Positions 1 to 64,000 of a stretch of DNA of 64,000 nt are shown here, piece by piece. Both the position numbers and the translations under genes were made by a program. The notes below the pieces were generated by a model that had not been told where the DNA came from, did not search any database, and saw only the letters and a list, made by a program, of their open reading frames with translations. This DNA is from Candidatus Woesearchaeota archaeon (GTDB lineage Archaea > Nanobdellota > Nanobdellia > Pacearchaeales > GW2011-AR1). Each line of letters opens with the position of its first letter. Position 1 is the first letter of the stretch. The DNA lies in the NCBI GenBank assembly GCA_964578345.1, contig CAZOCP010000003.1:1136-65135 (forward strand), given 5' to 3'.

Positions 1-1231
1 CAGAAGAATCGTCAGAAGAACCGCCTCCGCCACCCTGATTATTAGTCTGTGGTTGAGGAGGAGGATTATTATCTGGAGGTGTTGTATCTGGAGGTGTTGT
101 TGATAAAAAGAATAAATCCCTGCTAGATCCAAAGATATTGGATACCTCTGCTTCTGGCAAAGCACGATTAAATATAACTACTTCATCAATAAATCCAGTG
201 AAATAACTATTTACGTAACGCCCAATATTCAATTGAAGAGGATCCTGAGTTAAACTCTTTGCTCCAATAACTTTAGTATAAACCTTAACTCCATCAACAT
301 AAAATGCTACTTCACCTCTAGGTGATTGAACAGGTGCTCCAGTGTTTGATGGAGTGTTTTGAATAGCTACTCCAGTAATTGCACCTCCATCAGGCGAGGC
401 TGTTGCATCACTATTAGGTGTGGTTGTTGCATCTTCACAAGGATAAGGCCCACCACAACCATAATCAGGCGTTCCACCTCCAGAAGAAGGAGGGGTTGTT
501 GTGTCCCCAGTAGACGGGACGTCAGAATCGGCTAATGGAGTATAGGTAAACGAATAATGATGCCACTTTTTATCAGAAAAGATATCTTTCACAACATATC
601 CAGAATCAAAAAATATCATATTAAGATTATTAGCTTCTCTTTTCATTTGTAAACCGTTATTTGGTCCCAAGTGAATTAATCCTCCAGGAAGTTGAGGATC
701 TACTATGCTACCATAAGGTTGAGTTGTTGTTTCGCCATAAGGTTGAGTTGTTGTTTCGCCATAAGGTTGAACAGCTGCCCCAATAATTGCACTTCCATAA
801 GGTTGAGTTGTTGTACTTCCATAAGTAGACACTAAATCGCTTTTAGCCCATAATGAAACAGTTATATCATCGCTTTTAATACTTGCTAATTCACCAAGAG
901 AAATATAGTCCCCTATCCCATCAAAATAAAGAGCTCTATTTCCTTTTTCAAAGGATCTATATTTTAAATTGCCATGTACAACTGGGTTATTGACTGCTGC
1001 AAAAGAATTGTCTTTGACTGCTGCAAAAGAAGTGTCTTGAATTCCACCTTGAAAATTATAATATAAAAGAACAGAAGGATCTTCAGTGAGTGGAGATAAA
1101 GATATTTTCTCTTTCTCCTCGTATGTAAACAACAGCACTAAAGAAGCAAGAATAATGAATCCCAAAACAAAAAAAGTCACGAAAAATTTAAGACTTTGAT
1201 CGTTATATTTCCTCTTTTTCAAACTCTTCAT
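1..1231 (-). CDS. Partial (C-terminus beyond window edge) secreted/membrane-anchored surface protein with two concanavalin-A-like (LamG/Laminin_G_3-type) lectin domains, (E)TTTQPYG tandem repeats and a Pro/Thr-rich tail
   Basis: Reverse translation from ATG at 1231-1229 gives MKSLKKRKYNDQSLKFFVTFFVLGFIILASLVLL (signal anchor). Then ...LYFDGIGDYISLGELASIKSDDITVSLWAK... and ...FTGFIDEVVIFNRALPEAEV, typical LamG_3 signatures. Runs to window start without a stop, so it is absent from the ORF track. Confidence 0.6.
   Translation of the reverse strand, partial: MKSLKKRKYNDQSLKFFVTFFVLGFIILASLVLLFTYEEKEKISLSPLTEDPSVLLYYNFQGGIQDTSFAAVKDNSFAAVNNPVVHGNLKYRSFEKGNRALYFDGIGDYISLGELASIKSDDITVSLWAKSDLVSTYGSTTTQPYGSAIIGAAVQPYGETTTQPYGETTTQPYGSIVDPQLPGGLIHLGPNNGLQMKREANNLNMIFFDSGYVVKDIFSDKKWHHYSFTYTPLADSDVPSTGDTTTPPSSGGGTPDYGCGGPYPCEDATTTPNSDATASPDGGAITGVAIQNTPSNTGAPVQSPRGEVAFYVDGVKVYTKVIGAKSLTQDPLQLNIGRYVNSYFTGFIDEVVIFNRALPEAEVSNIFGSSRDLFFLSTTPPDTTPPDNNPPPQPQTNNQGGGGGSSDDSS
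711..820. repeat. In-frame tandem 24-bp repeat (ccataaggttgagttgttgtttcg x ~4.5) inside the LamG surface protein gene, encoding (E)TTTQPYG repeats
   Basis: Direct reading: units at 711-734 and 735-758, a partial unit at 759-, and 795-818. Confidence 0.8.
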
Positions 1232-1294
1232 AAAAACTTGAAACTAATAATCTATTTAAACCTTTTCTTTTTCTGCTCTTTCAAAAATGACAAA

Positions 1295-1428
1295 ATCGCC
1301 AAACTCTCTGTGTTTGTACCTAGCCTCCTCAAGAATCCTTGATTCTTGATAGCCATCAGAAACTCAAAGAGTTTCTCAGCCTCAAGAACTCTATGTTCTT
1401 GACGGCCGCAGTTTGTTCTTCTGTATCC
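1295..1428. repeat. Hairpin-module repeat, family 1, degraded copy. The ORF 1252..1458(-) lies inside it and is judged spurious
   Basis: Shares >100 nt with 7294-7462 and 57568-57800: atcgccaaac(c/t)ctctgtgtttgtacct.gcctcctcaagaatccttgattcttgatagccatcagaaactcaaagagtttctcagcctcaa. Confidence 0.75.
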
Positions 1429-1492
1429 ATTAACATCTTTTAGCAAAAACATAAACATAAAAATTTAATAAACCAAATTTCCTGATAAATCA

Positions 1493-2803
1493 ATGAGTTA
1501 TGACATAATTTTAGGCAGAGACTCCTCTGACAAAGAAGTTTTTGGAGATAGTGGTTTAATTTTTCTAGGCAGAGGATATGTAAAAATGGGCAATCGAACC
1601 TCATTATCTAACAAAATATGGATGGACGTCGCGAGATCTCATGCAGTTTTAATAGCTGGAAAAAGAGGCTCTGGAAAATCATACACTTTAGCCGCAATTG
1701 CAGAAGAGCTTTCATCCCTCCCTCCGGAAAATGCAAAAAACATCTCTTCGCTTATATTCGATACAATGGGAATTTTCTGGACAATGAAATATAAAAACGA
1801 AAAAGACTCTTTGCTTTTAAAATCATGGAACCTAGAACCAAAAAATCTTCCTGTCAAAATATTCATTCCATATGGCAAAATAAATGAGTATCAAAAAAAT
1901 AGCATTCCCTTCGATTATCTATTCTCAATAAACGCCGGAGAATTAGAGCCGGAAGATTGGATAAATTTATTCAATCTCTCAATAACAAGCCAAATAGGAG
2001 TCTTGATTTCCAGAATAATATCAGAAACCAAAGAAAAAAACAGTGAAATAACTATTAAAGACATTCAAAGCTCAATCATGCAAGACAAGCACTCTTCTCA
2101 GGATGCCAAAGATATATCTCTTTCTCTATTTATTGCAGCAGATACCTGGGGAATATTTTCACAAGCAGATCAGTCAGCAAAAATTCTCAATTTAATCATA
2201 CCTGGAGCAACTTCTGTCTTAGACATTTCAACATACAGCTCATTAAACTCCTTCAACGTCAGGGCTCTTGTAATTAGTCTTGTTACAAGAAAATTATTCG
2301 AATCTCGATTAAAAGCCCGAAAAAAAGAAGAAATCGAATCAATAAGAAGAGGGCAGGACTATCTTTCATACAGCCCCTCAAGAAAAGAGCCTTTGATATG
2401 GATATTTATTGATGAAGCACATGAATTTCTTCCCCAAAATGAAAAAACTCCTGCTACAGATGCTCTTATTCAAATTATTAGAGAAGGAAGACAGCCGGGT
2501 ATTTCACTTGTATTAGCCACACAGCAGCCTGGAAAAATTCATCGGGATGTCTTGACTCAATCAGATATAATTATAGCCCATAGAGTTACATCAAAACAGG
2601 ACATTGAATCTCTAAATGAAATTATGCAGACTTATTTGATAGAAAATATCAAACAGCATATGGAATCTTTACCTTCGTTAAAGGGTTCTGCAATAATTCT
2701 AGACGATAATTCTGAGAGAATATATCCAATTCAAGTACGCCCCAGATTCACATGGCACGGAGGAGAAACTCCAGCATCAATTAAATCAAAAGTAAAGCTT
2801 TAA
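1493..2803 (+). CDS. HerA/FtsK-like P-loop ATPase (DUF87, AAA-like domain)
   Basis: Walker A AGKRGSGKSYTLAAI, Walker B IWIFIDEAHEF, C-terminal VLATQQPG...IIAHRVTS. Length 436 aa. Confidence 0.6.
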   Translation: MSYDIILGRDSSDKEVFGDSGLIFLGRGYVKMGNRTSLSNKIWMDVARSHAVLIAGKRGSGKSYTLAAIAEELSSLPPENAKNISSLIFDTMGIFWTMKYKNEKDSLLLKSWNLEPKNLPVKIFIPYGKINEYQKNSIPFDYLFSINAGELEPEDWINLFNLSITSQIGVLISRIISETKEKNSEITIKDIQSSIMQDKHSSQDAKDISLSLFIAADTWGIFSQADQSAKILNLIIPGATSVLDISTYSSLNSFNVRALVISLVTRKLFESRLKARKKEEIESIRRGQDYLSYSPSRKEPLIWIFIDEAHEFLPQNEKTPATDALIQIIREGRQPGISLVLATQQPGKIHRDVLTQSDIIIAHRVTSKQDIESLNEIMQTYLIENIKQHMESLPSLKGSAIILDDNSERIYPIQVRPRFTWHGGETPASIKSKVKL

Positions 2804-2958
2804 TTTGAGACCAAAACCCTCTCGCAGAATATCCGACGAAACTCTCGGCCCATGTATCGAAGATTTACTAAATAAAGAAAAGAAAGAAGAAAGTATTAAA
2901 GAGGCGCGTTTATTGACAATAGAAGCAATAAAATTATATGATGAATACCTCCCTAAGG

Positions 2959-3729
2959 TTAAGAAACCTTCAGATCAGCTCTCCAGCGGTAATTATAAGG
3001 GCCGATATCGCCGGCCTTCTTAACTTTAAGAATCTTAACTTTTTTCCCATTTTCTAAACCTTCTTTCAAGATGTTTCTTTTTATAGATGCTATCTCCTCC
3101 TCTTTGCAGAAAAAATAATAATGTATAATCCCCTTCTTCTTAATGCATAAAAAAGCAGAATCTAAAAAGCTGTCTTTTAAATTTGGGCGCGCCATAATAA
3201 TTCTATCAAATTTTTCATCTAAAGCAGGAATTTCTTTTCTTACATCTCCCCGTATCAATTTAATTTTCTCCTCGGCCTTATTTCTCCTGACATTTTCTCT
3301 AGCATATTTATTGCACTCTCTTCCTAATTCAATAGAAACAATTTTTTTCGGATATGAATTTTTAGCAATAACTATCGCATATGGTGCAACACCTCCAAAC
3401 ATAACCAAAACCTTTTCTCCTCCGCCAATCATGCCTGCAATTTTTAGTCTTTCACTCGCAAGTCTAGGAGAAAAATAACAGCTATCAACATTAAAGCGAA
3501 AAACGCATCCATTTTCTTTATACAAAACTTCCTTTGTCTTCTCGCCTAAAACCCATTTAGTTTTCAAAGTTCTGAGTCTTCCTTTAAATCTGCTGGTCTT
3601 TTCAAGAACACCTTTCACTGACGTATGGCGCCGAAGCAATTCAGTAGCAAATAATTTCTTTTCTTTTATTTTTACCCCTGTCTTGAATTTCACAATTGCA
3701 ATGTTTCCTAAAATATCATATGGCGCCAT
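2959..3729 (-). CDS. tRNA methyltransferase of the Trm5/Taw2 (Met-10+ like) family
   Basis: SAM-MTase motif LVMFGGVAPYAIVIA, IVSIELGRECNKYARENV, DRIIMARPN, KGIIHYYFF, collinear with archaeal Trm5/Taw2. The 256-aa size favours Taw2-like. Confidence 0.6.
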   Translation of the reverse strand: MAPYDILGNIAIVKFKTGVKIKEKKLFATELLRRHTSVKGVLEKTSRFKGRLRTLKTKWVLGEKTKEVLYKENGCVFRFNVDSCYFSPRLASERLKIAGMIGGGEKVLVMFGGVAPYAIVIAKNSYPKKIVSIELGRECNKYARENVRRNKAEEKIKLIRGDVRKEIPALDEKFDRIIMARPNLKDSFLDSAFLCIKKKGIIHYYFFCKEEEIASIKRNILKEGLENGKKVKILKVKKAGDIGPYNYRWRADLKVS

Positions 3730-4013
3730 CTCTTATGATATTACAAGAATATTAAATACCTATGCCTCAAAAAACCAATCCGCACTAAAGTGAGGGGAGT
3801 TTTCCAAGGCTTGCTCGGTTCAAAAAGCTTCAGGTTATAAAAAATTAAGCTTCTTTTGCATAACAAGAATATCTTCTAGCAATTTTTTTACGAATTTTTA
3901 CAATTCACCTTCTCAAATATTCTTCAAGGTTTTTCATAATGTTATTGAATCTTTGAACATCAGCATCAGCAAACATTTAAATATAAGCTCCCTGAATAAA
4001 TAGAAAAGAGACA

Positions 4014-4271
4014 ATGAATAAGATAATTGGTTACATTCTGGCATTACTGGGAATTCTAAGTCTGGCTGTAGGCACAATGCCCCAACTAAGAAAAGCATTA
4101 TCTTTCATTCCGGCAGAAATATCAAACAAAATACTCATTATAGCCGGAGTAGTAATTGTAGTTATCGGCATAATTCTTCTCTACAAAAAAGACTCTGGAA
4201 AAAAACTCGAAGAAGTCCCAATTTATCACGGAAAAGAGATCGTAGGTTATAGAAAGATCAAGCAGAAATAA
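4014..4271 (+). CDS. Small membrane protein (2 TM), hypothetical
   Basis: Hydrophobic segments ILALLGILSLAVG and IIAGVVIVVIGIILL. Confidence 0.4.
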   Translation: MNKIIGYILALLGILSLAVGTMPQLRKALSFIPAEISNKILIIAGVVIVVIGIILLYKKDSGKKLEEVPIYHGKEIVGYRKIKQK

Positions 4272-4295
4272 TAAGAAAATTATATTTCACAGCCG

Positions 4296-4420
4296 TCACA
4301 AAACCCTTCGGGTTTTAACCCCGCACTTTAGTGCGGGGCTTGTTCGTGGTTTTGTGACCGCCGGAGAAATCCTCACAAACAACCCCAGACTAAAGTCTAA
4401 GGATTTCTACGAGCGTTAAA
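4296..4420 (+). ncRNA. Candidate structured RNA/element (copy 1 of 2): UUCG-capped hairpin aaaaccc-ttcg-gggtttt, then ccccgcac-ttta-gtgcgggg, within a long closing helix gtcacaaaac...gttttgtgac
   Basis: Near-identical to 38648-38771. Between the copies the third hairpin carries paired substitutions (cctcggac/gtccgagg in copy 2). Intergenic location. Confidence 0.4.
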
Positions 4421-4441
4421 TAACCAAAATTAGAGAATAAT

Positions 4442-5227
4442 CTAAGAAGTCATTAAATTTTTAAGCTGTTTTTTCTTTAAAGCTATCTCTTCCTTCAAGT
4501 CACGCATCTGTTCAGCACTTGCGTTCCTTAACCTGCTTCGCAGTTCTTTAATTTCCTCAGTAATATCTATGGCCTCTATTCTTTTTGTTCTATCGGCCAT
4601 TTTATTTAAAGAACTCATCAAGAACATCGCATGGATATTCTTATCAAATATCAAAAGCAATGCAGAAATAACTGCAATGGCTGCATAAATCAATGCAAGA
4701 TTATAATACCATTCATTATGCCCAGAAATAAATAATTCATCCCATCTCACATAAGCTAAACCAGTAAATATCACAAGATAAGTAACCCACCCTACTTTCC
4801 TAATAACAGTACTGTCAAATCCTTCAATAAAAAAGAATCCAATAATAAATGGAAGAAAAGATGACAGAGCAATCCCTAAAACACCATAAGGAAGCCAAAT
4901 AAAATCTATCAAATAGTCATTAGTTAAATAGCGAACAGCTATGAGTGAAACAATTAAAGAAATAATAAATGCAAGAGAAGTATTTTCCCCCAATCTAGGA
5001 ATATTCTGAACAGCAGAATTTATAATAGCCAAAAGCAGAATAAAAACCAGAAATTTAATAAAAAGGATTTCCACACCTAAAGAAGAAGTTGATTTATTCT
5101 CAAAACCTCCAAAAGCAAATTCAAGTACATCCACAACGCCATCTGTAAAAGCATTTGCAGACACAAAAGGAATCAAAAAACTACTTGCAAACAAAAATAA
5201 AAAAATAAATGCACCAATCTTTTTCAT
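4442..5227 (-). CDS. Polytopic membrane protein with N-terminal signal and C-terminal coiled-coil tail, hypothetical (paralog of 5310..6098)
   Basis: MKKIGAFIFLFLFASS signal, multiple hydrophobic helices, C-terminal KELRSRLRNASAEQMRDLKEEIALKKKQLKNL. Confidence 0.5.
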   Translation of the reverse strand: MKKIGAFIFLFLFASSFLIPFVSANAFTDGVVDVLEFAFGGFENKSTSSLGVEILFIKFLVFILLLAIINSAVQNIPRLGENTSLAFIISLIVSLIAVRYLTNDYLIDFIWLPYGVLGIALSSFLPFIIGFFFIEGFDSTVIRKVGWVTYLVIFTGLAYVRWDELFISGHNEWYYNLALIYAAIAVISALLLIFDKNIHAMFLMSSLNKMADRTKRIEAIDITEEIKELRSRLRNASAEQMRDLKEEIALKKKQLKNLMTS

Positions 5228-5309
5228 AATATTATGGTAAATAAACTAGTATATAAATATTACTCTTCTCTCGGGCGTCATCCTCCAACTATCCAAAAAA
5301 CATTAATTT

Positions 5310-6098
5310 CTAAGAATTTGAAATCTTACGGACAAGTTCTGCCTGTTTATTTTGCAATTGTGTAAGAACCTCGCCAGTCGCGCTTTTTTGAAGTTCTAAA
5401 TTCCTCTGCAACTGCGCATTTAAATCAGCAATATATTCTCCCCTAGCACCCTGAACATTTCCCTTCATCGCTGTTTTCATCATCCTAAAAAAGATCGGCC
5501 TCTCAAAAAATAGCATAACCAGTGATAAAAGAAGAATAGCTAAATAAATCCACATATAATTACCAGGAGCATTCCATAAAAGAACAAACATCAATACAGC
5601 AAATCCTGCCCAAACCAGTTTGCTCAAATAAATATGTTCTTTTTCATACAATCTCTTCGCAATAACTGCTGCAGCACAGAAAGGAAGCAGCCCTACAATC
5701 AAAAGACCCAGCGCCTTGTAAGGATAAATTACTCCAACAATCTCAGCAGGCTCCAGATATAAAGTAGCTAAAATAGCAACTATAGCAGAAACCATGAAAG
5801 CAATCCAATTTTTCTCTCCAATAAAAGGAATCCATGGAGTTATCGCATATAAAATTAAAAGAACAAGCAAAAAGATAAGTATCCTGGAAAACAATTGAGA
5901 ATCAGCAAGTTTCTGAATAAAATCGCTGCCTGAAGCTCCAGTTACTCCGCCGCCAACAATCGTTTTAACAATTGAAACCACCTTGTCACCAGTAACTTCA
6001 GTTGTTTCAGTATGCAATAAGGTATGTTGAGCTGCAGCAGCACTTATCAGAAAAACTCCGATAAAAAAAATAACAAAAAATGCACCAATCTTTTTCAT
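5310..6098 (-). CDS. Polytopic membrane protein, tandem paralog of 4442..5227
   Basis: Same MKKIGAF start, same architecture and charged coiled-coil C-terminus. Confidence 0.5.
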   Translation of the reverse strand: MKKIGAFFVIFFIGVFLISAAAAQHTLLHTETTEVTGDKVVSIVKTIVGGGVTGASGSDFIQKLADSQLFSRILIFLLVLLILYAITPWIPFIGEKNWIAFMVSAIVAILATLYLEPAEIVGVIYPYKALGLLIVGLLPFCAAAVIAKRLYEKEHIYLSKLVWAGFAVLMFVLLWNAPGNYMWIYLAILLLSLVMLFFERPIFFRMMKTAMKGNVQGARGEYIADLNAQLQRNLELQKSATGEVLTQLQNKQAELVRKISNS

Positions 6099-6227
6099 AT
6101 TTCTTACATACCAAACAGCTATTTAAATATTTCCCCGCATAGGCTTTGTTAAACAAGTGTTATTCTTAGCTTACTTATTTAACATGATATTAGCAAGATT
6201 TATTAAGCTTTTTAACTTTTAATAATC

Positions 6228-6428
6228 ATGTCTAAGGAAGTTAATAATTATCTTCTTGTATCGGGGCTGATTTTCTTACTAATAACTCTGCTTCATTTAT
6301 TTAGAATAATTTTTCAGTGGGAAGCTGTATTTAATGGAAGAGAAATTCCTTTGTATGCTTCCTATATTGGCTTCATTATCGGAACTGTTTTAACTTATTA
6401 TGCGTTTAGATTGAGAAAATTTCAATAG
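6228..6428 (+). CDS. Small 2-TM membrane protein, hypothetical
   Basis: 66 aa, two hydrophobic helices, intergenic position. Confidence 0.3.
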   Translation: MSKEVNNYLLVSGLIFLLITLLHLFRIIFQWEAVFNGREIPLYASYIGFIIGTVLTYYAFRLRKFQ

Positions 6429-6552
6429 AGCACTTATCTTAGAAAACAATATATAGTGAATATTGTTTATAATTTTATAGAGAAGTTTGCAAAAGTCGAA
6501 AGTTCTCTATAAATTAAAATACAAAAATAAAGAGACTATTATTTAATATTCA

Positions 6553-7260
6553 ATGAATAAAAACACAAAAATCATTCTGCTGATGTTCTGCATATTAGCA
6601 ATCACAATAACAAATTTAGAAATAAAAAATACCAAAGCTCAAGACCCTAAAGAAATAATCCAAAAAAACATAGGTATCAACCCTGAAAATATCCCTCAAA
6701 ATCAAGATGAATTAAAAGAAGAGATAAAAAAGCGCTACCTTGAAAAAGAATGGTCAAACATAATCTCAAATATTACCATAATAGGGCCAATGCATAATTT
6801 TCTCCTTAAAAGCAAAAACATATTTATTGTGCCTTTTGGAGAACCGTATTCCTTCACTCCAACTTTCATCTTAATTGCGGTTTTATGGTTATATTTTTTT
6901 CTATTAATGTACGATATAATAAAAGGAAGTAAAATAGTCCAGAAAACTCCTGCATTTCTGATAAGCTTAGGAGCAGCGGTAATAATCGCCCAAACCGGAC
7001 TGATAAAAAATCTCGTCACAGGCGCTCTAACTCTTATTTATTCAAAAGAAGCATGGTGGCTCCGTATAATAATATTAATTCTATTATTTGGAGGTCTCTA
7101 TTTAGTCTACTTTATAGAAAAAAAGATAGGCCGAACAATCAGAAAAGAAAAGGAAAAACAGAAAATAGGAGAAATAAAAAAAGAAACAGAAGAATCTAAA
7201 TCATTTATAAAGGGCGTAAAAGAAGCTCAAAACATAACTAAAAAATATAAAATAACATAA
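6553..7260 (+). CDS. Membrane protein with signal peptide and Lys/Glu-rich C-terminus, hypothetical
   Basis: MNKNTKIILLMFCILAITITN signal, 3-4 TM helices, KEKEKQKIGEIKKETEESK tail. Confidence 0.45.
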   Translation: MNKNTKIILLMFCILAITITNLEIKNTKAQDPKEIIQKNIGINPENIPQNQDELKEEIKKRYLEKEWSNIISNITIIGPMHNFLLKSKNIFIVPFGEPYSFTPTFILIAVLWLYFFLLMYDIIKGSKIVQKTPAFLISLGAAVIIAQTGLIKNLVTGALTLIYSKEAWWLRIIILILLFGGLYLVYFIEKKIGRTIRKEKEKQKIGEIKKETEESKSFIKGVKEAQNITKKYKIT

Positions 7261-7293
7261 AAATAAACTATCAAACTTAAATTAATCCTAAGT

Positions 7294-7462
7294 ATCGCCA
7301 AACCCTCTGTGTTTGTACCTCGCCTCCTCAAGAATCCTTGATTCTTGATAGCCATCAGAAACTCAAAGAGTTTCTCAGCCTCAAAAATCCATAAAAGATT
7401 TTTGACCCGCTCAGGAATCAAAGATTTCTGACGTAAAAGCCGAGTTTTGTTTTCTGTATCAA
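7294..7462. repeat. Hairpin-module repeat, family 1 copy B. The ORF 7227..7421(-) lies inside it and is judged spurious
   Basis: Modules caagaatc-ctt-gattcttg, gaaactc-aaa-gagtttc, caaaaatc-cataaaa-gatttttg, tcaggaatc-aaa-gatttctga. Confidence 0.75.
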
Positions 7463-7622
7463 AAGCCGGAGAAGTATGAACGAAAGCGGCGAAGAAATCT
7501 TTATTTAATTCAGATTAGCTTTTTCTAACCTTTATTCTTTCTTTAAGCTCTTAAAAACAGATTCAAACAAATTAACACGTTAACCAAAAAGCTTATAAAG
7601 TTAATAATCTACTAATATATTA

Positions 7623-7955
7623 ATGAGAGAAATACTGGATAATGCTCATGAATTTCTAGAATCTACAGAAGACAATATAAAAAAAGAAAGATGGAATGCC
7701 GCAGTCTCCGACTTCTTTAAAGCAATCGCTGCTTTCTGTGATTATCTGATATACAAAGAAATAAAAAGACTTCCTAAAAAGCATAGCGAACGTTTTAGTC
7801 TATTGGAAAAATATTTTAATAATGTCTACCAGAAAGTCACTGAATTATTCAAAAAATATAGAGAATCATATAATTTAAGACTCAAAAAGGAGGATGCTTT
7901 AAAATCGAGAGCATATGCATATGAACTCAGAGACTTTATTAAGAATAAAGAATAG
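7623..7955 (+). CDS. HEPN-domain protein (toxin-like partner of the adjacent nucleotidyltransferase)
   Basis: Helical protein with R-x4-H motif RLPKKH. Overlaps the downstream MNT gene by 41 nt. Confidence 0.5.
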   Translation: MREILDNAHEFLESTEDNIKKERWNAAVSDFFKAIAAFCDYLIYKEIKRLPKKHSERFSLLEKYFNNVYQKVTELFKKYRESYNLRLKKEDALKSRAYAYELRDFIKNKE

Positions 7956-8448
7956 ATTAAAAAAATTCCTAAAAGATAAAGAGATCTTAGATATTATATT
8001 ATTTGGTTCTGTAATTAAAGGCAAATATCTACCGAGAGATATAGATCTAGCTTTTATAGCTAATAAAGAAATTAAACCGGAAATAGAGGGATTTCATATA
8101 AGCTTAATTAAACCGGAAGAATTCTTTACTGACCAGCCTTCAATAACGAACACTGTATTGAGAGAAGGTTTTAGCTTGAGAAAAAATGCTTTTTTTGTTG
8201 AAGGACTAAAATTCAAAAATAGGGTGCTCTTTACTTATAAATTAAATGACAAGAGGTTATCAGAAAAAGTTAAAATAGTTAATATCTTGCGTGGAAAGAA
8301 TAAAGAAAAAGGAATTGTTGAAGAATATGGCGGAAGATGGCTGGTAAACCAGGCATTTACTGTCCCAATAACTACGGAGCACATAATTGAATCTCTGCTT
8401 ATAAATCTAAAAATAAAATACTCAAAATCATATATATTAATACATTAA
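7915..8448 (+). CDS. Minimal nucleotidyltransferase (MNT, Pol-beta superfamily)
   Basis: ILFGSVIKGKYLPRDIDLAF, the GS-x9-13-DxD NTase signature. Confidence 0.65.
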   Translation: MHMNSETLLRIKNRLKKFLKDKEILDIILFGSVIKGKYLPRDIDLAFIANKEIKPEIEGFHISLIKPEEFFTDQPSITNTVLREGFSLRKNAFFVEGLKFKNRVLFTYKLNDKRLSEKVKIVNILRGKNKEKGIVEEYGGRWLVNQAFTVPITTEHIIESLLINLKIKYSKSYILIH

Positions 8449-8454
8449 CTAAAA

Positions 8455-8709
8455 ATGAAAGAAAATAGATCTAAGATTAACACATTAATAAAAAGAAAAA
8501 ATGTAATAAAATTGCTTAAAAAAAATGATATAAATAGAATATCGCCAAGAGCACTAGACAAAATAGAAAAATTAATTACAGAATACTTAATAAGTTTATC
8601 TGCCGCCCTAAAAGAAAAGATAATTACAAAAGGCAAAAAAACTCTGGAAGTAGAAGATATCTCGGAGACTCTTGATAAGAGAAATTCTGAACAATACTGG
8701 GAAATTTGA
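8455..8709 (+). CDS. Histone-fold protein (archaeal histone / NF-Y-like)
   Basis: ISPRALDKIEKLITEYLISLSAALKEKIITKGKKTLEVEDISETL is collinear with the archaeal histone core (...RKTIKAEDIELA...). Confidence 0.5.
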   Translation: MKENRSKINTLIKRKNVIKLLKKNDINRISPRALDKIEKLITEYLISLSAALKEKIITKGKKTLEVEDISETLDKRNSEQYWEI

Positions 8710-8841
8710 TCTCATCTCTTCTTTTATTCTTCCTTCAATCTTTCAAGAATTTCCTTCTCAGAGGCAGTAAAAACGTTCAAATAAAGTTTATAAACAAACT
8801 AAAAATTTTCTTGCTAATCTAAGTTTATGTAAATATATAAT

Positions 8842-10254
8842 TTACCTTATTCCAAATAATCTTCTAAACCAATTAAGAATTCTCTCAATTAAATTTTGGC
8901 TTACACACTCATTAGATAAACAAACATTACTGCCGCATTCAAAGTGATTATCACATTTTACTCCGGCTTTTAATTGGGATACAAATGCTCCAGAATCAGA
9001 ACAATAGTCATTTATTTTTCTATAACCAAAAGGATAGCATTTATTATCTAATAAACAGGAATCCTTACAAATTACTTCGCCTACTTTTACACAAGCGCCA
9101 TAAGAACAGTCAGTTGGGCATTTATATTCAGTTCTACCTACAGTACCATTAACATTACAAAAACTCTCTATTAATGTATTACCAGTGCATGAATCTTTTG
9201 TGATTGAACCTCCGCCTCCACCACCTCCACCCCCATTACAAGATGGACCTTGATTAGAAGAAGAACCGCTAGAAATTTGACCAAGAGTATAATAATCCTC
9301 TCCTCCATCGCTATCAGAGCAAGTATAAGTTACATTAGAACAAACAGATAAATCATAACTGATTCGATTATAATCGCAGTAGTTTATATTACCAGATTGA
9401 GTATTATACCCAAATTCGCCGCATTTCTGAGTTGTTTCAAGAGGGTTAACACAAGCGCCATTAAAACAGCCATTAGGGCATTTATATTCTGTAAGTACTT
9501 CTACTCCCCCACTGCTGTTTATACCGCAGCTATATTCCCTAAGAAAATTAGAAACGTTCCCCAAACTACAAACATCTTTATATATTCCAAATTTATTGCC
9601 GTCTGTTGTATAATTGATATAACCAGAAAAATAAAATTCCTCTCCGCCATCAGAATCATTGCACATAGCTTTATCTGTCTGAACAGTAAAATAAAGATTT
9701 ATAGTCTTGTCTTTAAACCCATTTGATACCTTAACTTTAACATTTTTTACTCCAGCCTTTGTATACATGCAATTAAAAGTTGAAGATGGATTTCCTGTTA
9801 CAGAAATACCATCAACTCCGCAATCGTGTTGACTAAACGTAATCTCTCCCTTATAAGCATATCCTGATAAATTAGTTACATTAACAGTCCATTGAACTAC
9901 ATCCCCAATTATAACAATCCCAGATTGTGTAGCAGTGACTAAAGGAGGATTTAAGTAAGCAAAAAATTCTTTATTAATGCATCCCCCCTTAATACAAACA
10001 TTCTCATTCCCACAAAATAGATAATGCCCGACTATTGTGGTATTAAGATCTCCGCAAAGATATTCAGTTAGATAATTTCCATTACAATAATCTATAGCAT
10101 TCTTGCCAGGTATACTAACATTCCCACTTATTTCATAATTAATTCCTCCATCGCTATCAATGCATAAAAGAAAGTCGTTTGAAGCTCCTGAAATAAAAGA
10201 ACTAGAAAACAAAACTAAAAAATTCAAAAATAAAATAATTGAAATTCTTTTCAT
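8842..10254 (-). CDS. Secreted Cys-rich protein with repeated C-x-DSDGG-...-DYC-...-EY-C modules and an encoded poly-Gly run
   Basis: Signal peptide MKRISIILFLNFLVLFSSS. Three CxDSDGG modules (CIDSDGGINYEISGNV..DYCNGNYLTEYLCG, CNDSDGGEEFYF.., CSDSDGGEDYYT..). GGGGGGGGG encoded at ~9205-9240. Confidence 0.6.
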   Translation of the reverse strand: MKRISIILFLNFLVLFSSSFISGASNDFLLCIDSDGGINYEISGNVSIPGKNAIDYCNGNYLTEYLCGDLNTTIVGHYLFCGNENVCIKGGCINKEFFAYLNPPLVTATQSGIVIIGDVVQWTVNVTNLSGYAYKGEITFSQHDCGVDGISVTGNPSSTFNCMYTKAGVKNVKVKVSNGFKDKTINLYFTVQTDKAMCNDSDGGEEFYFSGYINYTTDGNKFGIYKDVCSLGNVSNFLREYSCGINSSGGVEVLTEYKCPNGCFNGACVNPLETTQKCGEFGYNTQSGNINYCDYNRISYDLSVCSNVTYTCSDSDGGEDYYTLGQISSGSSSNQGPSCNGGGGGGGGGSITKDSCTGNTLIESFCNVNGTVGRTEYKCPTDCSYGACVKVGEVICKDSCLLDNKCYPFGYRKINDYCSDSGAFVSQLKAGVKCDNHFECGSNVCLSNECVSQNLIERILNWFRRLFGIR

Positions 10255-10399
10255 AAAATAAAGATAAAAATAGTATTGATAAACCTTTCTATACTTGAAT
10301 ACTAAATAAAAGTAATAAAAAATCTAAATATGTTCTGGTAAGCTGGCTTGTGGTTCTGGACTGCCAGAGCTATTTTAATATAGAGAAAATAGTTTATAA

Positions 10400-11212
10400 T
10401 TATTTCTTAAAAAAAATAGACCTTATCCCAGACTCATACTCATCTCTCGCTGCTTCTGAAACATATCTTCTTGAAAACTCTAGGACTTCTGCTAAAGATA
10501 GTGCAGAAATGCTAACTTCTGCTCCAGAAATTCTTTGCGAAGTGCCTTCAGCAGTTCTCAACACCCCATAAGCCGCCTCGTCTTTATCCAAGCCCAACCA
10601 ACCACAATGTAGAACACGATAATGGCCAAACCACAGGTAATTAAAAATTACTTGGCTATTTGAATCTTCGGGAAGATTCTCGAATTCTATTGTTCCTTTA
10701 GTGAATCTATCAAAGTAAGGCTTAGTTTGTTTAGTGAATTCATCAAAGTAAGGCTCAGTTTGCTTTCTAAAGATGAACTGAGATTCAGGCATTTCAGGAG
10801 TTAAAATAAAACATCCTCTTTGTGAAACAATAAGTGCACTTCTGTCTTCAGGAGCCATAGATTCTTGGCTTTTTGCAAGCGCTTCGGCTGCTTCATAAAC
10901 ATCTCTGTTTGTCTCAAAATGCCTTTTGCTTGCATAAGCTCTAACAGCAACAGGAGCCATTAAAGGATTCATCAAGATAGAGTCTCTAACTAAAATAGTT
11001 TTTTTGCCCTTTAGTGCGATAGGTGCCATGCTTGTTCTTGAGTAATCTTTAGAAACACCAGCTAATCGTATCTGAGCAACTTCATCAGGAGCAGCAAGTG
11101 TATGAATGCCTTTATCTGCAAAAGCTCGCAATTGCTTATCTAAAGGCGCAGCTACACGATAAATATCTCCCAAGCCTTCTACGGTTCCTATCTTTTGTGC
11201 TTCATATGTCAT
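10400..11212 (-). CDS. Conserved hypothetical protein, copy 1 of a three-member, compositionally GC-richer paralog family (see 32036..32824 and 60282..60950)
   Basis: N-terminal ~130 aa and last ~57 aa are near-identical to copy 2 at protein and DNA level (last ~170 nt identical). ~100 bp of upstream region is also conserved. Confidence 0.6.
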   Translation of the reverse strand: MTYEAQKIGTVEGLGDIYRVAAPLDKQLRAFADKGIHTLAAPDEVAQIRLAGVSKDYSRTSMAPIALKGKKTILVRDSILMNPLMAPVAVRAYASKRHFETNRDVYEAAEALAKSQESMAPEDRSALIVSQRGCFILTPEMPESQFIFRKQTEPYFDEFTKQTKPYFDRFTKGTIEFENLPEDSNSQVIFNYLWFGHYRVLHCGWLGLDKDEAAYGVLRTAEGTSQRISGAEVSISALSLAEVLEFSRRYVSEAARDEYESGIRSIFFKK

Positions 11213-11411
11213 GCTTTTCTCAAGAATAAAAGGTATTTAAACTTTTCTATTTGTTACTATTTAGAAATTAATTTAGAGTTAAAAACCCTGGGGTTTTGTA
11301 AATTTAATTTCTTCTCAATCCATTCAAAGTTCCGGAAACTTTCAAGAATTGTTTTTTTGCAAACTCCTGACTTTAGTTCGTGAGAAAGCAAAAACAATTC
11401 TTAGCACCACC

Positions 11412-11969
11412 CTAATCCTCATGTCTTCTATGCATATATTTTCCTCCTGCAAGTTTAAATCCTGCCAAATAAGCATCTTCTTTACTGACTTTATTTTTTA
11501 AAAGATGAATAAGTCTTGAAGCTCCAAAAAACAAAATAAATAGGACAACTAAAATAAACAGCAGATAAACCATCCCCCACTTATCAGAGAAGCTGAGGAA
11601 AGATAAAATTAATTTTGTTGATTCAAAAAATGCCCCGCTGGTGGCAATTAATAAAGTAACAATAACACTGCCTATCCATCGCTTATTTCCTTCGAAAAAA
11701 GGAGTAAACCCTAATACTTCAGCAAGAATTCCAAAGAACATAATCAATAAAGAAGAGAGAATAATTAAAGTCTGTAGATTTATGCTTGTTCCTATAGGTA
11801 TTCCAAAAACAATTCTAGAAGCAATCTGTAAATTTTCTGGTATAATGATTTCCTTTGATAAAAACCCTGGCTTTTCATCATCTAAAGAAAGTGTATTGAC
11901 ATTCTCATTCTGGGCAGATGCAAAAATAATATTCAAAAAGATGATAGTCAGAATAACTTCTTTTTTCAT
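11412..11969 (-). CDS. Membrane/secreted protein with signal peptide, hypothetical
   Basis: MKKEVILTIIFLNIIFASAQN signal, then three hydrophobic helices. Confidence 0.45.
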   Translation of the reverse strand: MKKEVILTIIFLNIIFASAQNENVNTLSLDDEKPGFLSKEIIIPENLQIASRIVFGIPIGTSINLQTLIILSSLLIMFFGILAEVLGFTPFFEGNKRWIGSVIVTLLIATSGAFFESTKLILSFLSFSDKWGMVYLLFILVVLFILFFGASRLIHLLKNKVSKEDAYLAGFKLAGGKYMHRRHED

Positions 11970-12307
11970 GGCCTAATGGGCAAAACAAACTTTATATCTC
12001 TTTCTAAAAAAGATTTTTTTGATGTCAGAAATGCGGTACAAACCGCGGCTTTAGGGCACTGTATTCCTGAGTATCCCAACGTCCCAAACAAACCTCTGCT
12101 TTTAAGTAGAGTTATAACAAAAGGACTTTTTGATGCCAAAGAACTTGATGAAAAAAACACCTTTTAAGATGCGCTTATTTTTTTAATCATTAAAAACCCC
12201 AAAGTCGCTGAAAGCGAGACTATCTATTTTCCGAAGGAAAATCAAGCGCGCTTCCTCTGTGCAAAGAAGGTAACAACAATCACAATTGAGTTGAACTGCT
12301 AATTATC

Positions 12308-13300
12308 CTACTTATTCAAAGGCTTCTCTTTTGCCTTTGAATTGTCAAACCAATCAAAATACTGAAGCGCGGAATCTTTTCCCTTTTTTATTAAATCTTC
12401 TTTTTGCTCATCTTTGAGGGAAAATTGGGTTGCTTTTATTTTTCCGCAGTTGATGTATATTGTTCTATGCCAGTCTTTCTCATCAAGATGTTTTTTATTT
12501 GCGTTGTCTATAAATCCGACAATTAGAGTTTCTACAAATCCTTTTAGATTTTTTACTTCCTCTTGATATCCTGGATTTTCTATTGTGCTTATCTCCTCTT
12601 GAGAGTCGACTCTTAAGCCAATTGTCTCTTTATTATAGATTTTCTCTTCACTATTTTTTTCTAAGTTTTTATATTCTTCCAGATATTCAGGCTTGTCAAA
12701 AATATCTATAGGATAATTGTAATATAAACCTCCATCAATAAAGAACTGCTTATTTTGTTCAACTGCTTGGAAGAAGAGAGGTATTGAAGCTGAAATTCTG
12801 ACCGCATCTATTATCTTCATGTCTGGAGTGTTTTTTTTGCTCATTATAATCTCTGTTTTATTATTAAGATTAGTCCCAGTCAGATACAATTCTTTAATTA
12901 GGCCGCCTTGATTTTCTTTTAATTCATACAACTGACGAAACGTGATATTTTCTGCAGATTTCTTCTTAAAAACTTCCTGCAGCCATTTTTTTAGTTTATC
13001 ACCCTTAAACCATCCGAATCTTTTATAAAATCTTATTATATTAAATGGAATGAAAAATGAGTCGTCTTTAAAATCTGCGAAATCTGTTTTTTTAAGCAAT
13101 TCGCTTATTTCTTGAGCAGTGTAACCAATGCTTAAAATAGATGCAGTGATTGCTCCAACCGAACTGCCTGCAACTCTTTCTATATTTTTTAATATGCCTT
13201 TTTCCTCCAAGACCTGCATTGCTCCGGCATAAGCGATTCCCTTTATTCCCCCGCCCTCAAAAACCAAGTTCTTAAAATTATAACTTGAATATTTTTTCAT
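12308..13300 (-). CDS. Patatin-like phospholipase
   Basis: GGGIKGIAYAGA oxyanion motif, G-S-S-V-G (GxSxG) nucleophile, FIDGG catalytic Asp motif. Confidence 0.8.
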   Translation of the reverse strand: MKKYSSYNFKNLVFEGGGIKGIAYAGAMQVLEEKGILKNIERVAGSSVGAITASILSIGYTAQEISELLKKTDFADFKDDSFFIPFNIIRFYKRFGWFKGDKLKKWLQEVFKKKSAENITFRQLYELKENQGGLIKELYLTGTNLNNKTEIIMSKKNTPDMKIIDAVRISASIPLFFQAVEQNKQFFIDGGLYYNYPIDIFDKPEYLEEYKNLEKNSEEKIYNKETIGLRVDSQEEISTIENPGYQEEVKNLKGFVETLIVGFIDNANKKHLDEKDWHRTIYINCGKIKATQFSLKDEQKEDLIKKGKDSALQYFDWFDNSKAKEKPLNK

Positions 13301-13301
13301 T

Positions 13302-15626
13302 TTATAAGAGAGTTTTTTGTCTTGAATTTTTTACAATGTCTTCAAAATTTTTCCCAAGCAAAGTTAGTATCTGATCTGCAATTGGGGCTATCTGTTTTTC
13401 TATATAATGAGCGTAATTAATTTTATGCTTTCTTTTTTGTATTGGTTCAGGACCAGCAGTTGTAATGTAGTATTGTATTACATTTGAATCAAGATTGTCT
13501 AAAAGCCGGGCTGCTTTTACATGTGGAGGAGTCGTTTTTATATATTTGCCTAATTCTTTTCTTATTGATTTTCTATAAATCAGCTTATCATCTATTTTTC
13601 CATCTGTAATTTTTTTAATGAATTCTTTTATAAATTTCTCAACAGGCTCTCTGTGAAATACCTTAACAAGAATTTCCTTCTGGAAATCCTGCGCAGCTTC
13701 TGTCCAGTCCCCTCTTATAGCTTCTAATCCAACAATTTCCAATATTTCTTTATTTTCTTTTTCAATAAGCCCCGCATAACGCTTTTTAGCAGCTTTTTCT
13801 TTTTCCTTATCTCTGATTTTAGGTATCATAAGAGATAAATACTGTTTTTGAAACTGCAATTCTAGAAGAGAATTTCTGCCGTACTTTTCTTTTACAAATT
13901 TAGAATAAAAAATATTTATTTCATTCTCAATTTTTTCCCCTAAAATATTTGCTTTTTCTTTCTCTAATTTTGTTTCAACAAATACAGAATCAGTATCTGA
14001 ATATATAACTTTATATCCTTTTTTTTCTATTTCTACAGCAGTAAGCTTAATAAGCATTTGGCCAAAGTGAGTAATTGAATTTGCAATATCTAAGTTGAAA
14101 TATCTGCAATTTGGTGAAGCCAAAACTCCGAAGAAAGAGTTCATAATTATTTTAATTGCGTAGCTTGCCAGCTCTCTTTTTTCTTTTTTAGCTTTTTCTC
14201 TTGCTTGATGAAGCCTCTCTATTATTTCAGGAAGAATGCCTGTTTTATTTTTGAATAGAGCGCCATTAGGAGCTTCAATAGAATCTTTTTCTTTTTTTAC
14301 TATAAAAGATGCCGGGTCTATATTAAATGTCTTTATAATTGAAGGATATAGAGATTTAAAATCCAACACTAGAACGTTATGGTATATGCCAGGCTCTGGA
14401 GATTTTACATACCCTCCTTTAATGCGCTCCTCTTTTTCTTTGTAGATAGTTGTAGGAGAAACAGTTCCAAGTTTTCTTGCTTCTCTTATATATAAAGAGT
14501 CAAATGCTGCTATTGAGGATGTTACTCTGTTAAATGGCAAAGATGTCAACTGAGATCTCTCAAGTACAAGTTCGATTATTTTTGTCTCTTTTATGATGTC
14601 ATACGCAAGCTTGCAATCCATGAGATTGTAATCCACAATTTTCTGAGGATTTTTTTTATATAATTTTTCTATTTCTTCATGCCTTCCAGATCCTTTTATG
14701 AGTTTTCCAGTTTTTAAGATCGCTTGGGCTACATCTTCTAAAGAGTACGAATCAAAGTCGGCATTTTTTATTGACGGCGCTTCTTTTATGAAAGGATCTT
14801 TGATTAGATTAATTCCATCTAAAACTTGCCTGCCCGGCATATCTACAGATGAAGAGCGGAAGAAATTCGATTCTATTCTCATTCTGACATTTTCTGAATT
14901 CCTCCCCAAATCAAAGCAAATACTATGTTTTTTAAAAAGGTTCTTTAGATAAACTAAATCAAAATCTATTACATTCCATCCAATTATTATATCTGGGTCC
15001 TGTTTTATCAACTCGGCCCTGAATTTTTCTAGACAGTCTGCTTCCGTCAAACAAGATACAGTGTTCTTCAGCTTTTCTTTCGTTACCATAAAATTTTTCT
15101 GATAATTTTCTCCATATATTCCTATACAGAACAAATCGCCTGATTCTTTACTAGATTCTATATCCATTGAAAGAATTTTTAGATTGGGCTGATAGAACTC
15201 AGCAGTTATTTCAGGATTATGATATATTCTATCGACTTTTTCTGAAGAAGAATATTCTCCATCTATATTTATTGTTGCAAAGATATCTTCGTCAATTATA
15301 AAACGCATGGCTGGCTTGATATCCGCTTCATAAGTCTCTATATTTGATTTATGTAAAAAACTTACAAGAGAGTTTATTTCTGCAGGCACGGCTGCTGCTA
15401 TCTTTACGACCTTTTCATTCTGAAAATTTACGAGGTCTGCTTCCACAACTTTATATTTTTGGAGATATTTCTCAACTTTTTTCGCATCACTTTTTTTTAT
15501 GAAAAAGTAAGGCTCTATTTTTTTAAGAGCTATAAAAGACTGTCCGTTTTCCAGCTTTCCGAATAAATGCACGATTGTTTCATTGTTATCTATAATATAA
15601 GACGAATCTACAATACAACCTTTCAT
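13302..15626 (-). CDS. polB: Family B DNA polymerase (unsplit, no intein evident)
   Basis: Exo motif MDIES, motif A DFKSLYPSII, motif C YSDTDS. Length 774 aa. Confidence 0.9.
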   Translation of the reverse strand: MKGCIVDSSYIIDNNETIVHLFGKLENGQSFIALKKIEPYFFIKKSDAKKVEKYLQKYKVVEADLVNFQNEKVVKIAAAVPAEINSLVSFLHKSNIETYEADIKPAMRFIIDEDIFATINIDGEYSSSEKVDRIYHNPEITAEFYQPNLKILSMDIESSKESGDLFCIGIYGENYQKNFMVTKEKLKNTVSCLTEADCLEKFRAELIKQDPDIIIGWNVIDFDLVYLKNLFKKHSICFDLGRNSENVRMRIESNFFRSSSVDMPGRQVLDGINLIKDPFIKEAPSIKNADFDSYSLEDVAQAILKTGKLIKGSGRHEEIEKLYKKNPQKIVDYNLMDCKLAYDIIKETKIIELVLERSQLTSLPFNRVTSSIAAFDSLYIREARKLGTVSPTTIYKEKEERIKGGYVKSPEPGIYHNVLVLDFKSLYPSIIKTFNIDPASFIVKKEKDSIEAPNGALFKNKTGILPEIIERLHQAREKAKKEKRELASYAIKIIMNSFFGVLASPNCRYFNLDIANSITHFGQMLIKLTAVEIEKKGYKVIYSDTDSVFVETKLEKEKANILGEKIENEINIFYSKFVKEKYGRNSLLELQFQKQYLSLMIPKIRDKEKEKAAKKRYAGLIEKENKEILEIVGLEAIRGDWTEAAQDFQKEILVKVFHREPVEKFIKEFIKKITDGKIDDKLIYRKSIRKELGKYIKTTPPHVKAARLLDNLDSNVIQYYITTAGPEPIQKRKHKINYAHYIEKQIAPIADQILTLLGKNFEDIVKNSRQKTLL

Positions 15627-16319
15627 CTTTTTTATAATATATGTGAGTTTTTAGACATTATCTATTTCAAGAGCAAAGTTATTCTTCTTTTAATATTTAT
15701 AATTTACTATATAGTAGTTACGTTAGAAAGATTTAAATAGCCGAATTATCTTTGTTTTTTATGCAGCAACAAATAGAATATATTAAGGATATTGACTCGT
15801 TTGCAATAAAGGTTGTTAGAGATGCCTCTATGCCTAGGTCGCATAGAGGAGATTTGGATTTTCTTGTGATAACAGCGGAAACTATACAACAGTCAAGCCA
15901 GATACCTGATGAATAGAGTTATTTAATTGAGCTTTCTTTTGTCAAGAGATTTTTAGGCATTGATAACCAGCGGCGCAATATAATAAAGTGCAATCTGCCG
16001 TATCTTCATTATAAAAATGAAGGAAGATGCAATCAATCTGAATACGTTTTTAATTACTTAAACAATTTGAAGAATATTTTAATATCCAAGCACAGTCTTT
16101 TCGACCAGGGCAACATTCGAATCAACGGGAACTTTTTATATGTGCCTGCTTCGTTTAAAATTCTCGATGATATGTTTACTTCTTTATATAGTGGTGGACT
16201 GAAATAACTTACCACGAAAGCCAACATATTCCCAGACTCAAATGTTAACCATCCAATTTGAGTCTGCACTACAGTATACTCTTAGATAAATATTTAATGT
16301 TGTCTTTTGTAAGATTTAG

Positions 16320-17327
16320 ATGGGATTACAGATTGGAGACATTGTACCAAGACGGGAGCTATCTCTCTCTGAACTTAAAGGGAAAACAATAGCTATAGAT
16401 GCTTTTAATGCAATTTATCAATTTTTAAGCTCAATAAGACAGCCGGATGGCACACCCTTAAAAGACAATAAGGGGAGAGTAACCTCCCATCTTTCAGGCT
16501 TGTTTTATAGGAATATTTCCTTATTGAGCGAAGGTATTGTACTTATTTATGTTTTTGACGGAGAGTATCATATACTAAAAGGAAAGACGCATGAAATTAG
16601 ACAGGAGGCTAAAGATATTGCGCAGGAAAAGTTTAGAACTGCTCTTGAAGAAGAGGACATTGAAGGAATGGCTAAATATTCTAGAGGCTTTACGAAACTT
16701 ACTGCAGAAATGATTGCAGAAAGCAAAGAACTTCTGACTGCTATGGGTGTTGCAGTACTGCAGGCGCCAGGCGAGGGAGAGATGCAGTGCGCAGAACTTG
16801 TTAAATCAGAGCAGGCTTACGCTGTTGCAAGCCAGGATTATGACGCGTTGGTCGTAGGAGGTAAAAGGCTGATTCAAAACCTAACATTATCACGCAAACG
16901 TAAAACTCCTTCCGGATTTGTCTATATTGCACCAGAGCTTATAGAGTATGAGAAATTACTAAATGAATTAGGAATTGATGTTGATCAGTTTATATGCCTT
17001 GCCATTTTAGTAGGAACTGATTTTAATCCGGGCGGAATTAAAGGCATTGGACCCAAGAAGGCCCTGGCTTTAGTGAGAGATAAAAAATATCCTGTACAGA
17101 TATTTAGGTCTGTTGAGGAGAAATTGGACTTTAATTGGCAGGAAGTTTTTGAGATATTCAAGAAGCCAAATGTTTCTAAAGAGAAAAATGTTTTTCCTAA
17201 GATTGATGAAAAGAAAATAAAAGAAATTCTAGTGAATGAACATAACTTTTCACTTGAGAGAGTTGAGAAGCAGCTTGAGAAACTGCGCGATATAAGGAAA
17301 AAGAGTGCACAAAACAAATTGTTTTAA
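16320..17327 (+). CDS. fen: Flap endonuclease FEN1
   Basis: MGLQIGDI...ELKGKTIAIDAFNAIYQFL, LIYVFDG, and an H3TH region. Confidence 0.9.
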   Translation: MGLQIGDIVPRRELSLSELKGKTIAIDAFNAIYQFLSSIRQPDGTPLKDNKGRVTSHLSGLFYRNISLLSEGIVLIYVFDGEYHILKGKTHEIRQEAKDIAQEKFRTALEEEDIEGMAKYSRGFTKLTAEMIAESKELLTAMGVAVLQAPGEGEMQCAELVKSEQAYAVASQDYDALVVGGKRLIQNLTLSRKRKTPSGFVYIAPELIEYEKLLNELGIDVDQFICLAILVGTDFNPGGIKGIGPKKALALVRDKKYPVQIFRSVEEKLDFNWQEVFEIFKKPNVSKEKNVFPKIDEKKIKEILVNEHNFSLERVEKQLEKLRDIRKKSAQNKLF

Positions 17328-17339
17328 TCTTTCCGCAAT

Positions 17340-17530
17340 AAATCCTGAGTTGTCAAGAACCCACCACTAAAGTGGCGGGCGTGTTAGGGTTCTTGAGCAC
17401 ACGAGATTTGTGTTTGCTTACCCACGAACTGAAGTAGGGGGATTGCGCAAACACAAATGCTCGATGTTTCAAGTCAATTTCATTTAATCGTTCAGGTTAA
17501 GCGAAGTTTCAGCACAATAAATTTATTAAG
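17340..17530. repeat. GC-richer non-coding repeat unit (ctcgag/ttaatcgttcagg...aagcgaagttt family)
   Basis: Shares ttaatcgttcagg(t/c)taagcgaagttt(c/t)ag(c/g)cac with 18965-19005, and ctcgag-rich segments with 18920-18990 and 20740-20800. Confidence 0.5.
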
Positions 17531-17563
17531 ACAAAAAGCCAAAAAGAATCAAGAAAGAAATTA

Positions 17564-17851
17564 ATGGACAACATTTTTGAAGTTATTGATAAAACAGGAA
17601 GGAAAATTAGATTGACTCATAAACAGTGGAAACATATTCAACAAGACCATCCAAATAATGTCAAAATAGAAGACATAGAAGAGGCTATTAAGAATCCTAT
17701 AAAAATTATCCAAAAAAGAATAAATTCTGCTTTTTATTATCAATATTTTAAACATAGAAAAGAACCTGCAAAATATCTTAGAGTCGTCGTTAAGTATTTA
17801 AACGATGACGGTTTTATTATAACGTCTTACTTTGTTAAGAATCCAACATGA
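17564..17851 (+). CDS. DUF4258-like small protein (putative toxin of a DUF4258/DUF2283 pair)
   Basis: 95 aa with KIRLTHKQWKHIQQDHP. A 4-nt overlap with the downstream DUF2283-like gene gives a TA-like arrangement. Confidence 0.4.
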   Translation: MDNIFEVIDKTGRKIRLTHKQWKHIQQDHPNNVKIEDIEEAIKNPIKIIQKRINSAFYYQYFKHRKEPAKYLRVVVKYLNDDGFIITSYFVKNPT

Positions 17852-18081
17852 AAGGAAAAATGAATATGTATTATGATGAAGAAGGAGATTATTTAGAGAT
17901 TTTTGCAGGCGAGCCTAGAGAAAATTATGGTGAGGATGTCGCAGAAGATATAACTTTATTTAGAGATGAAAAAACAGACGAAGTTGTAGGTATAGGAATA
18001 TTAAACTTTAAAAAAAGAGCATCTGATTTGAAAGAAGTGCTTAGCAAACTTCCTGTTTCTATAAAAATAGAACCAAATTAA
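17848..18081 (+). CDS. DUF2283-like small protein (putative antitoxin partner)
   Basis: MYYDEEGDYLEIF...GEDVAEDITLFRDEKTDEVVGIGIL matches the DUF2283 hallmark (YD-E-D-L-I). Confidence 0.45.
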   Translation: MKGKMNMYYDEEGDYLEIFAGEPRENYGEDVAEDITLFRDEKTDEVVGIGILNFKKRASDLKEVLSKLPVSIKIEPN

Positions 18082-18384
18082 TTTCTTTAGTCATTAAGCT
18101 GAAACTTAAAAGAAAATGCGTTTTTACACGAAGTAAAACATTCTCGGAGAGAATGAGCACTTTCTCGCTTAGTGGAGATTAGGCGAGTCCAAAGGACCTC
18201 TTGGTGCGAACTCAGAGCCAAGAGTTAGTAAACTTGGATAAAAATTTGAGGTTGGGCGTAATTGCTGTTTGTTATCAGATTTATGGAGGGCTACAATTTT
18301 GGGGGGACGGCGCGCTATCCTCAAATATTACTATTAAATAACAACAATAAAAATATTTAAATAGTCATTATTTCTCCAAATAAT

Positions 18385-18795
18385 ATGGGATTAGAAGATA
18401 TACCGAATGTACAAATATTAGAATTTAGAGATAGTGTAAAATGGAATTTTGAAAAACACCCTTCTTATAATGGAAAATTTATAGCTATGCGAGATAAACA
18501 AGGTAAAAATTATCTTTTCTCAATAGTTTCTATTGATCCAAATGAGTTACTAATGAGACAGCATAAGGATTTGGTATATATATTTAATATGAATGCAATA
18601 GATGATTACAATGTTTCAAATCCTGGAAGTGAATTTAATGTCACTGGGGGTGGAAAGATTAAAGTATCTTCAGAATCTGTATCTTTATATGACAAAAGTG
18701 AAAAATATGGAGAATTTAACAGATCCGATATTGAATCCATAATCAAAGATTACATGGTAAAAAATTTGCCAAAACATACATTATCTTTTGAATAA
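18385..18795 (+). CDS. Hypothetical protein
   Basis: 136-aa ORF with no recognisable motif. Flanked by repeat-rich non-coding DNA. Confidence 0.35.
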   Translation: MGLEDIPNVQILEFRDSVKWNFEKHPSYNGKFIAMRDKQGKNYLFSIVSIDPNELLMRQHKDLVYIFNMNAIDDYNVSNPGSEFNVTGGGKIKVSSESVSLYDKSEKYGEFNRSDIESIIKDYMVKNLPKHTLSFE

Positions 18796-18837
18796 TTCTC
18801 AATTCTTTTTTATATTACTCTTAAGTCTTTGGCCTTC

Positions 18838-19306
18838 GTGCCGTCCTGGGTGGGGGGTTGGTGAATAAGCCAGCATGAATTTAATACAATGTTGTGATTA
18901 CGTTTGAAACAGCTCTTCAAGTAAATTAGGCAACTCGAGACTCCGAGTTCGTACCTCGAGCTTCTTACAGAAGTCTGTTAATCGTTCAGGCTAAGCGAAG
19001 TTTTAGGCACTATTATTTCCTTGAACAACCTAAAACTTACAGCATTCATCGGTTCGAACTAAGAGAACGATTTTGGAAAAATCGAGATGGATGCCGCTTA
19101 GTAGAGATTAAAAGAAGTTCTAATTTACCTCTCGATAAAATAAAAAAGATTGGAGGTTCCTTCGGAATTCCAAAATCGCATTTTCGCTACGTTTAAGCTC
19201 TTTCAAAAACAGAGACGCCGTTCGGCGTTTAATCTTTGCTTAAACATAATTAACTCATTGTTCCAAGCCATTTAGGGTTTCTTTACCCCCGACCACCCAC
19301 CCCTAG
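18838..19306. ncRNA. Candidate structured non-coding region closed by complementary termini (cctgggtggggggttgg ... cccccgaccacccacccc)
   Basis: ~470 nt, GC-richer than flanks, no ORF, G-rich 5' and C-rich 3' segments able to pair. Contains internal copies of the ctcgag/ttaatcgttcagg repeat modules. Confidence 0.25.
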
Positions 19307-19384
19307 ATTGGAGAGGGCACTTTGAAATACAAATCAGACCGCAGAACGTTGGGGGCAGAAGATGACAAACCGACAGACTTTTAA

Positions 19385-19852
19385 ATGATGCAAATTTATA
19401 CTTGTATGGCAAAGACATCTACTAAGATTTTGATTGCCGTTTTGGTTATCATTGTATTGGCCGTTGTTCTTTTCTTTGTTTTAAGGCCATCTAATAAACC
19501 TGATTTGATTATATCTAATGTTACTTTTGGTTTTGCTCAAAGTCCAGTCTACATAACAATTTCAAATATTGGTAATTCTGATGTAACGGAAAGGGTAACT
19601 TTGTGTGTGTGGGACAAGGATTCAACAAAAGAGGCCTATAAACAAAGAACGGGAACAGAATGTAGTATGTCTGTAACCAATTATGATCCATCTGATGCGA
19701 GTAAGAATCTAGCGATAAAAGCAGGGCAAAGCATAAATTTGACGTTCAGTAGCCTTGGAGGATACTTTCCGCCACTTAACTTCGAGATAGATTCGGATAA
19801 TGTAGTTAAAGAATCGAATGAAGATAATAATTTCTATACACTTACTCAATAA
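19385..19852 (+). CDS. Membrane-anchored CARDB-like domain protein
   Basis: TM anchor ILIAVLVIIVLAVVLFFVL, then PDLIISNVTF...YITISNIGNSDV...ESNEDNNFYT, the CARDB pattern. Confidence 0.5.
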   Translation: MMQIYTCMAKTSTKILIAVLVIIVLAVVLFFVLRPSNKPDLIISNVTFGFAQSPVYITISNIGNSDVTERVTLCVWDKDSTKEAYKQRTGTECSMSVTNYDPSDASKNLAIKAGQSINLTFSSLGGYFPPLNFEIDSDNVVKESNEDNNFYTLTQ

Positions 19853-19866
19853 TCTTAATCTCTAAA

Positions 19867-20175
19867 ATGGCTAACAAAAAGTTTCTAGCAGGAATGGAAG
19901 AAACTAAGACTGGATATAAATTTAATCCCGTCAAATTTGGAATTTCTGGTTTGTTGCAAATCTTGATAGGAATTGTCTTACTTGTTTTAGGAGCATATAA
20001 TCAAATTTTTGCAATTTTATTCTTAATTTATCTTATATTTATAATAGTTCTCCATTTTAAAGGTATGAAACAATATTTTACTTCAATTATCTCAAAAAGC
20101 AAAGAAAGTAATTATAAATTCAGTTTTGAAAGTAAGGGACCATTCGAAGAAAAGGAGATCAAATTTAAAAGATGA
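19867..20175 (+). CDS. Small membrane protein, hypothetical
   Basis: Two hydrophobic helices (GISGLLQILIGIVLLVLGAY; ILFLIYLIFIIVL). Confidence 0.4.
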   Translation: MANKKFLAGMEETKTGYKFNPVKFGISGLLQILIGIVLLVLGAYNQIFAILFLIYLIFIIVLHFKGMKQYFTSIISKSKESNYKFSFESKGPFEEKEIKFKR

Positions 20176-20588
20176 TAAGAGAATTTTTTGGCATAAAAAA
20201 ATTATCTGAAGATAAGCGGAAAATAAAATATCTTATTAAGACAAGATATACTGTCTTGTTTGTTCCAATTTTATTTATCATCTTATTTATCATTTTGGTG
20301 GCTTTCTCAAATGTCTTAATCGCTTTATTAGTGACTTTTCTTTTGGCCATTTTATTGGTAATTTCAGTGTATTTCCCAATGATGATTGCAAAGGTAAAGG
20401 GGAGAAAATTAGTTTATAGAGCGATTGATTATAAAACACAAGAGTTAACCATTTACGAAGTCGGAAATGGATTTTTGAAATATTCTATTGAGTATGATAT
20501 GTCTGCTCTGAAGGGAAATACTCGTGGTCTAAACAAAGCTGAAAAAGAACTTACAGACGTTGCTTCAAAAGTATTAAAGTTAAAATAG
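20172..20588 (+). CDS. Membrane protein, hypothetical (translationally coupled to 19867..20175)
   Basis: 4-nt overlap with upstream gene; two TM helices. Confidence 0.4.
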   Translation: MIREFFGIKKLSEDKRKIKYLIKTRYTVLFVPILFIILFIILVAFSNVLIALLVTFLLAILLVISVYFPMMIAKVKGRKLVYRAIDYKTQELTIYEVGNGFLKYSIEYDMSALKGNTRGLNKAEKELTDVASKVLKLK

Positions 20589-20981
20589 AAATCTTCTTTT
20601 TCTGAAAAAGAAGCAAAAACGACTGCCCCCAACGAAAACCCGAAAACCAAAGTGCCCTCTCAAAGTTTTCCCACCATCCCAAACCCTAAAAAAATAGTTC
20701 GTTAATCACGCTCAAATGCGATTTTAGGAATAAATTAGAAGCACTCGAGGGCTTTCGTAGCCAACTCGAGCCTTACAGGTCTCTTAATCTCCCTTAACCG
20801 TCCTTCAAAAAATAAAAAATACATTCTGCCAGGCGAAAATACATCCTGCCAGGCGCATTCGGCGCTTCGCGCCTCATTTACAACTAAGGCTATTTTTTAT
20901 TATATTCAAATAATACAAAATCAAAATCCAACAGAAACATTTATAAAAACAAAAGTCCTCAGTTTCTCAATAAAAAATAGG

Positions 20982-22316
20982 TTGCGAAACATGCTAGAAA
21001 CAAAAAAAGGGTGGCGATTTTTCATTGTAGCTTTAATTCTTCTATTATTAATTATTGCCCTAGGTTTGCTTCTCAACCCTCTCTTCACAGGCGGATCAAT
21101 TCAAGAGAATCGTTCTCCATCGACATGCAGCGGAGCTTGGTCATCTTGCGCTAATGCTTTTACTGACGATTCAAGCAGAGCAACTGCTTCTGTCAATGAT
21201 CAAAACAAAAAATCAGGAATTTGGCGCAATTACAATCTGCTAATACCACAAAGTGCAACTATTGAGAAAGTCTATCTTAGAGCAGACTTCTTTGCAAAAT
21301 TTAATAATGGCTATCTTGATATAAAAATAAGCAATGATGGTGGTTTAACTTATGGTCCTTCCCATATAATCGGCGGCAATACTCAAGAAAAAGATTATTT
21401 AATTGATGTCACAAATGACAGAACCTGGTCTCCTTCGAGCTTAAACAACGAAAAACTCATTGTTCAAGCAACCTGCTTTAAGAAAGGCGGCGGAAAGAAT
21501 CCGCTCTGCTATCTTGACTGGCTGCCAGTAAATGCCAGCTATACATTATTTGACTTCTCTCTTTCGATAAGTCCTTCTGGAAACTCTGTCTCACCAGGGG
21601 GAGCAACTTCCGCATTAATTTTTATCAACTCTCTTGGCGGCATATCTCAACCAGTTTCCCTATCACAAACAGGCTGCCCACCAGCTACAAGTTGTATTCT
21701 TAGTCCATTAACAGGAAACCCTCCATATAATTCGCAACTCTTAATTACAACCTCTCCCACAACGCCTACAGGAAAATATTTGATAACAATAATAAGTTCT
21801 GGTGACGGCAAAACAAAAAGCACAGGTTTCATTTTGAATGTTACTTCCAGTACAAATGAGACACAAAACATCTCTTCACCTCCTCCAACATCAAACATGA
21901 CATCTAATAATAGTTGCTTTGATTCAGACGGAGGATTGAATTATAATGTTCCTGGCAACGTAACAAAAGGATCATCAACTTACAAAGATTATTGTGGAAA
22001 TCAGCAGTATAATTACACTATAGAATATTACTGTGCATCAAGTGAAAGTGTTGCTGAGCAGCTATATTCATGTCCAAAAGGACAATGCAGTTGGGATGTA
22101 ACAGGATCGGGTGCGTGTTCTGATGACACTGCGCCTTGCACTGATTCAGACGGAGGATTGAATTATAATGTAAAAGGAAGTGTTACTAACAGCCTTCTCA
22201 CTCACACAGACTATTGTGGCAACCCAAGTCTTGTTGTCGAGAATTACTGTGATGCAAATAGTAAGATGGTCTATTCAACTTATTCCTGCACATGTAGTGA
22301 CGGAGCTTGCGTCTAA
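20982..22316 (+). CDS. Secreted Cys-rich protein with C-x-DSDGG-LNYNV-G-V...DYCGN...EYYC modules (same module family as 8842..10254)
   Basis: Signal anchor WRFFIVALILLLLIIALGLLL. Two C-terminal modules CFDSDGGLNYNVPGNVTKG..DYCGNQQYNYTIEYYC and CTDSDGGLNYNVKGSVTN..DYCGNPSLVVENYC. Confidence 0.6.
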   Translation: MRNMLETKKGWRFFIVALILLLLIIALGLLLNPLFTGGSIQENRSPSTCSGAWSSCANAFTDDSSRATASVNDQNKKSGIWRNYNLLIPQSATIEKVYLRADFFAKFNNGYLDIKISNDGGLTYGPSHIIGGNTQEKDYLIDVTNDRTWSPSSLNNEKLIVQATCFKKGGGKNPLCYLDWLPVNASYTLFDFSLSISPSGNSVSPGGATSALIFINSLGGISQPVSLSQTGCPPATSCILSPLTGNPPYNSQLLITTSPTTPTGKYLITIISSGDGKTKSTGFILNVTSSTNETQNISSPPPTSNMTSNNSCFDSDGGLNYNVPGNVTKGSSTYKDYCGNQQYNYTIEYYCASSESVAEQLYSCPKGQCSWDVTGSGACSDDTAPCTDSDGGLNYNVKGSVTNSLLTHTDYCGNPSLVVENYCDANSKMVYSTYSCTCSDGACV

Positions 22317-22501
22317 ACTTAAATTCCATTATTAAAAGAATATACTAGAATAATCATAAACCATCATATTGCTCAACTTAATTTTAATCTTTAATAAACA
22401 TCATAAGTATAGAAAAAATCAGGCGATTTAATCTGACTATGTTCTCTAACCTTCTAGGAGTTATTATATAATCAGAACTATAACTACAATATCAAAAAAA
22501 C

Positions 22502-22888
22502 TTTGCGTTTTACCTCGGCTTTTAAGCCGAGGTTTGTTTGGTTTTTTGGATGCAGAAAAATCCCTGTGATTTTTCTGAACAGAGAATTTCTATCTGAAAT
22601 TCTCTTGTGCTCAAGAATTCATCTGCACACTGAAGTGTGCAGTTTTCTTCTAGAATTCTTGACATCAAAAAAACGATGTGCCACCTCGCCTTAAAAGGCG
22701 AGGTTTGTGATAGGCACTCGTTTCATCAAGGACGAAGTCCTTGAGTGTCATCGAGAATCGGAGATTCTCGAGATTTGGATGCTCAGGAATGCAGCGCCCT
22801 AAAGCCTCAAGAACGAAGTTCTTGATGGCCGTCAAGGATACTCAATCCTTGAGGGGCGCGGTTTTCACCGCATTCTTGACATAAAAAA
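22502..22888. repeat. Tandem pair of family-2 hairpin-module repeats (array of ~10 perfect short hairpins). The ORF 22503..22694 is judged spurious
   Basis: cctcggct-ttta-agccgagg, cagaaaaatc-cctgt-gatttttctg, agagaatttc-tatct-gaaattctct, tgcacact-gaa-gtgtgcag, cctcgcc-ttaaaa-ggcgagg, caaggac-gaa-gtccttg, tcgagaatc-gga-gattctcga, caagaac-gaa-gttcttg. Both units end in cttgacat(c/a)aaaaa. Confidence 0.8.
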
Positions 22889-22954
22889 GTAATAATATTT
22901 ATTATTTTGTAAGCCTTGAGGTATATTTTTAAACCTCTTTGCTTTTGAACAAAA

Positions 22955-23842
22955 ATGAATCAATCTGAGATAGAAAAATTAATAAAATCTGGCTCAATAG
23001 CAAAACAAGTAGTAGAATACGCAAAATCCTTCATAAAACCATCAATGAAACTATTAGAAATAGCTGAAAGAATAGAAGAAAAAATTTATGAGCTTGGCGG
23101 AAAACCTGCTTTTCCAGTTAATCTATCAAAAAACAATATTGCTGCACACTCAACTCCGGTCACTAATGATACAGAAATTGCTGAAGGTTTATTAAAAGTG
23201 GATATTGGAATCCATATTGACGGATATATTGCAGACACTGCATTATCTTTAGATTTAGAGGACAATGAAGAAAATAAAAAATTAATCGAAGCTGCAGAAA
23301 CTGCACTGCAGAAAGCATTAGATGTAATAAATCAAACAAGCACCTTGGGAGAAATAGGAAAAATAATAGAATCGACAATTAAATCTTTTAACTTATCACC
23401 AATTCATAATTTATCCGGCCATTCAATAGAAAAATACAACTTGCACGCAGGAATCACTATTCCAAACTTTGATACAAAGCAAAACAAAAAACTTCTCCCC
23501 GGAATATATGCGATAGAACCCTTCTCCACAAATGGCTTAGGCTCGGTAAAAGAAGGCAGGCTCTCAGGGATTTACATGTTAAAAAAAAGTGGGCAAGTCA
23601 GGGATAAAAACTCCAGAGAAATACTATCATTTATAGAATCAGAATATAAGAGTCTGCCTTTCTGCACGCGCTGGATAGAAAAAAAATTCGGCTCTCGCTC
23701 AATACTTGCCTTGAAAAGAATCGAAGAAGCAGGATTGCTGCATAACTATCCTCTACTCACCGAGATAAGCAACGGTAAAGTAGCACAAGCAGAACATACA
23801 GTAATTTTGACAGAAAATGAAAAGATTATCACAACAAAATAA
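22955..23842 (+). CDS. map: Methionine aminopeptidase, type 2 (archaeal)
   Basis: Collinear with archaeal MetAP2: metal ligands in DIGIHIDGYIADTA, HN..GH, and E...E. Confidence 0.85.
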   Translation: MNQSEIEKLIKSGSIAKQVVEYAKSFIKPSMKLLEIAERIEEKIYELGGKPAFPVNLSKNNIAAHSTPVTNDTEIAEGLLKVDIGIHIDGYIADTALSLDLEDNEENKKLIEAAETALQKALDVINQTSTLGEIGKIIESTIKSFNLSPIHNLSGHSIEKYNLHAGITIPNFDTKQNKKLLPGIYAIEPFSTNGLGSVKEGRLSGIYMLKKSGQVRDKNSREILSFIESEYKSLPFCTRWIEKKFGSRSILALKRIEEAGLLHNYPLLTEISNGKVAQAEHTVILTENEKIITTK

Positions 23843-23851
23843 AACAAATAA

Positions 23852-24607
23852 ATGAAGAAAGAAACTAAAAACAAAATTGAATTATCTTTTATACTAGCAG
23901 AAAGCTGGTTTAAGTTAAAAAATGAGGGGAGTTATATAGGGATTTTTTGGTATTTGCTGAATCCTCTCCTTATTTTTTTGCTGCTTTACACAATATTTTC
24001 AAACAGTTTAGGAAAAAGTATACCTAACTATTCTCTTTATATATTTATAGGAATCAGCATATTTAATCTATTCCAGCAGACAACGCAGGAAGCTACTAAA
24101 GTTATTTTCAATCATAGATGGATTATAAAATCTATCAATATTCCATCACTCTCTCTCATTGGTGCAACAGTAATCAAACAACTATATTCTCACACTATAG
24201 AAATAATTATAATAATAGCATTAATGATAATAGAAAAAGTGCCTTTGATTAATATAATCTTCTACCCTCTAATTTTAATAATTTTCTGTCTTTTCATCTA
24301 TGGAGTGTCTTTGGCTCTTGCTGCACTCACTGTATACTTCTTAGACCTAGAAAATATATGGTCATTTGCAATGCGCTTGCTTTGGCTGGCAACTCCTATA
24401 TTTTATAATCTAGAGGGTCATGCAATCAGTAAAATAAATTTAATAAACCCAATATACTATTTTATAGAAATCAGCCGTAATTTATTAATAAATAGTTCTA
24501 TATCCTGGACTCTCATTTTAGGCGCATTTATTTCAGCACTAGTTTCCCTGATAATTGGAAACTTTATATTTTCTAAACTAAAAAATAAATTTGCAGAACA
24601 CATATAA
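23852..24607 (+). CDS. ABC-2 type polysaccharide/teichoic-acid-type exporter permease (Wzm/TagG-like)
   Basis: 6-TM ABC-2 topology, directly followed by the cognate ATPase. Confidence 0.7.
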   Translation: MKKETKNKIELSFILAESWFKLKNEGSYIGIFWYLLNPLLIFLLLYTIFSNSLGKSIPNYSLYIFIGISIFNLFQQTTQEATKVIFNHRWIIKSINIPSLSLIGATVIKQLYSHTIEIIIIIALMIIEKVPLINIIFYPLILIIFCLFIYGVSLALAALTVYFLDLENIWSFAMRLLWLATPIFYNLEGHAISKINLINPIYYFIEISRNLLINSSISWTLILGAFISALVSLIIGNFIFSKLKNKFAEHI

Positions 24608-25336
24608 ATGGAAAGAATAAAAATAGAAAAAGTGAGCAAGACCTTTAACTTAAGCTTTAAAAAAAACCAGACAGCTCTCCAAAGAACAGTTGCATTTTTT
24701 ACAGAAAAAGAGCAGAAGAAAACACTTACAGTTCTTGAAAATGTATCTCTCTCCGTAAAATCAGGAGAAATAAAAGGATTAATAGGAAGCAACGGTTCAG
24801 GAAAAAGTACTTTATTAAGGATAATTGCAGGAATATATCCTCCAGACTCCGGAAAAATAACCAATACTGGAAAAGTAGTCTCAATTATTAATTTAACAAG
24901 CGGACTACAAGAAAGACTGACAATGAGAGAAAATATATTTCTATGTTGTACATTCTATGGATTATCTATTAAAGAGACAAAAAATAAATTCGATTATATA
25001 GTTTCGTTCTCCGAATTAGAAAAATTTGTTGACACTAGGATATTTCAGTTCTCAAATGGAATGCTGCAGCGCCTTGCATTCTCAATTGCAGTAAATTGCT
25101 TTCCTGAGATCATGCTTCTTGATGAAGTATTTGAAGTAGGAGATGAGAAATTCAGGGAAAAAAGCTCTGAAGAAATAAAAAAACTTGCAAAACAAGGAGT
25201 GGCAATTTTATTGGTAAGCCATGATATGCATTTAATAGAAAAACATTGCCATAAAGTTATTTGGCTTAGCAATGGCAAGATTAAGAAGGAAGGAGAAACT
25301 AAAAAAGTAGTGAAAGGATATTTAGCAGAAAACTAA
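24608..25336 (+). CDS. ABC transporter ATP-binding protein (Wzt/TagH/KpsT-like, short form)
   Basis: Walker A GSNGSGKST, signature FSNGMLQRLAFS, Walker B IMLLDE. Confidence 0.8.
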   Translation: MERIKIEKVSKTFNLSFKKNQTALQRTVAFFTEKEQKKTLTVLENVSLSVKSGEIKGLIGSNGSGKSTLLRIIAGIYPPDSGKITNTGKVVSIINLTSGLQERLTMRENIFLCCTFYGLSIKETKNKFDYIVSFSELEKFVDTRIFQFSNGMLQRLAFSIAVNCFPEIMLLDEVFEVGDEKFREKSSEEIKKLAKQGVAILLVSHDMHLIEKHCHKVIWLSNGKIKKEGETKKVVKGYLAEN

Positions 25337-26256
25337 AGAAGGAAATTTCTTTCTAAATATCCTTTAAGAACACCTAAGCGCCAACCGCAGTCAAAAATAA
25401 TATTAAAATAACTTTCAGAGATTGGTTTTCTAAATAATTCAGAAACTATCCACTTGGGATAGAACAAATAAGACTTAAAAGAAATTCCGCTAAAAATAAT
25501 CTCTTTACCAATAGATTCATCTAAAGAATAATGCTTTCGAAAAATTTTATAAATCCAATATCCTCTATTAAAATTTAGCCGTGCTGCTTTTAAAACTGTA
25601 GACTTATGATGATGTCCGACCCTCACATCAGGAATAAACTTTATATGGGCATGTTTTCTAGAGCGTAAATAAAAATCTACATCTTCTAAATTAAATATCA
25701 TAGAATCAAACATTATTTTTTTAGCAAGAGATGTGAGAATTGCAAAATTTTTTGTGTCCAAATGCCTTATATATTCTCCAAGTACAAACTGTCTCAAAAA
25801 TTCTTTATTTGCACGCTGAATTTGCCTTGTTGAATAACTTTGAATAACATCTTTTTCATACCCCATAGTAATTTTGGCGTATTCTTCACGAATAGGCTTT
25901 GTTAATTCAAAAAGCCAATTTTTAGGAATTATACAATCTGAATCGGTCATTGCAATAATTTTTCCATGGGCGGCTCTAATCCCGGCATTTCGCGCAGCTC
26001 CACGAGAACGAAATGGTTCAAAAATATATCTAACTTTTTTATTCTGGCGGGAAAATCTCTCAATAATTTCTTTTGTCTTATCAGTTGAATTATTATCTAC
26101 GGCAATAACTTCATAATTTCTATAAGTTTGGCTGAGAATAGAAGACAAACATTTTTCTAAAGTCTCGCCCCCATTAAAAACAGGAATAACTGCTGAAATT
26201 TTAGGATTTTTCATAAATCTTCTCTTTAATTTTTTTAATAAAAATTTTTGTATCAA
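25333..26256 (-). CDS. Glycosyltransferase family 2
   Basis: ISAVIPVFNGGETLEKCLSSILSQTY..YEVIAVDNNSTD with a DSD motif. True start may be the internal Met 14 codons downstream, which reduces the overlap with the upstream gene. Confidence 0.75.
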   Translation of the reverse strand: MIQKFLLKKLKRRFMKNPKISAVIPVFNGGETLEKCLSSILSQTYRNYEVIAVDNNSTDKTKEIIERFSRQNKKVRYIFEPFRSRGAARNAGIRAAHGKIIAMTDSDCIIPKNWLFELTKPIREEYAKITMGYEKDVIQSYSTRQIQRANKEFLRQFVLGEYIRHLDTKNFAILTSLAKKIMFDSMIFNLEDVDFYLRSRKHAHIKFIPDVRVGHHHKSTVLKAARLNFNRGYWIYKIFRKHYSLDESIGKEIIFSGISFKSYLFYPKWIVSELFRKPISESYFNIIFDCGWRLGVLKGYLERNFLL

Positions 26257-27289
26257 ACTTTTTAGCCTGTTTTAAACAGTCATTCTTATATATAAAAGGA
26301 TTCTCTCCTATTTTATTAATAGCTGATTTAAGTGTTGAAACATTAATATCATCAATTAAGATTCCTGTTTTACCATTTACAATACTTTCTTTATACCCTC
26401 CTTCATTAGGTGCTATTACCGGTTTTCCCGATGCCATAGCTTCTACTGCATTCATGCCAAAATCTTCGTTGTGTGACGTAGTGATAAAACCTTTGCATGT
26501 TGCGTACAGCTCTCTCAATCTATCAGCATCCACCCAGCTCAAAATTTTCACATGAGAAGGAGCGATGCGCTTGATATATGAAACATATTGCTGAAAATGA
26601 GCAGACTGCTCATAACTCCCTACTACAACCAATTGTTCTTGGGGAAGCTGAGCAAACGCGTGCATCTGCAAATCAATTCTCTTATGAGCAATAAGTCTAT
26701 TCACACTCAACCAGAAATCTCCATTTTTCTGATAATAAAAAAGCGAAGTATCTATAGGGGGATATACCACTAAGGCATTTCTTCCAAGATAACGATGAAT
26801 TCTTACTTGTACGTTCTTCGAATTACAAACTATTTTATCAACTTCTCTCACATATTTTCTATACAAAGACCTGTTCCAAAATACCCAAGCATCGAAAGGC
26901 CAGCGCTTATACCATTCAACAATGTAAGTTCGAGTGTAATGGTATAAATCCCATAGCTCTCGCGGAGGTGAATGCACATACCAAAGATTAGGTTTATTCT
27001 GTAAAGCACCAGACACTGCCCAATCCCCTCCAATAATATAAAAATCATATTTTTTTCCAAGATTCAGAGTTCTAAACCGAAACAAGGCCATTTGCTGACG
27101 AAAAGGAGCCTGAAGAGGTATACTCCCTATAGAAATAACTTTCACATTAGCAAACCCCATTTTTCGTATCTTCTCTCTATCAATATTAGTTGTGTATATA
27201 TCGGCTCGTAATTCTCGAGCTAAGGTCAAACACACCATCTCTGCACCTCCGATGTTGTCCATAAAATTATGGAAGATAGCTATCTTCAT
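26201..27289 (-). CDS. Glycosyltransferase family 4 (GT-B)
   Basis: N-terminal GGAEMVCLTLAREL, C-terminal E..G...VEAMASGKPVIA motif. Confidence 0.75.
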   Translation of the reverse strand: MKIAIFHNFMDNIGGAEMVCLTLARELRADIYTTNIDREKIRKMGFANVKVISIGSIPLQAPFRQQMALFRFRTLNLGKKYDFYIIGGDWAVSGALQNKPNLWYVHSPPRELWDLYHYTRTYIVEWYKRWPFDAWVFWNRSLYRKYVREVDKIVCNSKNVQVRIHRYLGRNALVVYPPIDTSLFYYQKNGDFWLSVNRLIAHKRIDLQMHAFAQLPQEQLVVVGSYEQSAHFQQYVSYIKRIAPSHVKILSWVDADRLRELYATCKGFITTSHNEDFGMNAVEAMASGKPVIAPNEGGYKESIVNGKTGILIDDINVSTLKSAINKIGENPFIYKNDCLKQAKKFDTKIFIKKIKEKIYEKS

Positions 27290-27345
27290 AGAAGCTCTGC
27301 CAACTCTGCCCCTTTATTAAATTGCATTGTATTGAAGTCTATAAT

Positions 27346-28608
27346 TCATTTTATCATATTTAGGAGAGTTGATATGTTCTTCTTATTTAATTTCTGATAA
27401 TTTTTTGAAAATTTATAGGCTCCTGTTGTTAGATTTCTATAAAGCTTATGGTCAGTAAGTATTCTGATTACTGCGTTTGAAAAAGATTCAGGGTCATCTG
27501 CAACCAAAAATGCTTTGTTCTTTCTATCTAAACCTTCGGCACTATGAGATGTCATAACTATCGGCTTGGAATAACTGAGCGCTTCAACAACTTTTATTTT
27601 CAAGCCAGTACCTACATAAAGCGGGCTTATCACCACATCAGCACTATCATAAAATTTCGCAATGTTTTTTACTTCCCCTAATACCTTACAGCCTTCTACT
27701 GCTTTAATTTTATGGCCTATATTCCCTGCTAAAATAAGTCTTACATTTGGCAAATGCATTTTTATCCTGGAAAAAATATTTTTAATAAAAAAGTTTACAC
27801 CATGAATATTTGCTTTATTTCCTGATCCTAAAAAAGCAATATTGTTTCCTACTTTAGTTTTTTGAGGTTTTTTTAAGGAAGTGATATGTCCTATTATAAT
27901 CACGGGCTTTTTTGTCAAGGTTCTCAAGAATTTTGCTTCTTCTTTTTGGATAGCAATAATTATATCCGCTCTTTTAATGCCTCTCGCCTCTTCTGATATT
28001 GTTGTCGAAAAAAAATCTTCAAATATTCTTTTCTTGCTATATTTTTTATTTCTATTTGTAAATACATCATGAGTATCTATAATCTTAACCACTTCATTGC
28101 CTACCGCCTCTAATGCTCTTGACATAAATACATATTCAACCATTATAGCATCATAAATATATTTTGCATGCATTTTTTTAATCCTGTAATCAAGACTAAT
28201 ATCATAAAATCTGTCTAAACCTGTATTTTTTCTTTTCATAGGGTATAGAGTAGAAAAAGCATCTGGAAAATAAGGCTTGAGTTCCCTATATAACTCTGAA
28301 AAATATTTTTTAATAAGTTTTCCTGCTATTCCAGAAGTGTAGTGAAAAAGAGCATCGGCACGCTGAAAAAAGTTAGGAGAATTAAGAGGAACATACACAA
28401 AATTATCCCAAAATAATTTCATAGCCGGAATATCTGGTTTTCTCTCCACATGGTTGCTGTGACGCTCACGATCCCAATAAAGAAAATGAACTTCATAACC
28501 TCTTTTTTGTATTGATGATGCAAGAGCGTAAATGCGTGCACGGTTTCCTGCATTTTGTGGATGGCTGGGAGTAGGTGAAATAATAAGAATTCTTTTCCGC
28601 TCTTTCAT
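27346..28608 (-). CDS. Glycosyltransferase, GT-B fold (GT4-like)
   Basis: PTPSHPQNAGNRARIYALASSI N-terminus, C-terminal GT-B domain (SPLYVGTGLKIKVVEALSYSKPIV). Confidence 0.6.
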   Translation of the reverse strand: MKERKRILIISPTPSHPQNAGNRARIYALASSIQKRGYEVHFLYWDRERHSNHVERKPDIPAMKLFWDNFVYVPLNSPNFFQRADALFHYTSGIAGKLIKKYFSELYRELKPYFPDAFSTLYPMKRKNTGLDRFYDISLDYRIKKMHAKYIYDAIMVEYVFMSRALEAVGNEVVKIIDTHDVFTNRNKKYSKKRIFEDFFSTTISEEARGIKRADIIIAIQKEEAKFLRTLTKKPVIIIGHITSLKKPQKTKVGNNIAFLGSGNKANIHGVNFFIKNIFSRIKMHLPNVRLILAGNIGHKIKAVEGCKVLGEVKNIAKFYDSADVVISPLYVGTGLKIKVVEALSYSKPIVMTSHSAEGLDRKNKAFLVADDPESFSNAVIRILTDHKLYRNLTTGAYKFSKNYQKLNKKNISTLLNMIK

Positions 28609-28679
28609 TATCTTTAATAGTTTTTCCTTTTATAAGTTTATTCATGAATATAAATCAACAATAAATCTATGTGTAAATC

Positions 28680-29867
28680 TTAGTGCCTCTTTATTCCCAG
28701 CACGCTCAGCATAAAACCAGAAAAAAAGGTTTGCACTCCTAAAACCACTAAAGTCAGAGCAATAATTGCATTTTTTACTTCTTGTAACTCACCAAAACCA
28801 CTCTGCAACCACTGGATAAAAATAGACAAGTACATAATAGCGCTAATACCAGCCATAGCTAAACCACTCATGAGCGCTTTTTCTAAAGTTATATGCCTGA
28901 GAAAAAAAGCCATAGAACTGCTCTTCTCTTCTAAGTAAATCATAGAATAAGTTTTAGCAAAAAATCCAAAGAAGATAAGTTGATAACCGACGATGATAAG
29001 CATAGAAGAAAGAAACATAGGATGATAGAATAACTCTACACCAACAACCCGTCCTCCACCTAAATAGAGTATAAGCATACTCACTAGACCTAAAAGAAAA
29101 AGTCCAATGCCTGGCAGCAGAAAAAGGTAGAGAGGGCTGTACAATAATAAGAAACGCAAATGTCTCCATCCATCAGAGAGCGTCTTCAACTTAGACCGCC
29201 CGCACCGACGATGATAAACAATAGGAAGCTCTGCTATGGTAAGTTTTTTCTTGACTGCCTGTACAATCATCTCTGAAGCAAATTCCATTCCTGTCGTATG
29301 CAAAGACAATTTTTTCCATGCACCCTTGGTGATAGCCCGCATCCCACAATGCACATCCTTCACCTTTGCACTAAAAAAGAGCCGCAGAAGAAAGGAAAGC
29401 GCAGGATTTCCAATCCATTTATGTGTAAGAGGCATCGCGCCTTTCTCCATCTTTCCTGCAAACCGATCGCCAACAACCATATCTGCTCCCTGCCGCAATG
29501 CATCAACAAAACGAGGAATCTCAGCAAAATCATAGCTCCCGTCTGCATCAGCAAGAAACAAATACTTTCCTCTCGCAGCTTTCAGTCCTTCCATACAAGC
29601 AATACCATAACCTTCCTTATCATGCTTTACCACTCTCGCTCCCAAACGTCTGGAAATATTTGGAGAAGAATCAGAAGAAGAATCAGAAACAATTATCTCT
29701 CCAATAATATTATTCTCTCTAAAAACTTTCTTAATTAATTGTATACACCCGCCAACTGCTTCCTCTTCATCCCTGCACGGCAAAATCACGCTTACTTCAG
29801 GAACCCCATCTAAAAAATTTCTATTCACCATTTTAACTAATAAATATATTATATAAATATTATTCAA
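28680..29867 (-). CDS. Membrane-anchored GT2 glycosyltransferase (dolichyl/polyprenyl-phosphate sugar synthase-like, C-terminal TM domain). Compositionally GC-richer than neighbours
   Basis: VSVILPCRDEEEAV...IIVSDSSSDSS, DAD motif, four C-terminal TM helices. Many spurious overlapping ORFs in other frames reflect the higher GC. Confidence 0.7.
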   Translation of the reverse strand: MNNIYIIYLLVKMVNRNFLDGVPEVSVILPCRDEEEAVGGCIQLIKKVFRENNIIGEIIVSDSSSDSSPNISRRLGARVVKHDKEGYGIACMEGLKAARGKYLFLADADGSYDFAEIPRFVDALRQGADMVVGDRFAGKMEKGAMPLTHKWIGNPALSFLLRLFFSAKVKDVHCGMRAITKGAWKKLSLHTTGMEFASEMIVQAVKKKLTIAELPIVYHRRCGRSKLKTLSDGWRHLRFLLLYSPLYLFLLPGIGLFLLGLVSMLILYLGGGRVVGVELFYHPMFLSSMLIIVGYQLIFFGFFAKTYSMIYLEEKSSSMAFFLRHITLEKALMSGLAMAGISAIMYLSIFIQWLQSGFGELQEVKNAIIALTLVVLGVQTFFSGFMLSVLGIKRH

Positions 29868-29875
29868 TCAAAAAC

Positions 29876-31309
29876 TCATCTCTTATATACATATCTTCTG
29901 TTATTAAAGACTAATTCCCAGCCGCAGTCAATCGGTTCCCTTGAAAAAACATATTCAACCTCCTGCTCTTCAAGAATATCTTCTTTTACATCGCATTCAG
30001 AAGAAAAAAACAAATCAACTGCTTCTCCATTGCCATAAAAATATAAAGCTCCGACAGGTTCATGCCCAGTCAATGCATAGAGTGCATTTGAAACATCTTT
30101 CGGAGCCATAACTTTAGTATGTTTAAGTTCAGATAAATAATCTAAAGCTTCAAGGTCAGAATCCTCAATTAAATGATATATTTTAAGGCCAGAAGGCAGC
30201 TCATAATAAGAAACAAAAGAAGATAAAAGGAAAAGCACAATTAAAAGAAAAGATAAAAATCTATTAAAAATAAATTTAGCATTAGATATATAGTATTTGT
30301 TGCTCGCAAATTTTTCAATTATTAAATTCATTCCAAAAGCACTAAGCAATGGAAGACTAAGTGCAAAATAATATAAATTTCTCTGATAGGGAGAAAAATA
30401 AGAAACATCTATCACTCTATATAAAAAAATAGATAAAAGAAGCATAAGAGGCCAAAATAAATAAGTAATATAAGAAACTCTTTTCAATTTAGAAAAAACA
30501 AGATAAAAAAATCCTATAAAAGCCAGAAAATATCCTATTAAACTATAAATCTCAAAAAAAGAATTATCAAGCTCGAAGATAGTCCAGCCTGTTTTAAATT
30601 GTAAGGCAGAAAAGATATTTATAAATAACTCAGAAAAATTTAGATTAAACAATTGTTTGTAAAATAACGCTCCGGTAACAGGGATAAAAATAAATAAAGA
30701 GAAAAATTTCCACTCTTTAAATATATATGAACGGTAGTAAAAAGCTGTGAAAATTAAAAACATAGCTGAAAAAAAAACAGATATAGAGTGTACAAAAATA
30801 AGAAAAAACATAATTCCAAAACTGATGAGAATATATTTCTTATTTTCACGCGCTAATCCTTCACTAAAAAAATGTATATACAAAAAAATAAATGGTATCG
30901 AGAAAGTTAAAGGTGTAAAAAACCACAATCCTAAGATATTAACATTTGATTTAATTGATGCGAAAAAAATCATGGCGAAAAAAGAAATCCAGAAATTTCT
31001 GCTCTTCTTCATAACAACATAAAAAAGAGTCAAGCTGGAAAAAACAGCCCATATTGCAGGCAGAAACTTATACACTGAAATTAAATCAAAAAATTTTGAC
31101 AATAAATATAAAAATAAATGAAATCCTATTTCTAGCCCAAAGCTCCCAGATGTATATTCTCCGCTTCCTAATTTCAAAGCCTCAGTTATATGATGCCATT
31201 CATCAACATGCAAAGGATAAGGATAAGAAAAATGAGGGGCATAAACTAGAAAAAATATTCCAATTCCTGCTAAAATAACTAAAAAATATTTATATCTATC
31301 AATTATCAT
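29876..31309 (-). CDS. Polytopic GT-C-type glycosyltransferase (PMT/ArnT-like), putative
   Basis: More than 10 TM helices. First-loop motif HVDEWHHITEAL resembles the DE motif of GT39/GT83. No WWDYG motif, so it is not AglB. Confidence 0.4.
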   Translation of the reverse strand: MIIDRYKYFLVILAGIGIFFLVYAPHFSYPYPLHVDEWHHITEALKLGSGEYTSGSFGLEIGFHLFLYLLSKFFDLISVYKFLPAIWAVFSSLTLFYVVMKKSRNFWISFFAMIFFASIKSNVNILGLWFFTPLTFSIPFIFLYIHFFSEGLARENKKYILISFGIMFFLIFVHSISVFFSAMFLIFTAFYYRSYIFKEWKFFSLFIFIPVTGALFYKQLFNLNFSELFINIFSALQFKTGWTIFELDNSFFEIYSLIGYFLAFIGFFYLVFSKLKRVSYITYLFWPLMLLLSIFLYRVIDVSYFSPYQRNLYYFALSLPLLSAFGMNLIIEKFASNKYYISNAKFIFNRFLSFLLIVLFLLSSFVSYYELPSGLKIYHLIEDSDLEALDYLSELKHTKVMAPKDVSNALYALTGHEPVGALYFYGNGEAVDLFFSSECDVKEDILEEQEVEYVFSREPIDCGWELVFNNRRYVYKR

Positions 31310-31444
31310 TTAATAATTCCGAATCATTAATATAAATAAGTTTTGAGCTGCGGCCCTTCGCAGCCAAAAATTCACTGAGTATTAAAGTTCGCGGCTCCCT
31401 AAATCATAAAAGTCGAAGGGTTTTTAACCTTGAATCAATTTCTA

Positions 31445-31639
31445 TTACTCATATACGCGTTCTCTTTTATCAATCTTGACAATACCTATCTGTTTATGAA
31501 CATAATCTACTTCATATAGGATTCTTACTTTTCCAACTCGTATCCTAAAAAGACTATCTCCTTCTATTCGTTTCATATCGTGTGGAAAAGGGTTGTTTTG
31601 CAACTCTTCTAATTTCTCCGCTATTCTTCTCACAAGCAC
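31445..31639 (-). CDS. RelE/ParE-family toxin
   Basis: FRIRVGKVRILYEVDYVHKQIGIVKIDKRERVY is the RelE/ParE core. Confidence 0.7.
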   Translation of the reverse strand: MLVRRIAEKLEELQNNPFPHDMKRIEGDSLFRIRVGKVRILYEVDYVHKQIGIVKIDKRERVYE

Positions 31640-31694
31640 CTTATCAGTATTTTTAGAAATTTAAGGGCTTGGTTTGAATAGAATAGCTCAAACA

Positions 31695-31895
31695 TTATAG
31701 CCCAAGTTCTTTTTTAAGTTGTTTGTGCGAAATAAACTTTCCTTCCTTCTTCTCTGCGTGATATGCTCGCAAAGCCTCGATATCTTCTCCAGTAAGTGAA
31801 GTATCTTCTAAGTATTCTTTCAAATAAGTAATATCAGCTTCCAATTTAGCCAACTTTGCTAAAATTTCTTTGTTAACATTCATTGATTGTTCCAT
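31695..31895 (-). CDS. Putative antitoxin of the RelE/ParE module
   Basis: Small acidic helical protein immediately upstream of the toxin on the same strand. Confidence 0.5.
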   Translation of the reverse strand: MEQSMNVNKEILAKLAKLEADITYLKEYLEDTSLTGEDIEALRAYHAEKKEGKFISHKQLKKELGL

Positions 31896-32006
31896 ACTCT
31901 TTTTATGACTCTAAAGTTTTTAAACTCTTTCTTTGCATTTTATGGTCTAAATCACAAAACCCCGGGGTTTTTAACTTTAATTTCTAAATAGTAACAAATA
32001 GAAAGG

Positions 32007-32014
32007 TTTAAATA
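32007..32014 (+). promoter_or_regulatory. TATA box (tttaaata) of the paralog-family gene, ~26 bp upstream of the ATG (leaderless-type spacing)
   Basis: Conserved upstream of copy 1 (reverse strand ~11235) and partly upstream of copy 3 (tttaaatacctcttattc). Confidence 0.4.
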
Positions 32015-32035
32015 TCTCTTATTCTCAAAAAAAGC

Positions 32036-32824
32036 ATGACATATGAAGCACAAAAGATAGGAACGGTAGAAGGCTTGGGAGATATTTACTATGTAGCTGC
32101 GCCTTTAGATGAGCAATTGCGAGCTTTTGCAGATAAAGGCATTCATACACTTGCTGCTCCTGATGAAGTTGCTCAAATATATTTAGCTGGTGTTTCTGAA
32201 GATTACTCAAGAACAAGCATGGTATTTATTGTACTAAAGGGCGGAAAAACTATTTTAGTTAGAGACTCTATTTTGATGGCTCCTTTAATGGCTTTTGCTG
32301 CTGTTAGAGATCATGCAAGTGGAAGGTATTTTGAGACAAGTAAGGGGGTTTATGAGGCAGCTGAAGCGCTCGCAAGAAGCCAAGAATCTATGGCTCCTGA
32401 AGACAGAAGCACACTTATTGTTTCACGAGAGGAAGATTTGACTTTAACTCCTGAAATGCCTGAATCTCAGTTCATCTTTAGAAAGCAAACTAAGCCTTAC
32501 TTTGATAAATTCAATAAAAAAGCAATAAATTTCTATAATCCTCACGGATATTCAAATAGTCGGGCAATTATTAATTACATGTGGTTTGGCTCTCCTCCGA
32601 ACAATCGTGATCTAGATTGTAGTCTCTTGGGCTTGGACAAAAAAAGAGCGGCTTATGGGGTGTTGAGAACTGCTGAAGGCACTTCGCAAAGAATTTCTGG
32701 AGCAGAAGTTAGCATTTCTGCACTATCTTTAGCAGAAGTCCTAGAGTTTTCAAGAAGATATGTTTCAGAAGCAGCGAGAGATGAGTATGAGTCTGGGATA
32801 AGGTCTATTTTTTTTAAGAAATAA
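32036..32824 (+). CDS. Conserved hypothetical protein, copy 2 of the three-member paralog family
   Basis: MTYEAQKIGTVEGLGDIY.VAAPLD.QLRAFADKGIHTLAAPDEVAQI... shared with copies 1 and 3. Its stop lies 11 nt from the cdc48 stop (convergent). Confidence 0.6.
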   Translation: MTYEAQKIGTVEGLGDIYYVAAPLDEQLRAFADKGIHTLAAPDEVAQIYLAGVSEDYSRTSMVFIVLKGGKTILVRDSILMAPLMAFAAVRDHASGRYFETSKGVYEAAEALARSQESMAPEDRSTLIVSREEDLTLTPEMPESQFIFRKQTKPYFDKFNKKAINFYNPHGYSNSRAIINYMWFGSPPNNRDLDCSLLGLDKKRAAYGVLRTAEGTSQRISGAEVSISALSLAEVLEFSRRYVSEAARDEYESGIRSIFFKK

Positions 32825-32835
32825 TTATAAACTAT

Positions 32836-35121
32836 TTACCCAGTATATAACGGCCCAACTTCTATCCCTGCCTTAGCACTCTTTAAATAATATTCCTCTA
32901 ATTTTTTATAGCGCTTTGCAGTATCCTGAGAAACTGAAGGTCTGACTTTATTCAAAGCCTCTTCAAAATCCTCCCTAGTTACTAATTTACTATCAACATC
33001 TTTTCTTAAGGCATGCATCCCAGATTCTAAAACAAGTCCTTCAATATCCGCTCCGACAAAACCCTCAGTCAATTTCACTAAATCCATGATAATAACATCC
33101 TTTGCAAGAGGAGTATTTTTCAGATGCACTTCAAAAATCTTCTTCCTGCTCTCAGCATCAGGTATATCCACTAAAATAATTCTATCAAACCTCCCTGGAC
33201 GCAAAAGAGCAGGATCCAACATATCCGGCCTGTTTGTGGCGCCAATAATAGTCACATCTTTAAGCCCTTCAAGGCCGTCTAATTCTGCTAGCAGCTGATT
33301 TAGAACCCTATCACTAACCTTATTCCCCTGGTCATACCCTCTTCTTCCTGCAAGAGCATCAATCTCATCAAAGAAAATTACGCAGGGAGAAACTTGTCTT
33401 GCTCTTTCAAAAATTTTGCGCACTCCCTCTTCTGATTTTCCAACCCACATACTTAACAAAGAAGGGCCCTTAACATGAATAAAATTAGATTCACTCTCCT
33501 TAGCAACTGCCTTTGCAAGCATTGTCTTTCCAGTCCCCGGCGGCCCATATAACAGAATTCCTCTAGGGGCCCTAATACCCAGCCTCTTAAAACTTTCCGG
33601 ATGTTTCAAAGGCCACTCAATAGCCTCCTTTAATCTTTGTTTAGTCTGCTCCAATCCTCCAATATCATTCCATCCTACATTCGGAGTCTCAACAAAAACC
33701 TCTCTCATTGCAGAAGGCCGAACCACTTTTAGAGCAGATTCAAAATCTTCAGAGATTACTATAATTTTATCCAAGACTTCTTTAGGGATAGCCTCACTTT
33801 CCTCTAACTTCAAACTCGGCAGTACTTTCCTAAGAACATTCATTGCAGCTTCTTTAGTAAGTGCCGACAAATCTGCTCCTACAAACCCATGTGTTTTCCC
33901 TGCAAGAAAATCAAGATGAACATCCTTAGCCAGAGGCATATTTCTTGTATGAATTTTAAGAATATTCAATCTCGCAGCTTTATCAGGAACACTTATCTCA
34001 ATCTCTCTATCAAATCTACCAGGTCTTCTCAAAGCAGGATCTAAAGAATTAACACGATTAGTTGCTGCAATAACAACAACTTTTCCTCTAGACTTAAGAC
34101 CGTCCATCATAGTCAGTAATTGGCTGACAACTCTGCGCTCTACTTCTCCCTGTACATCTTCTCTTTTAGGAGCTATTGCATCTATCTCATCGATAAATAT
34201 AATAGAAGGGGCATGCTTTTGTGCATCTTCAAAAATGTCCCTGATTTTTTTCTCTGACTCTCCATAAAACTTGCTCATGATTTCAGGTCCATTCAATAAA
34301 ATAAAATGTGCTTCTGATTCATTAGCAACTGCCTTTGCAAGAAGAGTCTTTCCGGTTCCTGGATGCCCGTGTAAAATAACACCTTTGGGAGCTTCGATAC
34401 CCAGCCTGTCAAATATTTCAGGATGTTTCAAAGGCAATTCAACCATCTCTCTAATTTTCTTAACTTCATCAACTAATCCTCCAATATCTTCATAAGTAAC
34501 ATCAGGAACAGTTTCCTCGTTTATGTCAACTGTTTTAGAATGTAAAGTCACCTCAGTATTTTCATTAATAATACAAGCTTGAGTAGGTTGTGTAGAAACA
34601 ACTACAAACTTCAAATGTTGAAAGCCGGCAAAACCAAAATTTGCTCCAAACAAATCATTCAAATCTCCAAAAATATCAGGCATTCCTTCAGCCATCAAAT
34701 CCCTTCTTCTCTGCACTCCTCCAAGCGAGATCAAATCGCCCTTCAGCACCGCTCTTCCAAGAAGCCCTTGCTTAAACATTTCAGGATCTCCATGAACCAT
34801 AATTCCTTGCTGGGCAGGAGCAATCGACACTTTAGTAGCGGGCCGCACATTTGCTTTAGATACAAGTACCTGCTCCCCAACCCCTGCTTTAGCATTTTTT
34901 CTTATTAAACCGTCAATACGAATAATTCCTTCACCTACATCTGCAGGATACGCCCTGTCAACAATAGCAACTGTCTCTCTCTGCCCCTTTATAGAAATAA
35001 TATCGCCTCTATTCAAATTCATCAACTTCATCAAATGAGGATCAATACGCGCAATTCCCTTATAAGCATCATCTTGTAATGCTTCTACAATTTTCAACTT
35101 AACTTCATCATTCGTCTTCAT
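32836..35121 (-). CDS. cdc48: Cdc48/VCP-like AAA+ ATPase (two AAA domains)
   Basis: N-domain, then Walker A GHPGTGKT and GPPGTGKT, two Walker B DEID motifs, SRH regions. Confidence 0.95.
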
Positions 35122-35476
35122 CGTTAAACCTCACTTTCAAAGTTTCAAAATCTTCAAAACACAAGCGCACCATATCATCCATTCTCGTCCTCATAGAGCG
35201 ATGCTGTTCATTGATAAAATCAATAATCTCTTTAGGTATACTAATTGCGTGGCTATTCCCAACCATTCGAAGCTTGACATTGAAAGTCTTGCCTCGCAGA
35301 TTATTAAAATGTTCAAAACCATTTAAATCAGCCGGATGGGTAATTGTATCTCCACATTTATTGCATTGGACTGCCCTCAATTCAAATCCATTTCTATTAA
35401 CAATTGTAGAAGACATTTCATTATCGCAGTTTTTACAAACTATTTTTGTATCGAATATATCTGTCATTTCATACAT
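35108..35476 (-). CDS. Zn-ribbon plus SpoVT/AbrB-like domain protein, overlapping the cdc48 start by 14 nt
   Basis: C-x2-C...C-x2-C (CKNCDN...CNKCGD) followed by NVKLRMVGNSHAISIPKEIIDF. Confidence 0.45.
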   Translation of the reverse strand: MYEMTDIFDTKIVCKNCDNEMSSTIVNRNGFELRAVQCNKCGDTITHPADLNGFEHFNNLRGKTFNVKLRMVGNSHAISIPKEIIDFINEQHRSMRTRMDDMVRLCFEDFETLKVRFNDEDE

Positions 35477-35763
35477 CCCCTATGTATACACATAAGGTAT
35501 ACACTAGTATTTAAATCTTTCGAACCTATGTCATACTGCGCTTACGCTTCGCTTCGGCATTTTTTCTCGCAGAAAAACCACATAACGTAAGCGAACGGAG
35601 CGTAGCAGAGTGAGAGTGCAACGTGCCGACCAAACGAAGTTAGGGAGAGTTGTCCAAAGCTCGCCTATTTTTTAACAAGACTATTTTTTATTTTCAGTTA
35701 ATAAAATACCAAAAGAACAAGTTTTATTAACCAAAAACCCCACTTAAAAAAGTAAAAGAGAAT

Positions 35764-37107
35764 ATGAAAAAACTTCTTCAAACAGAACAGCAAAAAAAAC
35801 AGCAGGCTCTTTCTGTCAGCATTAAAGAAGGATCAGCAGCAAATTTCTCAGCAGGCTTGGCAGAAACATACATCACACCTTTTGCTTTGGAGCTAAAAGC
35901 CAGTCCTCTAAATATCGGTTTTCTTAGTTCAATATCAGGATTAATAGCTCCCTTAGCTCAGATTATCGGCGACAAGCTAATGGATAAAAACTCAAGAAAA
36001 AAAATTGTTCGGAATTTTGTCCTTATGCAAGCGGTTATGCTTATACCTATTGCCTCGCTTAGCTTCTTCTATTGGAAAAGCATAGGATTGTCTCATCTTC
36101 CTTGGATTTTAATATTATTATACGCTCTCTTCGCAGCAATGGGGGGCATAGCCTATCCTGCATGGTTCTCATGGATGGGCGATCTAGTACCCAAAAACCA
36201 AAGAGGAAAATATTTCGGAAGAAAAGGAAGAATAAATGGTGCAGTCGGACTTGCAGCAATATTAATTGGCGGAATGATGATTGACGCATTAAAAACAAAA
36301 GGAATAGTACTGTTAGGATTTAGCATTCTATTCATAATAGCTTCTATTGCGAGATTAATTTCTTACTATCTTCTTAACAAACAATACTCTCCAAAATTCC
36401 CTGTTAAAAAAACAAATTATTTCTCAATCTTTTCTTTTTTAAAAAGAATGGACAATTATGGCAAATTTTCAGTAAGCAATGCATTATTTAATTTTACATT
36501 AATGATAGCCAGCCCTTTTTTTTCTGTATATATGCTTAAAGAGCTGAATTTCACATATAAAATCTACACAATAATCATAATCAGCTCTGTACTTTTCACG
36601 ATAATCTCCTCCTCATTTATTGGAAGATTAGCTGATAAATATGGCAATAAAAAAATATTTGCCTTATCCTGCATTCTATTCAGCATCAATCCTTTACTCT
36701 GGATGTTTATTAAAGCGCCTGTCCTTTTAGTCGTCCTGCAGATTATAGCAGGAATTGCAAATGCAGGTATGCTTCTCTCAGTAAATAATTTCACATACGA
36801 CGCTGTTTCTCCAAAAAATCGAGCCCTATGTATAACATACACTAATATTCTAGCAGGAATAGGGGTTTTCCTAGGCTCTCTTTTAGGCGGATTCTTAATA
36901 GACTATCTGCATCCTCAGTCAATGAACCCATTTATTTTTGTCTTCCTTGTTTCAGCAATAGGCAGAAGCATAGTCTCAGTTATTCTAGTTCCAAAAATAA
37001 AAGAGCAGAGAAAAGTAAATTCTCTACGCCCCCCAAACTTCCATCTGATACACCTCTTCCGCTCAATAAACGCAGAAATCCATTGGTTTAAGCATACAAT
37101 AAAATAA
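35764..37107 (+). CDS. MFS-type transporter
   Basis: 12 predicted TM helices with a GRxGR-like loop (FGRKGRING). Confidence 0.65.
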   Translation: MKKLLQTEQQKKQQALSVSIKEGSAANFSAGLAETYITPFALELKASPLNIGFLSSISGLIAPLAQIIGDKLMDKNSRKKIVRNFVLMQAVMLIPIASLSFFYWKSIGLSHLPWILILLYALFAAMGGIAYPAWFSWMGDLVPKNQRGKYFGRKGRINGAVGLAAILIGGMMIDALKTKGIVLLGFSILFIIASIARLISYYLLNKQYSPKFPVKKTNYFSIFSFLKRMDNYGKFSVSNALFNFTLMIASPFFSVYMLKELNFTYKIYTIIIISSVLFTIISSSFIGRLADKYGNKKIFALSCILFSINPLLWMFIKAPVLLVVLQIIAGIANAGMLLSVNNFTYDAVSPKNRALCITYTNILAGIGVFLGSLLGGFLIDYLHPQSMNPFIFVFLVSAIGRSIVSVILVPKIKEQRKVNSLRPPNFHLIHLFRSINAEIHWFKHTIK

Positions 37108-37155
37108 AGACTGAGAATACAAAAAGTTTAAAAGCTTTATTTTATTGTATAAAAG

Positions 37156-37815
37156 ATGATATTTAAAAAAAAATCTAAAAAAGAACAATTAAAATGTTAT
37201 TCATGTGATTCTGCAATCAATGAAAAGTATAGTTTCTGCCCTTGGTGCGGAAATCCTCAATTCGACCCGGAGCAGGAGTTGCGGGACTTCGGAATGCTTG
37301 GCAGAAGAGACACAACAGATGAAAACAAATTCAAACAGCAGTTTATATCATCAGATACGACAATAATGGAGAAAATGATAGGCTCTCTAATGAACAATTT
37401 CATAAAAAATATAGATAAACAATTCAGAGATATGGAAAAAACAAATATATCGCAGATGCCTAATAGTATTAAAATAAAAATTGGAATGTCTCCTCAGCAG
37501 ACAAAAAGAGGATCGCAGCAGTCAATACTACAAAGAAAAATAACAGAAGATCAGATGTCTAAAATGGAAGGTCTGCCTAGAACAACGGCAAAAACAAATA
37601 TTAAGAGATTAAGTGATAAAGTAATTTATGAACTGTTTACGCCAGGTATTATTTCTCCTCAAGATGTATTTGTTTCAAAGATAGAATCAGGATATGAAAT
37701 AAAAGCGATAGGAGAGAAAAAAGTATATGTTAATTCTCTTCCAATCAACCTTCCTCTGCATAGGTTCTCCATTGATAACGACAAGCTGATAATTGAATTC
37801 AAAACAGAAGAATAG
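37156..37815 (+). CDS. Zn-ribbon protein, hypothetical
   Basis: CYSCDS...CPWCGN N-terminal ribbon. C-terminal beta-rich domain has no clear family. Confidence 0.35.
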   Translation: MIFKKKSKKEQLKCYSCDSAINEKYSFCPWCGNPQFDPEQELRDFGMLGRRDTTDENKFKQQFISSDTTIMEKMIGSLMNNFIKNIDKQFRDMEKTNISQMPNSIKIKIGMSPQQTKRGSQQSILQRKITEDQMSKMEGLPRTTAKTNIKRLSDKVIYELFTPGIISPQDVFVSKIESGYEIKAIGEKKVYVNSLPINLPLHRFSIDNDKLIIEFKTEE

Positions 37816-37855
37816 TAAAAGATATATTGAGCATGCTCAAGTTCTTTGACATAAA

Positions 37856-37942
37856 TGATCCCGCCAAGAATTGAACTTGGGACCTCTGCCTTCCTGATAA
37901 ACATTATCAGAGCAGCGCTCTAACCAACTGAGCTACGGGATC
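37856..37942 (-). tRNA. tRNA-Ile (anticodon GAU) with 13-nt intron at 37/38
   Basis: Reverse complement: GATCCCG TA GCTC AGTTGGTTA GAGC G CTGCT CTGATA[ATGTTTATCAGGA]A GGCAG AGGTC CCAAG TTCAATT CTTGG CGGGATC A. Perfect 7-bp acceptor, T-loop TTCAATT, palindromic ctgataa/ttatcag (BHB-like). Confidence 0.8.
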
Positions 37943-38018
37943 CTAAAACTTCACAGAAATAATTGTTTATAAAAGTGTCGATAGGAACATTATTAAAAAT
38001 CAAAATTCTGGAAAAACA

Positions 38019-38420
38019 ATGAGATCAATAGAAAAAATTATATTGGCATTTATTTGCCTGGAGATATTGTTAACATTAACAATACTAATTTCAAATTTCA
38101 ATAGTATTGATCTATGTATAGGAGGAACAGATTGCAACACAGTGCAAAACTCAGAATATGGAAAAATTGCAGGCGTCAGACTAAGCTTATGGGGATTCAC
38201 GGCATTCATTTCACTGCTTCTTATTTATTTATCAGTAATTTATTACGAAAGAGGTTATATTTTATATAAAAAAGCAACTTTGCTTGGAGCATGCATCTCG
38301 ATATATCTTATATATTTACAGCTTTTTATCATAAAAAAAATCTGCTCAAGTTGTTTAGCAATAGATGTTCTCATGATTATAATTTGCGCTTATAGCTACT
38401 ACGCTTTTCAATCAAAATAG
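38019..38420 (+). CDS. Vitamin K epoxide reductase (VKOR)-like membrane thiol oxidoreductase
   Basis: 4-5 TM helices, loop Cys pair CIGGTDC, C-terminal-helix CSSC (CxxC) active-site-like motif. Confidence 0.5.
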   Translation: MRSIEKIILAFICLEILLTLTILISNFNSIDLCIGGTDCNTVQNSEYGKIAGVRLSLWGFTAFISLLLIYLSVIYYERGYILYKKATLLGACISIYLIYLQLFIIKKICSSCLAIDVLMIIICAYSYYAFQSK

Positions 38421-38436
38421 CAAAAAAATTAATTGC

Positions 38437-38507
38437 GCGCCGTTAGTATAGTGGCAGTATTCAAGCTTCCCAAGCTTGCCGCGCGGGTTCGATTCCCGCA
38501 CGGCGCA
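38437..38507 (+). tRNA. tRNA-Gly (anticodon CCC)
   Basis: GCGCCGT...CAAGC TTCCCAA GCTTG ... GCGGG TTCGATT CCCGC ACGGCGC A. Perfect acceptor and anticodon stems. No encoded CCA. Confidence 0.8.
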
Positions 38508-38647
38508 TTGATAATTGTGCGGGAAGAATTCACTTTGTACTCGTCAGAGTCAAAAGTTCCCAAGGAGCTTGCTCTGCGTGGACCGCACGGCGCATGACTA
38601 AGGCGCATAGCTCAGAGCTTGGTTTGTATGAATCGCGCAGCGTATCT

Positions 38648-38771
38648 GTCACAAAACCCTTCGGGTTTAACCCCGCACTAAAGTATGGGGTTTGTTCGTG
38701 GTTTTGTGACCGCCGGAGAAATCCTCACAAACAACCTCGGACTAAAGTCCGAGGATTTCTACGAGCGTTAA
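38648..38771 (+). ncRNA. Candidate structured RNA/element, copy 2 of the ~125-nt UUCG-hairpin element. The ORF 38594..38800 is judged spurious
   Basis: Near-identical to 4296-4420. Copy-2-specific cctcggac-taaa-gtccgagg perfect hairpin. Confidence 0.4.
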
Positions 38772-38835
38772 AGAATAGAAACAATTACAATAGAATTTAA
38801 ATATACAACTCCCCTGATAAAAAAATGAGATTTAG

Positions 38836-39684
38836 TTGTTAAAAATAACACTGAGTATTCTAATCTCTTATATATTAAAAATAAAAATGAATTCATTAAT
38901 AAATTCTCTAAAAGACAACCATCTTTATCAACTAATAATCAATAGAGGCATACAGATTGTGAAAAATGATATTCACAAAAGAGAGCTGAATCTCATTGGA
39001 GTCGAAGATGCAAGCTATCAAGATGCTATTGAAAAAGATCTTGAGTATATCTATCAGATATTTCATGAATGTGAAGGATGGGCTCTCTCTGGAGGACTGT
39101 CCATATATCTAACAATAGGAAAAATTCAAAGAAAACATAACGCCCACCATATTGGAGTCCAAAGTGAAAGATTATTAAATTTATTATCAAAAGCAAACAG
39201 ATCCAATTATTTCATATTTTCTAGGATATGGAATGCACATATATCAGAAACAAAAAAACTAGATTATTATCTTCCTTTAAATTATGAACAAATAGAAAAC
39301 ATCTGTTCTAGTTTAGAAAATAATGAATCAGAACTTGGCAGAATGAAAAAAAATTGGCGGCTGATAAAAATTGAAGACAGAAGAGGTATAATTCAAGCTC
39401 ATAAAGAAAGAATAGATTATTTTGATATTTATATTCACGATGTAAGAGACAGCCTTCTATTCTCTAATGATGACTGCGTGAGAAACTGTCCAGAGTATTA
39501 TTGCGGAGCAAATTATCAAACGAAAGGAGGAATAATTAATCTGGTGAATATCAGCTATCTCGAAGATTTAAAAAGAGATCTTTGTAAAAAACGCAAAGAC
39601 GAACGCCATATTTTTGATTTAGAGCGAATCATAGAATACAAAGAAAAATTATCAAAACAGTTTAAAAACCTAGAAAACTCATAA
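38836..39684 (+). CDS. Hypothetical protein with weak resemblance to 2''-aminoglycoside-type nucleotidyltransferase fold (possibly inactive)
   Basis: GWALSGGLSIYLTIGKIQRKHNAHHIGV resembles W-L-GG...G...R-H-D-D of the ANT(2'') family, but Asp residues are replaced by His. Confidence 0.25.
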   Translation: MLKITLSILISYILKIKMNSLINSLKDNHLYQLIINRGIQIVKNDIHKRELNLIGVEDASYQDAIEKDLEYIYQIFHECEGWALSGGLSIYLTIGKIQRKHNAHHIGVQSERLLNLLSKANRSNYFIFSRIWNAHISETKKLDYYLPLNYEQIENICSSLENNESELGRMKKNWRLIKIEDRRGIIQAHKERIDYFDIYIHDVRDSLLFSNDDCVRNCPEYYCGANYQTKGGIINLVNISYLEDLKRDLCKKRKDERHIFDLERIIEYKEKLSKQFKNLENS

Positions 39685-39689
39685 ATTAA

Positions 39690-40265
39690 ATGAGTATAAA
39701 GGAAAATTTAATAAAATTTTGGAGATTTCTGAAAGAAGATACTTGGCAATCATGGATTGTCTCGTTAGTTCTAGCAATTATAGTTATCAAATTTATCTTA
39801 TTCCCCCTTCTATCATTGATTACCGGCTCGTCGTTTCCTTTAGTTGTAGTTCAGTCATGCTCAATGTATCATGAGTCTTCATTTGATAAATGGTGGGAGG
39901 AAAATGGACAATGGTATGAGTCAAGAAATATTGCAAAAGAAGAATTCAAAACATTTTCGTTTAAACGCGGCCTTAATAAAGGAGATATAATAATCGTAAC
40001 TGGATATTTAAAATATAATAAAGGAGACATAATAATATTTAATGCAGGCACCCAATATCCTATTATACACAGAATAGTAACAATTAATCCTACTTCCACA
40101 AAGGGAGATAATAATCAGGGCCAATTCTCAAACGGTCTTGAAAGCGATATAGAAGATGATAAGATTTTAGGAAAATCATTTATAAAAATACCTCTTATCG
40201 GATGGATCAAGCTGATATTCTATGAGCCATTTAGAAACCCAAAAGAGAGAGGACTATGTAAATAG
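39690..40265 (+). CDS. Signal peptidase I, archaeal/eukaryotic Sec11 (S26B) type
   Basis: N-terminal TM, VVVQSCSM (SGSM-type Ser box), GDIIIFNAGTQYPIIHRIV (His box), GDNN box. Confidence 0.85.
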   Translation: MSIKENLIKFWRFLKEDTWQSWIVSLVLAIIVIKFILFPLLSLITGSSFPLVVVQSCSMYHESSFDKWWEENGQWYESRNIAKEEFKTFSFKRGLNKGDIIIVTGYLKYNKGDIIIFNAGTQYPIIHRIVTINPTSTKGDNNQGQFSNGLESDIEDDKILGKSFIKIPLIGWIKLIFYEPFRNPKERGLCK

Positions 40266-40304
40266 CAACCAAAGCGTTAAAAACCCTTTGTTACATAAGA
40301 TACA

Positions 40305-40613
40305 ATGGAATTCTGCGAAAAGTGCGGGAGAATAATTGCAATATCAAAAGGAAAAGCTGCCTGTGTAGGCTGCGGCTATAAACCAAAAAAGAAATTTAAG
40401 ATAGAAGTTGGCGAGAAAATGACAAATAAAGAAACAGTTGCTGTAATAAATGAAAAATCTGAAAACGTGTACCCTATAACTCAAATAGACTGCCCGAAAT
40501 GCAAGAACAAAAATGCTTATTTTTGGACAACTCAAACCCGATCCAGTGATGAAGCAGAAACAAGCTTCTACAAATGCACCAAGTGCAACTATAGCTGGAG
40601 AAAGTATAGGTAA
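40305..40613 (+). CDS. tfs: Transcription factor S / RNA polymerase subunit M (TFIIS-type Zn ribbon)
   Basis: N-terminal C-x2-C...C-x2-C. C-terminal CPKCKNKNAYFWTTQTRSSDEAETSFYKCTKCNYSW with the acidic SDE hairpin. Confidence 0.85.
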   Translation: MEFCEKCGRIIAISKGKAACVGCGYKPKKKFKIEVGEKMTNKETVAVINEKSENVYPITQIDCPKCKNKNAYFWTTQTRSSDEAETSFYKCTKCNYSWRKYR

Positions 40614-40671
40614 ATATTTTAAATTTAGCTGCCCAGATACCTATTTAAACAATTCTTCTTTTTACTCATAA

Positions 40672-40796
40672 GGCCTCGTAGCTCAGCCCGGTTAGAGTAC
40701 TTGGCTCTTACAAATAGAAAGTTTCTAGGAGCACTAGAAAACTGATTGAAGTTTGTAGAAACCAAGGTGTCGGGGGTTCAAATCCCCTCGAGGCCA
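40672..40796 (+). tRNA. tRNA-Lys (anticodon CUU) with ~50-nt intron at 37/38
   Basis: GGCCTCG TA GCTC AGCCCGGTTA GAGT A CTTGG CTCTTA[intron 40711-40760]A CCAAG GTGTC GGGGG TTCAAAT CCCCT CGAGGCC A. Confidence 0.75.
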
Positions 40797-40816
40797 TTAA
40801 ATAAAGAGCAATAAAA

Positions 40817-41428
40817 ATGAACAAAGGAATCTATTTTCTAAATATCTTTAAAAAAGCAGAAAAGACATATGAAAAAAATACGAAAAGACTTGCAGGAGAA
40901 GGCTGGGCAGAGCATTGGCAGACGCTTATAGCAACAATTATGTCCGCACAAAGTAGAGATGAAACAACAATTCCAGTCGCAGAAAAATTATTTGCAGAGT
41001 ATAATAAATTAGAAATTTTGTCTAATGCTGAATATAAAAAAATTTTGAAAATATTTAAAAGTTTAAATTATAATAAAACAAAAGCTAAGAATGTTATATC
41101 TGCAGCAAAATTCTTGATTAAACACTATAACGGTAAGGTTCCAGACTCCATGGAAGAATTAATTAAAATTCCCGGCGTCGGAAGAAAAACAGCAAATCTC
41201 GTGCTGAGCGAATGCCACTCAAAAGACAGCATCACAGTAGACACTCACGTCCATAGAATTAGCAATGTATTAAACATAGTAAAAACAAAAACTCCTGAAA
41301 AAACCGAATTAGAGCTCCAGAAAATCGTCCCTAAAAGATACTGGTCTCGTATAAACAGAATCTTCGTCTTATGGGGCAAGGACGCCCCAGGTAAAAATAA
41401 AAAAAGGCTTTTGGAAAAGATCAGTTGA
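40817..41428 (+). CDS. nth: HhH-GPD DNA glycosylase (endonuclease III-like, no Fe-S cluster Cys motif)
   Basis: Catalytic-Lys region LIKIPGVGRKTANLVL, Asp in VDTHVHRI. C-terminus lacks C-x6-C-x2-C-x5-C. Confidence 0.7.
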   Translation: MNKGIYFLNIFKKAEKTYEKNTKRLAGEGWAEHWQTLIATIMSAQSRDETTIPVAEKLFAEYNKLEILSNAEYKKILKIFKSLNYNKTKAKNVISAAKFLIKHYNGKVPDSMEELIKIPGVGRKTANLVLSECHSKDSITVDTHVHRISNVLNIVKTKTPEKTELELQKIVPKRYWSRINRIFVLWGKDAPGKNKKRLLEKIS

Positions 41429-41535
41429 AAAACAAACATCACCTATTCTAGCTTATACAAAAACATGAGCTATAGAATAAACGTCTGGAATTTTGGAATT
41501 ATTGCTGTGTAAACGAGTTAAAAAAGCATATCAAA

Positions 41536-41597
41536 AAGTCCTTGCGTTTACCACATCTTAAAAGGTGTGGTTTTCGTCAAGCATCTTGACATAATAA
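41536..41597. repeat. Family-2 hairpin-module repeat, short unit
   Basis: ccacatc-ttaaaa-ggtgtgg then gtcaagcatcttgacataataaa terminal motif. Confidence 0.6.
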
Positions 41598-41671
41598 AGC
41601 AGTTTTTATACAACAAACCAATATGAATATTGAAGAGATATGACTACATGAAAAAAAGCAATAGATTATTT

Positions 41672-42628
41672 CTAGTCTTTAAAATAATCATAGTTTAAGA
41701 AATACAATGTTTCTACCAACTCATTAAGTTCAACAAGAATAGAGTAGGTACTGTAAGAAATAATGCCCCTAACTTCGTGCTTCTTAATTTTTTCTTCATT
41801 ATCTTTTCTTAAACTATCCAGCTCATTTGTTAAAGACACAAACTTCTTTATATCAAATTTTCTATAAACGGAAATAAGCTCTTTTGTCAGATTTACAGAT
41901 TTTTCTAGAGATTTGAGAGTGTATTTATCAATTCTTTCTTTGTTCTTGGTAAAGTGAAGAGAAATCTCGAAAAACTTGTCTCCTAAAGATTCAAGTTTAA
42001 GAATCAAGTCATAATAAACCATAGTTTTCTTATCCGATTCAAAGCTAAATGAGGAAAGAATTCTAGTGCAGAAATCTGTTGTTTGAGTTATCAGCCTTTC
42101 TGTCAAAAGTGCTTCATCAAAGGAATCTTTATTTTGTGATAAGGATTCATAGACTTGTTCTGCTTGATGAATCAGATGCAAGCAAAGTTTGTTTAAGACA
42201 TTTGTAAACTCACCTGGATTGACTTTTGCGCTTTCCACTGAAAGAGCATAATTTTTTCCATCGTGCTTTCCTATTTCCCAAAATTGCATTCCTGTGAGGT
42301 GGTCAAATGTGTTTTTTATCATATCAATTTCTTTTACTAATCTTCCTCGCCTTTCAACCGTCTTATTTGGAGTGTAATAAGCTTTTATCTTCTTATAACC
42401 CATCTTATAAAGAATACCAATAACTTTAGTAGAAACAGGATGAAGAGAAGAAACATCAAGGCTTGCAGATTCTTCTTCAATTGTGTGCTTAGTAGAAATT
42501 CTGAGTGCATTCCCTTTTTGTTCAACATCTAATTCTTGGCCTTTTTCTAATCTGAATTTTTTTACCCAATCCATTGGGAGGGATATTGCCAATGTTACAG
42601 GTCCTGCCTGAAGTATCTTTCTATTCAT
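41672..42628 (-). CDS. AbrB/SpoVT-domain protein with helical C-terminal region (archaeal PhoU-like regulator possible)
   Basis: N-terminal AbrB-type swapped-hairpin motif LQAGPVTLAISLPMDWVKKFRLEKGQELDVEQKGNALRI. Confidence 0.4.
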   Translation of the reverse strand: MNRKILQAGPVTLAISLPMDWVKKFRLEKGQELDVEQKGNALRISTKHTIEEESASLDVSSLHPVSTKVIGILYKMGYKKIKAYYTPNKTVERRGRLVKEIDMIKNTFDHLTGMQFWEIGKHDGKNYALSVESAKVNPGEFTNVLNKLCLHLIHQAEQVYESLSQNKDSFDEALLTERLITQTTDFCTRILSSFSFESDKKTMVYYDLILKLESLGDKFFEISLHFTKNKERIDKYTLKSLEKSVNLTKELISVYRKFDIKKFVSLTNELDSLRKDNEEKIKKHEVRGIISYSTYSILVELNELVETLYFLNYDYFKD

Positions 42629-42722
42629 TTTTAAGAGAGCATAGATATGTACTTGAATTTATAATTATTAATACTTATTATACTTTAAATATATTTATAT
42701 TGCCAAGAGTAATACTAAATCC

Positions 42723-43157
42723 ATGAATAATGAACAAACAACTGACCTACCTAGCCCTCAAAGAAAAGATTTGTATGATGAGCTAAAGCAAATTAAAGTA
42801 TATTATGATAAAGGCGAAGACGACCCTCAGCTAGATATCCGTTATAGAAACGGACCACTAGAAATTGAAGCTGAAAAAGTATTTAGTGCAGAACAATTGG
42901 TTTATGTTTCGCGCAAACTAATACCTTTAGATAAGCCTATAAAATTTTATGTAAGGAGAATTAGTTTTGGAAGTTGTGCTAGTCTTGAGATTTCTTTATT
43001 GCTAGAGAGAAGAGGCAGAAGAATATTTCGAGAGCTTTATTTTAGTAAGGGAGGATTCGATCCTAAAACAGTTAAGTTCCACTGGAAGATTGAACCAAAT
43101 CTAAAACTGACTTTGGATGAGTGGTATGAAAACTGGCTGCATGATACTTGGAGATAA
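42723..43157 (+). CDS. Hypothetical protein
   Basis: 144-aa ORF with sound codon usage and no recognisable motif. Confidence 0.35.
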   Translation: MNNEQTTDLPSPQRKDLYDELKQIKVYYDKGEDDPQLDIRYRNGPLEIEAEKVFSAEQLVYVSRKLIPLDKPIKFYVRRISFGSCASLEISLLLERRGRRIFRELYFSKGGFDPKTVKFHWKIEPNLKLTLDEWYENWLHDTWR

Positions 43158-43355
43158 AAAAGTTAAAAATGAACAACCAACCCTAAAGGGCGAGGTATCA
43201 ATTAAAGAAAAAATGTTATCACAAACAAACCCGGAATTGAGAAAGAACCAGACAGAGATTGCTATTAATAATTCTTTTACCACTCAAAGATTAAATATTG
43301 GAGATGGCAATTCCTCTCTCTGCTTCAAAGCAGAGGTATCCTTGCCATACATGTA

Positions 43356-44423
43356 ATGAAAAAAACAAAAATATCTGTTGGAGGAAATAGAATAGATGTT
43401 GACCAAGGATTTTTAGATGGTTTAGAGTATATGGGAACTCTAACAGATTTATACCGCCCAGATATAAATGAGCATATTCCAAAAGATCTTCAAAAGCCTT
43501 TGTATTTTCTTTTTGATCGTGCAAAAGCTAGAATGAAATTAGCAGGGAGAGACAGAGACTTGCCAGAAAGATTAAAAACAATAAAAGGTTTGGAAGACTT
43601 TGTTGATTTTGTTTCTGATACAGATGAAAAACATACCATAGCAGTTGTTGATTATGCTTCAAAGATTACGACTGGAGAATTGAACAAAATTGACCCAGAT
43701 GCTCCTCCTGATTTTTCTCTTAGAATGCCTTTTTCAGGACTTGGTGGTTATCTAGATTATGATAGAAAAAAGCTTCTTAGTGCTGCTATATGTCACGATT
43801 GCGCCTATCCAATTACAGCAGGAACTCAATTTAGAGATAAAGAAATCCGCAAGTTGCATCAGCAAGAGGCTGCAGAAGAATTCAAGAAATTGGCAGAAGC
43901 AATAAACAAAAGATTTGATTTTCTTGGAAGAAGAGTATATCGCTCTGATCTAATATTTAAGAATAAACTTCCACCTTTTTATTCGCAAGATGAGACAGAT
44001 GGAACAGTCTATATAATTTCTCTCCATGATAGCCCCCCTTTCAGCCCTTTAGATAAACATATAGAACTCCTTTTAAGCCACAGAGAAGCAGATAGATTGT
44101 GGATGTTGGACAGAGCAGGCTTTGCCCTGGATATATTAAGAAAATTAATTAAAAGTAATGAAGGAGAGTACTGTCCTTTAGAAATGCTTGCTCATAATGT
44201 CGCAAGGCATATTGAAGAAGCAAGAGCATATTCAGAAGAAAACAGAAAAGTGATAAGATTTAGATATTATGAAAATTACCCAACTCTTTATGCGACTAAT
44301 AAAGGATTTGAAATATTTAAAGAATTAATAGAAAAAAGAATGCAAGAGTATAACCTTTCTAGAGATGATTTTTTTAAAAAATTGCAAAAGAGACTTGAAA
44401 GGGGAGAGGGAAAAATAAAATGA
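43356..44423 (+). CDS. Hypothetical protein
   Basis: 355-aa ORF with no recognisable catalytic motif. Region ends in a transposase remnant. Confidence 0.4.
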   Translation: MKKTKISVGGNRIDVDQGFLDGLEYMGTLTDLYRPDINEHIPKDLQKPLYFLFDRAKARMKLAGRDRDLPERLKTIKGLEDFVDFVSDTDEKHTIAVVDYASKITTGELNKIDPDAPPDFSLRMPFSGLGGYLDYDRKKLLSAAICHDCAYPITAGTQFRDKEIRKLHQQEAAEEFKKLAEAINKRFDFLGRRVYRSDLIFKNKLPPFYSQDETDGTVYIISLHDSPPFSPLDKHIELLLSHREADRLWMLDRAGFALDILRKLIKSNEGEYCPLEMLAHNVARHIEEARAYSEENRKVIRFRYYENYPTLYATNKGFEIFKELIEKRMQEYNLSRDDFFKKLQKRLERGEGKIK

Positions 44424-44699
44424 ATGAAAAACAAAATCTTGATAAGTTAATTCAGGTATATCTTTTGATGGATAACAGCGACTCTTCGGGTATTAATCTC
44501 AATCAAGGTTTTAAAGCAAGCGCAGAACAAGCAGGACATATAGAGGCAAAAAAAGTTTTTACTTCAGAAGCATTCAGACTTTTAAAGCCTTTTCTTAATA
44601 AAGGATCTGGTATTACAGCGAATAGAAATATAATAGATTACAGGTTAGTGTTAGTATATAAACCCTCTGTTGAGGAGTATATGGAAGAAATTAGTTCAC

Positions 44700-44906
44700 A
44701 TGTTTATTATAAAGAACAAGAGAAGAAATGGAGAAAAAGTTGGTATAGAGATTCTCAATTTCATGAAGGTGTTCCATAGAAAAGCATTCAAAACAAAAGA
44801 AGAATTTTTAGTTTGGTACAATGAAGTTCGCCCACATAGAAGTTTAAATTTTGAAATGCTTGAGACTCCAAAGCAAGCATTTATAAGAAAAAGGAGAAAA
44901 GAATAA
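44700..44906 (+). pseudogene. C-terminal remnant of a DDE (rve-type) transposase
   Basis: ...FHRKAFKTKEEFLVWYNEVRPHRSLNFEMLETPKQAF is the characteristic integrase-core C-terminal tail (YN-RPH-SL-TP). No DDE domain upstream. Out of frame with ORF 44420..44779. Confidence 0.55.
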
Positions 44907-45184
44907 ATATGGCAAAGAGGATTAATTTATCGATAGGAAATATTAATCGGATAGCACAACAGCTCGCAAAAACATCATATTTTTATACCCTTGTCTCTAT
45001 ACAAAAGCATGGCAGAAAATAAAATATCTCTTCCAGGTGCATTTGGGGGCTTAATGCGTTATGATGAAGCATATGAAAGCAGATTTATGATTAATCCATC
45101 AACTGTAGTCGGATTTGTTATAGTAATCATATTATTTATCATAATGCTCAATTTATTCAGGCCTATTTCAGGATAAACTTCTTT

Positions 45185-46171
45185 ATGGATAAAGAAAAAA
45201 TTGCGAGAAAAAATCTACTTAGGAATAATAAACTAATAAAAGGAACTGCAATAAAAGGATATGATTTTAATAAGGGAGTTGATTATAAAAAAATTATAGA
45301 AAGTCTGAAAACAACAGGATTTCAGGCGGCTCATTTTTCTCAGGCAATCCAAATTGTTAACGAAATGATCAAAGAGAAAGCATTCATCTTTTTAGGATAT
45401 ACCTCGAATATGGTCTCTTCTGGATTAAGAGATATCTTTAGATATATTATCGAACATGAAAAAGTTAATGTTGTCGTTACAACAGCCGGAGGAATTGAAG
45501 AAGACATAATTAAATGTTTAGGAAAATTTGTAATTGGAGATTTTAAAGCTTCTGGAAAAGAATTGAGAAAAAAAGGCATTAATAGAATAGGAAATATTTT
45601 TGCGCCGAATTCTCTTTATGTAAAATTCGAGCAGTTTGTACAGCCGTTACTAAAGGATTTATATGAAGAGCAAAAAAAAACAGGAGTATTCATCAGCTCA
45701 TCAGACATAATCTGGAAACTAGGAGAAAAAATAAACAATCCAGAAAGTATATGCTACTGGGCATGGAAAAATAAAATCCCTATTTATTGCCCATGCATAA
45801 CAGACGGAGCACTTGGAGATAATATCTATTTCTTCAGCTTCAAACATCAAGATTTTATAATAGATATTGTTAAAGACACCAAACAATTAAACGATTCGAC
45901 AATTGGCCTGAAAAAATCTGGAATAATAATACTTGGAGCCGGTCTTGTCAAACATACTATACTAAATGCAAATATGCTCAGAAACGGTGCAGACTACGCA
46001 GTTTATATAAACACCGCGCAGGAATATGACGGCTCGGATGCTGGAGCGTCTCCAGACGAAGCAATCTCCTGGGGGAAAATTCTACCTAAAGCAAAATCAG
46101 TAAAAGTCTTTGGAGATGCCACTATTCTTTTTCCTTTTCTTGTTGCAGAGAGTTTTGCTAAAAATAATTGA
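45185..46171 (+). CDS. dys: Deoxyhypusine synthase
   Basis: Collinear with archaeal DHS (FLGYTSNMVSSGLRDI, VVVTTAGGIEEDIIKCLG, NAD-binding Gly-rich segments). Confidence 0.85.
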   Translation: MDKEKIARKNLLRNNKLIKGTAIKGYDFNKGVDYKKIIESLKTTGFQAAHFSQAIQIVNEMIKEKAFIFLGYTSNMVSSGLRDIFRYIIEHEKVNVVVTTAGGIEEDIIKCLGKFVIGDFKASGKELRKKGINRIGNIFAPNSLYVKFEQFVQPLLKDLYEEQKKTGVFISSSDIIWKLGEKINNPESICYWAWKNKIPIYCPCITDGALGDNIYFFSFKHQDFIIDIVKDTKQLNDSTIGLKKSGIIILGAGLVKHTILNANMLRNGADYAVYINTAQEYDGSDAGASPDEAISWGKILPKAKSVKVFGDATILFPFLVAESFAKNN

Positions 46172-46304
46172 CAGCACACTTTAGCGTGAGCTGTAAAGTT
46201 AGCGTCAGGTATTAGACCTGTTCTTTCCACCATTTGTTTTAATTATAAAGCAGATACAGAACCGATAAATATATAAATAAAATAAAAATAAATAAAATAA
46301 TAAA

Positions 46305-47309
46305 ATGACCTCAAAAGTAGCTGAAGGAAAAGCAGAAGAAGTTAATTGGGATGCTCAATATCAGCAAAATCCTGAATTTATGAGATTTATGATTCCGTAT
46401 ATGTTGGACTATGCTGAAGAATCTATCAAAAAAGTTACTTTTGAAGAAAGAGATTTAAGGGCAGTAATTGGTTTATCTGGAGGACTAGATTCGTGCGTTT
46501 CTGCTTGGTTAGTTGCCAATGCAATGTCCAGAGGAATAAAAAGAGGGAGTTCAGATAAAAGTAGATTAGTTTTAATGACTTTTAATGGAATGAGCCAAGA
46601 AGATTTGGAATATGGGAGAAGATTTGGAAAAGATTTGGAAAGAAATTTTAGAGAAATTGAAGTAATATATGTTGAGAGGGATATAAGACCTTTAATGCAT
46701 GCTGTTCACGAGTTTACTGATGATGTGGTACATGTCACAGGAGGAAATAAAATTTATCCAGGAGAATTATCTACTAGATTAATAGATTTAGCAACGTTAG
46801 AATACGCAGATAAAACCGGTCATTGTGGAATAGACTCCACGAATGGAAGCGAGATAGTTTTAGGAGAGATTGTACTTGGTGCAGGGCTAGAATATTCTCC
46901 CATAAGCGATTTGTATAAAAGTCAAGTCTTTGATTTAGGAGAATTATTAGAAACACCCCAATATGTTTTGGATAGAAATCCTATAAACTCAACTTTTGGG
47001 ACAGATAAAATTAGAAGTTATTTTGGAGAAATTCCTGAAGGATTTAATGCAAGAGATGTTTATGCAGTTTTGGACCCTCTCTTATTCTATATATTAGATA
47101 AAAAAATGAAGCCAAGAGGAATAGCACGAAAGTTAGGGCATCCTCAAGAATTTGTCGAGAGAGTTTATCAAAGAGTCAGAAATCAAGACCATCGGCGAAA
47201 ACATCCTTATTTTGCCTTGAATGATAGAAGAGTGAGTTTAGCAAGAACGATTAGTGATAAATCTAATGAAGATTTTAAGCAATATCTTGAAGGTTGTTTT
47301 ATTAAGTAA
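46305..47309 (+). CDS. nadE: PP-loop ATP pyrophosphatase, likely NH3-dependent NAD+ synthetase
   Basis: SGGLDS PP-loop in VIGLSGGLDSCVSAWLVANAM. Longer than typical NadE at 334 aa. Confidence 0.5.
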   Translation: MTSKVAEGKAEEVNWDAQYQQNPEFMRFMIPYMLDYAEESIKKVTFEERDLRAVIGLSGGLDSCVSAWLVANAMSRGIKRGSSDKSRLVLMTFNGMSQEDLEYGRRFGKDLERNFREIEVIYVERDIRPLMHAVHEFTDDVVHVTGGNKIYPGELSTRLIDLATLEYADKTGHCGIDSTNGSEIVLGEIVLGAGLEYSPISDLYKSQVFDLGELLETPQYVLDRNPINSTFGTDKIRSYFGEIPEGFNARDVYAVLDPLLFYILDKKMKPRGIARKLGHPQEFVERVYQRVRNQDHRRKHPYFALNDRRVSLARTISDKSNEDFKQYLEGCFIK

Positions 47310-47352
47310 GTAATGCGATACACTTTTAAACAATAGCTCATTAATTAGTGTT

Positions 47353-47892
47353 ATGGGTATAAAAATTGAGAAACAAAGAAGTTGTGAGAGTTGTTTATCC
47401 GTTTGTTTAATGAGCCTCTTAGATTCTCAAAAAGGAATAATATTAGATGAAAAAGAAGAGTTTAATATACTTTTTGAGGGATTAAAATTTACACGCTTAG
47501 ATTTTTCAACAGGTCATTTAGTGTATTTAGCTAAAAAACTTCCGGAATTAACTTTTGAACAATATATAGATTTTGATGTTTTTTATGAAATCCTAAAAAA
47601 ACTAGATATTCCTAAGAATCTTAAATTGTGTTCTAAAAAAATAAATTTGAAATTCTTAAAAGAGATGACTAAAGAAAACCCCGCAATTATTTATATAGAT
47701 ATGTTTACCTTAGAGGGAATATATCATTATTCTCATTTTGTAATTTTAAAAGAAATTAATGATGAAAAGGCCACCATCTTTGATCCTTGGTCGGGAGAGA
47801 AAATTGAAATGAAAACGAAAATTTTAATGAAATCAGTTAGCTATGTTAGAAATATGTTGAAGATTAGCCCTAAGTTGATAAGGATAAAATAA
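47353..47892 (+). CDS. Peptidase C39-like (papain-fold) cysteine peptidase domain protein
   Basis: QRSCESCLSVCLMSLL (Gln/Cys) and HYSHFVIL (His) arranged as in C39 bacteriocin-processing peptidase domains. Confidence 0.4.
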   Translation: MGIKIEKQRSCESCLSVCLMSLLDSQKGIILDEKEEFNILFEGLKFTRLDFSTGHLVYLAKKLPELTFEQYIDFDVFYEILKKLDIPKNLKLCSKKINLKFLKEMTKENPAIIYIDMFTLEGIYHYSHFVILKEINDEKATIFDPWSGEKIEMKTKILMKSVSYVRNMLKISPKLIRIK

Positions 47893-47911
47893 TAAGATTT
47901 TAGCTTTAAAT

Positions 47912-48339
47912 ATCTATAAGTTTTTAGCCGATAATTTGATTAAATCCAACCACTGATTATCTCCCAATTCTAAATTAACTCCTGCTCTTTCAGAAGGAAC
48001 TTCATCAGTAGTTGAGTGATTTTCTATAAATTTATGAACTTTTAAGGTATATCTTCTTACTCAGTCTAAAACAGAAACATGACTTACTTTGTGACTAAGA
48101 TATCTTTTTAGTTGGTTTCTCATTTTCCTACTTGATAAATTAGAAACATACATATCAATAGACATTGTAATAATCTCTGGTTTGTTTCTCATTCTATAAA
48201 ATCCATCATCATTTGTAAAATATTTATGACAATCCTTACAATAATATTTTTGTATCTTTCCCTTATTGCTAGTTTTTCTATTCCCTTCTCTTCGGAAATT
48301 TTGACTTTTACAATGCTTACATCTAATCTCAATTTTCAT
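47912..48339 (-). pseudogene. IS6-family transposase N-terminal remnant with in-frame TGA at a conserved Trp position; DDE domain absent
   Basis: Zn-ribbon CKHCKS...CKDCHK, then EIITMSIDMYVSNLSSRKMRNQLKRYLSHKVSHVSVLD*VRRY... Compare IS26 DIILWAVRWY..ISYREL......VDHSTIYRWVQRY. The ORF call 48061..48339 ends at this TGA. Confidence 0.55.
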
Positions 48340-48441
48340 ACATATATTAGGTACCTATTCTCTATATATCTTTCGGTACCTAATTAACTACTTTATAGTT
48401 GGTACCTAAAAGTTTAAATATAAGTCAATTCTACTTTAGTT

Positions 48442-48605
48442 TATGAAACTGCAAAAACAACTTTCTAGAAAGGTTGGAAGTGTAGAATATGCTAAATGGG
48501 TTTTAGTTATACCTTCAAGTATAGTAGAAGAACTAAAATGGAAAGAAGGACAAGAATTAGAAGCTGAAATTAAAGAAAATAATCTAGTTGTTAAGAAAAG
48601 TTAAT
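48442..48605 (+). CDS. Small SpoVT/AbrB-like protein (antitoxin-like), 54 aa, below the ORF-track cutoff
   Basis: MKLQKQLSRKVGSVEYAKWVLVIPSSIVEELKWKEGQELEAEIKENNLVVKKS, an AbrB/MazE-type swapped-hairpin motif. Confidence 0.4.
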
Positions 48606-48686
48606 TTTTTTGTTCAAAATTCCAGACGTTTACTTAACATCTCACTTTAGCGCAACTTTTAAGAACATCTTTTTTCTTTAAAACAT

Positions 48687-50054
48687 ATGAAATCTCAATT
48701 AAAAAAGATTGAAGGAATAATCGGATTAGAAGTCCATGCTTATCTGGTAACATCAGAAAAACTTTTCTGTCAATGTAAAGCTTCACGCGAAAAAAGTTTG
48801 CTGCCTAATATAAACATTTGCCCAATTTGTACCGGCCAACCAGGAGCAAAGCCAATGCTCCCCAATAAAATAGCAGTGAAAAAGACAGTGCAAATTGCCG
48901 TAATGCTTGGCTGTAAAATTAATGAATATATGTTATGGCAGCGAAAACACTATGACTGGCCAGACTTGCCTAAAGGATATCAAAACACCCTATCAGGAAG
49001 TCATGCCGCACCAATTGGAGAAAACGGAAAGTTTTACAATATATCAATAAAAAGCATGCATTTAGAAGAAGATCCTGCTTCTTGGAATCCCGAAACAGGA
49101 GAGGTAGATTATAATCGTTCAGGACTCCCATTAGTCGAAATAGTAACTTCTCCAGAATTCAAGACCGCAGAAGAGGTAATTACGTGGCTGAAAAAACTAT
49201 TGCACAGTTTTTCATATTTAAAATGTGTGGACGCAAACGCAGGCATTAAAGTTGACGTAAATGTCAACATCCCAAAAAAAACAGAGAGAGTTGAAATAAA
49301 AAATATTAGCTCTCTGGAAAGCATAAAAAAAGCAATTGAATATGAGCTAAAGAGACATGCAACCGAAAAAGTTTCTAAGCAAGAAACAAGAAGATATGAT
49401 GATTTGAAAGGCAGAACAATATTAATGCGGACGAAAGAAACACAAGACGACTATAGGTTCATTAGCGATCCTGATTTAGTGCCGCTTATCATAAATAAAG
49501 AATTTATCAAAAACCAGGAAAAGAGCCTTCCAGAATCTCCTGAGCAGAAGCTGAAAAAAATAATATCTATATACAAAATAGACAAAAAAAATGCAGAAAT
49601 TCTAGCAAAAAATATTGACATTATAGAGTTTTTTGAGAAAGTTGCAGAGGAAATAGACCCTAAATTTGCCATTCCATGGGTAACTGGAGAGCTCCTAAGA
49701 CTGATAAATGAAAATAAAACAACATTGGATAAAATAGACATCAATCCAACTCACTTTGCTGCCCTGCTAAATCTAGTTAAAAACAATTCAATAACACCTC
49801 TAAAAGCAAAAGAAATACTTAAGAAATTCTACCCTAAAAGCTTCCAGCCAGAAACAGAGAGAAAAATGACGAATCCTGCTGAAATAGAAAAGGTGGCAAA
49901 AGAAGTAATAGCTAAAAATACAAGCGCTGTTGAAAGCTACAAAAAGGGAGAGAAAAATGCAATTAATTTCTTAATGGGTGAGATAATGAAAATAACAAAA
50001 AAAAGAGCAGATTTTAAAATTTCTAGAGAATGTTTAGAAAAATTGCTAAGATAG
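48687..50054 (+). CDS. gatB: Asp/Glu-tRNA amidotransferase subunit B (GatB)
   Basis: GLEVHAYL...KLFCQC...CPICTGQPGAKP and GatB-specific RKHYDWPDLPKGYQ. Confidence 0.8.
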   Translation: MKSQLKKIEGIIGLEVHAYLVTSEKLFCQCKASREKSLLPNINICPICTGQPGAKPMLPNKIAVKKTVQIAVMLGCKINEYMLWQRKHYDWPDLPKGYQNTLSGSHAAPIGENGKFYNISIKSMHLEEDPASWNPETGEVDYNRSGLPLVEIVTSPEFKTAEEVITWLKKLLHSFSYLKCVDANAGIKVDVNVNIPKKTERVEIKNISSLESIKKAIEYELKRHATEKVSKQETRRYDDLKGRTILMRTKETQDDYRFISDPDLVPLIINKEFIKNQEKSLPESPEQKLKKIISIYKIDKKNAEILAKNIDIIEFFEKVAEEIDPKFAIPWVTGELLRLINENKTTLDKIDINPTHFAALLNLVKNNSITPLKAKEILKKFYPKSFQPETERKMTNPAEIEKVAKEVIAKNTSAVESYKKGEKNAINFLMGEIMKITKKRADFKISRECLEKLLR

Positions 50055-50090
50055 ACAGAATATATCATTAAAAAGCAAAGCTTTTATAAT

Positions 50091-50528
50091 ATGCATTCCA
50101 TTTATATAAAAAGAGTCATGGAAGCAATACAATATTATAAAGAAAGAAGAGTAAAATTCTATTTCTGGGTGATGATATGTATAATACTCATCTGTCTAAT
50201 ATTAGTAATATCAATATTTATTCCGCAAAAAAAAGAAGGCAAAACAGATGAACAAATCACAACCCCTATAAAAAAAGAAGTTTCAATAGAACAAAAAGTT
50301 CTACTGTGCATAGAACAAGAGGATTTAGATGAAGAATGCATTAATCTATTCTATTCTCAAGATATAGAATCAGAATGCTTTAAACTCACTCAGCCTGCCA
50401 AAGACCTCTGTTTCTCCAGAATATCAGAAGTAAAAAACAGCTATCTTCCATGTAAAAATATCCAAAATGAAAGCTTTAGAAACGATTGTGAATTTAGCAT
50501 AATAGAAAAAATACCGCATGAAACTTAA
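50091..50528 (+). CDS. Membrane-anchored Cys-containing small protein, translationally coupled to the downstream large surface protein
   Basis: TM anchor FYFWVMICIILICLILVISIFI. Eight Cys in the ectodomain. Stop overlaps the next start. Confidence 0.4.
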   Translation: MHSIYIKRVMEAIQYYKERRVKFYFWVMICIILICLILVISIFIPQKKEGKTDEQITTPIKKEVSIEQKVLLCIEQEDLDEECINLFYSQDIESECFKLTQPAKDLCFSRISEVKNSYLPCKNIQNESFRNDCEFSIIEKIPHET

Positions 50529-53235
50529 AATCAAAAATAAATATATATTATCAGCGATCTGCTTAGGATTTATATTGTCAAATGTTTTTCTAGTTTCAGC
50601 AAATCAGGATAAAATTCTTATGAAAGAATGCAAATACAGTTTTAATGATGAAAATTTCAGATCCTGGAGTTCTCAAGATAACAAGGGAGTTTTCTTAAGC
50701 ATAACAAATAATAATCTAAATCATAAAGAAGAAGCAAATTATGTTTATACAAGCCAACAGCCGCCCAGAAACTACAAGACATATGATTATAACATAAAAC
50801 AGCAGATAGAAAGAGGAATATCAAAAATACCTGAATTAAAGGTCATAAATAATCAGCCAAACATAGTATATATTGAATGTCAATATCGTACTGAATCCTC
50901 TTTTCTAATGACTCTATTTTCCGCAGCCTGCGCTGAATGTGGAAATTCACCAGGTCTAAGATTAACGCACGATTTTGATTTAGCAGGACAAGTAAGAATA
51001 CAAGATTCATATGCAAGCAAATACATTTATAAAACTTCAGCAGAATATCAAAGCCCATACTCATACTATAATCAAAAACAGCAAGTCATTCCATTAGATG
51101 AAATCTATGAAGTTAATGGAATAGAAAAGAAAGGAATAGATTTCTTAAAGCAAACGCTTCCTAAAGATTCAGAAATCACTGTTAAATCAAAAATTGATAT
51201 ATCAAAACTTGCAAGTGGAATATTAGGAATTTCTAATTCCCATGCTGATAATGGAGGAGTTTCTTTAATATCAAATAGGCCCGGCTCATCTTTATGGACA
51301 GCATACATTTATATTAATTCAGAAAAAAATATTGAAGACATTCTTCTTCCAGATAAAAAAATAGTTTTATTTTCTAGAAAAAGAATAATAGAAGGAAGAG
51401 AAGACATAAAACAAAACTTCGGATGTCAGATAGGAACTTCACAATGTATAGATACCAAAATAGGAGACGAAATAAAAGCAGTTTACACTTATTATAACCC
51501 CTTCAATACCCAATTAACAAACATAAAAATTACGCATGTTTTTGCCTTTGATCCTTCAGGCACAGGCATAGCAGAATTAAGTATCGGCGAGCCAAAAGTC
51601 ATAAGATTCTTAAACAAAAAAGAATTTATAAATCTAATTTTCGCTCCTCAAGGAGAAATTAACTTAGAGCATTCAACAAAAATATCAGGATCGGTTTCTA
51701 ATCCTACAACAACCGATGACATATTATACGCACATAGAATCAGCTCGAATACTGCTATAGAAAGAGCAGAGGGTTTAAAAGTATTAGATTGGAAAGCCTT
51801 AGGCGGAGATGATAAAAGCTACTTCTATTTTGGAAAGCTAGAACTGGAGCCAGCTCTTAATTCTCTTAGAGCCCCAGTCATAAAAATAAAGGTAGAACTG
51901 CCAGTTTTAACAAATAGAGACAATAGTCAATCTATAAATGAAAATGAATTTGACATTGAAGTTGATATATATAAAAAAACAGGAAATAGAAGAGAACTAG
52001 AAATACAAGAGTTCATCCCTTTAAATGAAGAGTCTATTTTATATGATAATTTTCCTTTAAAGTCAAAAGACAAGCCAGCAACTTTCAGCTATGAACTGCC
52101 GATTGCAATACAAGCAGAAAATAACAATCAAAATGAAGAGTTTGAATATTCTGTAGAAATGTATAGTAGAAAGGCAATGAACAATGAACCATATGCAGGA
52201 AAAAGAATTGGAACGCTAACAACTAAACCTACAATTAATCCTGGAAAAATATTTTATGCTGATAATACAGTATTCGATTTGTATTATCGATATCCCTCAA
52301 AAATTAATGATTTAAGTTTGTTTAACCCGGATTTTTCGAAAAAGCACAATATAATTCTTAAAATAGCAAATATCAAATCAGAAAAAGATAAATTAGATAA
52401 ATTTAACATTGTAATAAAAGATAAAGATGGCAATGAAATCTTAAAAGAAAGACTTTCATCTGAATTAAACAATCGGGAAATATTTAATATAGTTCTAAGT
52501 CCATTAGAAGTCAAAGAACTAAAAATAGAAATAATACGTCTTCAAGATAAATGGCCTGCTGATGAAGATAAAGAAGTAACTTTTGATATATCTGCGGCAA
52601 TTGATCAAGAGCAAGAACCTAAATCAATTATAAATTTTAAAGTTATTGTCCATAAATTTGTACAATGTTCAGAGATAGAAGAAATAGATGCATCTAAAAG
52701 ACCAAATTCTTGTTTAAGGAATACATTAACATGTTATTGGAACTATGTACCAACAAGTTCTTCTATATACGAAACCTCTCCTCTTGGAAAGATAGAAGAT
52801 GGTGAATGCAGAGAATGCGAGGAATTAGAAGGCAACGGAAAATATTGCTCTAATTACAACAATGATTTGAGCTGTAATGAAGACCCATGTAATTTAGTTC
52901 CTGAAGGATATGAAAAATGTGAATGGAATAATGACCTATATAAATGCGTAGCCGTAAAAGCTCCATGCAAGTACTCAATCAGTAACACATGCACTTCACA
53001 GCAAAAACAAGGTATACTTACTTTCACTCCTATAAGCCAGACAGCAGACTGCAAGATAATAACAAAGCAAGTTCCATGTGCGGGCTATATCGAGCTTCCA
53101 TTTTTTTCAGAATTACAGATATTATTATCAATATTTCTAATCCTGCTTTTTTATTCAATTTTCTGCACTAAAAAGCAAAGCATTAAAAAAGCATATATCT
53201 CATCATCAAAAAGACGATGTGCCGCCACGGCTTAA
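50518..53235 (+). CDS. Large (905 aa) surface protein with signal peptide, Cys-rich C-terminal region and C-terminal TM anchor. 3' end runs into a hairpin repeat, so the true stop is uncertain
   Basis: Signal MKLKIKNKYILSAICLGFILSNVFLVSA. 24 Cys in the last ~200 aa. LQILLSIFLILLFYSIF anchor. Confidence 0.55.
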   Translation: MKLKIKNKYILSAICLGFILSNVFLVSANQDKILMKECKYSFNDENFRSWSSQDNKGVFLSITNNNLNHKEEANYVYTSQQPPRNYKTYDYNIKQQIERGISKIPELKVINNQPNIVYIECQYRTESSFLMTLFSAACAECGNSPGLRLTHDFDLAGQVRIQDSYASKYIYKTSAEYQSPYSYYNQKQQVIPLDEIYEVNGIEKKGIDFLKQTLPKDSEITVKSKIDISKLASGILGISNSHADNGGVSLISNRPGSSLWTAYIYINSEKNIEDILLPDKKIVLFSRKRIIEGREDIKQNFGCQIGTSQCIDTKIGDEIKAVYTYYNPFNTQLTNIKITHVFAFDPSGTGIAELSIGEPKVIRFLNKKEFINLIFAPQGEINLEHSTKISGSVSNPTTTDDILYAHRISSNTAIERAEGLKVLDWKALGGDDKSYFYFGKLELEPALNSLRAPVIKIKVELPVLTNRDNSQSINENEFDIEVDIYKKTGNRRELEIQEFIPLNEESILYDNFPLKSKDKPATFSYELPIAIQAENNNQNEEFEYSVEMYSRKAMNNEPYAGKRIGTLTTKPTINPGKIFYADNTVFDLYYRYPSKINDLSLFNPDFSKKHNIILKIANIKSEKDKLDKFNIVIKDKDGNEILKERLSSELNNREIFNIVLSPLEVKELKIEIIRLQDKWPADEDKEVTFDISAAIDQEQEPKSIINFKVIVHKFVQCSEIEEIDASKRPNSCLRNTLTCYWNYVPTSSSIYETSPLGKIEDGECRECEELEGNGKYCSNYNNDLSCNEDPCNLVPEGYEKCEWNNDLYKCVAVKAPCKYSISNTCTSQQKQGILTFTPISQTADCKIITKQVPCAGYIELPFFSELQILLSIFLILLFYSIFCTKKQSIKKAYISSSKRRCAATA

Positions 53236-53377
53236 AACGTCAGGAATCGAAGATTCCTGAGCGCATCAAAAATCCATAAAAGATTTTTGACGGCCGTGGT
53301 TTGAAAAGGCACTCGTGTTTTGGATGCTCAAGGAACAACTCCATCCTTTAGAAAGGAGTTGTTCCTTGACATAAAAA
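53212..53377. repeat. Family-2 hairpin-module repeat, nested form, ending 2 nt before tRNA-Arg
   Basis: ccacggc...gccgtgg encloses tcaggaatc-gaa-gattcctga and caaaaatc-cataaaa-gatttttg. A 15-bp stem caaggaacaactcc/ggagttgttccttg follows, then cttgacataaaaa. Confidence 0.75.
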
Positions 53378-53378
53378 T

Positions 53379-53450
53379 GGGCCCATAGTTTAGTGGATAG
53401 AATGACAGGCTTCGGACCTGTAGACCGGGGTTCAATTCCTCGTGGGCCTG
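53379..53450 (+). tRNA. tRNA-Arg (anticodon UCG)
   Basis: GGGCCCA TA GTTT AGTGGATAG AAT G ACAGG CTTCGGA CCTGT AGAC CGGGG TTCAATT CCTCG TGGGCCT G. Confidence 0.75.
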
Positions 53451-53519
53451 TAAATAACTTGCACATCATATAAAAGATACAGAATAAAGTTTAATAACTC
53501 TCTTTATCTTTAGAATAAT

Positions 53520-54971
53520 ATGGCGGATAAAAAAAAGCAAGATCTAGGAATAACTTCTGAAAAAGACGAATTTTCTGAGTGGTTTACACAATTGATTATA
53601 AAAGCAGACCTGGCAGATTATACAAATGTCTCAGGATGCATAGTATTCAAGCCCGCTTCATACTCTATCTGGGAAAAAATCAAAGAAGAAACAGACAAAA
53701 GATTTAAAGCCATAGGAATTAAAAATGCATATTTCCCTTTATTCATTCCTGAAAAAACATTAATGAAGGAAAAAGATCACTTGAAAGGATTTTCTCCTGA
53801 AGTAGCATGGGTGACTCATGCAGGAGACTCCAAATTGAATGAGCGTTTAGCAATAAGGCCAACTTCAGAAACAATTATGTATGAATCATATTCGAAATGG
53901 ATTAGAAGCTGGAGAGATCTTCCTCTAAAATACAATCAATGGAACAATGTCGTGCGCTGGGAGTTTAAACACCCAATTCCTTTCTTAAGAACAAGAGAAT
54001 TTCTTTGGAACGAGGGGCATACTGTTTATGCAACTAAAAAAGAAGCCGAAGCAGAAAAGGATGAAATTATAAAGATATACAAAGAGATATGTGAAAGATT
54101 CTTAGCTCTTCCCTCTTTAATAGGCAGAAAATCTAAAAAAGAGACTTTTCCAGGAGCAGAGTATTCAATATCTATGGAATTTTATTTGCCTAACGGAAAA
54201 TGCGTTCAAGGCCCGGACTTTCACCATGACGGGCAAATATTTTCGAAGGTATATGATATCTCATTTTTGAATAAAAGCGGACAACAGGAATATGCATATC
54301 AAAATACATTCGCCATCTCAACACGAATGCTCGGAATTATGTTTGCAGTGCATTCTGACAAAAAAGGATTGATTTTACCTCCTAAAATAGCATCTTCACA
54401 AATAGTTATTATACCCATCTTATTCGATTCAAGTAAGGAAAAAGTTCTTGCTAAAGCTAAAAATATCCAAAAAAAGCTTAAAAAATACAACACTTTATTA
54501 GACTTTAGAGAAGGGTACAATCCAGGTTTCAAGTTCAATGAATGGGAGCTGAAAGGAATTCCACTGAGGATTGAAATAGGCCCAAAAGATATTGAGAAAT
54601 CAAATGTAGTTATAGTAAGAAGAGATACTGGGGAAAAAATAGTAGTTAAAATCGCCAATGTCGAAAAACAAGTTCCTATTATTTTAGAAGACATACAAAA
54701 TTCTTTATTCAAAAAAGCAGAAGCTATTTTGCAGAGCAGTATCCAGAAAGTTAATTCTCTTGAATCTTTAAAAAAATCTCTCTCTGAAAAGAAGATTTGT
54801 TTTGCTCCTTTAAACAACGAAATAGAAACTGATGAATCACTAAAAAATCAGACTGGAGGGGCAAAAGTTCTTAACATCCCATACGAACAACCAATAGAAC
54901 TAGCAAAAAGCAAGTGCATCATTACAGGAAAAAAAGCAGCATATTTTGCTTATGTAGGAAGATCTTACTAA
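53520..54971 (+). CDS. proS: Prolyl-tRNA synthetase, archaeal/eukaryotic type
   Basis: Class II motifs and archaeal ProRS N-terminus (FSEWFTQLIIKADLADY...IRPTSET). Length 483 aa. Confidence 0.9.
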   Translation: MADKKKQDLGITSEKDEFSEWFTQLIIKADLADYTNVSGCIVFKPASYSIWEKIKEETDKRFKAIGIKNAYFPLFIPEKTLMKEKDHLKGFSPEVAWVTHAGDSKLNERLAIRPTSETIMYESYSKWIRSWRDLPLKYNQWNNVVRWEFKHPIPFLRTREFLWNEGHTVYATKKEAEAEKDEIIKIYKEICERFLALPSLIGRKSKKETFPGAEYSISMEFYLPNGKCVQGPDFHHDGQIFSKVYDISFLNKSGQQEYAYQNTFAISTRMLGIMFAVHSDKKGLILPPKIASSQIVIIPILFDSSKEKVLAKAKNIQKKLKKYNTLLDFREGYNPGFKFNEWELKGIPLRIEIGPKDIEKSNVVIVRRDTGEKIVVKIANVEKQVPIILEDIQNSLFKKAEAILQSSIQKVNSLESLKKSLSEKKICFAPLNNEIETDESLKNQTGGAKVLNIPYEQPIELAKSKCIITGKKAAYFAYVGRSY

Positions 54972-55133
54972 AATATTGATAACTGCATAGCTTAGATAAC
55001 TTGATTTTGGCAGTTATCCATTAGAGAACTGTGTGCAAATGTCATGCAGCTAACGCAGTTCCCTATAAACTAAGTTTCCTTCTCTCACTTTCCTTAACCA
55101 AACTTTTTTATATCATTGCTACTGCTATAAACC

Positions 55134-56402
55134 ATGGCAAATCTTAATTTTACTCCGGGAGATTTAGTGCGGTTGCGCTTAGCCCATGAAGAAATTGATG
55201 GAATAATATTAGAAAACGCAGATTCTTCAATTGTCCTGCTTAAGTTGCCTTCCGGATATAATATAGGCATATCAAAAGAAAATATTCTTGCAGCCAGAGC
55301 ATTAAAGAAATTTCGCGGGCAGGATAAAAAATATTCTATGCCTCAACACCAAAAAGGAAAACCTTCCATAGGAATGATAATAACTGGAGGGACAATAGCT
55401 TCAAAACTGGATGTTAGAACAGGAGGAGTAAAATGGCTAACAGATATCGCAGAATTTTCTTACTTTTATTCAGGCTTGTATGATATAGTAAATGTAAAAA
55501 CTATTGCCGTTCCTTTTATGATAGCTTCAGAAAGCATGAGCGGAGAGCACTGGATTAAAATAGCAGAAGCATTAAAGCCTATGCTGAACGATCCTGAAAT
55601 AAAAGGAATTATAATCACACATGGCACAGACTTTCTAAGTTATACCGCCTCAGCTCTCTCATTTTTTGTAAAGAATCTCAATAAACCTATAATCCTAACT
55701 TACAGCCAAAGAAGCATTGATAGGGCAAGCTCAGACGCACGTTTGAACTTACAGTGCTCTGCAAGAATGGCGCTAAGCGAGGCTGCCGAAGTCATGCTAG
55801 TTGGACATGCAGACCTTAACGATCAATATTGTTTTGCTCTTAGAGGAACAAAAGTAAGAAAGATGCACTCTTCAAGAAGAGACGCATTCAAGCCTATAAA
55901 CTCTGAACCAATAGCAAAAGTTTATTCAGACCGTACTGAATTTTTGTCAGCATATAAAAAACGCCATGAAGGAAAAACAGAATTAGACATCTCATTTAGT
56001 GATAAGATAGCTTTAGTGAAGTTTTATCCAGGCCAAGACCCGTCTATACTTGATTTCTATGCTTTAAAATATAAGGGAATAGTAATTGAAGCTGCAGGGT
56101 TGGGGCATCTTCCAACTGCAGAATCAACACATTCATGGCTTTCAGCAATTAAAAAACATATAAAATCAGGTTTTGTCATATGCGCGGCTGCACAAACTAT
56201 CTATGGAAGATTAGATCCTTACGTTTATTCAAACGGTAGAGAACTTGTTGATGCGGGAGTTATATTTTTAGAAGACATGCTTCCTGAAACAGCATTTATT
56301 AAATTAGGATATGTTCTAGGCCATTTCGGCTGGAAAAAGTTAGTGCGAGAAAAGATGTTAGAAAATATGGCTGGAGAGCTAAATTCAAAACTCGCTGTCT
56401 AA
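55134..56402 (+). CDS. gatD: Glu-tRNA(Gln) amidotransferase subunit D (GatD, asparaginase-like)
   Basis: N-terminal GatD domain plus L-asparaginase fold (ITGGTIAS threonine motif, HGTDF). Confidence 0.85.
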   Translation: MANLNFTPGDLVRLRLAHEEIDGIILENADSSIVLLKLPSGYNIGISKENILAARALKKFRGQDKKYSMPQHQKGKPSIGMIITGGTIASKLDVRTGGVKWLTDIAEFSYFYSGLYDIVNVKTIAVPFMIASESMSGEHWIKIAEALKPMLNDPEIKGIIITHGTDFLSYTASALSFFVKNLNKPIILTYSQRSIDRASSDARLNLQCSARMALSEAAEVMLVGHADLNDQYCFALRGTKVRKMHSSRRDAFKPINSEPIAKVYSDRTEFLSAYKKRHEGKTELDISFSDKIALVKFYPGQDPSILDFYALKYKGIVIEAAGLGHLPTAESTHSWLSAIKKHIKSGFVICAAAQTIYGRLDPYVYSNGRELVDAGVIFLEDMLPETAFIKLGYVLGHFGWKKLVREKMLENMAGELNSKLAV

Positions 56403-56415
56403 AATAAATTCTTGT

Positions 56416-57534
56416 CTAATTCTTTTGAACTATCAACTTCTCAATCTTCTTAATAATCTTATCCCATGCGAATTTCTCAACTGATTTGCTCGCATTTACT
56501 CTAATATTTCTATGTTTTTCTGATAAAGCATATTCTATCTTCTTTGCAAGTTCCACAAAATTTCCAATTGGAAACAAATATCCATTGCTTCCGTCTCTGA
56601 TTAAATCCTTAGCTCCTGCCGTATCACTTGCGATAACTATCTTCTCTCTAGCCATCGCCTCAATAAGAGCCTGGGGCATTCCCTCTCTTTTAGAAGGCAG
56701 AACCAAAACTCTAGCAGAATCTATTTTAGTAATTTTCTCATTTATTTCATAAATAGGGGGAACGAAGAACACTCTATTTCCTAGATTATATGAAAAAATT
56801 AAGTTTCTAAGTTGTTTTTCATAAATCTTCTCAGAAGGCCCGACGAGTTCCAGTTTAATCTTCTTGTTCCTTATAAGTTTAAATGCTCCGATAAGAGTCT
56901 CTATATTCTTGACTGGGGAAATTCTTCCAAAGTAGATTATTTTATTTTCCTCCTTCGATTTTTTCTGCTCGAAAAAATTTTTTGGAATTCCATTAGGAAC
57001 ATAATGTATTTTTTCTCTAGGTACACCCAGCTTAAGCAAAGAAGGAATTTCCCATTTACTTATTGCAATAACTCCATCGAATTTTCGCAAAACTCTTTTA
57101 CCTATCCAAAAATCATACATCCAAACAGTCCAGGCTTGAAACAGCGAGCGCGTTGTTGACCCGCTATCGAAAGGTGCATGCGTCACAAGAAAAATCTTTG
57201 CATTTATTTTCTTCGCAAGTTTAAGCGCTAAAGTTGTATGAGAATGGCGGTATGCATGCGCAATAACAACATCAGGATAGAAAGACAGAAAAGAATTTTT
57301 AAAATTCCAACGCATAAAACTCTCTCCTCCAAGCTTTATTGCAGGAAAACGCTGAATCAGCACTTTTCCTCTTTTTTCTTCTAATGAAGCTAGTTCAAAG
57401 AGTCCCTTAACACGGTTTGTAGAAAAAATACGTACTTCGTGTCCTCTCTCAGCGAGCAGTTCAGCTTCCTGGAGAACACGCGCTCCGACTCCGCATCCTC
57501 CAGCAGTGTAATTTGTTATTTCAAGTATTTTCAT
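56416..57534 (-). CDS. Glycosyltransferase family 4
   Basis: N-terminal GGCGVGARVLQEAELLAERGHEV, C-terminal PSKREGMPQALIEAMAREKIVIASD. Confidence 0.75.
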   Translation of the reverse strand: MKILEITNYTAGGCGVGARVLQEAELLAERGHEVRIFSTNRVKGLFELASLEEKRGKVLIQRFPAIKLGGESFMRWNFKNSFLSFYPDVVIAHAYRHSHTTLALKLAKKINAKIFLVTHAPFDSGSTTRSLFQAWTVWMYDFWIGKRVLRKFDGVIAISKWEIPSLLKLGVPREKIHYVPNGIPKNFFEQKKSKEENKIIYFGRISPVKNIETLIGAFKLIRNKKIKLELVGPSEKIYEKQLRNLIFSYNLGNRVFFVPPIYEINEKITKIDSARVLVLPSKREGMPQALIEAMAREKIVIASDTAGAKDLIRDGSNGYLFPIGNFVELAKKIEYALSEKHRNIRVNASKSVEKFAWDKIIKKIEKLIVQKN

Positions 57535-57567
57535 GATGCAACAAATAAATAAAGATTTATAAATACT

Positions 57568-57800
57568 ATCACCAAACCCTTCGGGTTTGTACTTCGCCTC
57601 CTCAAGAATCCTTGATTCTTAATGGCCATCAGAAACTCAAAGAGTTTCTCAGCCTCAAAAATCTTTTATGGATTTTTGACAACGCTCAGGAATCAAAGAT
57701 TCCTGACGTAAAAGCCGAGGTTTGCCTGGTGTTTGGCGAGACAGAAGAACAAACTACGCAAATACCTTTGCAGCTTAAAAGCCGCAGTTTGTTCTTCTGC
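57568..57800. repeat. Hairpin-module repeat, family 1, most intact copy (copy C)
   Basis: caaaccc-ttcg-ggtttg, caagaatc-ctt-gattctta, gaaactc-aaa-gagtttc, caaaaatc-ttttatg-gatttttg, tcaggaatc-aaa-gattcctga. Then a 14-bp stem cagaagaacaaact/agtttgttcttctg enclosing two inner hairpins. Confidence 0.8.
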
Positions 57801-57905
57801 ATCAAATAAACAAATATTAGCAATACCCTCTAGATAGTTTGTTATACCTAAAAAGAAGTTACAAGAGAAAGATTTATAAATCTAATTAACTCTTTTCCTA
57901 TTAAT

Positions 57906-58697
57906 ATGACGGAAAAATTTACAAATCCGGTATTAATCAAAGATATTGAAAGAAAAATTGGGAAAATAAGAAGAAGAGGCTTAAATCCTATTAAATTTGG
58001 CATATTAAGAGTTAGAGAACATTATATAGAAAAAGAAGCCAGAACACATTCATATAAAATAGAAGATAACCGTAAAAATGAAACAAGTAGAAAATATAGA
58101 TTAAATAAAAAACATAAAATAAGAGAGGGGGCAAAGAATATAAGAAAAGCTCTTGAATGGGGGTTTAAAAATTTTGATTTTAAAACATTTGATGAAGAAT
58201 TTATAAAGGAGATTGGAGGAAGAATAGACCCAGAATATCATCAAAACCATCCTGCGAGATATAGATCATACGATGAAGGGATTCGCATACTAGGGGGGCC
58301 ATGCATGCCTCCGAGACCAGAAAAAGTAAAAAGAGAAATGGAAAGTTATCTTGCGGCATTACAAATAATTATGAGCGAAGAGAGCCTTGCAGCAGTTATT
58401 GAAGCAGCTGCTTTTGCGCATCTGCATTTAGTTCGAATACATCCATTTAACGACACAAACGGTAGAACAGCTAGAACACTGCAGAATATAATTTTAAAAA
58501 CAAAAGATCTTCCCCCAGCAATAATATACGCAGGAGAGAAAATCGACTATTATAGAAGAGTTCAAACTGGGATTGAAGCATGGAAAGAACGCACAAGTGA
58601 AAGCGCCCAAAGAAATATTGATGTAAAAGGAGAGTATGACTGGTATAATTATATAGCTGGAAAGGTCTCTTCATCTCTTGATAGATTACTTACTTAA
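57906..58697 (+). CDS. Fic/Doc-family protein (putative AMPylase / toxin-like)
   Basis: HPFNDTNGRTAR fits the Fic motif HPFx[DE]GNGRxxR, with T replacing the first G. Confidence 0.65.
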   Translation: MTEKFTNPVLIKDIERKIGKIRRRGLNPIKFGILRVREHYIEKEARTHSYKIEDNRKNETSRKYRLNKKHKIREGAKNIRKALEWGFKNFDFKTFDEEFIKEIGGRIDPEYHQNHPARYRSYDEGIRILGGPCMPPRPEKVKREMESYLAALQIIMSEESLAAVIEAAAFAHLHLVRIHPFNDTNGRTARTLQNIILKTKDLPPAIIYAGEKIDYYRRVQTGIEAWKERTSESAQRNIDVKGEYDWYNYIAGKVSSSLDRLLT

Positions 58698-58735
58698 AGC
58701 ATCAAATTTAATAACTTGTGTAACTGTTTTTATCC

Positions 58736-60175
58736 ATGACAGAATATAATAAAATAGGCTTTAAAGCAGGAATCGAAATACATCAGCAGATAGAAACTGA
58801 TAAATTATTCTGTAATTGCCCAAGTTACTTAAGATCTGACGAACCTAATTTTATCATCGAACGTAAGCTCCATTCCGTTGCAGGAGAAACTGGAGAAATA
58901 GATGTAGCAGTTGCTCATGAAGCAGCTAAAGACAAAACATTTCTTTATCAAGGATATCATGATACAACATGTTTAATTGAATTAGACGAGGAGCCCCCTC
59001 ATTTCATCAATGAAGATGCATTAAACGAAACAATTAAAATATGTCTGCTATTAAACTGTGAAATTTATCCAATGACCCAAATAATGCGAAAGACAGTTAT
59101 TGATGGTTCTAACACTTCAGGTTTCCAGCGCACAATTTTGATAGCGCATGATGGATTTATTGAAACAAGTTTTGGAAAAGTTACTATTCAAACAGTTTGT
59201 TTAGAGGAGGATGCAGCACGCATTATAAATAAAGATGAAAAGCAGACAATTTATCGCCTTGATCGTCTAGGAATACCATTAGTAGAAATAGCTACTGCTC
59301 CGATAATTAATAATCCAAAACAAATTAAAGAAACCGCTTTAAAAATTGGAGAGATGTTGCGCGTCTGTAAAGTCAAAAGAGGAATAGGAACAATCAGACA
59401 AGACATAAATATTAGCATAAAGGGACATGAAAGGGTAGAAATCAAAGGATTTCAAGATCTTGCTATGATGGAAATAACAGCAGAAAAAGAAATCTTGCGC
59501 CAACAGAAGGAAGTTTCTCAGGGAAAAACACAAGGAGAAGTTAGAAACGCACAGGAAGATAGTTCTAGCATTTTTCTACGCCCACTGCCAGGAAGTGCGA
59601 GAATGTACCCTGAAACAGACCTTCCTATTTTAAAAATAAGCAGAGACAAAATTATTTCTTTAAAAAAGGCTCTTCCTAAATTAAAAAATGAAATTAGAGA
59701 AGAACTACAAAAAAAAGGTTTACCGGAAGAATTGTTGCGTTTAGTTTTAGACAGAAATCTAGATGAATTTGAAGTGCTATTGAGAGTACATCCGAAAAAT
59801 CCTAGCTTAGTGGCAAAAATGGTTACTTTATGGAGAGCAGAATTTGCAAGCAAATTAGGTAAAAGGCTTGAAGATATAAAAGAATCTCTAAATGGAAAAG
59901 TTTTGGAGGAAGTATTAGAGAATGTATTCTCGGGAAAGATTGACGAAAAAGATGTTAGAGATGTTTTGTTTAAGATAGCTTCAGGAACAAATCTCGAAGA
60001 AGCATTAAACGTAAAAAAGATTACACATGATAAATTAGAAAAAGAAATTCATAAAATTATGCAAGAAAAACCTGGATTAACAGTTGGTGCATATATGGGT
60101 CTGATAATAGAAAGTCTAGGTTCTGGAATAAATAAGAAAAACGCAATGGATATATTGAAAAAAATTGTGAAATAG
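58736..60175 (+). CDS. gatE: Glu-tRNA(Gln) amidotransferase subunit E (GatE), unusually short at 479 aa
   Basis: GIEIHQQIETDKLFCNCPSYLRSDEP...CLIELDEEPPH and GatE-specific RKTVIDGSNTSGFQRT. Lacks ~130 aa relative to typical GatE, probably the inserted AspRS-like domain (inference). Confidence 0.7.
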   Translation: MTEYNKIGFKAGIEIHQQIETDKLFCNCPSYLRSDEPNFIIERKLHSVAGETGEIDVAVAHEAAKDKTFLYQGYHDTTCLIELDEEPPHFINEDALNETIKICLLLNCEIYPMTQIMRKTVIDGSNTSGFQRTILIAHDGFIETSFGKVTIQTVCLEEDAARIINKDEKQTIYRLDRLGIPLVEIATAPIINNPKQIKETALKIGEMLRVCKVKRGIGTIRQDINISIKGHERVEIKGFQDLAMMEITAEKEILRQQKEVSQGKTQGEVRNAQEDSSSIFLRPLPGSARMYPETDLPILKISRDKIISLKKALPKLKNEIREELQKKGLPEELLRLVLDRNLDEFEVLLRVHPKNPSLVAKMVTLWRAEFASKLGKRLEDIKESLNGKVLEEVLENVFSGKIDEKDVRDVLFKIASGTNLEEALNVKKITHDKLEKEIHKIMQEKPGLTVGAYMGLIIESLGSGINKKNAMDILKKIVK

Positions 60176-60281
60176 ATATTAAGTTTTTTTTGGATCATGA
60201 AGAGACGTAATAAATTAATACTGTGGGATAATTATTATATAATACATAGAACTTTAAATACCTCTTATTCCCAAGAAAAGC

Positions 60282-60950
60282 ATGGAATCTGACTATGAAG
60301 CACTAAAGATAGGAACAGTAAAAGACTTGGGAGATATTTACCAAGTAACTGCGCCTTTAGATAAGCAATTGCGAGCTTTTGCAGATAAAGGCATTCACAC
60401 ACTTGCTGCTCCTGATGAAGTTGCTCAGATACATTTAGCTGGTGTTTCTGAAGATTCCTCAAGAACAAGAATGACATCTATCGTACTAAGGGGCGAAAAA
60501 ACTATTTTAGTTAGAGACTCTATTTCGATGAATCCTTTAATGGCTTCTGCTGCTGTTAGAGATCATGCAAGTGGAAGGTGTTTTGAGACAAGCAGAGATG
60601 TTTATGAAGAAGCCGAAGCACTTGCAAAAAGGCAAGAATCTATAGATCCTGAAGACAGAAGCGCACTTATTGTTTCACAAAGAGGAGGTTTTGTTTTAAC
60701 TCCTAAAATGCCTGAATCTCAGTTCATCTTAAGAAAGCAAACTGAGCCTTACTTTGATAAATTCACTAATGGAACAATGAAATTAGATAATCTTTTCAGA
60801 TATTCAGATAGAAAGGCAATTATTAATTACATGTGGTTTAAGAGAAATTGTAGTCTAGATTGTATTTGGTTGGGCTTGGACAAAGACCGTCCGGCTTATG
60901 GGGTGTTGAGAACTGCTGAAGGCAGCGCAAAAAATACAAGTGCTTCTTAA
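60282..60950 (+). CDS. Conserved hypothetical protein, copy 3 (shortest) of the three-member paralog family
   Basis: Shares KQLRAFADKGIHTLAAPDEVAQIHLAGVSED...ILVRDSI...PESQFI..KQTEPYFD with copies 1 and 2. C-terminus diverges after ...GVLRTAEG. Confidence 0.55.
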   Translation: MESDYEALKIGTVKDLGDIYQVTAPLDKQLRAFADKGIHTLAAPDEVAQIHLAGVSEDSSRTRMTSIVLRGEKTILVRDSISMNPLMASAAVRDHASGRCFETSRDVYEEAEALAKRQESIDPEDRSALIVSQRGGFVLTPKMPESQFILRKQTEPYFDKFTNGTMKLDNLFRYSDRKAIINYMWFKRNCSLDCIWLGLDKDRPAYGVLRTAEGSAKNTSAS

Positions 60951-61089
60951 TTATACAATTATATTCGAAGATTCAATCAAATTATTGAGAGATTAGGCGA
61001 GGTTAAAAAGATGTTAGAAGATATTATTGTTATGCAAAAGAAACCTTAATTAAATACAACATTTGTTTTATCATAAAGTCCTTTTGTTA

Positions 61090-61180
61090 TACCTCGGCTT
61101 TTAAGCCGAGGTTTGTTTGGGACTTTGGGATGCTCAGGAATGCAGCGCCCTAAAGGGCGCTGCATTCCTGACATGATAAA
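61090..61180. repeat. Family-2 hairpin-module repeat, compact ~90-bp unit
   Basis: cctcggct-ttta-agccgagg, then tttgtttgggactttgggatgctc, then caggaatgcagcgccc-taaa-gggcgctgcattcctg, then acatgataaa. Confidence 0.75.
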
Positions 61181-61209
61181 TATTTAAATATCTGATTAAT
61201 TAATTATTT

Positions 61210-61536
61210 ATGAAAAAGTCTAAGATTATATTGTTAATTTCATTATTAGTAGTTGTATTCTTTTTAGGATTTATAATAGGACTTTCTGTTAAAGATGGCA
61301 ATAAAAGCGTCACAGGAAAAGCAGTTTTTGGAGAGGCTGATAATGTAATTAAAACGGAAAGTGGCAATTATACATGGACAACTGCAATATGCAATTCTAA
61401 AAAAGAATGTATTGACGTTCTTATTAAATGTAAAGACGGAGAAGTTGCTGGAATTGAGCCTATATCTAATCTGACAATCTTCTCAGAAGATTGGAAAGAT
61501 TATAGGAATTTAGATAATAAAGATTTTTGCGAATAA
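61210..61536 (+). CDS. Small membrane-anchored Cys-containing protein, hypothetical
   Basis: Signal anchor IILLISLLVVVFFLGFIIGL. Five Cys in the ectodomain. Confidence 0.35.
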   Translation: MKKSKIILLISLLVVVFFLGFIIGLSVKDGNKSVTGKAVFGEADNVIKTESGNYTWTTAICNSKKECIDVLIKCKDGEVAGIEPISNLTIFSEDWKDYRNLDNKDFCE

Positions 61537-61570
61537 AAACGCTTAAAAACACTGTAGTATTCACACAAAT

Positions 61571-62890
61571 ATGATTGATAGGGAGAAATTTCAAAAAGAA
61601 CGAGTGTCTATAAATTCAATTTCTTCTAAAGATGAGAAAAAAAGTGTTATAATAGCAGGATGGCTTTATGATGATAGAGATATAGGCAAAATAAGGTTTG
61701 CATTAATTAGAGATATAACCGGCGAGATACAAGTTACTGGAGTTAAGGGAGAGACTAATGAATTAGTATTCAATAAATTAGGAAAAATTCCTAGAGAAAG
61801 TGTGATAATTGTCAAAGGAAAAGTTGTAAGTAATAAAAAAGCTCCTGGAGGAAGAGAAATAATTCCAGAATCTCTAGAAGTGCTCGCAGAAGCAAAACAA
61901 CCACTCCCAATAGATACATCAGATTTCTCAAAAACAGAACTATCGAAAAGATTAGATTATAGATTTTTAGATTTTCATAGAAAAAGAACTCAAGCTATCT
62001 TTAAAATACAGAGCACAATTACGCAGGCTTTTAGAGAGCATTTTTCTAAAAAAGGATTTATTGAAATTCAACCGCCATGCCTTATCTCTGCTGCATCCGA
62101 AGGCGGCGCAGATTTGTTCAAAGTAAAATATTTCGAAAAGGAAGCCTGTTTAGCGCAAAGCCCTCAACTCTACAAGCAAATGCTTGCCTGTTCACTTGAA
62201 AAAGTATCAATGGTTGCGCCAGTCTGGCGGGCGGAAAAACATAATACAATAAGGCATATAAATGAAATAAGGCAGATGGACATAGAAGCAGCTTTTTATG
62301 ATATGTTTGCAATTATGAAACAGGAGGAGGAATTAATGATTCAAATAATCAAAACATTACTCCAAGAAAGAGCTGATGAATTATCTCTTTTAAGAGTTGA
62401 GCTCAAAATACCTAGTTCACATTATATTTCTTATACGGAAACAATTGAACTTCTTAAGAAAAATAAAGTTAAAATTTACTATGGAGAAGACTTAACGCCC
62501 GATTCTGAAAAAAAATTAGAAGAACTTTTTCCTAATACTTTGTTATTTGTACATTCCTGGCCTCTGTCACTTCGCGCGTTTTACATCATGCCGAAAAAAG
62601 AAGATTTAAAAGCGGAATTGTCAGAAGGATTTGACTTGATATATAAAGGATTGGAAATAACTTCTGGCGGACAGCGCATTCATATTCCTGAGCTATTAAT
62701 CGCGCGTTTGAAAGCTAAGGGGCTTAATCCGAAAGATTTCACTGATTATATAGATTCTTTCCGTTATGGGGCTCCTTATCACAGTGGGTGGAGTATTGGA
62801 CTAGAAAGATTAACAATGGTTTTAACAGCTCAAGAAAACATAAGAGAAACAACAATGTTTCCAAGGGACCGGGACCGTCTCACACCGTAA
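61571..62890 (+). CDS. aspS: Aspartyl-tRNA synthetase, archaeal type
   Basis: OB-fold N-terminus (VIIAGWLYDDRDIGKIRFALIRD), class II motifs (FRAF...P, GGADLFKV, GLERL). Length 439 aa. Confidence 0.85.
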   Translation: MIDREKFQKERVSINSISSKDEKKSVIIAGWLYDDRDIGKIRFALIRDITGEIQVTGVKGETNELVFNKLGKIPRESVIIVKGKVVSNKKAPGGREIIPESLEVLAEAKQPLPIDTSDFSKTELSKRLDYRFLDFHRKRTQAIFKIQSTITQAFREHFSKKGFIEIQPPCLISAASEGGADLFKVKYFEKEACLAQSPQLYKQMLACSLEKVSMVAPVWRAEKHNTIRHINEIRQMDIEAAFYDMFAIMKQEEELMIQIIKTLLQERADELSLLRVELKIPSSHYISYTETIELLKKNKVKIYYGEDLTPDSEKKLEELFPNTLLFVHSWPLSLRAFYIMPKKEDLKAELSEGFDLIYKGLEITSGGQRIHIPELLIARLKAKGLNPKDFTDYIDSFRYGAPYHSGWSIGLERLTMVLTAQENIRETTMFPRDRDRLTP

Positions 62891-62932
62891 CTTGCATAAG
62901 AATTATTAAATAATAATGATTTAGACTAAAAA

Positions 62933-63307
62933 TTGGAACCGCTGCAAAATGAGCCTCTCGAATACCAGATAAAATATATCCGTTTTGTTGCAGAACTTTT
63001 TAAAGATCGTTTTCAACAGGAAAAAGATATAGAATGTATTGATAACATTCTAAATGAATTTGAACAGGACCCTTCACATTTTTTCACATATAAAAATAAA
63101 TATGAAATCATCAATTTTTCCAGATTTACTGCAGCCTATGTCTCTTGGGCTTCTGTTCTTTCTCGTGCTCTTCCAAATTTTTCTTCAGTATATAAAGAAA
63201 AAATCTCAATTTCACCAGACTCATTTTTTCAGCTGGCAGTAGACCCATTCATTTACGCATTTTATATTAAAAAATACCCAAATGAAGCCAGGATTAAGAC
63301 AGCCTAG
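62933..63307 (+). CDS. Hypothetical protein
   Basis: 124-aa ORF with no recognisable motif. Confidence 0.3.
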   Translation: MEPLQNEPLEYQIKYIRFVAELFKDRFQQEKDIECIDNILNEFEQDPSHFFTYKNKYEIINFSRFTAAYVSWASVLSRALPNFSSVYKEKISISPDSFFQLAVDPFIYAFYIKKYPNEARIKTA

Positions 63308-63557
63308 GGTATGGATAACCGCATTGTTTGCGTTACAACGACAAGAAAGTATCCATTAAAGAACTGCGTACTAAAGATATTGGCAATAGGAGACTTCCAC
63401 GGAAAATTTCGAAAGAAGTTCTTTTCAATAATAGATATCTAAGGGCATAAAAATAGAAAAGTCAGAGTAAAAATGATATGATTATCTCATTTATAGAGTA
63501 AAATTTAATATCAAAAGAATTAAATAAGTTTATAAATCATGATCTTCTTTTTAATAC

Positions 63558-63812
63558 ATGAATCAAATTTCAGACAAAGAACGCTCTAAAATTCAATCGG
63601 AAGCCAGAGAAATACTGGAAAAATTCGGCAAATCTCTTGAAAGTATAAAAACGATTCCAAGAAAAAAAATCGATCAAAAATTATCTCTTGGATTCAGAGA
63701 AGATAGCCAAAGTCATGAAGAGATAACAGACCCGGACTTTAGAAAACGCATACTTGCTAACTCGCCAAAACATAACGAAGATTCAGTCATAGCAGAAAAA
63801 AAACAATGGTAA
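63558..63812 (+). CDS. Hypothetical small charged protein
   Basis: 84 aa. Overlaps the next ORF start (ATG at 63806) by 7 nt. Confidence 0.3.
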   Translation: MNQISDKERSKIQSEAREILEKFGKSLESIKTIPRKKIDQKLSLGFREDSQSHEEITDPDFRKRILANSPKHNEDSVIAEKKQW

Positions 63813-64000
63813 CAAAGAAATACCAAAAGAAAGATAAGAAAAATGGACTTTCACAAAAAAAGAAAGGCATTAAGTCAAAAGAGACTGAAAAAGATATTGA
63901 GACTATTGAAAAAGAAATGAATAATCTCGGCAGAAAAAATAATAATGATGAATCATTTTCAGATGTAGAAATAAAATCATCTAAATCTATCTCACAAATA
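63806..64000 (+). CDS. Partial hypothetical Lys-rich protein (continues beyond window)
   Basis: Open frame from ATG 63806 to the window end: MVTKKYQKKDKKNGLSQKKKGIKSKETEKDIETIEKEMNNLGRKNNNDES... Confidence 0.3.
   Translation, partial: MVTKKYQKKDKKNGLSQKKKGIKSKETEKDIETIEKEMNNLGRKNNNDESFSDVEIKSSKSISQI

Follow-up and report, generated by a model that had tools for sequence, protein, structure and literature searches.

The window analyzed here is a 64-kb stretch of a 71-kb metagenome contig from ENA with 33.6% G+C. In it, genes for GatD and for a GT4 protein (on the minus strand) are followed by genes for a Fic protein and GatE, which is the gene context that a preliminary description of this DNA had given. 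The divergent spacer between the GT4 and Fic genes holds a composite of nested hairpins, family-1 copy C. Two shorter copies, A and B, lie elsewhere in the window, and all three are on the same strand. Their parts are as follows (P1, P2, and P3 are stems of the common fold described below; labels of the form L002 denote sequences from other assemblies).

57568-57802, plus strand: family-1 copy C, a complete composite unit beginning with ATCACC; identified by sequence, fold, and hairpin census, with the same strain in L002 and a full counterpart in L059
57573-57589: hairpin 0 of copy C, 7-bp stem, UUCG-type
57591-57598: 5' arm of P2
57602-57622, 57629-57651, 57655-57679, and 57686-57706: four mini hairpins with perfect stems of 7-9 bp, followed by CGTAAAA
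57714-57721: 3' arm of P2 (GCCGAGGT), followed by the TTG junction
57727-57739: 3' arm of P1
57742-57799: P3, enclosing two small hairpins and followed by CAT
7294-7462, plus strand: family-1 copy B, similar to C through the four mini hairpins, with a 68-nt deletion
1295-1428, plus strand: family-1 copy A, a sister of B with hairpins 0, 1, and 2, a variant third hairpin, and an orphan 3' arm of P3

Copy C had been described as five hairpins followed by a 14-bp stem around two more, and the sequence, the hairpin census, and folding all agree with this. The 14-bp stem of P3 is formed by CAGAAGAACAAACT (57742-57755) and AGTTTGTTCTTCTG (57786-57799). RNA folding, which had been suggested as a check, gives copy C a minimum free energy of -87.5 kcal/mol (z = -8.7 relative to dinucleotide shuffles), and the complementary strand is at least as stable (-97.1 kcal/mol). 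Two family-1 cores, of 25 and 32 nt, occur exactly three times each, and shuffles lead us to expect none. Copy C is also present in L002, which was assembled from another sequencing run (Logan SRR8863434) and whose contig breaks exactly at the end of the shared repeat. Because this assembly is independent, the element is not an assembly artefact, and it is genuinely repeated in the genome.

As to the host, GatD finds 51 loci in bins assigned to Pacearchaeota, Woesearchaeota, or "Nanoarchaeota," at no more than 73% identity over its full length. The host is a DPANN archaeon, and the species collection includes no sequenced organism that is closely related to it. The exact family-1 pattern has no match in the 185,579 species genomes of that collection, which implies that the host species is absent from it.

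Copies A and B share one deletion

Over the first 92 nt, the three copies align with 89-97% identity (89/92 for A and B, 85/92 for B and C, and 82/92 for A and C), so A and B are indeed nearly identical to C at the 5' end, as first reported. Copy B had also been said to carry family-2 modules, and here we disagree: it contains no foreign modules. Up to AAAAGCCGAG, B and C run in parallel (138/154 identical), and the sole large difference in this part is in hairpin 4, whose 7-nt loop is reverse-complemented (CATAAAA in B vs. TTTTATG in C). Copy B then has one clean 68-nt deletion between the two 15-nt direct repeats of C, AAAAGCCGAGGTTTG (57710) and AAAAGCCGCAGTTTG (57777). The deletion takes out the 3' arm of P1 and the 5' half of P3.

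Copy A has the same deletion junction and has lost one hairpin besides. Its third hairpin is a variant (TCAAGAAC...GTTCTTGA) that represents a compensatory change. The orphan 3' arm that had been noticed in copy A is real; the corresponding 5' arm exists only at 57742. A and B also have in common the diagnostic substitutions ATCGCC, CTCTGTG, TTGATAGCC, and TGTATC. The shared junction and these substitutions make A and B sister copies of one deletion derivative. Since the flanks of A and B are unrelated while their ends (ATC...CTGTATC) are common to both and to C, the defective copy was copied to a second locus. All three copies have unrelated flanks and sharp common ends (ATC...CTGYATC). Copy B arose from a C-like copy by the 68-nt deletion between the direct repeats. 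For copy A, the source was a B-like copy, which was duplicated at a new site with the loss of a further hairpin.

Modular units across the window

The preliminary description treated family-1 as three copies of one once-identical element. This is too narrow: family-1 is a single composite within a superfamily that numbers at least 12 units in the 64-kb window. We identified the units from a census of perfect hairpins, direct repeats, folds, and nhmmer searches with profiles for three types. (A strict search for GC-rich hairpins with a descriptor was too insensitive, and all-against-all clustering of intergenic regions merged tRNAs and gene ends with the units, so the nhmmer profiles were used instead.) The profiles separate three sequence types, which we call alpha, beta, and gamma. 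Ten units lie on the plus strand; the other two are minus-strand units, among genes of that strand. Together, the units span 1,803 nt; this amounts to 2.8% of the window, or to 14% if only the DNA outside of long ORFs is counted. All of them are intergenic or overlap only the ends of genes. Besides family-1, we list:

4295-4417, plus strand: beta-type unit (GTCACAAAACCCTTCGGGTTTT - P2 - GGTTTTGTGAC - P3)
11342-11403, minus strand: remnant of a gamma-type P3, between minus-strand genes
12022-12134, minus strand: decayed alpha-type unit, between minus-strand genes, with a further fragment just upstream (about 12140-12175)
17351-17467, plus strand: gamma-type unit (TGTCAAGAACC - P2 - GGTTCTTGA GCACA - P3)
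22491-22665, plus strand: alpha-type unit in which two additional hairpins separate domain 1 from P3; it and the next unit stand head to tail and have the junction CATC in common
22664-22882, plus strand: long alpha-type unit with two-hairpin cassettes in the 3' junction of P1 and in the loop of P3
38648-38769, plus strand: beta-type unit downstream of tRNA-Gly, 88% identical to 4295-4417 and 89-95% identical to L031 994-1164
41530-41592, plus strand: recombined or deleted alpha unit, in which the 3' half of P3 has been joined to the 5' end of domain 1
53205-53372, plus strand: alpha-type unit with two mini hairpins in the loop of P2, between the promoter motif of tRNA-Arg (GCATTAAAAAAGC, 53181-53193) and tRNA-Arg
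61070-61174, plus strand: the simplest alpha-type unit, with a P1-P2 domain, a perfect 17-bp P3, and no inserted hairpins

The units have a common fold. A long lower stem, P1, has a 5' arm that starts with (Y)ATCA and a 3' arm that ends with GAT(G). Inside P1 are a GC-rich hairpin (P2), whose loop is made of A/T, and then a TTTG junction, which is conserved. One base past P1 is a second long hairpin, P3 (TCARGAA...TTCYTGA), which often has a GC-rich upper hairpin of its own and a T-rich bulge on its 3' side. The tail after P3 is CAT(AAAA), so that the ends of a unit can be written as A|TCA...TGA|CAT. The basic module is a lower stem TCA...TGA around a GC-rich hairpin with an A/T loop and then a T-rich junction, and a unit consists of two such modules (P1/P2 and P3).

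Short hairpins of the form TCARRAAY-loop-RTTYYTGA are found in the loop of P2, in the 3' junction of P1, between the domains, and in the loop of P3. These look like modules that have collapsed internally and lost their interior. They occur singly or in fixed cassettes, and each position has its own conserved GC-rich linkers: CC-hp-TGGCCG-hp-GG in the loops of P3 and CA-hp-GTGYCA-hp-GR in the P1 junction, where hp is a hairpin. CG-hpA-GCGCC-hpB-GCC is another such arrangement. The same linkers recur across units and across genomes. Each unit has a common 5' end, zero to four internal mini hairpins, and a common 3' hairpin with its tail. By this scheme, family-1 is a beta-like unit with four mini hairpins in the loop of P2; its 5' end is 100% identical to L009 over 25 nt.

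Besides the linkers, several unpaired junction motifs are conserved: TTTG after P2, GGATGC, and GACATAA. Beta and family-1 units also have, at their 5' end, a CAAAACC with two possible partners, a local GGGTTTT and a distal GGTTTTG. The two pairings are mutually exclusive and conserved as a pair, and the three segments co-vary.

A 905-aa ORF ends in the unit at 53205. We considered whether this unit could be a guide-RNA scaffold beside a nuclease, and we rejected the idea, as the ORF has no Pfam domain. With its N-terminal hydrophobic stretch and C-terminal hydrophobic tail, the predicted protein looks like a secreted or surface-anchored protein.

Conservation and turnover in other genomes

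We compared this one 71-kb contig of the host genome with pieces of 3-21 kb from its relatives. The same three types of units are found elsewhere in Pacearchaeota at 79-95% identity, even though the GatD proteins are only 60-73% identical. Beta units are found in L031, L009, L035, L016, and L013; gamma units in L006, L029, and L005; and alpha units in L006, L020, L010, L012, and L045. For instance, the gamma unit at 17351-17467 resembles units in L006, L029, and L005 that lie in different gene contexts (79-83% identity over about 120 nt), and domain 1 of the unit at 22664-22882 is 91% identical to L006 15472-15529. For one alpha subtype, similarity between genomes (81-91%) is as high as that between two copies within the host genome (86%). 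The tRNA-Arg genes of these organisms are 72-96% identical, which is comparable to the units. The identity of units between genomes is far above what is expected for intergenic DNA at this level of GatD identity. Selfish repeats are not usually conserved to this degree, unless horizontal movement or recognition by a conserved protein is involved. As a generalization, "not conserved" would be wrong, as the element is more conserved between genomes than the proteins are.

The distribution is also patchy. Of the 51 related loci, roughly 15 have units that we detected, and there are many loci of 20 kb without a single one. A scan of metagenomes with the conserved second hairpin yielded 11 more loci. 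One of these assemblies, the unrelated metagenome contig L059, has a full counterpart of copy C: it has the beta 5' end, the P2 stem with four hairpins in the same order, and further cassettes, so the multi-hairpin layout of copy C is itself kept elsewhere. The cassette hpA-GCACC-hpB-GCC is found in the P2 loops of alpha units (L010 and L012), between the domains of gamma units (L062, L063, L065, and L067), and in the long beta unit of L059. This indicates that cassettes are shared among the types and that their positions are conserved.

Comparing orthologous loci, another check that had been suggested, revealed both presence and absence. The divergent spacer between the GT4 and Fic genes is syntenic in L005 and L012. 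Where the host has copy C on the plus strand, L005 has a gamma unit on the minus strand along with other hairpins, and L012 has no unit, although there are large arrays of units elsewhere in L012. In 20 relatives, the promoter motif precedes tRNA-Arg by about 21 nt, and only in the host does an alpha unit separate the two (1 of 21). In L035, a beta-like hairpin lies upstream of tRNA-Arg on the opposite strand. Within the window, the copies at 12022-12134, 41530-41592, and 11342-11403 are decayed or recombined.

Two further observations, which may hint at how the units move, concern tRNA genes. In L018, a two-hairpin unit next to tRNA-Arg is flanked by a 22-nt direct repeat. Also, two beta units follow tRNA genes that carry a partial duplicate of the 3' end of the tRNA.

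The flanks of 15 units contain no consistent direct repeats that would indicate target-site duplication, and the left flanks have no consensus and no conserved 5' nucleotides. Copy C is surrounded by a 14-nt repeat, AAAGATTTATAAAT. We considered it as a target-site duplication, but it is best explained as two consensus promoters: the native operator-like palindrome and promoter of L012 and L005 correspond to the sequence downstream of copy C, and the upstream 14-nt copy is at the right distance to be the promoter of the GT4 gene.

The preliminary description concluded that family-1 is a mobile or recently proliferated sequence and not a conserved regulatory site. The part of this that stands is that it is a proliferating, decaying repeat and not a site-specific regulator of GatD or GatE; the scope of three copies and a general reading of "not conserved" do not stand. 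We base this on the unrelated flanks, the sharp ends, the deletion shared by A and B, and the GT4-Fic spacer, which is empty in L012 and holds a different unit in L005. It is from their distribution that we infer that the units move.

The units tend to have the same orientation as their neighboring genes. Where genes are in tandem, units that are co-oriented with them outnumber those that are not by 12 to 3, in a small sample with crude ORF calls. All of the informative units in the window are co-oriented, including the two on the minus strand. Replication strand was considered as an explanation and dropped, because GC skew simply follows gene orientation and is uninformative. In the co-oriented sense, alpha units carry runs of A (ATCAAAAAAAC and CATAAAAAA); in the opposite orientation, these would place T6-T7 tracts in the transcript. 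Such tracts are known termination signals in archaea. Passive co-transcription, combined with selection against the terminating orientation, might produce this bias. Beta and gamma units lack such A-runs, so avoidance of termination cannot explain the whole of the orientation bias.

Repeats or RNAs?

When seven beta units from five genomes are aligned, pairing is seen in 92% of the cells, vs. 81.5% in shuffles. Compensatory changes are present in 11 of the 27 pairs, a count that was reached by 1 of 500 shuffles. If the partner is slid by one column, then pairing is halved. Cells in which both sides changed outnumber those in which one side changed (22 vs. 6). An alignment of gamma units has five compensatory pairs in four sequences. 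The preliminary description had staked its case on additional copies and on structural conservation beyond what sequence identity explains. We find both, given the 12 or more units and the 11 compensatory pairs.

Other features of the stems have the signature of DNA. The local hairpins are almost all perfect Watson-Crick helices, and the stems with a single internal non-Watson-Crick pair comprise 3 with G.U and 5 with A.C, which indicates no preference for either strand. The G.U intermediates that are typical of evolving RNAs are scarce in the beta alignment. In minimum-free-energy folds of 35 units, G.U makes up 5.7% of the predicted pairs on the gene-sense strand vs. 8.5% on the other strand, and the gene-sense strand is the less stable one in 24 of the 35. 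Loops are found reverse-complemented on unchanged stems: TTTTATG in copy C corresponds to CATAAAA not only in copy B but also in the hairpin at 53266, and among the relatives, TTTCA in L062 corresponds to TGAAA in L063. These flips fit the expected product of recombination or template switching within inverted repeats, or of a palindromic module inserted either way round. Given the perfect stems, the flipped loops, the lack of a strand bias in folding, the decayed copies, and the lack of an Rfam match, a target-site duplication, or a transposase on the 71-kb contig, the evidence points to palindromic repeats at the level of DNA rather than to a selected RNA.

We therefore lean, with modest confidence, towards viewing family-1 as one composite within a Pacearchaeota-wide superfamily. 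Its members would be mosaic palindromic repeats, neither coding nor autonomous, and functionally akin to REP/BIME and BOX elements. The units would behave as DNA palindromes whose arms are kept complementary and whose loops can flip, either by template switching or recombination within the inverted repeats or by insertion in either orientation. They would appear, vanish, and be reshuffled in intergenic DNA, and they are probably transcribed passively along with neighboring genes. The co-orientation of alpha units may serve to keep T6-T7 terminators out of the transcript.

The resemblance to known repeats is one of organization. Like the REP/BIME elements of Escherichia coli and other Proteobacteria, the units are short intergenic palindromes that are present in many copies and have no coding capacity. 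They too are mosaics of hairpins joined by a few position-specific linkers, with the number of units varying by locus, and they too are (presumably) transcribed with neighboring genes. Unlike REPs, they have no GTAG-type 5' tetranucleotide, the genes called on the 71-kb contig do not include a RAYT (Y1 transposase), and hairpins are nested in the loops of larger hairpins instead of just lying side by side. Their sequences are not related to those of REPs, the host belongs to the DPANN archaea, and the types persist across genomes whose GatD proteins are 60-73% identical.

As in BOX elements of Streptococcus pneumoniae (boxA-boxB(n)-boxC) and in RUP or Correia-type elements, fixed 5' and 3' modules enclose variable internal hairpins, the predicted folds are very stable, the repeats account for about 3% of the sequence, and truncated derivatives such as copies A and B are common. 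In the case of BOX this is an analogy only, with no sequence homology, and BOX is confined to one group of bacterial species; unlike Correia and RUP elements, the units do not have terminal inverted repeats with a TA duplication.

MITEs and PATEs of archaea and cyanobacteria are likewise small, non-coding, multi-copy, and patchy, with inverted-repeat or hairpin ends, and PATEs lack a target duplication as well. But the units have neither the fixed-length target-site duplication of a classical MITE nor a partner insertion sequence on the contig, they have no conserved target tetra- or pentanucleotide at the left end as in PATEs of the IS200/IS605 type, and their modules are at conserved structural positions.

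The attC sites of integrons are also imperfect palindromes that are conserved in structure, variable in sequence, and located downstream of genes and co-oriented with them. However, the units have TCARRAAY/RTTYYTGA stems instead of RYYYAAC/GTTRRRY core sites, and their neighbors are housekeeping genes (such as those for tRNA synthetases, GatD, and GatE) and not cassette arrays. With no core sites, no cassette array, and no IntI integrase domain on the contig, we rejected by inspection the idea that they are attC sites. We also considered the end motifs of Helitrons and IS91 by inspection and rejected them.

The family belongs to neither REP/BIME nor BOX: we found no sequence relation, GTAG/RAYT signature, or target duplication, and no partner insertion sequence on the contig. 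Its distinctive features are the hairpins nested in the loops of larger hairpins, the archaeal host lineage, and the unusually high conservation between distant genomes. In the literature, we found no description of this specific family, only a generic density of MITEs for a Woesearchaea genome, which at 105 per Mb is among the most MITE-dense archaeal genomes (PMC11602168).

Two other readings deserve attention, although we doubt them: the units might be structured RNAs of a kind new to DPANN archaea and previously undescribed, modular and present in many copies, or they might be a hairpin-borne mobile element that enters the loops of existing hairpins. The RNAs would have a conserved two-domain core, optional hairpin cassettes, and mutually exclusive 5' pairings; the mobile element would insert without a target duplication and without the need for a recognizable transposase. 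What keeps both in play is the high conservation across genomes together with the conserved unpaired motifs. Either one, if true, would account for the tRNA-like conservation between genera. The unpaired motifs and linkers suggest specific recognition, and they could equally mean RNA function.

Taken by itself, the proposal of an RNA class also seems unlikely to us. It holds that the units are genes or cis-elements of a paralogous RNA family, with the RNA selected as a protein scaffold, processing signal, or stabilizer. This would explain why units are 83-95% identical across genomes vs. 60-73% for GatD, and it is consistent with the position-specific linkers, the significant number of compensatory changes, the co-orientation with genes, and the alternative 5' pairings that co-vary in beta and family-1 units. 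Also, the alpha unit near tRNA-Arg starts where the tRNA transcript is expected to start. Yet neither folding nor the usage of G.U shows strand asymmetry, wobble pairs are nearly absent from the hairpins, and we would not expect the loop inversions, the decayed and recombined copies, the patchiness among relatives, or the different units at the same orthologous spacer. The sequences upstream of 11 gamma units have no TATA box in a constant position. In searches of Rfam 15 (to E <= 5), only four tRNAs passed the gathering threshold, and the sub-threshold matches to units were to unrelated families (E = 0.16-2.1). By inspection of the folds, the features of H/ACA or C/D guide RNAs (K-turn or K-loop, a two-sided guide pocket with an ACA box, or C/D boxes) are absent: internal loops are one-sided, with 0-3 nt on the 5' side, and there are no tandem sheared G.A pairs. 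The junction sequences are also conserved rather than variable, and we rejected the idea that the units are archaeal guide RNAs of either kind.

It is improbable, in our judgement, that the units are miniatures that depend on a transposase encoded elsewhere in the genome, whether DDE-type MITEs or PATEs of the IS200/IS605 type (possibly a scaffold for a TnpB guide RNA). The modules are bounded by inverted repeats (TCA...TGA), and the units have sharp ends and unrelated flanks. Elements of the IS200/IS605 type have no target duplication and require subterminal hairpins in single-stranded DNA, and the units likewise have hairpins without a target duplication. An ORF for a DDE transposase lies about 1.1 kb from an array of units in L012, and the MITE density of the Woesearchaea genome mentioned above is high. 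But among the called genes of the 71-kb contig, there are no transposase, Y1_Tnp, TnpA, TnpB, or integrase domains, and the termini of the L012 transposase do not resemble the units. Searches of viral contigs with three unit patterns gave no match in the context of a unit. (One match was due to chance: it is inside a 1534-aa ORF and lacks the architecture of a unit.) The missing target-site duplication and the lack of conserved nucleotides 5' of the units also count against this proposal, and cassettes at fixed structural positions with conserved linkers are not expected from random transposition.

We give little credence to a cis-regulatory role of the units at adjacent genes, be it as terminators, attenuators, riboswitch-like leaders, or arrays of operators. 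A GC-rich hairpin with a T-rich tract does resemble a terminator, and most units are 10-175 nt downstream of a co-oriented gene, with some between a promoter and its gene. However, the T-tracts are only 3-4 nt long and are buried inside the lower stem. The flanking genes are functionally unrelated (they encode a HerA-like ATPase, HEPN, FEN1, Fic, tRNAs, and surface proteins), and tandem, divergent, and convergent spacers are all occupied. Because the stem sequences vary, a sequence-specific DNA-binding protein is unlikely, and presence at orthologous sites is not conserved.

Finally, in an AT-rich genome assembled from a metagenome, repeats can be collapsed or chimeric, but chance similarity, low complexity, or an assembly artefact is already refuted by the three core matches (none expected), the z-score for folding, the identical sequence from an independent run, and the units in many independent assemblies.

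DPANN archaea have very small, streamlined genomes. Despite this, about 3% of the window, or about one-seventh of its non-coding DNA, is spent on nested hairpin repeats. If the repeats are selfish, then they are a REP/BOX-like system in an archaeal lineage with none characterized, as far as our searches of the literature show; if they are functional RNAs, then they are a new and abundant class. Units that lie between a promoter and its gene, as at tRNA-Arg, are relevant to genome annotation and to how expression is read in uncultured organisms. Units also break metagenome assemblies, as in L002, which ends inside copy C, and they yield false gene calls, such as the spurious 68-aa ORF that the gene caller placed on the minus strand over copy A.

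Alternative pairings in beta and family-1 units

In the beta units (one of three sequence types of nested intergenic hairpin repeats) and in family-1, a beta-like composite, the 5' segment (for example, CACAAAACC) has two possible partners. It can pair with the adjacent GGGTTTT, which gives a UUCG-type hairpin, or with the distal GGTTTTGTG. Units with this arrangement are found in three related loci (L016, L035, and L009) and at these positions of the window:

4296-4360, unit with alternative 5' pairing
38648-38710, unit with alternative 5' pairing
57570-57739, unit with alternative 5' pairing

The 5' segment, the adjacent partner, and the distal partner all co-vary between genomes. The two mutually exclusive 5' structures look like a conserved pair.

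Units beside tRNA genes

The promoter motif of tRNA-Arg, (R)ATTAAAAAA(S), lies ~21 nt upstream of the tRNA and is conserved across Pacearchaeota (20 loci). In the window, the motif is at 53181-53193, and an inserted alpha unit has moved it ~185 nt upstream. Because the unit lies between the promoter motif and the tRNA, it is predicted to make up the 5' leader of the tRNA-Arg pre-tRNA.

In the tRNA-Gly region (38437-38646 of the window), an insert of ~80 nt follows the tRNA, and then the last 12 nt of the tRNA appear again (CCGCACGGCGCA, 38585-38596); the layout resembles an enlarged T-loop. Beyond this duplicated end are a tRNA-like 5' fragment (GGCGCATAGCTCAG) and a beta unit. L009 has the same arrangement at 17300-17584: tRNA-Ala is followed by a beta unit and then by a duplicate of the tRNA's 3' ~30 nt, with hairpins inserted within the T-loop. 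The tRNA-Gly and tRNA-Ala layouts could be relics of integration at tRNA genes.

In the related locus L018 (1703-1840), a two-hairpin unit lies directly 3' of tRNA-Arg, between the two identical copies of a 22-nt direct repeat (TTTGCTTCGCAAAGATTTAATA) that contains a promoter-like box. This is the only clear long duplication that we found flanking any unit.

We also noticed introns. A 125-nt tRNA at 40672-40796 of the window, with an intron of ~50 nt, matches Rfam and was missed by ARAGORN. The tRNA-Arg(TCG) has no intron in the window; its counterparts in L018 (1571-1702) and L022 (1474-1623) contain an interruption of ~60-80 nt.

Genes and possible control sites near the units

The public gene call includes a 68-amino-acid ORF (1252-1458, minus strand) that spans family-1 copy A and is most likely a false gene produced by the repeat. 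Immediately 3' of copy B, an overlapping gene pair (7623-8448) has weak matches to HEPN and nucleotidyltransferase (Polbeta) domains; this is the layout typical of HEPN-MNT toxin-antitoxin pairs.

Near copy C, a palindrome (TTGTAACT-loop-AGTTACAA) abuts the upstream side of the Fic gene's promoter (AAAGATTTATAAA). It is kept in several genomes, and the window's version is degenerate:

57835-57881 of the window, palindrome upstream of the Fic promoter
12500-12540 of L012, the same
3010-3060 of L005, the same
12383-12405 of L006, the same

The palindrome resembles an operator for the Fic gene.

In L012, the ORF at 1829-2788 encodes a DDE transposase domain (IS240/IS6-like, 31.6 bits); it adjoins a DNA methylase gene and is ~1.1 kb from a large array of alpha units. 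We looked around this ORF for inverted repeats similar to the unit ends and found none.

Paralogous genes and surface-protein repeats

Three paralogous genes in the window share the start ATGACATATGAAG; over 300 nt, two of the copies reach 92% identity. The first two genes listed have in common a conserved stretch upstream, in which a CAAAACCCCGGGGTTTT hairpin and a TTTAAATA box occur; this stretch is conserved in L027, L028, L006, L044, and L037 as well:

10400-11212, minus strand, paralogous gene
32036-32824, paralogous gene
60282-60950, paralogous gene
11213-11310, minus strand, conserved upstream region
31950-32035, plus strand, conserved upstream region

A Laminin_G_3 surface-protein gene (minus strand) contains both tandem and near-tandem repeats of 24-34 nt (CCATAAGGTTGAGTTGTTGTTTCG...) at 480-825.
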